In this document: piece by piece, positions 1 to 64,000 of the stretch
Layout: every line of letters starts with the position of its first letter
How positions within the stretch are numbered: position 1 is the first letter of the stretch
DNA from: Eledone cirrhosa
Lineage: Eukaryota
Assembly (NCBI GenBank): GCA_964016885.1
Contig: OZ024741.1
Coordinates: 65,906,001 to 65,970,000 of the forward strand
Length of the DNA: 64,000 nucleotides
Direction of reading: 5' to 3'
Made by a program: the position numbers and the translations under genes
Notes under the pieces: generated by a model
Databases searched by the model: none
Seen by the model: only the letters and a program-made list of their open reading frames with translations
What the model was told of the DNA's origin: nothing

Positions 1-1851
1 GCATACAATTCTGGAAAAGCAGATACAAAATAATGAGAGAAACTATCTATTTAGCGACTTAGTTACATATGTCCTACAATACAATGTCATCTGAGGTTCC
101 ATCAATCATTAGGGTTGGTTAGAAAAGAAATAAAGACAATGGCAGAGAACAGACTAGAATACTGACTGAATTTTGTGATTATGTCAAGGGGAGAAAGAAA
201 AAAAAAAAAAACAATAATTGTGACATTATAAAGTAAATCAACAAGAATACAAAAAAACCCCCACAAAAAACAAAAAACCCACAAAATACCCCCCAGCCGG
301 TAACATGTCATTGGGTACATAGCTGTCAAAAAAATTACATAATATAAACATATATAGATGTCAGCAAATCATGTTTGTTTGAGGTTGTACTTGCTTATTT
401 ACATGTCTTAGGTGTCTGGTAATGTTTACTAATTGCTGTTTAAATATTGTTAATAATAAGGCCTCAGGTCTGTCTAAAAGTTGATACAATGTTGTTTTAT
501 AAAGTTACACTCAAGTCTTCTATGTTATGACCTGAGGTCATCAAACTCTATAGTGTATAGTTCATAGTTCTTTGTTCATATTTTTCCACAATGTCAAACG
601 CAATAACTCAAAAGTTGCAAGCCATTATCTGGTGTACCTCTAAGATATCAGCTCTACCAATTCCAAAGTTGCTAGTCAATCAGTTAATGAGTGGTGTTTC
701 CAGTCACTGAGTGTATGTGTGTGGACTTGCAACTCCTGATAGAGTCATAGGGGTGCTATATTGTTACATGAAACGATGAAAGTGTTACATGAAACGATAA
801 AGTGTCTTGAGCTTTTTAAACCTGGCAGTGCCCATCTCACTCAGGGCCTAAACACAGCTGATTTCTTCTATAGGAAGGAGAGGGGAGGGGTGAGAATTGA
901 CCCTAGTAATGGATTGGTAGATTTTTTTATTGACCGCTAAAAGATGAAAGATAAAGTTGACCACAGTGGGATTTGAACTCAGACTACAGAGAGTCATAAC
1001 AAATGCCACAAAACGTTCTATCTGATGTTCTAATGACTCTGTCAATTCACCACCTTGTTTAGTCTTGTCTTATACTGACATAAATTCTACCCACTCCAAA
1101 ATTGTCACTCATTGCCTGATGTATGTATAATCTTGCACCACCAAGATGTCAGCTTTACTAACTCCAAACTTACCACCTATTGCCTGATGTTTGGGAGGAA
1201 AGGAGGAAGTTAGCCTGAAACCAGAGACCCAACGCAAATGCTCACGAAAGAATGTATTCATGTGCTGAAAACTCCCAAGGAAAAGGAGATAGTTCTGAGT
1301 TGAACTACAGATTAAATCTACCACTAATTTGCAACATGTTTTGCACTTATTATTTTCTTTATAAAATTTAGCACATATTGAAAATTCCAGTTGGTTTGGT
1401 CACTACAGCTCTAGAAAGTCTTTAAAAGATTCTATAAATACCAAATTCATCAGTATTAATACATTGTTTATTACCAAAATATTATTGATTTAGATGAAAG
1501 ATATAATTGTTTCTATGCAGTTCCTCTTGGTCAATTTGGCTGTGATTTCAGGATGGTTAATCAAGAAATATGGCAAAACACCAGAGTCCTTAGTTAAGCT
1601 TGAATAATCATGATCAGAGCAGAAAATGCAATTTCTTTGTGCAATGAAACAACAGCTCCCACCACTATCTAAAATTCCACCACAAGCACCACCACCACCA
1701 CTACAACCTCCACCATCACACCACCACCACCACCACCATAAACCTTCACTTTTATGTTGATCAAGTGTGTAGACTGCTATATTTTTACAAGTATGTGTAC
1801 ATATATACATAAGTGTATGGGTTTAAGTGTGTATGTGTATGTGTGTGTGTG

Positions 1852-1931
<80 letters not shown>

Positions 1932-2002
1932 AAACTAATAAACCTTTGTTCATACTGCCTCTCTGTTTTGTTCCCGTTCCATTTTTCACTATATATATAT
2001 AT

Positions 2003-2345
2003 GGAGGCACATGGCTCAGTGGTTAGAGCATTGGCCTTGCAATCGAAAGGTTGTTAGTTCAATTCTCAGACCGGGTGATGTGTTGTTTCCTTGAGTAAGG
2101 CACTTTATTTCACATTGCTCCAGTTTACTCAGCTGTAGAAATGAGATGATAGGGACTGGGGTCCATATCATTCCACTGCAAAATGGTCGTGGAGGTGCCA
2201 TGGCAAAAAAGCACCCAGCACTCACTGTAAATGAGGTTGGTGTTAGGAAGGGCATCCAGCTGTAGAAATCAAGCCAGAATCAGTTCCCGTCCCACCCTTG
2301 CAAGCAGGGAAAAAGCGGACGTAAAATGAAATGAAATGAATGAAA
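2003..2345 (+). mobile_element. tRNA-derived SINE with RTE-LINE-derived 3' tail
   Basis: A box TGGCTCAGTGG (2012) and B box GTTCAATTC (2057). Central CCTTGAGTAAGGCACTTTATTTCAC domain. The 3' part (GGTGTTAGGAAGGGCATCCAGCTGTAGAAA) matches the RTE 3' UTRs in this window. Ends in a (TGAAA)n tail. Confidence 0.85.
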
Positions 2346-2350
2346 TATAT

Positions 2351-4152
2351 ATATTTATTAAAATAACAGATTAAAGTTTAAGCAAAGAATCGCTGCTTTC
2401 ACCCTTAACGGGATCTTCTGAAACTAACAAAGTCAATCTGTAAACGCAGAAGTGGATATTTCAAAAAACGTTGCAACCGGAGGAAGACAGGAAGACGATA
2501 CTTTGGTTCGTGGCAACGTTCCTTGGCAAAGAACGGGAAAAAACGAATATAATACATCATTAATAGGAGCGGTGAAAAACAATTACGCGCAAAGACAGAA
2601 CCACGTTTATGGTAGAAAAGAAGTCGTAGACTAATGTTCTCTTAGGTGGTTCATAGAGACGTTCTCTGGCAATGAACGGAAAAAACGAAGATAATACATC
2701 ATATGTGGAGCGTGGAGAACAATTGCACGCAAAGACAAAACCACGTAAATGGTATAGCTGAAGTCGAGGACTAAAATTCTAACTAGGAAACCGAATGAAT
2801 CTCCGCTTCAGAGTTAAGAATAAAGTAAATAAAATACAATACAGAGGTAATAGAAATTAAATAAATGCATACACGCATGCAAATACGTACATACACAAGC
2901 ATACGCAAAACACTTGCCATAGGTATACAAAACAACGCACATATAATTATGTGTGTGTGTGTGTGTGTGTGTGTACAAATAAATAAATAATTAAATAAAC
3001 GTATATAAATAAAATACGTATATAACAAGCGCACACACATACCTACATGTAAATACACAAATGTTCGGAGACGTAGTCAACCAAAACATGAACATATACA
3101 CACGGCCTACATAAGTACAAACCTGCATACTCACGCAGATGCAAATAAGTAATGGTATAAACAAAACATATACTTAGCTACCACATCAAGATGTAAAATA
3201 TCCATGTATAGATCGTACTATCCGTTAGGATATAATGTGGGGCTGTAATACAGGAAAGTTTTGTGCAATTTATGTTTACAAGCCGAAATTGCCTCAGATT
3301 TTTTGTTTAAGATGTGGTCTGTGGAATAGAGTATCTCCAGGGCCTCAGCGGTGCAGAGGTCACATGGTCTTTTATTTTCGTTATACGATCTAGCCCTAGC
3401 TAGGATCTCCCAGTGTAACTTACATTGGGTGTGGTTGTCTTTTAGACTCCAGATATAAGCTGAAAGTGACGTCATATTCATTCTTAGAGGGTAACGAAAA
3501 TAATGGGTATGCATGTAAAGACGCTGCTTGAATCTATTGGCGGTTAACCCTATGTAGGCTCTACGGGACGTGGGTGTTTCAACCTTACATTTGTAGACAA
3601 TGTTACTAGATAGGCATTTCTCGGATAGGGGGCAATCAACCTGATTCCTACAATTACAGTTAGTACTAACTACAGGGTTGCATGTGTTCCTACGGCTAGG
3701 TAGTTTAGCTAAATTTGAAGCTGTGATGTTATGTGCAAGGTTAGGAGTCGTAGTGTAAGAAATTTTAATAGTATTTCTATTAAAAATTTTACTATATTTA
3801 TGTGTAGGGGAAAAATGCTTCGTAATAAGGGAAAGAAAGATCTTAGCTGTATTGTATTTTATTTACTTTATTCTTAACTCTGAAGGTTTCCTAGTTAGAA
3901 TTTTAGTCCTCAACTTCAGCTATACCATTTACGTGGTTTTGTCTTCCTCCGGTTGCAACAGTTTTTGAAATATCCACTTCTGCGTTTACAGATTGACTTT
4001 GTTAGTTTCAGAAGATCCCGTTAAGGGTGAAAGCATCGATTCTTTGCTTAAACTTTAATCTGTTATTTTAATAAATATTTGCTCTACGGTTCATATATAT
4101 TTGATATATATTTATCCTTATCGAGCCCTCTTTGGATTTTAGTCTTCAAATT
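2351..4152 (-). mobile_element. 5'-truncated Penelope-like element (Naiad-like) with an inverted 3'-end copy at its 5' end
   Basis: GIY-YIG ORF at 3848-3218 and 3' UTR running to 2351. 3847-4078 is an internally deleted inverted copy of 2351-2844, followed by a ~70-nt extra tail. Both ends lie in TA/TTA repeats. Confidence 0.85.
3218..3848 (-). CDS. PLE C-terminal region: thumb/linker plus GIY-YIG endonuclease (fragment)
   Basis: The frame stays open upstream of the listed ATG: KIFLSLITKHF..KIFNRNTIKISY..CNCRNQVDCPLSEKCLSSNIVYKCKV..AYIGLTANRFKQRLYMH..LSAYIWSLK..CDLCTAE..LNKKSE..CKH. Confidence 0.85.
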
Positions 4153-4179
4153 TATTATTATTACTATATATATATATAT

Positions 4180-4367
4180 GGGCGGTGGATTGGCAGTATC
4201 GGAAGAGGGTCGGACGCCATGCTTTCCAGCATAGTTACGTCCCTTTACGATCTGAGTTCAAATCCCGCCGAGGTTGACTTTGCCTTTCATCCTTACGGGG
4301 TCGATAAAATAAAGTACCAGTAATGCACTGGATAATTGCTGGCCTTGTGCCTAAAGTAGAAACAATT
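4180..4367 (+). mobile_element. tRNA-related SINE with Meta-like central domain (very abundant family)
   Basis: GGCGGTGGATTGGCAG..GAGTTCAAATCCC head, GCCTTTCATCCTTACGGGGTCGATAAAATAAAGTACC core and GGCCTTGTGCCTAAA..AGAAAC tail. Further copies near 850-1055, 7870-8056, 16430-16595, 25640-26020, 26960-27170, 37180-37670, 39290-39475, 41120-41280, 43390-43610 and 58700-59010. Confidence 0.8.
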
Positions 4368-4390
4368 ACTATATATATATATATTTGATG

Positions 4391-5488
4391 GAAGGTATAC
4401 GTTGCTGACGATAGCTAATAAGCTTGAAACTAGTACAGCGTTCCTTTGTCAGTGTTGAACAAACGAGCAACGATGGTTGCTGGACACTACGGCTTAATAC
4501 GGGATGTTTGTTTACAAACACACCGAGCATTATAATAAATGTTCGGTGAATCCATAAGTACATATATATATGTGTGCATGTATGTATATATATATACATA
4601 CTACTGTATGTCTGTATACATATATGTATGTACATGTACATACTTATATTTAAGTAACAGCCGTACTAAGAGTGGGAAATGAAATTTCGTTTCATTTTTT
4701 CCGCTTATCGTTTTCGGTGCACACGGTCGATTAACCCACTCGATATGCAAATTAGGCTTCTCAGCTGTTAATATGCATAAGGTAAGTATATACGTTCAAC
4801 AATCTGGCAGGAAGGTATACGTTGCTGACAATAGCTAATAAGCTTGAAACTAGTACAGCGTTCCTTTGTCAGTGTTGAACAAACGAGCAGCGATGGTTGC
4901 TGGACACTACGGCTTAATACAGGATGTTTGTTTACAAACACACCGAGCATTATAATAAATGTTCGGTGAATCCATACGTACATATATATATGTGTGCATA
5001 TATGTATATATATATACATACTACTGTACGTCTGTATACATATATGTATGTACGTGTACATACTTATATTTAAGTAACAGCCGTACTAAGAGTGGGAAAT
5101 GAAATTTCGTTTCATTTTTTCCGTTTATCGTTTTCGGTGCACCCAGCCGATTAACCCACTCGATATGCAAATTGGACTTCTCAGCTGTTAATATGCATAA
5201 GGTAAATATATACGTTCAACAATCTGGCAGGAAGGTATACGTTGCTGATGATAGCTAATAAGCTTGAAACTAGTACAGCATTCCTTTGTCAGTGTTGAAC
5301 AAACGAGCAACGATGGTTGCTGGACAATACGGCTTAATACGGGATGTTTGTTTACAAACACACCGAGCATTATAATAAATGTTCGGTGAATCCATACGTA
5401 CATATATATATGTGTGCATGTATGTATATATATATACATACTACTGTACGTCTGTATACATATATGTATGTACGTGTACATACTTATA
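4391..5488 (+). repeat. 420-bp tandem array (~2.6 units) with one hammerhead per unit; retrozyme-like
   Basis: GAAGGTATAC recurs at 4391, 4811 and 5231. HHR motif in each unit. Flanked by (TA)n. Homologous to the 470-bp array in the opposite orientation. Confidence 0.9.
4399..4441 (+). ncRNA. Minimal type I hammerhead ribozyme (further copies 4819-4861, 5239-5281)
   Basis: ACGTTG CTGACGA T AGCT AATA AGCT T GAAAC TA GTA CAGCGT: stem I, core, stem II, palindromic stem III (ACTAGT) and GUA triplet. Copy 2 has a G8A change (CTGACAA). Copy 3 has CTGATGA. Confidence 0.85.
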
Positions 5489-5610
5489 TATATATATATA
5501 TATAATATATATATGTGTGTAAATATATTCAAGTGTATTTAAACATAATCATCTTCATTTGTACGTCTGCTTTCTATACTGGCATGGGTTGAACTATAAA
5601 CGTCTGCTCA

Positions 5611-5643
<33 letters not shown>

Positions 5644-6361
5644 GATATTGACTAGAGAAATTGTTCAATAAATTAATGTTAAAAGATATTAGACTTCTTT
5701 CTTTGTTGGGGGTTAATAGACAAGGTTAGTCCATCATGTAAAGACATTGATAAACTAGAATCTGTCCAAATCAGCATGTCATTCAACTAATGAAAATATC
5801 TCCTTTTTCTTCTACTTCCTCTTCACCAGCTCCTCTTGATTGCTAGCCAAACCCTCCCTATTCCAACACCACCCTTGGTACTGTTTGCTTTGGCAGACTA
5901 AAGTCCAGCTTCTTCAAAAGGCTATTTTCTATTCTTTACTTTGTCGGCATATTATACATCCTATCCCCCTCCCACCACCACCACCTCCACCACAACTACC
6001 ACCACTACCACCACCAGCACCGACACCACCACCAACACCACCACTGATATCACCACCACTACCACTGATACCACCACCACCACTACCACCATCACCATAT
6101 TACAATACTCTATCCCTACGCATTTTTTCTGCCAAAGGGTATGGTAGATCAGGATATAGGCTTTCATTGTTTTGTTTTTCTTTCAAATAAATTTTCTTTG
6201 GCCTCTTCCCACCAGACTTCATTTAGAAGACAATTTCATCTCAGATCCATAAACTTGTCTGTTTCCTGGTCCCTGGTTCATTCCCAGGACCAGAACCTTG
6301 GGTGTCCTCAAAAGAGTACACTCTGCTACTAGTAGATGGAAATTGTGTGGAAGCCCATCTG

Positions 6362-6422
<61 letters not shown>

Positions 6423-6425
<3 letters not shown>

Positions 6426-7339
6426 TCATCATCATCATCATCAACGTTTAACGTCCGTGTTACACGCTTGCATGGGTTTGGACGGGGGTTTTCCCACTTG
6501 AGGCAAGAGTGATTATCTTGCTCGCATAGGACTATCTGGCGGGTTTTCTACAGCTGGATGCCCTTCCTAACACCAACCACATTTACAGTGTGGGTCTGGG
6601 AGGTTTTTACCGTGTTGCCTACACGGCCACATTACAGCGTGAACTGTGTTTTTTTGACGTGACACCTACACGATCTCATTTGTTTCGGCCTGGATGTTGT
6701 GGCACCAATATAACTTTACATTGAAAGGGGCGGTGTGGATGGGGTCGGGGTGGTGGGACGGGGGTGTATTTTGTTAGAGATGCCTACTGACTGTAGTAGG
6801 TTTTACTTTGTATTTAGGTAAGGCGGGTCTTCTCTATTACTGAGTACCGCCAAAGGTCTCGGTCCAGTGACATTGTCTTGGAGAGGTGTAAGTGTGTGAG
6901 GTCGGAATTTATCAGCTCGTCCCAGGTTTTTCTGGGTCTGCCTACTCCGTGGCTACCGTCTATCTTTATTGCCCTGCACTTTGTTATACAGCTATCGTCT
7001 TTCATGCGCATCACGTGTCCATACCAACGTAGCCTTCTCTTGAGTAAACAACATCTGATCCCTCTTATTTTTAATTTTTTCCTTAGTTCGTTTATGCTTT
7101 GCCATTTACGTATATTACTATTACACATCCAGCGGAGCATGCAAGCTTCGTTCCTCTCTAGTCTGCGTATATCCTCTGCACACAATGCTCAGGTCTCACT
7201 GCCATGTAACATTGCTGTTCGTATGCAGGCATCGTACAACCTGCCTTTCATTTTTAGGGAGAACCCTTTAGCGGCTAATAGTGGTATAAGCTCTCTGAAC
7301 TTTTTCCATCTAGTTCTGACTCTAGCTACTGTACTTTCA
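6423..7339 (-). mobile_element. 5'-truncated RTE LINE
   Basis: ORF 7185-6814 is nearly identical to the C-terminus of the 11505-14030 ORF. 3' UTR and (GAT)n tail present. (TA)n on both sides. Confidence 0.9.
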
Positions 7340-7360
7340 GTATATATATATATATATCTA

Positions 7361-7543
<183 letters not shown>

Positions 7544-7777
7544 GCGTTTAATGTCCATCTTCCACGCTAGCATGGGTTACATGGGTTTGTCTCATTTAGA
7601 GACAAGTTGGGTTGGGTGACCATGTCTTGCTCATATAGGACAGTTTCTGGCTGGTTTTCTACGGCTGGATGCCCTTCCTAGCACCAACCACATTTACAGT
7701 GTGTGCTGGGTGCTTTTTGTCATGACACCTGCACGACCACTTACAGAGTGGGCTGGATGTTTTGTGGTACCAATGTA

Positions 7778-7842
<65 letters not shown>

Positions 7843-8079
7843 CATACATGTACACATATATATCATGATAATTGTTTTTACGTTTGGCACAAGGCCAGCA
7901 ATTATCCAGTACATTACTGGTACTTTATTTTATCGACCCCGTAATATGAAAGGCAAGGTTAACCTCGGCTGGATTTGAACTCTGTCTGTAAAGGGACGTA
8001 ACTCTGTGCTGCAAAGCATGGCGTCCGACCCTCTACTGATACTGCCAATCCACCAATCATGATAATGATATATATATAT

Positions 8080-8335
8080 CACCTTGATCACCTTGACCGA
8101 CCAGTCTGTCAGGCGCCAATTGGCGCCGCTGGTCACAGCACGTCGTGCTGTTTTAGCCATAAGATAACGCCATCCCACTGGCTGGGCGGGCAGGCCGGTA
8201 CGCATTTCTACAGCTGAGTAAACTGGAGCAACGTGAAATAAAGTGTCTTGCTCAAGGAAACAACACATCACCCAGTCCGAGAATTGAACTCACAACCTTT
8301 CGATTGCATGCCCAATGCTTTTAACCACTAAGCCA
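8080..8335 (-). mobile_element. tRNA-derived SINE with the same head as 2003-2345 but a different 3' tail
   Basis: Head and central domain match 2003-2140. The tail (GGTCGGTCAAGGTGATCAAGGTGAT) is unrelated to the RTE UTR. Confidence 0.7.
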
Positions 8336-9086
8336 TATTTGTGTGTACATGTATCCATATTGTTTCGTTTGGATTGTATTCCAGTGTTATGGCTGTAGTA
8401 TGCAGAGTGTAAATAGATTTTAAACAGTTGAACTCAGTGTTGCAGCATGTACAAACTTCATATTAAATAAGTTCCGATTATGGAAACAGAATTCAGAATC
8501 AAAACGTCTGAGAATAAACTTAGCCAAAACTAAAGTGCTAGATAATAGGAAAGAAGATAGGACCTTTATTCCTTCAGGGAAGTGGCCCTGCTCAATACGT
8601 AGAAAAGGAATAGGCATAAACTCTATATCATGTACACACACAGACACATACATAGATCAAAATGGACTACCAACATGAGAGTTAATAATATACAAATTAG
8701 TACATCCATTTCAATCACACTTCTATAAGCTCCTTAGTTACACATTTCCATGACAAAATATATAGACATTCACGCAGTATACCTCTATACTGTATATATA
8801 AACATACATACACACACTGCAGCTCTCTGCCATTTTTATAATAATTGTCGTAGTACACTGAAGTCATATACCTGGTTTAATGAATGTAACAATCTAACAT
8901 AGCTGAAACTCAGGTATTATATGAAAAGGTGAAATTAGCAGATATCAAAATGTAAAACTAGTAGTAGAAGCGACAACATAAAAAACTAATCCATAAAATA
9001 AAAAAAATCAATGGTCAGGTAAATATTTCAAGGGAAGAAACTGTTCTGTATGAAGGACATATCTATAAAGAGTTATTCTTCTTTTG

Positions 9087-9132
<46 letters not shown>

Positions 9133-9133
<1 letters not shown>

Positions 9134-9508
9134 TTGGACCGGACGATGTGTTGTTTCCTTGAACAAGACACTTTATTTCACATTGTTCCAGTTTACTCAG
9201 CTGTAGAAATAAGATGATAGGACTGGGGTCCCTATCATTTCACTGAAAAGTGGTGGTGGAGGTGCCACGGCAAAAAAGCACCCAGCCCACAACTGTAAAG
9301 TGGATGTGTAGGCATCACGGAAAAAAAAGCACCCAGCACTCACTGTAAATGAGGTTGGTGTTAGGAAGGGCATCCAGCTGTAGAAATCAAGCCAAAATCA
9401 GTTCCCTTATGAGCAAGACAAGGTCAGCTGACCGGACACTGCCCACAACAGGACAACCCGTCTAACCGATGCTAGCGTGGAAGAATGGACATAAAACGGT
9501 GATGATGA
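9133..9508 (+). mobile_element. 5'-truncated SINE with RTE tail
   Basis: Central domain plus RTE-like 3' UTR and (GAT)n. Lies tail-to-tail with the next copy. Confidence 0.75.
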
Positions 9509-9532
9509 TATATATATATATATATATATATA

Positions 9533-9868
9533 TCATCATCATCATCATTTTACATCCGCTTTTCCCTGCTTGCAAGGGTGGGATGGGAACTGATTCTGGC
9601 TTGATTTCTACAGCTGGATGCCCTTCCTAACACCAACCTCATTTACAGTGAGTGCTGGGTGCTTTTTTACTGTGGCACCTCCACGACCACTTTGCAGTGG
9701 AATGATAGGGACCCCAGTCCCTATCATCTCATTTCTACAGCTGAGTAAACTGGAGCAATGTGAAATAAAGTGTCTTGCTCAAGGAAACAACACATCACCC
9801 AGTCTGAGAATTGAACTCACAACCTTTCGATTGCAAGGCCAATGCTCTAACCACTAAGCCATGTGCCT
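9533..9868 (-). mobile_element. tRNA-derived SINE with RTE tail
   Basis: Reverse-complement near-copy of 2003-2345. Confidence 0.85.
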
Positions 9869-10372
9869 AAATATATATATATATTTATAGTTGACAAATG
9901 AAACAAAACAAACACAGGGATGCAAAAATACAAAGTCATACTCGGTTCATGCTTAGAGGAAGTGGAGGAATATATATATATGTAAAAAAGTAAACAAATA
10001 AGAAAGCAAATGACACAGTACAATAAAGAAATATATTAGTTTAATGCTTGAAATAATAGGAAAAGAATCTTAACGTTTACAGATACTAGTCCTTTGTCAG
10101 AAGATAGAATGAGGAATAAAAGATGAATTATAAAAAGAGTGAAAACAACACACACACACCTCCTATGTCAATTAATTAAGGAAGAATGTTAAGAGATTTA
10201 CTAAAATTATCAATTATTTCATTACTAAGATAGTAATTTAACATATGGTTCTTATATAAAATGGGTGGTTTTGTTTCATAGATTAAGACAAGAGCCAGCT
10301 TTGGGTGTGTTGGTAGCAAAATGGTTAACACAAACAGAAAAGTCAACAGAGCTAACAAGAGAGCCTCTATAT

Positions 10373-10714
10373 CAGTCATGGGCAAACTGTGGCCCGCGAG
10401 CCACATGCAAACCATGAGCCACATGTGCCGTTTGGCTTTCTGAATGACAAGTCTAATTCTAAAATTGCTTTGAATTTTTTAGCAGTGCAGCCTGCCTTAT
10501 GATTATTCACATCCTATGCAGCCCACTCAGGGCCTCCCAGAGATATTTTGCAAGGCGGTACAAGACCCCCTTCGGGGCCCAAAGTAGGCAAAGATTTTTC
10601 TCAAATTGATGTTGCAGTGGGGCCTTCTTAGCTCTTGGGCCCCGGACAAAGAACTGACTGGACCCCCTCTCATAGGCCCTGAGACCACTGCTCGAAAAAA
10701 GTTGACCATGCCTG
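10373..10714. mobile_element. hAT-type MITE with a nested hAT-type MITE (10528-10681)
   Basis: Outer TIR CAGTCATGGGCAA/TTGACCATGCCTG with 8-bp TSD CTCTATAT. Inner element CAGGGCCT/AGGCCCTG with TSD AGCCCACT/AGACCACT. Confidence 0.8.
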
Positions 10715-10888
10715 CTCTATATGGTCATTCTACCTGCTAGAAATAGCAACCAAATCTACCTCAAATTACACCTGGCCTTTTTGGAGCCCAATGGATAATG
10801 TTATCTTAGACACAGAATGCTCGAGAGTAAGATGGGATGTTCATGGATGGAATGTCTTTGATAAGACCATATATATATATATATATAT

Positions 10889-11100
10889 GATGTGAGAAAA
10901 ACCACAGACCCTCCATCTCAACTCTACTTTTGAAAAGCAGAAGAACTGCGAAACCGGTAAAGGAACCAAATAAATATATATATTTTTTTTAAAATAAGAC
11001 TCCAGTTGCATTTTCGATTTCATCTTTTTTTCTTTATACTTTCACGCGTGTAGGACACCTCGGTTATTTTTCATTTTGTAAAAAAAACCTCACTTTCTAA
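10889..11100 (+). mobile_element. ~210-bp (TA)n-embedded element carrying a U3-A8 hammerhead variant (second copy 60944-61157)
   Basis: Two near-identical copies 50 kb apart, both between (TA)n runs. HHR-like motif at 10927-10963. Confidence 0.75.
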
Positions 11101-11110
11101 TATATATATA

Positions 11111-14031
11111 TCATCATCATCATCATCATCATCAGCGTTTAACGTCCGTGTTCCACGCTTGCATGGGTTTGGACGGGGGTAGTCCCACTTGAGGCAAGAG
11201 TGATTGTCTTGCTCGCATAGGACTGTCTGGCAGGTTTTCTACAGTTGGATGCCCTTCCTAACACCAACCACATTTACAGTGTGGGTCTGGGAGGTTTTTA
11301 CCGTGTTGCCTACACGGCCACATTACAGCGTGGACTGTGTGTTTTTTTGTCGTGACACCTACACGATCTCATTTGTTTCGGCCTCGATGGCGCGGCACCG
11401 ACATAACTTTACATAGAACGGGGTGGTGTGGATCGGGTGGGGGTGGTGGGACGGGGTGTATTTGTTAGAGATGCCTACTGGCTGGAGTAGGTTTTACTAT
11501 ATATTTAGGTAAGGCGGGTCTTCTCTGTTACTGAGTACCGCCAAAGGTCTCGGTCCAGTGACATTGTCTTGGAGAGGTGTAAGTGTGTGATGTCGGAGTT
11601 TATCAGCTCGTCCCAGGTTTTTCTAGGTCTGCCTATTCCGTGACTACCGTCTATCTTTATTGCCCTGCACTTTGTTATACAGCTATCGACTTTCATGCGC
11701 ATCACGTGTCCATACCAACGTAGCCTTCTCTCGAGTAAACAACATCTGATCCCTCTTATCTCTAATTTATTCCTTAGTTCGTTTATGCTTTGCCGTTCAC
11801 GTATATTACTGTTACACATCCAGCGGAGCATGCAAGCTTCGTTCCTCTCTAGTCTGCGTATATCCTCTGCACACAATGCCCAGGTCTCACTGCCATGCAG
11901 CATTGCTGTTCGTATGCAGGCATCGTACAACCTGCCTTTCATTTTTAGTGAGAACCCTTTAGCAGCTAATAGTGGTATAAGCTCTCTGAACTTTTTCCAA
12001 CCAGTTCTGACTCTAGCTACAGTACTTTCAGAGCACCCTCCCCCACTGCTGATTTTATCGCCCAGGTAACGGAAGCTGTCCACTATTTCTATAGAACCCT
12101 CTGCGCAATTGAAAGAGCTAGTAGTTTGTGGGCACTTGCTGCTACTTATTGCACCAGAGCACCGGCCACATGTAAAATCTATGTTCTTAGTTAGCCTACC
12201 TGTGATCCCACTACATCTTTTATGCACCCATACTTTGCATTTAGGACATAGAATGGAGTTTCTACCTACGCCTTTCCTACACACCGAGCACGACCATTTC
12301 CCAGAAGGGACCGCCGCCTTGTTTTCTTTCCTACAAACTAGTACTTTGGTCTTAGCCAGGTTAATTTTAAGTCCTTTTGACTCTAGGCCGTGCTTCCATG
12401 TTTGGAATTTCTTCTCTAGCTCGGCCATTGATTCCGCTATGAGTGTCAGGTCGTCTGCGTATAGGAGTTCCCATGGGCAGCCTGTCTTGAACTCCTCTGT
12501 TATGGCCTGAAGGGCAATAATAAATAGTAGTGGACTGAGAACAGAGCCCTGATGGACGCCGACTTTTACGCTAAACTCTTCACTATATTCGTTGTTAATT
12601 CTAACCTTGCTGACTGTTTCTTTATACATGGCTTGTATAGCCCTCACAAGCCATTCGTCAACGCCTAGTTTTCTAAGAGCCCACCAGATAATGGAGCGGG
12701 GGACTCTGTCGAAGGCTTTCTCCAAGTCGACAAAAGCTAAGTAGAGGGGTTTACCTTTAGCTAGGTACTTCTCTTGTAGTTGTCGTACTATGAAAAGAGC
12801 GTCTGTGGTACTTTTGCCTGACACAAACCCGAACTGCATTTCATCTAGGTCAATTCTCTCTCTGATTAGCTGCGCTATTACTCTTTCCGTGACCTTCATG
12901 ACCTGGTCGATTAATTTAATGCCTCTATAGTTACTCCTATCTAGGGCGTCTCCTTTACCCTTATAACAGTTAACGATGATGCTGCTATGCCAGTCCTTCG
13001 GAACAACCCCGTTTTGTACGACTTGGTTAACTATGCGGGTGACCATGGTGTGTCCCACCGTGCCAGATGCCTTCAGCATCTCAGCAACTATTTCCGAAGG
13101 CCCAGCCGCCTTACCAGTCTTCATATCCTTGATTGCCTTACTTATTATACTCCCCTCGACTAACACTGCTGGTCCCTCTATTGGGTCGATATGGGGGAGA
13201 CTGCCTTTCTCCCAATTATTCTCCTCATTTAGAAGCCTTTCATAGTGACACTTCCAAGCTACCTTCTTATCAGCGTCGGTGATGGCAAGTGTGCCATCGT
13301 CGTTTAGTACACACTTCTCCCCGACAATATCACGGTTTTCCTTGACGCATTGCCTAGCAATCCTGAACACCTCACGTTTTTGGTCGTCGCGTTGTAGAAC
13401 ATGCTTGAACTTTCTTTCCTCAGCTTCCCTTCTTGCTAAGTACACTTGTCTCCTAGCTTCCCTCCTGGCCACTTGATAGTCCTCTCTACTTCCCCCATCC
13501 CGCCATACTTTCCAAGCCTGCTTTTTGGCCTTAATTGACCCCTCCACCTTACTGTTCCACCACCATGTTACTCTCCTCCTGCCTACAGGCCTGCTCCAGC
13601 CACAGACCTCGTCTGTCGCCAACAGCAGGTTTGCTTTCAGAAATTCCCACTCTCCCTCTATATTGTCCGACTCTAAATGTTCTTCCTTACTGTCGAAAGC
13701 ATCAAGTAATATGCTTTGAAATTTATTCCTGGCTGTGGGGTCCTTTAACTTCCATATTTTCCTCCTGAGGATAGTCCTCTTCTGTTGTCGAGTACGTCTC
13801 GTCCTGACTATGAGGTCGCTAATTATCAGTCTATGTTGGGAGGTGCATTCTTCATGGGGGAGGGATTTAGTGTTAACAACAGACACTCTGTCACGTCTTC
13901 TGGTAAGGATATAATCTACCTGGCTTGTGTGTTCCCCGGATCTATAGGTGATCAGGTGATTGTCACGTTTTTTGAAGTTAGTGTTACAGATAGTTAGGTT
14001 ATTTGCATCACAGAATTCCAGGATTCTGGAA

Positions 14032-14032
<1 letters not shown>
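11111..14032 (-). mobile_element. RTE-clade LINE, 5'-truncated within the endonuclease domain
   Basis: Long open frame, ~390-bp 3' UTR and (GAT)n tail. (TA)n at both ends. Confidence 0.95.
11505..14030 (-). CDS. RTE ORF: C-terminal APE, reverse transcriptase and PHD-like zinc finger
   Basis: APE end QVDYIL..SQHRLI. RT motifs YRGIKL, QFGF, FVDLEKAFDRV, GVHQGSVLSPLLF, YADD and FRYLG. C4HC3 motif. RTE C-terminus RRLRWYGHV..GRPRKTW. The listed N-terminal 15 residues are microsatellite-derived. Confidence 0.95.
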   Translation of the reverse strand, partial: SRILEFCDANNLTICNTNFKKRDNHLITYRSGEHTSQVDYILTRRRDRVSVVNTKSLPHEECTSQHRLIISDLIVRTRRTRQQKRTILRRKIWKLKDPTARNKFQSILLDAFDSKEEHLESDNIEGEWEFLKANLLLATDEVCGWSRPVGRRRVTWWWNSKVEGSIKAKKQAWKVWRDGGSREDYQVARREARRQVYLARREAEERKFKHVLQRDDQKREVFRIARQCVKENRDIVGEKCVLNDDGTLAITDADKKVAWKCHYERLLNEENNWEKGSLPHIDPIEGPAVLVEGSIISKAIKDMKTGKAAGPSEIVAEMLKASGTVGHTMVTRIVNQVVQNGVVPKDWHSSIIVNCYKGKGDALDRSNYRGIKLIDQVMKVTERVIAQLIRERIDLDEMQFGFVSGKSTTDALFIVRQLQEKYLAKGKPLYLAFVDLEKAFDRVPRSIIWWALRKLGVDEWLVRAIQAMYKETVSKVRINNEYSEEFSVKVGVHQGSVLSPLLFIIALQAITEEFKTGCPWELLYADDLTLIAESMAELEKKFQTWKHGLESKGLKINLAKTKVLVCRKENKAAVPSGKWSCSVCRKGVGRNSILCPKCKVWVHKRCSGITGRLTKNIDFTCGRCSGAISSSKCPQTTSSFNCAEGSIEIVDSFRYLGDKISSGGGCSESTVARVRTGWKKFRELIPLLAAKGFSLKMKGRLYDACIRTAMLHGSETWALCAEDIRRLERNEACMLRWMCNSNIRERQSINELRNKLEIRGIRCCLLERRLRWYGHVMRMKVDSCITKCRAIKIDGSHGIGRPRKTWDELINSDITHLHLSKTMSLDRDLWRYSVTEKTRLT

Positions 14033-14063
<31 letters not shown>

Positions 14064-17000
14064 GCATACACACACACAACATTGTATATATTTTCTTTCA
14101 AATACACCTTGATATATTGATATATCTGTTCTATTTCACATACAATCCTTCATATATATATTTTTTCAAACTCACACAAAAAACACACACATGCACATAA
14201 CGCCAATACTACACAAACACACAATACTAATACTACAAAAATACACACACACAACACCAATATCACACACATATATACGCATATATGTACATGCCACATG
14301 CGTAATAAATGCACCAGTTTATTGAACGGCAAAGTTAGTAAATGTTAACAGATCAGAAGTGAACGACTTTCTGAGATTTAGATAAAAACAGATATTGATT
14401 GAATATTTGCAGGCATATCATGTTGGAACCATTCTCTCAGACATCTTTACCATTCCACTACTCTAACACCAACTGCCATCATCACCACCACCACTATTGC
14501 CACTGCCACCACCATCACCACCACCACCACCACCACTACTACAACCACAACTACCACTACCACTACTGCCACTGCCAGCACCATCACCAAAATTGCTGCC
14601 ACCTTTACTACCATCATCTCTGCCAACATCTCTATTGCCAATACCACTACCACCACCACAAATGCAGCCTCACACCACCACAACTACAACTTCCGCCTCA
14701 CACCACCACCACCACCACCATAACCATTACCATAAATTGTAACCAACATCAACACAAGCATCTTTCTTGCCACAACTGTATTACACTCAACACCATGCAA
14801 AGCCAATGGGAGAGCCTATACATGGTCATTTGAATGTTAGAAATAATAACCAATCCTCCCTCTAAATTACACTATTGTCTTAGAAAATGAACACATTGGA
14901 TAATGTGATATAGAAGCTCCTACACATAGGAAAATGACAGGATGGTCATGGATAGGATTGTCTAATCACAGGTTTACTTGATTAGGGGTGGCCTGGAGCT
15001 GGAGCTAAACAACAACTACTTGGCCCAACTATTGCCAATACATTAATCATAACCACTACCATCATCACCACCACCACCAACACCAACACCAACACCACCA
15101 CCACCACCACCATCACCACCATCACCATCACGATCATCCCTACCAACAGCATTTTAATGCCACCCTCGCCAAACTATTTTTCTCCTCCTTAGCCATCCTG
15201 AACATCGCCATCACACTCAACATAATTATTACTATTACCACCACCACCACCACCACACCACCATCACCACCACCACTGTTCCTGCCAAAATTCTTCCCCA
15301 CACAACTGCCACCACTCCACTAACTCGATAACCTCATGCTAATTGTAACTATAAGCATTTACATCAATTTCTTTACCATTATTGTCCTTACAGCTATCCA
15401 CTGCAGCTACCACCACCACCACAGTAACACTGCTGCCAATACTACAACCATTACTACTACTCTAACCAGCACCATCACTACCAACACCAACACCACCACC
15501 AACACCACCACCTACACCACAACTACCACCACTATCACCACCACTAACACTGTTGCCAACACTACAACCTTTACTACTACTAAAACCACCATCACCATCA
15601 CCACCACAGTAACACAGTTGCCAACACTACAACCATTACTACTACTAAAACCACCACCATCACCACCACAACTACTAGTACTGCAGCAGTACTGCAGCCA
15701 ACACCAATTTCTATGCCAACTTCACCACCACCACCACCACCACCACTGCCACAAGGAAGTCTCTATATGGTTACACAGGTTGTTAGAAATAGCAGTAAAA
15801 TTTCCCTCAAATTACATTCCACCCTCTTATAAAAGAACACAGATGATAGGATTTTGGGGTTCCTGCACATAGAGGGATGGGGGGTGGGGGGGGGGAATGG
15901 TCATGGGTATGCAGAATCAAAGTTGATCTGAGGCTCAACATCAATGACAAAACTATTACTTAAAACAATGAGAGAGCTTTGAAATGTTCACCAGAAGTAG
16001 TAGAAACAACAGCCAAATCTTCAACTCACACTCATTGTCTTAAAAAAAAAAAAAGACCAGTTTGATTGTGAATGGAACATTTCTGATCAGAGGTCTGCTC
16101 AATCAGAATTGACCTGGGGTTAAACAGCAACACAGCTACTGTGGTGATCTCAGTTCCTCGGAGCATGCTGGTCTCATGCTGCCTCCATTCAGCTACAGCT
16201 GAGTTAGACATCTTTCTGCTTGCTATCATCTATAATGTGTTCACCCTGCACACTCTGCACTAACCACTATGTCCAATTTTTCCTCCATATAAACGATGGT
16301 ATGGTCCCATAACTCCAGATAGAGTAGTAGAGGTGCTGTATTGACATACAGCATTTCTTCGACCTTTTAAGCCTGGCGGAGTCTATCTCTCTCCAGGTCT
16401 GAGTACAGTAGATTTCTTCCAGAGAGAGGAAGAATCGACCCCAGTACTTGACTAGTACTTTTTTTTTATTGAACTCGAAAGGATGAAAGGCAAAGTTGAC
16501 CGTGGCAGGATTTGAACTAAGAGAGCAGAAAGCTGGAATGAATACCATAAAGCATTCGATCTGATGTTCTAAGGACTCTGTCAATTCGCCACCTATATAT
16601 AAATGATAACTCATAATATATTGTCCAACATGACACCACATTAGCTAGACATTCTTAAAAAGTACAAAACTATGCATTTTGACTGCATCACATTAAAAAA
16701 AATTGAAGTATTTACCTAGGGCTAACCTGGGACTACACAACAACAACAACAAATACATCACAAATAATAGTAACACACCAGTCTTTAACTCTTAACATCC
16801 TGTACCACATAAAACCGCATTAGCAAAACATTCTTTAAAAAGTATAGAACAAAACTATGACTGCATCACATTAAAAGTCAATGTCTTTACTCTCATATTT
16901 TAAAAACATTTGCACAACAATCTGTCCACCAATAAAATACAATCAACATTTGAATTAACAAACCCATTTTAGACATTTTCTGCTGTATATCATAACTCAT

Positions 17001-17134
17001 ACACTATTCACTTCCCTGACATTTGTATATTATTCTATGTACTATACATGCACCTTTGACGAGTTGTAATGCACCTGAGCACTTTACACAATAATTATTT
17101 AACATGCTAGAAAAGCAGTTAAATTTCACTCAAC

Positions 17135-17318
17135 TATGAGGCTGGACTATGAAGGAGTAATGCTAGAGCTGAGAAATCCTGCATGCATTAATTTCAACTC
17201 TTCTTATTAACAACTGCATTTGTTTCTTTCCAGGGATTATGTTGAAAAATAAACCTCATTTGGTCATTCCATGAGAGTATCTTGGTCAGCTTATGAATTC
17301 TTCAGCCGACCCTCATAT
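17135..17318. mobile_element. Mariner-like MITE (family also at 44950-45190 and 60513-60710)
   Basis: Shared body GGAGTAATGCTAGAGCTG..GTCATTCCATGAGAGTATCTTGG. TACGAGGG-type ends. Confidence 0.65.
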
Positions 17319-17320
17319 CA

Positions 17321-17548
17321 TAACCTTTTAGCATTCATACTACTCTATATTTACTATTACATTTTCACGTTAAAGGCTTTACTTCACATAATTATCCCAC
17401 ATAATATGGAATCTATGAAATTTTGATGTTATTTATATTGAAAACAATACCTTAATGTAGGTATGAGCTGCCAGTTACAGCCAGTTTGAACAGAAAGAGG
17501 TGAGAGAATTCTGGCCAGATATGGCTGGTTTAAATGCTGAAGGGTTAA
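17321..17548. mobile_element. TTAA-flanked MITE, piggyBac/Kolobok-like (copies ~26082-26296, 31471-31649, 32488-32680, 41766-41970)
   Basis: TTAACCCTTTAGCATTT..AAATGCTRAAGGGTTAA termini and a shared internal sequence. Confidence 0.7.
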
Positions 17549-18001
17549 ACAAAAAAAAGGAAATGTACACCAAAAAATGTAGTCCTGGCCAGACAGGATT
17601 ATCATGGCTAGAATACCTTTGATCATAGGTCTGCTTGATCAGAACAGACTTGTAACTAAACAACAACAACATCACTAACACTACCACTATTCAAATAGCT
17701 CCTTTTATATTAATTAACATATGGGAAGTAGAGGCAGGTAGAAAAACAGATCTACCCCAATACCACACATATGCATGCACGCACACGGAAATTCAGGCAT
17801 ATGCACACACACACAGACACACACGTGTGTATGGACACATACACATTCATTTCTGTAAATTACAAACCTGTCTTCATCTCTTTATATTGGTGGGTGGATG
17901 TATGGGTAGATGGAGAGGAATAATTTAATAGGAAATTAATAGGAAGTGAAACAAAAGCTACATGTGCATACGTGTGTGTTCATGTATGCATACATGTATG
18001 T

Positions 18002-18058
<57 letters not shown>

Positions 18059-18256
18059 TATATAGACACACACCTAATACACACAGAGACATATATCTGC
18101 ATCATATCCACAGCATGTGTATGTCTACATAGGTACGCATATGCATGTACTCATACATGCTTCTTGGCTATGCATGTACATGTAACTGTATGTGCCAATG
18201 TGTGTGTGTGTGTGTGCGTGCGTGCGTGGGTGCGTGCGTGCGTGTGTGTGTGTGTG

Positions 18257-18296
<40 letters not shown>

Positions 18297-18589
18297 AGTA
18301 CATCTATCTAGAGGCACCAGCAGCTATGATGTGGTGCATTCAACAGGAACAAATGCAGACACTGAACAGGTGGACCTGCAGCATAACATGCTTGTCTTGT
18401 TGTGTTGGAATATCAATCAACCTGATTGTGTGTGTGTAGATGTGTGCGTGTGTGTGTGTGTGTGTGTGCGTGTGTGTGTGTGTGTGTGTGTAGGTGTGTG
18501 TGTGTAGGTGTGTGTGTGGAGAGAGTGGGTAGTATTTCCACTAAGACAAATTGACTTCTCATTACATAATGATAAGAAAATTGCTCTGG

Positions 18590-19603
18590 TGACACCACCA
18601 CCACCCCTACCACCACAACCACCACCATGGCCACTACCACTGCTACCACTACCACTGCTACCACCACAACCACCACCATGGCCACTACCACCCCTACCAC
18701 CACAGCCACCACAATGGCCACTACCACTGCTACCACCACCACCACCACCCCTACCATCACCACCACCACCCCTACCACCACCATGGCCACTACCACAGCC
18801 ACCACCATGGCCACTACCACTGCTACCACTACCACTGCTATCACCACAACCACCACCATGGCCACTACCACTGCTACCACCACCACCCCTACCATCACCA
18901 CCACCACGGCCACTACCACTGCTACCACCATCACTGCTACCATCACCACCACCATGGCCACTACCACTGCTACCACCACCACCCCTACCATCACCACCAC
19001 CACGGCCACTACCACTGCTACCACCACCACCACCACGGCCACTACCACAGCTACCACCACCACCACGGCCACTACCACTGCTACCACCACCACCACCACG
19101 GCCACTACCACAGCTACCACCACCACCACCACGGCCACTACCACAGCTACCACCACCACCACCACGGCCACTACCACTGCTACCACCACCACCCCTACCA
19201 TCACCACCACCACGGCCACTACCACTGCTACCACCACCACCACCACGGCCACTACCACAGCTACCACCACCACCATGGCCACTACCACTGCTACCACCAC
19301 CACCCCTACCATCACCACCACCACGGCCACTACCACTGCTACCACCACCACCACCACGGCCACTACCACAGCTACCACCACCACCACGGCCACTACCACT
19401 GCTACCACCACCACCACCACGGCCACTACCACAGCTACCACCACCACCACAGCCACTACCACTGCTACCACTACGGCCACTACCACTGCTACCACAACCA
19501 CCACAGCCACTACCACTGCTACCACCACCACCACCCCTACCACCACAACCACCATGGCCACTACCAATGTTACCACCACCGCCCCTACCATCACCGCCAC
19601 CAC
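18590..19603. repeat. Compound (CAC/TAC)n-derived minisatellite
   Basis: Higher-order units such as CCACCACCACGGCCACTACCACTGCTA. Similar simpler tracts at 5965-6095 and 14470-15750. Confidence 0.9.
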
Positions 19604-19604
19604 T

Positions 19605-19927
19605 GCTTGGACGAGCTGAGGGAGAAACTAGGTTTAAGAGGAATCTGAGGTGGTGTGCAGGAGAGAAGACTGCATTGATACAGAGATGTGATGTGCATGG
19701 GTAAAACCCACCGGGTGAAGAAGTGCCAGGAAATCCCAGTGGAAGGAAACTGCAGAAGAAGTAGACCATGAAACACGTGGACAGAAGTGGTGAAAGCTGA
19801 CCTCAAACTGCTGAGACTCACAGAGATGACAAAAAAACATGGCGAGTGGAGAAATGCCATGCTGAGAAGGACCCGTCCAACCCAAGCAAGCATGGAAAAG
19901 TGGACATAAAATCAATGATGATGATGA
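19605..19927 (+). mobile_element. Degenerate RTE 3' end
   Basis: Similar to RGIRCCVQERRL..W.EV.KADL, with a shortened UTR and (GAT)n. Confidence 0.65.
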
Positions 19928-20499
19928 TTGTGTAGAACTGCATGAGTTAGACATTTGTATAAAACACGAAATAGTACTATGATTGTATCACATTAAAAAA
20001 TTTCCACAATGATCTGTCCCAAAGTAAATATATAAACACACATACACATGCACTATTAAGGGAAACAAATACTTTCTGTTAAATGTAGAAAGATTGAGAG
20101 GATGGGCAAGGCGGAATTGGAAAAAAATTTTTTTAGAGAAAAATAACAGGTTCATCTATATATTACTAAAACTCTGTGATTGCTTGCTTGCTTGTCCATA
20201 ATGTAATACTGCTAAAAGGGCACATAATGGGAAAATACTTTGAAAGGAAGTTGCCCCTGAAATGGGAATACAAATGGAATAAAACAAGTTTCGCGTAAAT
20301 CGAAGCACGGGTTCCTGAGATATGGGTCTTTTTCCAGAGTAGATTGAAAGAGAGACATAGAGAGAGGGAGAGGAGACAGAGAAGGTGAATGGAAGAGAGC
20401 TAGTGGTGTTATTGTGTATATATATATGTGAGAGTGTGTGTATATGAGTGTGTGTGTGTATGACCAGTGTATATAGATCACACACCCATATATACATAT

Positions 20500-21401
20500 A
20501 TCATCATCATCATCACCGTTTTACGTCCGTTCTTCCATGCTAGCATGGGTTAGATGGGTTGTCCTGTTGTGGGCAGTGTCCGGTCGGCTGACCATGCCTT
20601 GCTCATACAGGAACTGATTTTGGCTTGATTTCTACAGCTGGATGCCCCTCCTAACACCAACCTCATTTACAGTGAGTGCTGCGTGCTTTTTTCCATGGCG
20701 CCTATACGTCCACTTTACAGTGTGGGCTGGGTGCTTTTTTGCCGTGGCACCTCCACGACCATTTTGCAGTGGGAGGGTGTTGGGGCATATTGTCTATATG
20801 CTTCAGCTTGTACCCATGGGAGGTCGGGTACTCTGTTCTCCTGCGTGACGCCAGAGGTCACGGTCGTGTGTCATCGCCTTTGAGAGGTGCAATTGGGTAA
20901 GGTCGGCTTTTATCACCTCATCCCAGGTCTTCTTGGGTCTCCCCACTCTGCGGTTTCCATTGACTTCTAGTGCTCTGCACATTTTTATGCAGCTGTCATC
21001 CCTCACACGCATCATATGTCCATACCAACGCAACCGCCTCTCCTGCACACAGCATTTGATTCCTCTTATGCTCAGTCTCTCTCTCAATTCATTTATGCTT
21101 TGCCGTTCACGTATATTACTATTACACATCCATCGGAGCATGCAGGCTGCGTTTCTTTCTAATCTACGTAAGTCTTCCACCTTCAGCTCCCAGGTCTCAC
21201 TACCATGTAACATTGCTGTTCGTATACACGCATCATACAGTCTGCCTTTCATTTTGAGGGAAAAGCCTTTTGCAGCTAGCAGTGGCAGTAGTTCCCTGAA
21301 CTTCTTCCATCCCGTTCTTACCCTAGTTATTGTACTTTCTGAACACCCACCTCCGCTGCTAATTCGGTCACCTAGGTAGCAGAAGCTGTCTACTGTTTCT
21401 A
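20500..21401 (-). mobile_element. 5'-truncated RTE LINE (second subfamily)
   Basis: ORF ETVDSFCYLGDRISSGGG..RRLRWYGH..GRPKKTW, with UTR and (GAT)n. Confidence 0.9.
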
Positions 21402-21977
21402 TATATATGTATACAAACACTTATATATATACACATACACACACAAATATATATATATGGGCTTTCCAGTTTCATTTCACATTATATACATGTCTGTGTA
21501 TATTTTAATTATTTAAAAAATTTTTTTAAGTGAACATGATTTTTTAAAAAATATTTTGAAGTGAACGTGACCCAACGGATCACAGGTGGCCTAGTATATA
21601 TATAGCTCATTAAATTATAGGGGATTAATGTGAGTCTTTAACTCTGTTTTTCACCAACACCACTCTTTCTCTGTAAAGTTGGTACCACAACATCCAGTCC
21701 AAATAAATGAGATAATGAGATCGAGATCAAGATCATGTAGGTGTCACGACAAAAAAAAAAACACAGTCCACGCTGTTATGTGGCATTGTAGGTAACACGG
21801 TAAAAAGTTCCCAGTCCACACTGTAAATGTGGTTGGTGTTAGGAAGGCATCCAGCCGTAGAAAACCTGCCAGATAGTCCTATACGAGCGGGACACGGTCA
21901 CCCGACCAACCTTGCCTCAAATTGGGACAACTCCCGTCTAACCCATGCTAGTGTGGAAGATAGATATTAAACGATGA

Positions 21978-22020
<43 letters not shown>

Positions 22021-22023
<3 letters not shown>

Positions 22024-22242
22024 GGTGTTTTAAAAAAATTGATATTATCTGAGATGTAAATATCCTAGAAACAACAAAGTTTAGCACACCAAAACTCAGC
22101 AGGTTTAATGTCGAGCAACATAACATTTATTCCTTAAAATTTGTCAGCATTATGACACTAATTAACAATATATATTCTAATGTGTCAACCTTGGGAACAA
22201 CTATGGGAGACGCTCAAATGATATCAATTTTTAAAAAAACTG
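22021..22242. mobile_element. Tc1-like MITE
   Basis: TA|CAGGGTGTTTTAAAAAAATTGATAT..ATATCAATTTTTAAAAAAACTG|TA. Confidence 0.65.
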
Positions 22243-22315
22243 TATATCATCATTGTTTAACAATGATGATGATGATACATGATGGAGTGTGACAGAGAGA
22301 TGAGCTGTAACATTT

Positions 22316-22400
22316 GCTTACCTTTCATTTTTCATGCAATGTAAAAAAGGTCAACGTAATGAACACTTACCTGAAAAAGATAAAAGAAAAAAGGTTACTA
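22316..22400 (-). promoter_or_regulatory. Candidate recursive splice site (CAG|GTAAGT) with a 49-nt cryptic RS-exon
   Basis: Minus strand: TAGTAAC CTTTTTTCTTTTATCTTTTT CAG|GTAAGT (junction 22371/22370), then a second donor AAG|GTAAGC at 22322/22321. Confidence 0.65.
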
Positions 22401-22799
22401 AATATTTAAAAAATCATTAAATAACATAATATAAATATAAAAACTCTCAGAACAGGAAATTAGTTGCATTTAAAGAATGGCTAATGTATTGGCATGGCTG
22501 TATGATTATGAAGTTCACTTAGCAAATCATGTGATTCTAAGTTCAATTCAAGCACACAGTCCACACTGTAAAGTGATCTTGTTGAGGATACGTACATACA
22601 CACACATTATGTATATGTGTGCAGGTGTGTATGCCGGGGTGTGTGTGTGTGCATATGTAGGTGCGTGCATACATGTTATATTAGGCATTTTCATAATAAA
22701 ATATAAAAACTTTTTAATATAAAAGGTCAAATTTGAAAACGTTTTTTAATAAAACATGTTTGAAAGATAAGCTGTTTCCTATTTACAAAAATTATTTAA

Positions 22800-23372
22800 A
22801 CATATACATAAACACATATGTAAACACGACATAAACACATACATAAATACATGACATAAATACATACATAAACACATACATAAATACATGACATAAACAC
22901 ATACATAAATACATGACATAAACACATACATAAATACATACATGAACACATACATAATCACAACATAAACGCAACATAAATATATGACATAAACACATGG
23001 CAGAAACATGACATAAACACATGACATAGTCACAACATAAATGACATAAACATACATAAACATGACAAACACATGGCATAAACACAACATAAACATATAC
23101 ATAAATACATACATAAACACATAGATAAACACATCCATAAATATGACATAAACATGACATAAATACACAACATAAACACATACATAAACATGACATAAAT
23201 AAATGATATAAACACATACATAAACATATGACATAGATACACGACATAAACACACATAAATACACGACATAGACACACATAAATACATGACATAAACACA
23301 CATAAATACACAACATAAACACACATAAATACACAACATAAACACACATAAATACATGACATAAACACATGA
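22800..23372. repeat. Low-complexity (ACATAA/ACATGAC)-type satellite
   Basis: Degenerate tandem of short ACAT-rich units. Confidence 0.85.
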
Positions 23373-24166
23373 CAGGCTTCTTTGCAGTTTCCATCTCCCA
23401 AATTTACCAAGACATTGGTCATACTGAGATTATAGTAGAAGACACTTGCCCAAGGCACAATACAGTGGGTCCCACCAGAAACAATGGGGTTGCAAAGTGA
23501 ACCACTTAACCTTTACATGGCCAAATATCTAATGAAATGCATTGTATTTTAATTAATTAATTAAGAATGTAAGGTTTTTCTATGACCCATGTAGTTAACT
23601 GGTACTGATTTTTATTGATTGAGGAAGGATAAAAGACAAAGTTGACTGCGACAGGATTTGTTCTGAGTTCAAATATTACCAGGGTTAACTTTGCCTTTCC
23701 TTCTTCCAGGTTTGATAAAATAAAGTACCAGTTAAGTACTGAATCGATACAACTTTCTTCATCTCCAGAATTGCTGGCTTTGTTCCAATGTTACGATTAT
23801 TAGAATGGTATTTAAAACGAAAAGGTTTTATATAAAATAATGTTTGGAAGGTTTAATTTAAATAGAAACCCTTTAAAATGGATAGCTTTGTTTTATAGAA
23901 CCAGATTTGGGCGGGTTGCTACCAAATGAGTTAAACCATATATTCATGCCTCCCTCTGTATGTCTATATACATAATGAGATATTTATTTAATAATGTCTC
24001 ATATAAAATAATACAACCAATTATCCACAAAATACTGATTAGTTAGCACCCCAAACACTAAATTGGGATAATACTTAAGTATATCCTAATGTTTGTTGAG
24101 TGAGATGGAGTTGGTCGGAGTATCGCTTAAGGCTTTCTCTGTTTATGTATTGAGTATATATATATA

Positions 24167-24861
24167 TCATCATCATCATCATCATCGTTTAACGTCCATC
24201 TTCCACACTTGCATGGGTTTGGACTGGAGTTTTCCCACTTGAGGCAAGATTGGTTGTCTTGCTCGTATAGGACTGTCTGGCGGGTTTTCTACGGCTGGAT
24301 GCCCTTCCTAACACCAACCACGTTTACAGTGTGGACTGGGAGGTTTTTACCGTGTTACCTACACGGCCACATTACAGCGTGGACTGCGTGTTTTTTTTTT
24401 GAGACACCTACACGACCTCATTTATTTCGGACTGGATGTTGTGGTACCAACATAACTTTACATCGAAAGGGGTGGTGTGGATAGGGTGGGGGTAGTGGGG
24501 CAGTTGTGTATTTTTGTTAGAGGTGCCTACTGACTGTAGGTTTCGCTTTGTACTTAGGCAAGGCGGGTCTTCTGTATTACTGTGTAGCGCCAAAGATCTC
24601 GGTCCAGTGACATTGTCTTGGAGAGGTGTAAGTGTGTGAGGTCGGAATTTATCAAGTCGTCCCAGATTTTTCTGGGTCTGCCTACTCCGTGGCTACCGTC
24701 TATTTTTATCGCCCTGCACTTTTTTATACAGCTGTCGTCTTTCATGCGCATCACGTGACCATACCAACGTAGTCTTCTCTCGAGTAAACAACATCTGATT
24801 CCTCTTATTCCTAATTTCTCCCTTAGTTCATTTATGCTTTGCCGTTCACGTATATTACTAT
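24167..24861 (-). mobile_element. 5'-truncated RTE LINE
   Basis: RTE C-terminus, UTR and (GAT)n. TA repeats on both sides. Confidence 0.88.
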
Positions 24862-25338
24862 ACGTATATATATATATATTATATATATATATATATCATC
24901 ATCATCATCATCATCATCAACACTGTTTTATGTCCATTCTTCCATGCTAGCATGGGTTAGATGGGTTGTCCATATATATATAAATATGTATTTTGAATGC
25001 CAATGGCTTAATAGTTAGAGAACTGGATTCACAATTGTGAGTTTGATATCCGGACCACGTGAAGCATTACGTCCTTGAGCAAGACACTTTATTTCATGCT
25101 GCTCTTTTTGCCAGGAGTTGCAACCAGTAAATAGTAACAGCAATGGAGAGATTGTTTCCTTAGGCTGGTTTGACGAGTTCCACCCCACTCAGTAAGTGAA
25201 TGAAGTCTGAGATCTTGTCGATTAATTAATAAAATAATATATATATATATATATAGATAGATAGATATATATCTATATGCTAGCATGGAAAAATGGACAT
25301 TAAACAGTGCCGATGATACTAGCAGGGGAAATTATGCT

Positions 25339-25400
<62 letters not shown>

Positions 25401-27430
25401 GTGTGTGTGTGTGTACATGTATGTATGAAATAATAGAATGGGATAGTAGAAAAAAAATCAGTGCTAAAATGAAAATAGCTTGTGCTATTTCAACCCCTAT
25501 CAGCTGCCACCCATCACAGATAATTGATTTTGCCTTATATTATGCTTTGGGGTTGATAACAAAAGTAAGACAATTATAGCATATATTAGAAATATTGTGA
25601 ATATACTGTTGCATCATAGACCACTGTTAATAATGGGTTCTACTTTAGGCACAAAACTAGAGGAGGAGAAAGTCGACTAAATCAACCCCAGTACTCACTG
25701 TTGCTTTATTTTATTGACCTCGTAAGGATGAAAGGCAAAGTTAACCCCGGTGGGATATGAACTCGTAAAGGGCCCTAACTCTCTGCCACGAAGCATGGTG
25801 TCCGATGCTCTAATAATTGTTTCTAGCTTAGACAAAGAGCTAGCAATTTACAGGGAGGGGAAAATCGATTACATTGGCCCAGCACATGCTTGGTACTTTA
25901 CATTATCGACTACCAGAAAGGATGAAAGGCAAAGTTGATCTCAACAGGATTCAAACGCAGAATATAAAGGGACGTAACTAAACACCACAAAATATTTTGT
26001 ACAACTCGCTAATGATTCTGCCAATGATGGTTTCAGATTTAGGTACAAGGCCAACAAGTTTTGGAGGAGGGGAAAGTCGAATAACCCTTTAGCATTTCCA
26101 TTACTCTATATTTACTATTATATTTTCATGGTAAAGGCTTTATCTCACATAATATCAAAGCTATGAGATTTTGATATTATTTATTTTGAGAACAATACCT
26201 TAACATCTGTATGAGTGGCCGGTTATGGCTGGTTTGAACAGAAAGAGGTGAGAGAATTCTGGCTGGATACAACTGGTTTAAATGCTTAAGGGCTAAATCA
26301 ACCCCCCCGTGCGTTACTGGTATTTTATTTTATCAATCCCGTAAGGATGAAAGACATATATATATGTGTTATCTGAATTAGATCTCATTATCCCCTTTTC
26401 GTACACCACCCTCCTCACAGTCTCCCAGCTCCACTCACACTCCACATTCTCCCTCATCTTACTTTAAAAAAATATATATTCTTTACTCACTGCCCCACCC
26501 TCACTATCAAGTAACTCTGACTCAATGTTACAAACCAAAAAGGCAAGCAGTGAGATATGGCAAGCTGGAAGTTAGAAACACATGTATACATACACACGTG
26601 CACACATACAAACAGTCATGCACCCACACACATCTATACACACACAGATATCTTATTCTAGTAGAAAGATTTTCTATATATAGTTAAAAAAAATATGATA
26701 CATTCTCAAGGTGGTTCTCTTTGGGGTAAATTATATGATGGAATTTCGTCTTGGAAAAAAAAATAATTCTTCACATTACTATTCACTATACAAATCAATG
26801 TCTCTGAATAGAAAATCAACAACAAAAAAACTCTAAATAAATGTAAGGAAACTAGGAGCCTCATTGTAGTGGCTTAATATGCTAGAAATAGCAGCCAAAA
26901 CAACAAATCTATAACTGCAAAGCATCACAATCAGTTTCCTGGTTTTTAAATCTGCCTCGTTTATGATTTAGGCACAAGGTCAATAATTTTGAGGGAGGGT
27001 AATGTCAATTAAATTGGTCCCAGTACGTTACTGGTACTTTATTTTATTGATCTCGTAAGGATGAAAGGCAAAGCTAACCTCAACAGGATTTAAACTCAGA
27101 ACAGAGGGTCGTAACTATATGCCGCAAAGCATGTTGTCCAGCGCTCTACCAATGCTGCCAATCCACCTGCCTTGTTTAATAATGGCCTCTGAGAGATAGG
27201 CATGAAAGTCACTCAGTCCCATTTAAATGAAGTCAAGCCACCAAAACCACCACCACATTGTGTGATTTAGAAGACAGTTTCTCAACAATATAGTCCCAGG
27301 TTCAATTCCACCTTGGGTAACCACCTTGAGAACTTGTAAGGAGAATTTGGTAAGCTTGACATATGTGAGTGTGTTTATGAATATGTTTATGTAGTTATAT
27401 ATATGTTATCACGTTCTATGTTCCATTACT

Positions 27431-27865
27431 TACTCTCGGGTCCCAAATAATGGGGGGAGGGGGTAATAAGCAGCAGAGGAGTTGGAATAAGTGAGTGGGG
27501 TTTATTGGAAAATCGATACTTTTTCTAGGTTGTCTCCGTTGATTTTATTAAAAACCAGAATTAGTCATTTAGTTTACATATTCGGACCCCCAACCCATCC
27601 TATTTATCTTATAACTCATGGGATTTCTAGTAATGTACTTATTTTGGTCATGTATAATGTTTTTTAATATATAAAGAAAATTAATTGTTGCAGGATTGCT
27701 ATCACTTAAAATAAAATTTGGCCAGAGAGATAGAATAGCAAAATTTAATAAGCTGGGAAGTTGTAATAAGAGCAGTAGGGGAGGGTGGAGGAGGGGTTGA
27801 AAAAATCTGAAAAATTAATAAGGGTGGGGGCAACCCCCACCCTTATTATTCGTGACCTAATAGTA
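27431..27865. mobile_element. MITE with degenerate TIRs (pogo/Tc1-like)
   Basis: TACTCTCGGGTCCCAAATAATGGGGG versus CCCTTATTATTCGTGACCTAATAGTA. Confidence 0.5.
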
Positions 27866-28010
27866 GAGATTTGACAAATAAAGATTGGTTAAATAAGTAC
27901 CAGACTGAAATAACTACTAGTATCAATATGTTTGACTAAAACTCTTGAAGACAGTGACCCTACATGGCAGTAGTCTAATGACTTAAACCAGTAAAAGAAT
28001 ATATTTATAT

Positions 28011-29264
28011 CCATGGGAATTCCTATATGCGGATGATCTCGCACTTATAGCTGAATCTATGGTGGAACTAGAGAAGAAATTCCAAACCTGGAAGCAGGGA
28101 CTAGAAAGAAAGGGTCTGAAAGTCAACCTGACAAAGACTAAGGTCCTTGTAAGTAGACGAGAAAACAGAACCCAGATCCCCTCAGGGAAATGGCCTTCCT
28201 CAGTATGTAGGAAAGGTGTAGGTAGGAACTCCATCCTCTGCCCCAAATGCAAACAATGGGTACACAAGAGATGTAGTGGGATCTCAGGAAGCTTAACTAA
28301 GAATGTAGGCTTTATATGTAGCACCTGCACCGGGACAGCAAGCAGCAAACGGCCACAGGAAACAAGCTCTATCAAACTCTGGGAGGCCTCTGTAGAAACA
28401 GTAGACAGCTTCTGCTACCTAGGTGACCGAATTAGCAGCGGAGGTGGGTGTTCGGAAAATACAATAACTAGGGTAAGAACTGCTAGCTGCAAAAGGCTTT
28501 TCCCTCAAAACGAAAGGCAGACTGTATGATGCGTGTATACAAACAGCAATGTTACATGGTAGTGAGACCTGGGCGCTGTCTGTAGAAGACTTGCGTAGAT
28601 TAGAAAGAAACGAAGCCTGCATGTGCCGATGGATGTGTAATAGTAATATACGCGAACTGCAAAGCATAAACGAATTGGGAGAAAGACTGAGCATAAGAGG
28701 AATCAAATGCTGCGTGCAGGAGAGGAGATTGTGTTGGTATGGACATGTGATGCGTATGAAGAATGCATAAAAAGGTGCAAAGCACTAGAAGTCGATGGAA
28801 GCAGCAGAGTGGGGAGACCCAAGAAGACCCGGGATGAGGTGATAAAAGCCGACCTTACCCAATTGCACCTCTCAAGGTCGATGACACAGGACCGTGACCT
28901 CTGGCGTCACGCAGTAATACAGAAGACCCGACTTCCCACGGGGACAAACTGAAGCTGAAGCATATAGACAATATGCCCCCCTCACTGCAAAGTGGTCGTG
29001 GAGGTGCCACGGCAAAAAAGCACCCAGCCCACATTGTAAAGTGGATGTGTAGGCGCCACGGAAAAAAAGCACCCAGCTGTCACTGTAAATGAGGTTGGTG
29101 TTAGGAAGGGCAGCCAGCTGTAGAACTGAAGCCAGAATCAATTCCCGTATGAGCAAGACAAGGTCAGCCGAATGGACACTGCCCACAACAGGACAACCCG
29201 TCTAACCCATGCTAGCGTGGAAGAACGGACGTAAAACGGTGATGATGATGATGATGATGATGAT
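28011..29264 (+). mobile_element. 5'-truncated, frameshifted RTE LINE
   Basis: PWEFLYADDL, PHD-like motif, FCYLG, UTR and (GAT)n. Confidence 0.9.
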
Positions 29265-29568
29265 GTATGTGTATGTTTTGGTATGGAGGAAAAGCCCACA
29301 GTATTAAATGTAGATTTTTTCCCCTAAACCCTCACACTCAGTAAAAGTGTTGATGAAGCACGTTTAAGTTTTTATACCAATAAACAAACTATCTGCCTGA
29401 GTGTGAGATTATACATGTGTGAAACTGTGTATGAGAGAGAGAAGGAGAAAGAGAGATTATGTGTGTGTGTGTGAGAGACTGTGTATGTGTGTGTCTGTGT
29501 GTGACTGTGTGTGACAGTGTGTGTGTGTCTGTGTGACTGTATGTGTGAGTTTGTATGAGACTGTGTAT

Positions 29569-29601
<33 letters not shown>

Positions 29602-29672
29602 CTATGTTTGTGTGAGAGAGGGAGACTGTGTGTGTGTGTGTGACTATATGTGTGTGTGAGTTTATGTGAGAC

Positions 29673-29711
<39 letters not shown>

Positions 29712-29939
29712 AACTCTATGTGAGTTTATGAGACAGTGTGTGTGTAAGAGAGACTCTATGTGAGTTTGTGTCTGAGAGAGAGGAAGAGAGAGAGAGATAC
29801 TTGTTTTGTCCATCAGATGCTTAATAATCTGAACATAAATATACAATGCATGGAACATTTATTTTATTTAAAACACATGACACAAGCCATTTTAAACCTC
29901 CAACTAATACAACTTATAGCACTATTTGTGAGAGAGAGT

Positions 29940-30587
29940 ATCATCATCATCATCATCATCATCATCATCGTTTAACGTCCATGTTCCACGCTTGCATGGG
30001 TTTGGACGGGGGTAGTCCCACTTGAGGCAAGAGTGATTGTCTTGCTCGCATAGGACTGTCTGGCAGGTTTTCTACAGTTGGATGCCCTTCTTAACACCAA
30101 CCACATTTACAGTGTGGGTCTGGGAGGTTTTTACCGTGTTGCCTACACGGCCACATTACAGCGTGGACTGTGTGTTTTTTTGTCGTGACACCTACACGAT
30201 CTCATTTGTTTCGGCCTGGATGGTGTGGCACCAACATAACTTTACATAGAACGGGGTGGTGTGGATGGGACGGGGGGGGGGGGGGGTATTTTGTTAGAGA
30301 TGCCTACTGGCTGTAGTAGGTTTTACTATGTATTTAGGTAAGGCGGGTCTTCTCTGTTACTGCGTACCGCCAAAGGTCTCGGTCCAGTGACATTGTCTTG
30401 GAGAGGTGTAAGTGTGTGAGGTCGGAGTTTATCAGCTCGTCCCAGGTTTTTCTAGGTCTGCCTATTCCGTGGCTACCGTCTATCTTTATTGCCCTGCACT
30501 TTGTTATAGAGCTATCGACTTTCATGCGCATCACGTGTCCATACCAACGTAGCCTTCTCTCGAGTAAACAACATCTGATCCCTCTTA
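29940..30587 (-). mobile_element. 5'-truncated RTE LINE
   Basis: Nearly identical to the 3' end of 11111-14032. Confidence 0.9.
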
Positions 30588-30692
30588 TTTATAGTATATA
30601 AATATATATATATATAGTATATATATATATATAGTATATATATATATATAGTATATATATATATATATATAGTATATATATATATATATATA

Positions 30693-30747
<55 letters not shown>

Positions 30748-31651
30748 CTGAGTCATAAGTAACTGGTCAGTCCAACATTTATATTCCAAATATATATGCA
30801 ATTAAGATGACCGATTGACCTAATCCATAATAAAAAACACTTGGAAAATCAAAGCCAACCTCGAACCAAAACCAGATATAAACGTAACACCTATACCTGA
30901 CCTCCTACACCTTCGATAGCACTCAAGGACAATCTAGAATATACATGTTCTTCCCATATCATCCCTGTTTCCCATTAAACCAACTACTGGCCTGCATCCC
31001 TATTTCTCGTTAAACCAGCCACCAAAATGACTCATACACTGTTCACTTTCCTGACATTTGTACATTATTCTATGTACTTAATTGCTGGCCTTGTGCCAAA
31101 AGTAGAAACAATTATTCTACGTACTATACATGCACCTTTGACGAGTTGTAGTGTACCCGAGTACTGGATACAATAATTTCATTATTATTATCATTATTAT
31201 TAACCGCTATTTTGGGGAAAGACATGTTATCAAGTTGCCGCCATCATATTATGTAGTTTCTGCATAATAATAATTTTAAAAATCATTATCTTCAGTGACC
31301 ATGGACCCATTGCATAATTGGCCATGCTCTGACTACCCCTTTATGAATGTCTCCTGAACTATAACCCCCCACTTCATCCAAACAAGAAGGATCACTAACC
31401 CAGAGCACAATTCACTATCAACTTGACATCAAACTGATGCAGACTGAAATCGAACAGAAAACACAAAATATTAACCCTTTAGCATTTATATTACCCTACT
31501 ATTGTATTTTCACGGTAAAGGTTTTACCTCACATAATATCAAATCTACAAGATTTTGATGTTATTTATTTTGAGAACAATACCTTAACATCAGTATGAGT
31601 GGCCGGTTATGGCTGGTTTGAACAGAAAGTTTAAATGGTAAAGAGTTAAAG

Positions 31652-32096
31652 CAGAGGTTCTCAAAGTGAGCGCTACCGTCCCTCAGGGGGCATTGAGAAG
31701 GTCAGGGGGGCTCCGGGGCCTAAGGGGGTGGTAGAGATTATATAATAAAATCAGTTCTGTATGAGCAAGATATGGTCACCTGACATGGCACTGCCTACAA
31801 CAGGACAACCGATCTAATCCATGCTAGCATGAAAGACTGCACATAAAACTGTGATGATGATGATGATTAACTATCAAATGATACATTTATATAAATATAG
31901 TAAAATAAAAAAATATATAATATTTATTTATACATAGTATATATTTATTTTAGTTATTATATATAAATTAATGATTTTATTTATTATATATTATTTACAA
32001 TTTGTGTGTAGGTAGGTCTCTCTGGAAATAGGGTTGGGGAGCACTGTGAGTATTACATCATGAGGGGGTGGAGCCCCAAAAATTCAAGAACCTCTG
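31652..32096. mobile_element. hAT-type MITE interrupted by an RTE UTR fragment
   Basis: TIR CAGAGGTTCT/AGAACCTCTG and 8-bp TSD AGTTAAAG/GGTTAAAG. Confidence 0.7.
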
Positions 32097-34544
32097 GGTT
32101 AAAGGAACAACAAGCTATATTAACGTGAAAATAACTGAACTATTATCTAGATAAATGAAACTAATCCAAACAGATAAAATACTACTTAAATATACTATAT
32201 CAAAATGCTATATTTACACACAAAACCTCAAACAATAATATATATGCCTAAGTAAACAAGATTAAATTTTATATACAAAACAGACTTAATGGAACTGTTA
32301 AGTAAAAACATTTTTATTTTACCATAACAACACCTCGTATACTTATATATATTTATACTTGCCAATCTTACTGAGCTTGCACAATTTATAGTAGAGAACC
32401 ATTACATCACATAATGGATTGATAAAACTGTTAGAATTTCAGACAAAATGTTGACTTTATTTAGTTATATTCTAAGTATAAATCTTGTTAATCCTTTAGC
32501 ATTTACTTACTCTATATTTACTATTGTATTTTCACATAATATTGAATCTACGAGATTTTGATATTATTTCATTTGAGAACAATACCTTAACATAAGTATG
32601 AACAGCCGGTTATGGCCGGTTTGAACAGAAAGAAGTGAGAGAATTGTGGCCGGATACAGCTGGTTTAAATGCAAAAGGTTGAAGTAAACTTTGTGCCCCA
32701 TCTTTCTAAGGTGGTAAAATATTACAGTATTAGTCAAGTACTAGAATCAATTTAACTATTTTGTTACCATATTTCTAACCACACATACACTGAATTTCAA
32801 TTAATTAATGAAGAATTTAGAAGGAGTTTTACTAAAATTATTAATGATGGTATTATTAAGATGGTATTTGTAACAACATTTTTTTATTTTTATATAAAAT
32901 TATGTTAGAAAGTTTTAATTAAAATAGGAACCTTTTAAAATGGATAAAGTGGTAGTGCTGGTGCTATGTCAAAAAGCACTCAGTACATTCTGTAATGTGG
33001 TAGTGCTAATGACATGATTAAAAGCACACTGTCCACACTATAAAGTGGTAGTGCTAGGATCACAACAAAAAGCAAACAATCCACTCTGTTAGGTGATAAT
33101 GCTGGTACCACAAAAAATGCCCCTAGTACACGGAAATGGTTAACATTAGGAAGGGCATCCAACCATAGAAACTATGTCAAAAATGGAATGTATTAGCATG
33201 ATGTGGTCACCTGACCAGTTGAACCTCAGTACCTGACACCCCATCTAATCCATGCTAGCATGGAAAATAGACATTAAACGGTGATGTTGATGAAAACCAG
33301 AACAGGTCTTGGTTGGGTTGGTATCAAAAGGGTTAATATTCCTACAAAGCATCCTAGAGATGAATGAAATTATAATGATTTCTGATTTAGGTACAAGGCC
33401 AACAATTTGGGGGAAGGGAAAGTTGATTAAATCGACAAACAGTGCATTACTGGTACTTTGTTTCATCAACCCTGCAAGGATGAAAGGTAAAGAAGACCTT
33501 ATGAGAACTTACAGGTGGCCTGAGCCTATTGAAAGTTGAATTGACCTGAAAATTACTGAAGCCATTTACAAAATTATTAAATTCATAGCTAATCCCTATA
33601 CAGGTATAGCTGGCCTTCTACAAGACTGTATCTCATAGAAGATTTCTCAGGTGTTCTAACCCTTTTCTGAATATATTTCTAATGAAATACCTTTCTATTT
33701 CAATTAATTAATGAAGTATTTTGAGGGATTTACTAAAGTTATTAATTATTTCATTACTAAAATAGTAACTTAACCTATGGTACCTATATAAAATAATATT
33801 GGAAGATTTTAATTTAAATAGGAATCCTTTAAAATGGGTGGTATTGTTTCAAAGAAACAATACCACCCATGGCTAAGTTGGTATCAAATAGCATAAAAAC
33901 CAATGTGAATTGAAGCACCTTGCTCAAGAACACAATGTACCGCCCAAGTCTAGAAATCGAACCCTCGGCATGGTTGTGAGTCTAACATACTAACTACAAA
34001 GCCACAATTATTCTCTTCTCTCTTCATCCCCACCCTACATAAATGCATAGTACACATATGCATGTGCTTTCTCTCTTTCTCTTTCTCACACATACACATT
34101 GTCTGTCTGTCCCTCTATCTCTCGCTTTCTCTCTCATGTACACACATACACACACACACACACATGCACTCACTCACTATCTCTCTCTGGTGATCTCCCT
34201 TTAAGATTAAAATACTGAATGGTTAATCTCCATGTGAAACATTCCAGGTAAGAGAGTTAAGCCAGTAGTGGGATGTCTGGTTAAGTTGGCAGCTTAGCAA
34301 AGTAAAGAAACCTTACTTTGAACAGTGCAACAGCATGTGTGCATGCGCGCGTGTGTGTGTGTGTGTGACTATGAGAGGGAGGGGGCAGTCATTACATAGC
34401 TACTGACTGACATAATCAGATTAAGAAAGGCTAATATTGACTCACAGCCAGATTGAGGAGGTCACTTGACCTTCTAGTTTAAGCAATAAGTAAATAATAA
34501 CAACAATAACAATAACAACAACAACAACAATGATAATAATAATT

Positions 34545-35155
34545 GTTTCTACAATAGGCACAAGGCCAACAATTATCCCAGTGTATTACTGGTACTTTAT
34601 TTTATCGACCCCATAAGGATGAAAGGCAAAGTTAACCTCAACGGGATTTGAACTCAGAATGGCAAGGGCCGTAACTCTATGCGTCAAAGCATGGCATCCG
34701 ACTCTCTACCGATACTGCCAATCCACCACATGTTAATAATAATGATTTCTAATATAGGAACAAGGCCAGCAATTTTGGGGGAGGGAAAAGTCAATTGAAT
34801 CAACTCCAGTGTATTACAGGTACTTTATTTTATCGACTCCTGTAAGGATGAAAGACAAAGCTAACCTAGGCGGGATTTGAACTCAGAACGTAAAGGAACG
34901 TAACTATGCTGCGAAGCATGGTGTCTGACGCTCTACTGATTCAGCCAATCCACCACCCTTTAAATAATAATTGTTTCTACTTTTTGACACAAGGCCAGCA
35001 ATTACCCAGTGCATTACTGGTACTTTATTTTATCGATCCCGTAAGGATGAAAGGCAAAGTTAACCTCAGCGGGATTTGAACTCAGTCCGTAAAGGGGCGT
35101 AACTATGCGTCAAAGCATGGCGTCCGACCCTCTACCGATACTGCCAATCCACCGA
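34545..35155 (-). mobile_element. Three consecutive same-orientation Meta-like SINEs
   Basis: Copies at ~34545-34730, 34745-34955 and 34970-35155, separated by (AAT)n. Confidence 0.8.
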
Positions 35156-35244
35156 TAATAATGATTTCATTTATTGGCCACAAGGGCCGAATGAATAATA
35201 ATAATAATAAATATAAATAATTATAATAATAATAATAATAATAC

Positions 35245-36991
35245 TTTCTTTATTAACCACAAGGGTTTACATAAAGTAGACATTAAGGACAGTACAGGAC
35301 AATACAGGACGGTACCAATGGGCATTTCTGCGTGTAAAAAAACAAAAACAGGGGATGTAATAAAAATAACAATGAAAGATTCCCCAATGGGGGGAGACTT
35401 CGGAGGGACATTTGTGGAGAAAGCCCATTAAAAGGCCACAGTGACCCTGACAACCAGGGCAAGTGCCCTCTCCCAGTTTTCCACCTTTAATTTACAGACA
35501 CATACTCAGAGTAGGCCCATTCACTCGGGCCATACTTGCTTCTCTCACCCATCTTTCAACAAAATGCTGGGAAGAGAGCACTTCCCTCTCTACCCTGATT
35601 TTCCTTTTCAAATGAAATTTGAAAAAGTTAATCAGGGCATCACCGAAGAGGTAAGTGCTCGTCTTCAGCCCTTTCAAAACGTGTCCACCATACTATCTCT
35701 TTCGCCATGGCCACCAGACAGATAAAAACTGCCTGCCCTTCCCGGATAAAGGAAGAGAGTGGGGCAATCCTCACGATGGACTCAGCTGATAGCCGGATCC
35801 GTTCTACACGCGACAGCAGGTGTTCGACATAAACCCACAAGTCAGCAATGCTCGGACACTGGACGAGTGCATGCAGGACGGTTTCGTCGCCCTGCGCATA
35901 TCTCGGACATGCCCAGCTGACGGGACCTCCATGCCTGTAGAGTTTATCCCAAACTGGCAAAGCTCCTCGGTAACACTGCCAGGCCAGGGATTTCTGGAAG
36001 TTGTCCATAGGCCCTGGCCCGAAAGTTCTTCCAAAGAGATTGGCTAGTTGATTTTCGTCGACGCCTAGAGCTTCCCCAAGTACATCATCGCTCTTCCCCT
36101 CCACTAATCCTCTATAGAACGCCAAGGTGGAGTTTCCACCGATCACAGTGCCCGATTGTTCGAGGGCTGTGAGCGCCTGCAGTCCTGGGGCAAGCGCTCC
36201 CTCTCGGCCTTCGCTTGACTCAGGACTGCAGCTCCGTCAAGGAGACGAGCTGGGGAAAGACGCGTCTAGCAAACGGCGACCACACCTGATCACCGTCGAG
36301 GAAGAGGTGGAGATGTCGTAGCCTGAGCGCGTGTCTGTGCATCATTAGCCACGGCATGCCCAGCCCTCCACGTAGCGGGTGTTGACAGCAGATGGACCGC
36401 CTGACCATCGGAGCGCATCCCTTCCACAAAAAACGAAAGAGAAAACGCTCCAGCACAGTCAGGCGAGGCTTAGGACAAGGCACGACGGTCAGGCGGTAGT
36501 AGATGACGGACGTGATGTACGTGTTAGCCACCTCCACTCGACCTTTCAGGGATAGCTTCCTCTCCGCCCATTTCTGGGTGAGAGAAGCCACCCTGCTCGT
36601 CACCTCGTTCCAGTTTTTGTCCGTCTGGAGGTCCGGACCAAACCAGACCCCTAGCAATTTAACCGGTCCGTCCGTCCAGCGCCTGACGACGCCGTTGGAC
36701 GGCATGGACCTGCCTCTCCAGGTGCCGAACTGCAGGCCCACTGAATTTTCTTGGTTGATCATTGCTCCTGTCACCGCTTCGTATTCTCTTAGTGTAGTGC
36801 CAATCGCCTCGATGTGTTTGGCGTTCAACACCACTATGGTGACATCGTCCGCATATGCTGACACGGATCTTCCGCATCCTAGTTCGCGCGGGACCCCCCC
36901 CCCCCCTCAACATCTCCAGTTTGTGCAGTAATGGCTCGAGAGTCAATACATACAAGAGGGACGAGAGGGGACATCCTTGGCAGACCGAGCC
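35245..36991 (-). mobile_element. 5'-truncated, frameshifted L1/Tx1-like LINE
   Basis: RT motifs QGCPLSSLLYVLTLEPL, SAYADDVT, VKLLGVWF, W..RKLSLKGRV and GGLG. C-terminal zinc-knuckle-like CPR..ETVLHALVQC. GC-rich island bounded by (AAT)n. Confidence 0.88.
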
Positions 36992-37404
36992 AATAATAAT
37001 GGATACTGATTTCATAATAATTGTTTATACTTTAGGAAGAAGAGTAGTAATTTGGTGGGGGAGAGGATTTTGATTCAATCACCTCAATATCTAACTGGTA
37101 CGTTATTCTATAGTCCCCTGGAATGATAAAAAGCGAAGTTGACCTTGGACATTTTTATTATTATCTGGGTGTAGGAGAGTGGTAGATTAGCAGTATCAGT
37201 AAAGCATTGCACACCATGCTTCGCGGCATAGAGTTACCTCCCTTTACGTTTTAAGTTCAAATCTCATTGAGGTTAACTTAACCTTTCATCCTTACAGGAT
37301 CGATAAAATAAAGTACCAGTAACACCCTGGGGTCGATTTAATTGACTTTCTGTTTCCCCCTCAAGATTGCTGGGATTGTGCCTAAATCAGAAACCATTAT
37401 CCCG

Positions 37405-37612
37405 CCGAGGTTGATAAAATAAAGTACCAGTAATGCACTGGGGTTGATAAAATAAAGTACCAGTAGTGCACTGGGGTTGGTAAAATAAAGTACAAGTAAT
37501 GCACTGGGATTGATAAAATAAAGTACCAGTAATGCACTGGGGTTGGTAAAATAAAGTACAAGTAATGCACTGAAGTCGATAAAATAAAGTATCAGTAATG
37601 CACTGGAGTCGA
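37405..37612 (+). repeat. 33-bp minisatellite (~6 copies) amplified from the SINE core
   Basis: GGGTTGATAAAATAAAGTACCAGTAATGCACTG repeated. Confidence 0.85.
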
Positions 37613-38252
37613 TTTAATTGACTTTCCCTTTCCCCCAAAATTGCTGGCCTTGTGCCTAAATCAGAAACCAATATTTGTGTGCAAAGCAGTAGATTGGCAG
37701 AATCATGAGAGCATCAGATACCCAATGCCTTGAGGTATTTGTTCTGACACTTTATGACCTGAGTTAAAATCATACTGAGCTCAACTTTGCCTTTTATCTG
37801 GGGTTGATTTGATTAATGGACCCTTTACTCTAAGGTTGCTAGCTTGTAGCAATGTTAGGAACCACCACCACAATGATTATCCTGCTGCTGATGATGGTGA
37901 TAATAATGATAATTTCTTATATTGGCTTACAGCCACACATTTGCATGGGAGGCAAGTAACCAATTAAATCAATCCCAGTACTTATACAATTGACCTTGGA
38001 ATTATGAAAACAAAGATGACCTTCACAGAAATTGAACTCAGAATGTAAAGGGATATAACTAAAGAGATCTTTACTTTATTGTCATACTACCAACCACTAT
38101 TATTACCTTTAGAGCTCTAAAGTTCCTCTGCTAGGCACAAGCCAGGACAAGGTGTTTTGTAGAAGACAAACACTCACTCATGCATTTGTCTCCTTTCTTT
38201 GCACCACAGATGCTGTACAAGGAAAAGGCACCACCACAATAATAACAACAAC

Positions 38253-38284
<32 letters not shown>

Positions 38285-38285
<1 letters not shown>

Positions 38286-38835
38286 TTAACGTCTATCTTC
38301 CATGCTAGCATGGGTTAGACGGGTTTGTCCCATTTGAGACTTATTGGGTCGGATGACTATGTCTCGCTCATATAGGACTGTTTCTGGCTGGTTTTCTACA
38401 GCTGGATGCCCTTCCTAATGGCAACCACATTTACAGTGTGTGTTGGGTGCTTCTTGTTGTGACACCCACATGGCCACTTTACAGTGTGGGCTGGGTGCTT
38501 CTTGTTGTGACACCACATGGCCATTTACCAGTGTGGGCTGGGTGCTTCTTGTTGTGACACCCACATGGCCACTTTACAGTGTGGGCTGGGTGCTTCTTGT
38601 TGTGACACCCACATGGCCACTTTACAGTGTGGGCTGGGTGCTTCTTGTTGTGACACCCACATGGCCACTTTACAGTGTGGGCTGGGTGCTTCTTGTTGTG
38701 ACACCCACATGGCCACTTTACAGTGTGGGCTGGGTGCTTCTTGTTGTGACACCTACACAACCACTTTACAGTGAAGGCTGAGTGCTTCTTGTTGTGACAC
38801 CTACACAACCACTTTACAGTGTGGGCTGGGTGTTT
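38285..38835 (-). repeat. RTE 3' UTR with an expanded 41-bp minisatellite (~9-10 copies)
   Basis: CCACTTTACAGTGTGGGCTGGGTGCTTCTTGTTGTGACACCCACATGG-type units. The same unit occurs in 2-4 copies in the other RTE UTRs. Confidence 0.85.
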
Positions 38836-52034: not shown

Positions 52035-53404
52035 TAAAAAAATAATGAATAAAACAATGAAACAGTTCCTTATATTAAACAAAAAAAGTTCATTATTTAA
52101 CGATCGTTTCTAGGATATATATGTGTTAGATTTATCTACATATATATATATATATATATATACCGTACATATACAAACACACATATATATATATATATAC
52201 CGTACATATAAAACTAACCCCACAATATATATTTTACACACACATACACACACACATACGCTATTAATTCGGTGAATGAGACGAGATGTTTTCGTTTTCA
52301 TATTTGAAAGTATTGATTTCAATCAATTCATCAATTTCCTCGACGTGAATTTACTTTCACTCTCGACATACCAATAGCTAAAAAAAACACCACACACACT
52401 TGTTTACAAACCAGTGGAAAGATATACAATGAAAAAGTAGAGTGTAATTATATATAGATATATAGGGGCAAAAGTCTTTGAGTCAGACAGACGATAGATA
52501 GGTGAGAGGTAGGTAGGTAGATAAGTAGATAGATAGATAAACAGTAGATAAATATATAACAGTGATAGACAAATAGACCACGAGGTAGACATGGGTGGTG
52601 GTTTTCAGAGAAAAGGGTTAATAATGCTGACATACACACATACACTCATATAATAATAGGTATAGATAGATAGATAGATAGATTCTGATCAACAAAGGCA
52701 CATCTATATGCAAACTAGCAACAATAATATTAAAGTAAACACGAGAATGGTATAAACACACACCCACACGCACACATGCTCATGTACACTCACTCACACG
52801 CAAGCTATGTCCCTCACGTGATAGCTTTCTGCACTTACGATATCAAATAAAGCACGAGACGAGCCAACGAGTGAGATTTTTACGCGGTCACTCGACTTGC
52901 TAGAATCTCCCTTAAATCACGCACCCTCCTCCGCCACCAAAAACGTGGTGATAGTGATGGCGGGGATAACACATAAGGTGGTATTAAATGCACTAATTGA
53001 AAAAAAAAGTTGTCACGGTTGGAACGCTTTTCCTCGACCAGGGCCCGATATGAAACCTAAATAATAAAATATTAAAACACGAAAACTGATACTCACACGT
53101 TTAAACATGTTCATCTACACACACACACACACACACACACATCAATAAACAACCCTGTAGACACGCAATGCATACATACATGCAACCATATATTCATACA
53201 CACACATCTACAAAACCCGCGTAGGCATAACACATTACACTATACATACGTAAATACATACACGCACACTTACATACTTGCGTACACATACATACATACA
53301 TATAAACATCCATGTAATCATACATACATACAACCACACACACACACACATACTCATATAAGCATGCATGCAATCATACATACATACAATCATACATACA
53401 TACA

Positions 53405-53944
<540 letters not shown>

Positions 53945-53987
53945 CAATATTAAATAAATGGAAACTATATTTATAAAACCATATTTA

Positions 53988-54049
53988 TTTCATTATATAT
54001 ATTTCGGGGATATCATATTAACAATATGCTATGCCTTCCTCAGACAAAA
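53988..54049 (-). ncRNA. Type I hammerhead with long stem II (relative at 55290-55346)
   Basis: TTTTGT CTGAGGA AGGCATAGCATATT GTT AATATGATATCCCC GAAA TATATA TA ATGAAA. The relative has CTGACGA..GACA TACGTA TA with stem I TTTTAT/ATAAAA. Confidence 0.6.
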
Positions 54050-54720
54050 TACAATATAAACATTTATATATATATATATATATATATATAACATGCATGC
54101 AATCATACATATATACATGCATACAATGGAGTATGTATATAATAGTATATATATATAACATGCATACAATCATACATATACACAAATAAACATGCATGCA
54201 ATCATACATATATACATGCATGCAATCGAGCATGCATATAATAGTACATAGAGATGTGATCTTCGTATGAATAAGACACTGTTGCACTTAAAATATCAAG
54301 TAAACATCACACACATACGCACATGATGCATGCATAGATAAGCATTCACAGACATATAGAAAATAAACAGTGAAAGACACCATCCTCGTTCTGATGAGTG
54401 AGACTTTGCTGCAGTTAAAAATATCAAGTTAAACACTTAGGCAGTTACAAATGTGTGCTCGTTCTCATCCTCACGCATCCATACACACATACATACATAC
54501 ACAGAGGCAGGCACACACACACATACACACACAGAGGCACATCGCTGAAAAAAAAACACTAGCACAAACACAAAGTACATTAGACGAAGTAAACAATACA
54601 AGTACACGTACTCGTATTAGAAATCACTATGTGAGACTTAGGTGCAACTGAATAAAAAAGACCCTTACATACGTACAAATATAAATACGTGAAGTACATA
54701 CATAGATGTTTTATATATAT

Positions 54721-54979
54721 ACGGAAAAAATGAAACGAAATTTCATTTCTCACTTTTAGTACGGCTGTTACTTAAATATAAGTATGTATACGTACATACA
54801 TATATGTATACAGACGTACAATAGTATGTATATGTATATACATACATGCACACATATATATATATGTGTGTATGTATGTATATATATATACATACTACTG
54901 TACGTCTGTATACATATATGTATGTACGTATATATATATATATATACTACTGTACGTCTGTATACATATATGTATGTAC

Positions 54980-54980
<1 letters not shown>
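54721..54980 (-). repeat. Partial monomer of the 420-bp retrozyme-like family (no HHR)
   Basis: Reverse complement of ~4980-5125. (TA)n on both sides. Confidence 0.85.
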
Positions 54981-55049
<69 letters not shown>

Positions 55050-55221
55050 AGAGAGAGAAATGACTTCTTCATGGCTAGAACTGTTTCATTCGTATAAAAT
55101 CATCATAGTCCTGTAGAAGTCATTTCTATATTTATATAATAAAGATGCCTATACTCTATCAAGTTATTAAATATCTTTTTAAACTACAGTTACCCCCGAC
55201 ACAACTCGGGAATCTACAAAC

Positions 55222-55252
<31 letters not shown>

Positions 55253-55789
55253 ATTAATAAATGGAAATATCTTTACAAAACCATATTTATTTTATTATAC
55301 GTATGTCAAGGGTACTAATATTTAAGTACGCTTTCGTCAGATAAAATATAATTTCATATGAACTTAATGGTATAAGCCCATAATAATCAACAAACCATAT
55401 AACTCATTGTTTATATATATATATATACATACATACATACACAGATTGAGACTTACTTAGAAATAGAAATATACACAAATATACATTACGAACACAAAAT
55501 AATCGTGTAAACACGACAGCATTTGGCAGCAAAATCCCATTAACTTAAAATAAGAAATATCACATTGTGTGTGTGTGTGTGTGTGTGAACGTACATACGT
55601 AACACCATTTTACACGAAATAGAAATAAACACAGTACGCACTAAAACTACACTAGAATCTAACATCTTTACAATACACATGCTCACAGGTTGCAAGACAT
55701 AACTACAAACGCAATACATAACAATCAAGAGATTGCTATGTATTATCTCACGCACGCGCGTCTATGTATGTATGTATGTATGTATGTCA

Positions 55790-56172
55790 AGGCAGAATTC
55801 TAGGAGAAGGAAAACTCTGATATAACACCTGCAACCCTGATGGTATCCAATGATGTTGACTTGTTCTTCTTTTTGGTAAATATCATCTTGGTTAAGAGAG
55901 TGGGACTGGCTTTGTGCAGTGCCTTTGCTCACTATAAAAGCTTCACGGCACAGGCATTGCTTTATATCTGGAGATCTCTCTGCCCTTGTCATCACATGGT
56001 ACCATGGGCCCAGCACTATGTGTCAATAATTGTCACAAGTGTAGTGTTTGTACCAGAGTTTTCAAGTCCCTGGCTGGACTAAAAAGTCACACTCGTTCAG
56101 CGCATCGGTAGGGGTTCTCCTACATGGATATACAGTAGTGGCCGTACTCGAAAACGAGTTGGCAGCCACCAT
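55790..56172 (+). pseudogene. Degenerate BovB-like RTE 3' end
   Basis: C-terminal C2H2 motif HKCSVCTRVFKSLAGLKSHTRSAHR* followed by a short UTR with the CTCGAAAACGAG hairpin. Confidence 0.55.
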
Positions 56173-56499
56173 GTGTTCATGTATATTTATTTGTCTGCAT
56201 GTATTTATAAATCTTTATATTATATATAAGCGAGCGTTAAATGATAATATACAGACACACAAATAAATACACACGTAAACAAACACACACGCAAACAAAC
56301 AAATATATATATATATATGTGTGTTAAGTATTTCCGTAGAAAAGGTAAAGGAAAGCAGAATGTGCGTATGTATGTATATATATATATATATACACACACA
56401 CACATACAGAAGCATACATATTGGTAGTCTATGTACGCATGTATATACATTGATGAGAGAGACCTTTGTGTACACTCTCGATAGCAAGTGTTAAAAGAT

Positions 56500-56822
56500 A
56501 TATTCTTTTAATGTTACAATATTAAAGAAAATATAAAGGAAGGGGTGAACAACCGAGCCAACACCAGGGCAAAAGACATCAGCGAGGGGTACTGGGAAAC
56601 CTCTCTAATGATTTTTGAGGCAAGCCAGCATACTCGCAGCGTTGCTTCGGGTGATGGCGAGGGTAATGCGCTGGAACAGCCAAGCGCCCTCGCGAGATTC
56701 GCCAGTTACCTCTATTAGGCGAGCCGCCAGTGAAGAGAGGAACCTCGCAGTCAGCGGCCGGACTCCCCCAAACGTCTCGAAAACCACAGGCTGAAATATG
56801 TAGCTGGCCGACAGATCAGAGC
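56500..56822 (-). mobile_element. 3' fragment of a CRE-like non-LTR retrotransposon (RLE domain end)
   Basis: FQPVVFETFGG..ARFL..LAARL...TGE.RE..WLFQRITLAITRSNAASML. GC-rich, followed by a short UTR. Confidence 0.75.
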
Positions 56823-57045
56823 ATGTATATAAATGGCAAATACATATTCTAAACAAGAAAGAAAAGGAGAATGAATGAATGAATGAATGAAAATCTAAGA
56901 CAGGAAAAAACTAAAGAAAGAAGGAAAGAAATTATGTATAAATGATGTTGTAGTGAAAATACCCACGTGCTTGGGCACAAAATGTAAAAAAGAAGAGAGG
57001 AGAAAAGTAAAGTAATGAGTTTGTTTTAAGTTGTTCTTTACTCAC

Positions 57046-57084
57046 CCGTTGTCGTGATCTGGAGGTATGTCTTCGACTCGACAT
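57046..57084 (-). CDS. Candidate first coding exon of the host gene (MSSRRHTSRSRQR, phase-0 donor)
   Basis: ATCATG start and 13 codons, then CGG|GTGAGT at 57046/57045. Lies in non-repetitive, CpG-containing sequence. Upstream (TC)n-rich stretch resembles a 5' UTR. Confidence 0.45.
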
Positions 57085-57348
57085 GATTCCAGAATGGTGG
57101 TTTACAGCAGAGCCTAACTGTTTGCTATAGCATTTGTATCCACCGCAAAAATAATATTATTAATAATAATAAATGCTAGAAGATGCAAGGCTAAAGTAAT
57201 GCCAGAGACGAATGAGAAACAAAAACAAGTGATCACTGATTGTGTTCGGTTAGTTTTGTAATATTTGTAATATATATATATATTTCTATTTAGAAATAAG
57301 CATGAATGAGTAAAAGCGTATCAGACAGAGATATAGATAGGTAGATAT

Positions 57349-57416
<68 letters not shown>

Positions 57417-57689
57417 AGGATGGAAGAGAAAAGTAGGAGGACGTATGGAGTTAGAATGTTTGACTGTAGCGTAAGAGAGCAGGAACAGCAGAAATGTTCG
57501 CTTATGTGGATGTTCAAACACTCATTCATTCCTCAAGAGAACTAAACTCAACAGCAGCTTCTCTTTAGATTCGAATTAACTTTCCCTCTTCTTCTACCTC
57601 CTCCTATTCCTCCCCTTTTTCTTCCCCTCAGCACCGACCGACTTTCCTTCCGTTTTTTTGGTTCTGCCTCTATCTCATCTCCTTCCCTT

Positions 57690-57724
<35 letters not shown>

Positions 57725-57728
<4 letters not shown>

Positions 57729-57827
57729 AACAAGTATGACCCCGACGGCAGAGCTCAAGCCGTTTCGACGGCTAATTCTGGACTAATTGAGTCCAGAATT
57801 AGACGTCGGGGTCATACTTGTTCCTAT
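57725..57827. repeat. Short fold-back element in (TA)n with tail to ~57905 (relative at 60061-60141)
   Basis: ATAGGAACAAGTATGACCCCGACG versus CGTCGGGGTCATACTTGTTCCTAT, plus an inner AATTCTGGACT/AGTCCAGAATT pair. Confidence 0.7.
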
Positions 57828-58183
57828 TACCCACTCTACTACCCTAAGTATTGAGTACTTTGGTGCGTTATGGTCCATCTGGTTTCTTACCACATTTCCT
57901 TCGTTATATATATATATATATATTCCTTTCTGTTCAGCGTTTACACGACCATGCTTTTCTATGCCCCACCCTCCTTCCTTATTAACTTAATGGGTCTTGC
58001 TGATGCATTCTCTCTTTCTGTTATGATTACACTTACACTCTTACACTGTTAGAAGAAGCTTTTCCCTGCTTTCTTCTTCTCTCTCTCTCTCTCTCTCTCA
58101 TTTTACTAAACAGTTCTTCAGCCTCAGCGTTTTGTAAATCCTTCTCTCTCGCCATACCAATTCTTCCTCAAAATCCCACTATC

Positions 58184-58294
<111 letters not shown>

Positions 58295-58305
58295 TATAAT
58301 ATATA

Positions 58306-58613
58306 TAATGGAACGTCGGTTCACGAAAACCTTTCATCACGAACAAATTGGTTCGTAAACAATTTTTCCGAACATAAAACGTCTCGGGTAACGAACACGC
58401 AAATTGGCAACAACGGCTGGCGACAAGCTGGGATATCGATCGACAGGAAAGCGTCACTTGCTGTGTAGTTAGTTACTATGGTGATATCTATCTATCTTTC
58501 ACTGTATTTCACTCTCAACATTTTGTATGGGGGAAATAGTTTTGGTTTACAAAAATTCCGGGTGACGAACGGCCTTCAGAAACGAATTAACTTCGTGAGC
58601 CGAGGTTCAACTG
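58306..58613. mobile_element. pogo/Tigger-like MITE
   Basis: TIR TAATGGAACGTCGGTTCACGAA versus TTCGTGAGCCGAGGTTCAACTG. Confidence 0.7.
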
Positions 58614-60138
58614 AGTGTGTGTGTGTGTGTGTGCGTGTGTGTGTGTGGGGGGGGGGGGTGTCCACACATAATATATACACATGTTTTCTAATTTTTAGGG
58701 AAAGGGAAGGTCATTTAAATCGACCCAAAAATTTACTTTTCTGAGAATTGAACTCAGAACGTAAAGACCCAGAATAAATACTACTAATATAATAATAGCG
58801 ATATAATGATATATATATCTTTCGTTGGGGGCTTAACACATGACTAAAACCACAAAACCTGGGATAGCCCATCCCCCAAAACTGGTACTTTATCAACCTC
58901 AAAGAGATGAAAAGCAAAGTTAACCTAGGTGGAATTTATAGTCAGAGCACAGCAAGCCAGAACGAACAACATAAAGCATTCTACCTGATGCTCTAATGGC
59001 TTAGCTAATTCGATATCATTTGTCTACTCTATAACGTGGTAGTGCCATAGAAACCAAGCTAAAGACGAAGAATGTGAACAAGATATAATCACTTGGCTAA
59101 TCTAGCTTCTGTAATGTGACAGACCATCTAACTCATGTAAGCATAGAAAAGGGACATTAAATAGTGATGATGATGTCAATGATAGTAGAGAAATACACAT
59201 TCACACAACTATACATGCACAGTAAATCTGGTGAATCTGCCAAGATATTTAAGTTTCCTTATTTTGAACATCATCATTAACATCACCGTTTAACGTCCAT
59301 TTTTCCACGCTAGCATGGATTAGACAAGCTGACCTGTTGTAAGAAATGCCAAGTCAAGTGACTATGTTTTGCTCATACAGAACTGATTTTGGCATGGTTT
59401 CTTCAGCTGGATGCCCTTCCTAACACCAACCACATTTACAGTGTGAACTGTGTGCTTTTTGTCGTGTCGTCATCACGACCACTTTACAGTGTGGACTGAG
59501 TGCTTTTTGTCGCGACACTTACACAACCACTTTACAGTGTGGACTGAGTGCTTTTTGTCGTGTCGTCATCACGACCACTTTACAGTGTGGACCGGAGGCT
59601 TCACTAGATGTATATTTCTGCCTGTCCTCGTGGGAGGTGTGGTAGTAAAATAAATTATACCCTGTTGCTAAGGTCCCTTTTTTTGTGCCTTGTGCCTTAT
59701 TTAACCCTTTTGTTATCATATTTCCCATAAAAAAAAAAGAAAACCCACTGTAATTGATTAATATAACTAACTTTTCTTATTTTTAAGCCGGTGTCTAAAG
59801 CACATAACATTACTTCCATAAAATGATGATAGAAGGTTTTTAGATATAACCTTGGTTCATAGAATCAGGAGTGGTTTGGTATCAGAAGAGTTAATCGTTA
59901 TCTATGCTTTCCATTTTCATCTTTCTTATCCTGCTTGGCTTAAATAGTCAGACGACTCAGAACAGTTGCTGTGGAAACCTTCTTAGAAATATGTGTTCTA
60001 AAAACAAAAAAAGTATATTTTTTATCTTTCTACCTGTCTACCTCTCCTATATATATATATACATCTAGTGAAGCCTCCAGCCCGTTCGGATCTAGCTGTC
60101 AAAACGGCCGGAGCTCAGCCGTCGGGGTCCTGACTCCG

Positions 60139-60205
<67 letters not shown>

Positions 60206-60512
60206 TTACAATAAATATTGATGCAATTCAACTCTACGTAATTTTTCCACATAGGAATGACGGAGTGTATTTAGACTAAGAAATGCGAAGTAGTTTCAGA
60301 TGTTAAAGTCATTTATTGATAGGGCTGTGGTACATATTTCAATGGCGACAATGGCCACGCGATTTCGCGTATCCAGTGCAATGATCTCATCAGACAGCTT
60401 CTTTAATAAGGTTACGTTCTCGAGGCAATCCAACTTCCCTTGTCATTTTGACAAGGGAACGGACAAAGTTGGTGTTCTTGAAGCCCTCGCCCGTTCCCTT
60501 CTATATATATAT

Positions 60513-60710
60513 TACGAGGGGTAGATGAAAAGTTCATAGGCTAACTATTAAGGAGTGATACTAGAACTGTGAAATCTTGCAATAATTTCAACTCTTCTTG
60601 ATAATAATTGAATTGTTTCTTTCCAGGGACTATGTTAAAATATAAACGTCATTTGGTCATTCCATGAGAGTATCTTGGTTAGTCTATGAACCTTTCAGCC
60701 GACCATCTTT
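60513..60710. mobile_element. Mariner-like MITE
   Basis: TACGAGGGGTAGATGAAAAGTTCATAGGCTAAC versus GTTAGTCTATGAACCTTTCAGCCGACC. TA flanks. Confidence 0.7.
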
Positions 60711-60803
<93 letters not shown>

Positions 60804-60820
60804 ATATATATATGTGTGTG

Positions 60821-60853
<33 letters not shown>

Positions 60854-60866
60854 ATATATATATATA

Positions 60867-60899
<33 letters not shown>

Positions 60900-60908
60900 G
60901 TGTGTGTT

Positions 60909-60947
<39 letters not shown>

Positions 60948-60980
60948 TGAGAAAAACCACAGACCCTCCATCTCAACTCA

Positions 60981-61018
60981 CCTTTTGAAAAGCAGAAGAA
61001 CTGCGAAACCGGTAAAGG
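60981..61018 (+). ncRNA. Minimal type I hammerhead, U3-A8 core variant
   Basis: CCTT TTGAAAA GCAG AAGAA CTGC GAAAC CG GTA AAGG. Confidence 0.7.
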
Positions 61019-61150
61019 AACCAAATAAATATATATATATATTTTTTAAATAAGACTCCAGTTGCATTTTCGATTTCCTCTCTTTTTCTTTATACTTTCA
61101 TTGGTGTAGGACACCTCGGTTATTTTTCATTTTGTAAAAAAAAACCTCAC

Positions 61151-61236
<86 letters not shown>

Positions 61237-61303
61237 GTGAGTGTGTGTGTATGTGTATATATATATGTGTGTGTGTGTGTGTGTATATGTATATATATAT
61301 ATG

Positions 61304-61628
<325 letters not shown>

Positions 61629-61782
61629 TGTTATACTTTGGGAGGGTCATGTTGCCAATAAGAAACACACGCACCAGTTGCTTTCACTTCAATTTATTAT
61701 ATATTTATAAATTTACAAATTTATAAATCTATAAATTTCTGGTTGGTTGGTTGGTTCCACAACCAGATAGTTGTTTATATAT

Positions 61783-61827
61783 AGTCATAGTCCTTTCGTC
61801 ACACACTCTGTGACCTCTTCAGTGACT
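61783..61827 (-). ncRNA. Minimal type I hammerhead in the PLE 3' region
   Basis: AGTCA CTGAAGA G GTCACA GAGTG TGTGAC GAAA G GA C TA TGACT. Confidence 0.75.
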
Positions 61828-62043
61828 GGGGATTCCTTTCTTTGTGTCTGTGTCTCTCCTTTGTTCTGTCCTACGCCATTTTGTTTCTGTGTGTGTGTTG
61901 TGCGCTCAGTTTGCGCATGCGCCACATCCGGGTGTCTGTGTGTGTTTATGTTCATTTATCTATTTGTTTATTTATTTATTTATTTACTTACATGTTATTG
62001 GTTGGTTGTTTGTTCTATGTGTGTGTGTGTTTTCATTTTGTCC

Positions 62044-62385
62044 TTAATTGTAAGTTGTGATGTTGCTGTTCCACTCATATTTTCTATTTAATTTTGGTTG
62101 TAATTCTTTTATGTTTATTGCCTCTGTAATTTGTCTAAACATTGCATCTTTTCTGTGTGTAGATTCCATTTTTATTTCTATGTTCTCTAATTTACCCTTG
62201 TGTTCTATCTTAGCATGTTGGTAGAGTACAGATGATTCTTTATTATCTTGAAGGTTTCGCCAGTGTTCATTTATCCGTTCCCCTATACTACGAGCTGTCT
62301 CACCTATGTACACTATATTTTTGTCTCTACATTGTCCTTCAGTACATCTTATGCTATACACTACATTTCTAGTTTTACAGTTAAT
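62044..62385 (-). CDS. GIY-YIG endonuclease domain of a PLE (fragment)
   Basis: CKTRNVVYSIRCTEGQC..VYIGETARSIGERINEH..LYQH..RQITEAINIKELQPKLNRK. Confidence 0.85.
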   Translation of the reverse strand: MNCKTRNVVYSIRCTEGQCRDKNIVYIGETARSIGERINEHWRNLQDNKESSVLYQHAKIEHKGKLENIEIKMESTHRKDAMFRQITEAINIKELQPKLNRKYEWNSNITTYN

Positions 62386-62427
62386 ATGGGGGCTTATAAA
62401 CACACACATAGAACAAACAACCAACCA

Positions 62428-63069
62428 ATTTATTTATTTATATACGTTTATTTAATTATTTACATACACACACACATATTTATATGTGCGTGGTTTTGTA
62501 TACCCATGGCAAGTGTTTTACGTATGCTTGTGTATGTAGGTATTTGCATGCGTGTATGCATTTATTTAATTTCTATTACCTCTGTATTGTATTTATTTAC
62601 TTTTCTTAACTCTGAAGCGGAGATTCATTCGGTTTCCTAGTTAGAATTTAGTCTACGACTTCAGCTATACCATTTACGTGGTTTTCTCTTTGCTTGCAAT
62701 TGTTCTCCACGCTCCACATATGACGTATTATCTTCGTTTTTTCCGTTCATTGCCAGAGAACGTCTCTATGAACCACCTAAGAGAATATTAGTCTACGACT
62801 TCTTTTATACCATAAACGTGGTTATGTCTTTGCGCCTAATTGTTTTTCACCGCTCCTATTAATGACGTATAATATTCATTTTTTCCCGTTCTTTGCCAGG
62901 GAACGTTTCCACGAACCAAAGTATCGTCTTCCTGTCTTCCTCCGGTTGCAACGTTTTTTTAAATATCCACTTCACCGTTCACAGATTGACTTTGTTAGTT
63001 TCAGAAGATCCCGTTAAGGGTGAAAGCAGCGATTCTTTGCTTAAACTTTGATCTGTTATTTTAATAAAT
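62428..63069 (+). mobile_element. 3' UTR copy of the Naiad-like PLE
   Basis: Reverse complement of ~2351-3020. Ends at the same nucleotide context (TTAATAAATA) in (TA)n. Confidence 0.9.
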
Positions 63070-63090
63070 ATATATATGTATATATATATA

Positions 63091-63192
<102 letters not shown>

Positions 63193-63394
63193 ATCAAAAA
63201 ATGGTTAAAGGAGTTCCATGTATTTTATTATGCGCATTTCAAAAACAAACATCATCATGCAATAATATTTGTGTTTTCATCAGATAAAACAGGAGGACAT
63301 GATATGAAGGCTAAAAAACACTTGTGGATAGTGCAGTTTTAAATCAACATATGAAAAGTAGTTTTAGATTGATGTGTGATATTGGGAAAAATAT

Positions 63395-63822
63395 TTTATT
63401 TAGAGAGGGGGGTGGAAAGGATGAAAAAAGGGGAGGAGATGAGAGTGAAGGTGGAGAGGGAGAGATGGGTGATAGAGAGAAAGAGATAGTTTTTATAACT
63501 GAGAGAAGATATATTGTTTTACATAGAGAGGTTGAGAACCGTTGGAAGATAATGTATAAATTAAAAGAGTTTGAAAATTAACGAAGGGAAAAATATGTAC
63601 GAGGAAAAAGTATTTTATTTAGGGAGGGGGGAGGATGAAAAAAGGGGATGAGATGAGAGTGAAGGTGGAGAGGGAGAGATGGGTGATAGAGAGAAAGAGA
63701 TAGTTTTTATAACTGAGAAAAGATATATTGTTTTACATAGAGAGGTTGAGAACCGATGGAAGATAATGTATAAATTAAAAGAATTTGAAAATTAACGAAG
63801 GGAAAAATATGTACGAGGAAAG
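63395..63822. repeat. 214-bp direct tandem duplication (GA-rich)
   Basis: GAGAGTGAAG at 63441 and 63655. GAAAAATATGTACGAGGAAA at 63588 and 63802. Confidence 0.85.
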
Positions 63823-64000
63823 AGAGGGAGTTGATATGTATTGAGATTAAAAAGTTTGAAGATAGAGAGAAAAAATAATAATTGCGGATGAATATTCTAA
63901 CGTCAAAAAAAAGGTGTATGTTTATAAGTATTATGGCAATTTCAAAATTAACGAAGAGAAAAAAATTATTAAGGTTTGTGTGTAGAAGGATTTGAGAAAA

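What the first reader, a model, noticed from the sequence alone, without database searches (positions are those of the whole stretch)
4391..5488. Sister 420-bp HHR array: stem I covaries and the 3' end point is shared
Seen: this array is homologous to the 470-bp family but diverged. Stem I is ACGUUG/CAGCGU here and ACGGUG/CAUCGU there, a U-G to G-U double swap. The stem II loop differs (AAUA vs AACA) while the core and stem III are kept. Both arrays end at the homologous CATACTTA(T/C)AT position running into (TA)n. Units here have diverged from each other (one has G8A), so this insertion is older. Inference: the RNA fold is under selection and there is a defined priming site.
Basis: partly seen in the sequence, partly recalled or inferred. 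Interest (0 to 1): 0.75.

Follow-up and report, generated by a model that had tools for sequence, protein, structure and literature searches.

The report
Hammerhead retrozyme with Penelope-type ends
This is one ageing copy of an abundant 420-base non-coding repeat that carries a predicted self-cutting RNA motif; its copies end at two fixed sites about 59 bases apart, the known mark of Penelope-type jumping genes, whose enzymes likely copy it around this animal genome.

Summary
The array is real: 2.6 units of 420 bp, each with a canonical type I hammerhead, 75% identical to the 470-bp array. It belongs to a dispersed superfamily (23,643 ribozyme matches in 3.0 Gb). The U·G/G·U 'swap' likely passed through A-U and U·U states. 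The loop difference is not diagnostic. The 3' end is fixed but double: 212 of 250 ends fall at two sites about 59 nt apart, and 56 of 59 two-armed insertions use one of each. This is the Penelope 'tail' (two reverse-transcription starts). The older age is supported. Each unit also carries a motif pair resembling this genome's U6 promoter. Verdict: a non-LTR retrozyme, likely mobilised by a Penelope-like element; no partner with a homologous end was found; cleavage, expression and circles are untested. The class is known, and this scan already reported the two-end pattern on other DNA of this genome.

The parts
4390..5488 (+). Array A: single-armed retrozyme insertion, 2.6 units of 420 bp, 5'-truncated, ending at site E1
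4392..4446 (+). Unit 1 type I hammerhead (distal and proximal stem I, core 4405-4435, stem II, palindromic stem III); predicted cut after 4435; intact
4812..4866 (+). Unit 2 hammerhead with G8A at 4830 (CpG change; predicted inactive)
5232..5286 (+). Unit 3 hammerhead, core intact, stem I mismatch from G>A at 5280
4745..4792 (+). U6-promoter-like motif pair in unit 1: ATGCAAAT (4745-4752) and TATATA (4787-4792); repeated at 5165-5212 in unit 2
5059..5128 (+). Internal copy of the 'tail' between E1 and E2: two predicted hairpins and a T6 run (5115-5120); also at about 4639-4708
5479..5505 (+). 3' junction at E1 running into (TA)n
47345..50904 (-). Array B: 7.6 identical 470-bp units, long arm, ends at E1
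50902..51102 (+). Inverted second arm of array B, ends at E2 into (TA)n
54717..54946 (.). Third, short two-armed A-type insertion without a hammerhead; minus arm ends at E2, plus arm ends just short of E1

Best explanation
This is a copy of a non-coding tandem repeat with a type I hammerhead fold (a non-LTR retrozyme) whose copies sit in (TA)n runs and end at two fixed internal sites, and it was likely inserted by the reverse transcriptase and GIY-YIG endonuclease of a Penelope-like element. Shown: anatomy, dispersal, two end sites, their pairing in two-armed insertions, scattered 5' ends, covariation. Inferred steps: (1) a U6-like promoter in one unit drives transcription into the next (about 0.55). 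(2) Hammerheads cut, probably as dimers through the palindromic stem III, and the monomer is ligated to a circle, as shown for coral, mussel and axolotl retrozymes (about 0.55 for a circular template). (3) The Penelope protein nicks both strands of a (TA)n target and starts one cDNA at E1 and the other at E2 on the same RNA species. (4) The cDNAs run through the ribozyme site for variable lengths and are joined head to head, or one arm alone is kept, as in array A. (5) After insertion the copy decays neutrally, which explains G8A and the unit 3 mismatch.
For: 212 of 250 unique 3' ends lie in two windows covering 11.9% of the unit, against 29 of 255 5' ends; 195 of those 212 abut (TA)n. Of 59 two-armed insertions with both ends classed, 56 are E1+E2 (one duplicate row removed). 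PMC11167929 shows in vitro that a Penelope protein cuts and extends both strands and starts at two internal RNA sites that bound the genomic tail. PMC8557442 describes inverted 5' arms, tails and (TA)n bias. The genome holds autonomous elements with RT plus GIY-YIG, some with ORFs of 900-905 aa, and six families read by eye also end at two sites 35-62 nt apart in (TA)n. Covariation. U·U mismatch copies are 232 of 23,643. Opposite arms of one insertion are as alike as units of one arm. 5' ends are not enriched at the cut site (3 seen, 9.7 expected), so the template is not a cut linear monomer. Promoter likeness.
Against: No autonomous element with a terminal repeat homologous to the retrozyme was found in 80 Penelope-like loci, so the partner is unidentified. 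The tail (about 59 nt) is longer than the 30-40 nt described in print. The promoter motifs are 42-43 nt apart, against 46-48 nt in three host U6 genes. A T6 run just before E2 would be expected to stop polymerase III, yet copies read through it. RNAfold does not give the hammerhead fold as the minimum-energy structure, and z-scores are -1.2 to +0.2. Rfam gives only a weak hammerhead hit (HH9, 18.2 bits against a cut-off of 52). 38 of 250 3' ends lie elsewhere. Loci were picked by ribozyme sequence, which biases counts towards intact ribozymes and may deplete 5' ends at the cut site.
Confidence: 0.82

Rival explanations
1. Same Penelope-type mobilisation, but the template is an uncut linear multimer read from source arrays; the hammerhead has another role or is only carried along.
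For: In vitro, Penelope insertion did not need hammerhead cleavage and used unprocessed RNA (PMC11167929). 201 of 246 arms hold at most one ribozyme, which a dimer transcript could supply. Eight of nine Xenopus retrozyme dimers did not cleave in vitro (bioRxiv 2026.07.22.740005).
Against: Long arms of identical units (median within-array divergence 0.5% in family B) and private indels shared by all matched units of an array fit repeated copying of one monomer. Deep covariation shows the fold matters for spread. These points favour a circle but do not prove it.
Confidence: 0.4
2. A satellite amplified at the DNA level (unequal crossover or extrachromosomal DNA circles), with a vestigial ribozyme.
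For: Tandem units; homogeneous arrays; local amplification is proposed in bioRxiv 2026.07.22.740005 and may lengthen some arrays.
Against: Thousands of dispersed short copies, median arm about 500 nt, fixed 3' and random 5' ends, E1+E2 pairing and (TA)n targeting.
Confidence: 0.05
3. A SINE-like repeat mobilised by a LINE (for example the RTE-like family in this window), with inversions from twin priming.
For: An RT ORF with a PHD finger lies at 11505-14135; the unit has a polymerase III-like promoter; the T6 run lies next to E2.
Against: Twin priming (recalled) gives a variable second start, not a fixed one 59 nt away. There is no poly(A) tail. Copies include sequence beyond the T6 run and include the upstream promoter. 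Either site can head the longer arm (29 versus 28, counted before the duplicate row was removed).
Confidence: 0.06
4. Terminal-repeat debris of an autonomous Penelope-like element rather than an independent retrozyme.
For: Same end structure as autonomous copies; Xenopus retrozymes resemble pLTRs (bioRxiv 2026.07.22.740005).
Against: Units join head to tail with no coding sequence; no homologous autonomous element in 80 loci; the ribozyme has the canonical 6-bp helix I and 4-bp helix II form, and the family has its own long lineage.
Confidence: 0.07

Closest known systems
Metazoan non-LTR retrozymes (Cervera and de la Pena 2020, PMC7229834; newt satellite 2, coral, mussel, axolotl)
   Same: Tandem non-coding units within the 150-450 bp range (A) or just above it (B, 470 bp), low GC, a canonical type I hammerhead with short palindromic helix III, thousands of copies, Penelope-like elements in the same genome.
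   Different: Cleavage and circular RNA were shown there and are untested here. The passages and Discussion I read describe no paired fixed end sites or two-armed insertions.
EN+ Penelope-like elements (PMC8557442; Poseidon PAc, PMC11167929)
   Same: Partial tandems, 5' truncation, inverted 5' arm, optional tail between two start sites, AT-rich or (TA)n targets, type I hammerhead upstream of the tail.
   Different: No ORF; tail about 59 nt rather than 30-40; no homology found to any local autonomous family.
Newt satellite 2 (snRNA-type promoter, polymerase II) and schistosome satellite (polymerase III promoter), as cited in PMC2220036
   Same: Hammerhead repeat carrying its own small-RNA-type promoter inside the unit.
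   Different: Here the motifs resemble this genome's U6 upstream region (PSE-like element plus TATA), not its U2 upstream region; function untested.
Nonautonomous Chlamys elements such as MRC1 (PMC8557442)
   Same: Nonautonomous, head-to-tail multicopy insertions made by a Penelope-like partner.
   Different: Those generally resemble their partner at the 3' end, and most Chlamys elements lack canonical hammerheads.

Membership tests
Non-LTR retrozyme | Canonical type I hammerhead in each tandem unit | tested here: met
   unit 1 intact, units 2 and 3 carry one lesion each
Non-LTR retrozyme | Short tandem unit (150-450 bp), GC under 50% | tested here: met
   420 bp; local GC 0.36; the sister unit is 470 bp
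Non-LTR retrozyme | No protein-coding capacity | tested here: met
   Only a stop-to-stop frame over TA-rich sequence, with no Pfam match
Non-LTR retrozyme | Many dispersed copies | tested here: met
   23,643 pattern matches for A, B and close kin, control 0; 10,391 exact for B
Non-LTR retrozyme | Self-cleavage of the RNA | not testable with these tools
   Needs an in vitro assay
Non-LTR retrozyme | Expression as linear and circular monomer RNA | not testable with these tools
   No run on record as RNA was available to lay reads from
Penelope-mobilised element | Two fixed 3' end sites bounding a tail | tested here: met
   94 E1, 118 E2, 38 other of 250
Penelope-mobilised element | Inverted 5' arm, partial tandems, variable 5' truncation | tested here: met
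   86 distinct two-armed insertions; 5' ends spread over the unit
Penelope-mobilised element | AT-rich or (TA)n target | tested here: met
   195 of 212 E1/E2 ends abut (TA)n, against 8 of 38 other ends
Penelope-mobilised element | Homology to the terminal repeat of an autonomous partner | tested here: inconclusive
   None in 80 loci of six families; the search scored only 150 of 10,597 GIY-YIG candidates
Autonomous Penelope-like element | RT plus GIY-YIG ORF | tested here: not met
   No such ORF in or beside the array
U6-type (type 3) polymerase III promoter | PSE-like element and TATA at the host's U6 spacing | tested here: inconclusive
   Motif shared with 3 U6 upstream regions and absent from the 5 U2 upstream regions shown; spacing 42-43 versus 46-48 nt

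The most novel reading that the evidence does not exclude
A self-sufficient ribozyme retroelement: each unit carries a captured U6-type promoter, a dimer-dependent hammerhead and two hairpin-marked start sites, so that a Penelope-type enzyme copies one RNA circle from both strands of a (TA)n break. It does this without sequence homology to its partner, which would make the lineage an old, independent parasite of Penelope machinery rather than terminal-repeat debris.
Probability: 0.3. Interest if true: 0.65.

Novelty: new member of a known kind. Interest (0 to 1): 0.38.

Why it matters
The papers I read propose Penelope-like elements as the mobilisers of animal retrozymes from shared ribozymes, co-occurrence and pLTR likeness. 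The strict E1+E2 pairing is a footprint from the insertions themselves. It names two exact RNA sites to test with a purified enzyme, and it suggests that the Penelope tail marks which target strand primes where. The covarying stem III palindrome supports the dimeric-hammerhead model. The interest is limited because the class is known, the copy is decayed, and the scan has reported the same end pattern several times in this genome.

Tried and rejected
DNA searches with the 470-bp unit found nothing, not even the window itself, presumably because very common words are skipped; an exact pattern worked. My first degenerate pattern had too long a gap and caught only 32 indel variants. Expression: no RNA holder listed. 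Contigs of four runs of unknown kind showed the same variants but gave no independent evidence; three had only 1-11 contigs laid. A-to-G editing scars: no significant strand bias in either family (A>G 45 vs T>C 30, p=0.17; 27 vs 18, p=0.30). The array's 5' end lies at the predicted promoter start, but 5' ends are not enriched there family-wide (13 seen, 10.9 expected), so I treat this as chance. Lower variation in the ribozyme core among copies is discarded because loci were chosen by that sequence. The E1 count for the older family was too noisy to use; its ends are cited only qualitatively. Rfam microRNA hits on the TA-rich part are all below cut-off. The retrozyme copies next to Penelope-like ORFs in L102 and L271 were rejected as terminal repeats: they are separate insertions in the same (TA)n run. 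R-scape was not available; a pair count with shuffles was used instead. The original newt promoter paper could not be read and is cited second-hand. A look-up of earlier scan notes by sequence returned nothing.

Full report
Observation. The array is at 4390-5489, period 420, 2.6 copies. Each unit starts with a type I hammerhead (cores at 4405, 4825, 5245): a 6-bp proximal stem I, a 3-nt bulge and 4-bp distal stem, the core CUGAnGA, a 4-bp stem II and a stem III formed by the palindrome ACUAGU. This matches the 'canonical metazoan' form described in PMC4209133 (passages). The unit is about 75% identical to the 470-bp array at 47345-50904. Unit 3 also has a stem I mismatch (5280), and the loop difference is polymorphic within family A (48 of 143 units AACA).

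Family size. The window lies in a 3.0-Gb animal genome; that it is a cephalopod is my guess and the wording of earlier scan notes, not a test. A ribozyme pattern with the stem I pair left free has 23,643 matches, control 0. Among the first 100 listed I counted by hand 48 U·G, 38 G·U, 12 A-U and 2 U·U. The U·U form has 232 matches genome-wide, 1.0%; about a quarter would be expected if the two sides were independent, though kinship alone explains much of that coupling.

Covariation. Flanks of other loci yielded three more distant lineages: an older family (2,040 candidates, 40 scored, 82-90% identical to the query), a family with a unit of about 476 bp and one of about 311 bp. On a gapless 59-column alignment of 54 rows (52 distinct), 94.8% of cells pair and 12 of 16 pairs change on both sides; 0 of 500 shuffles reach this, and slid structures give 2-6 pairs. 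Cells are not events: the signal rests on six lineages, two of them single sequences, and rows were chosen by an intact core. The two central bases of stem III are UA, AU or GC and are complementary to each other in 52 of 52 rows. They cannot pair within one molecule, so this supports the dimeric hammerhead. A tree of 75 rows (70 distinct) orders the groups G·U, A-U, U·U, U·G along one ladder, with U·U copies between the A-U and U·G groups and a small starred U·U clade inside A. Only 10 of 67 inner branches are starred and the root is unsure, but the swap was likely stepwise and the mismatch was tolerated for a time.

Ends. I mapped arms in 170 loci (60, 80). The two windows cover 11.9% of the unit and hold 29 of 255 5' ends. 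The 80 loci taken in genome order give 52, 65 and 22 of 139. One search lists 87 head-to-head two-armed rows, one duplicated. Of the 86, 4 touch a locus edge and 23 have an end elsewhere; of the remaining 59, 56 are E1+E2, 2 are E1+E1 and 1 is E2+E2. Of 65 lone arms, 36 end at E2, 19 at E1 and 10 elsewhere; array A is a lone E1 arm. Array B is two-armed, E1 at 47345 and E2 near 51100. E1 lies in the loop of a small predicted hairpin and E2 just past a larger one (z -2.6 in A, -1.9 in B). Homologous ends and the E2 hairpin are visible in the distant families.

Mechanism. PMC11167929 (parts 1-2 of 4 read; supplements not opened) shows that a purified Penelope protein cuts AT-rich DNA on both strands and starts reverse transcription at two internal RNA sites that bound the genomic 'tail'. 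PMC8557442 (passages) lists partial tandems, inverted 5' copies, a tail at one end and (TA)n bias. Our insertions show all of these. The genome has many RT plus GIY-YIG elements, including a young family with ORFs of up to 905 aa. Six families read by eye have two ends 35-62 nt apart in (TA)n. None of 80 such loci has a terminal repeat homologous to the retrozyme, so the partner is unknown. 5' ends do not pile up at the ribozyme cut, and 195 of 246 arms contain a ribozyme, so the template is a circle or an uncut multimer. Near-identical arms and private indels shared along an array lean to a circle, without proof.

Promoter. Upstream of the ribozyme each unit has ATGCAAAT and a TATA-like box. 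Three host U6 genes have the same motif at -76 to -78 and TATA at -30; five U2 upstream regions lack the motif. It is kept in the older and 476-bp families, and 0 of 33 background occurrences had a TATA box at the U6-like distance. Against it: spacing is 42-43 nt rather than 46-48, and a T6 run precedes E2. An earlier scan note gave me this lead. Internal small-RNA promoters are known for the newt and schistosome hammerhead repeats (passage in PMC2220036).

Age. The three units share family variants but differ by private changes, many at CpG. Median within-array divergence is 3.3% over 30 A arrays and 0.5% over 21 B arrays, while between-array divergence is about 4.7% in both. Array A is typical of an older burst. 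Perfect identity in array B could be partly assembly smoothing; not tested.

Comparison and novelty. This is a non-LTR retrozyme as defined in PMC7229834 (passages and Discussion read). bioRxiv 10.64898/2026.07.22.740005 (parts 1-3 of 5; supplements closed, and they could bear on invertebrate families) already argues that such elements are nonautonomous Penelope derivatives. Searches listed no paper on cephalopod retrozymes, on paired end sites in retrozymes or on a U6-type retrozyme promoter; I saw listings only for most hits, and subscription journals are not covered. Earlier reports of this scan describe the same two-armed, two-site pattern in this genome. Verdict: a real new member of a known kind, with a clear mechanistic footprint; interest 0.38.

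Noticed in passing
window 4160-4384: A dispersed tRNA-like SINE (about 4180-4364) flanked by a 20-nt target duplication that includes the (TA)n run at the 5' side of array A. The same repeat interrupts several older-family copies. The SINE label is my reading, not a database match.
   Followed up: partly
window 11505-14135 (-); fragment 27987-28529 (+): 876-aa reading frame with RVT_1 and a PHD finger after the RT domain; looks like an RTE-clade LINE (label recalled).
   Followed up: partly
window 10930-10959 and 60985-61014 (+); L102: Terminal-repeat hammerhead of an autonomous Neptune-like element, with a U3/A8 core variant and an ACCGGU stem III palindrome, a fourth palindrome variant.
   Followed up: partly
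L278-L282; G000:C5:12578500-12584500 and others: Very abundant young Penelope-like family (150 scored hits at 94-100% identity, 26,328 candidates), ORFs up to 905 aa, tail of about 42 nt lying inside the 5' part of the reading frame.
   Followed up: partly
L271:2626-2940, L283-L312: Older retrozyme family homologous over promoter, ribozyme and tail, with a GUU cleavage triplet.
   Followed up: yes
L294:2525-3095; L297:2860-3237 (-); L103:1330-1400: Three further hammerhead repeat lineages: a unit of about 476 bp with the promoter motif, a unit of about 311 bp without it, and one with a longer stem III.
   Followed up: partly
G000:C19:31.78-31.84 Mb; G000:C3:307.35-307.45 Mb: Tandem clusters of U6 genes (about 1.8-kb spacing) and U2 genes (about 2.2-kb spacing). 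In some U6 copies a dispersed repeat lies between the promoter motifs and the gene.
   Followed up: no
L124-L128 (G000:C4:375.75 Mb): An array with a unit variant that jumps from the TA-rich part straight to stem I, skipping the tail and promoter, beside near-full-length units.
   Followed up: no
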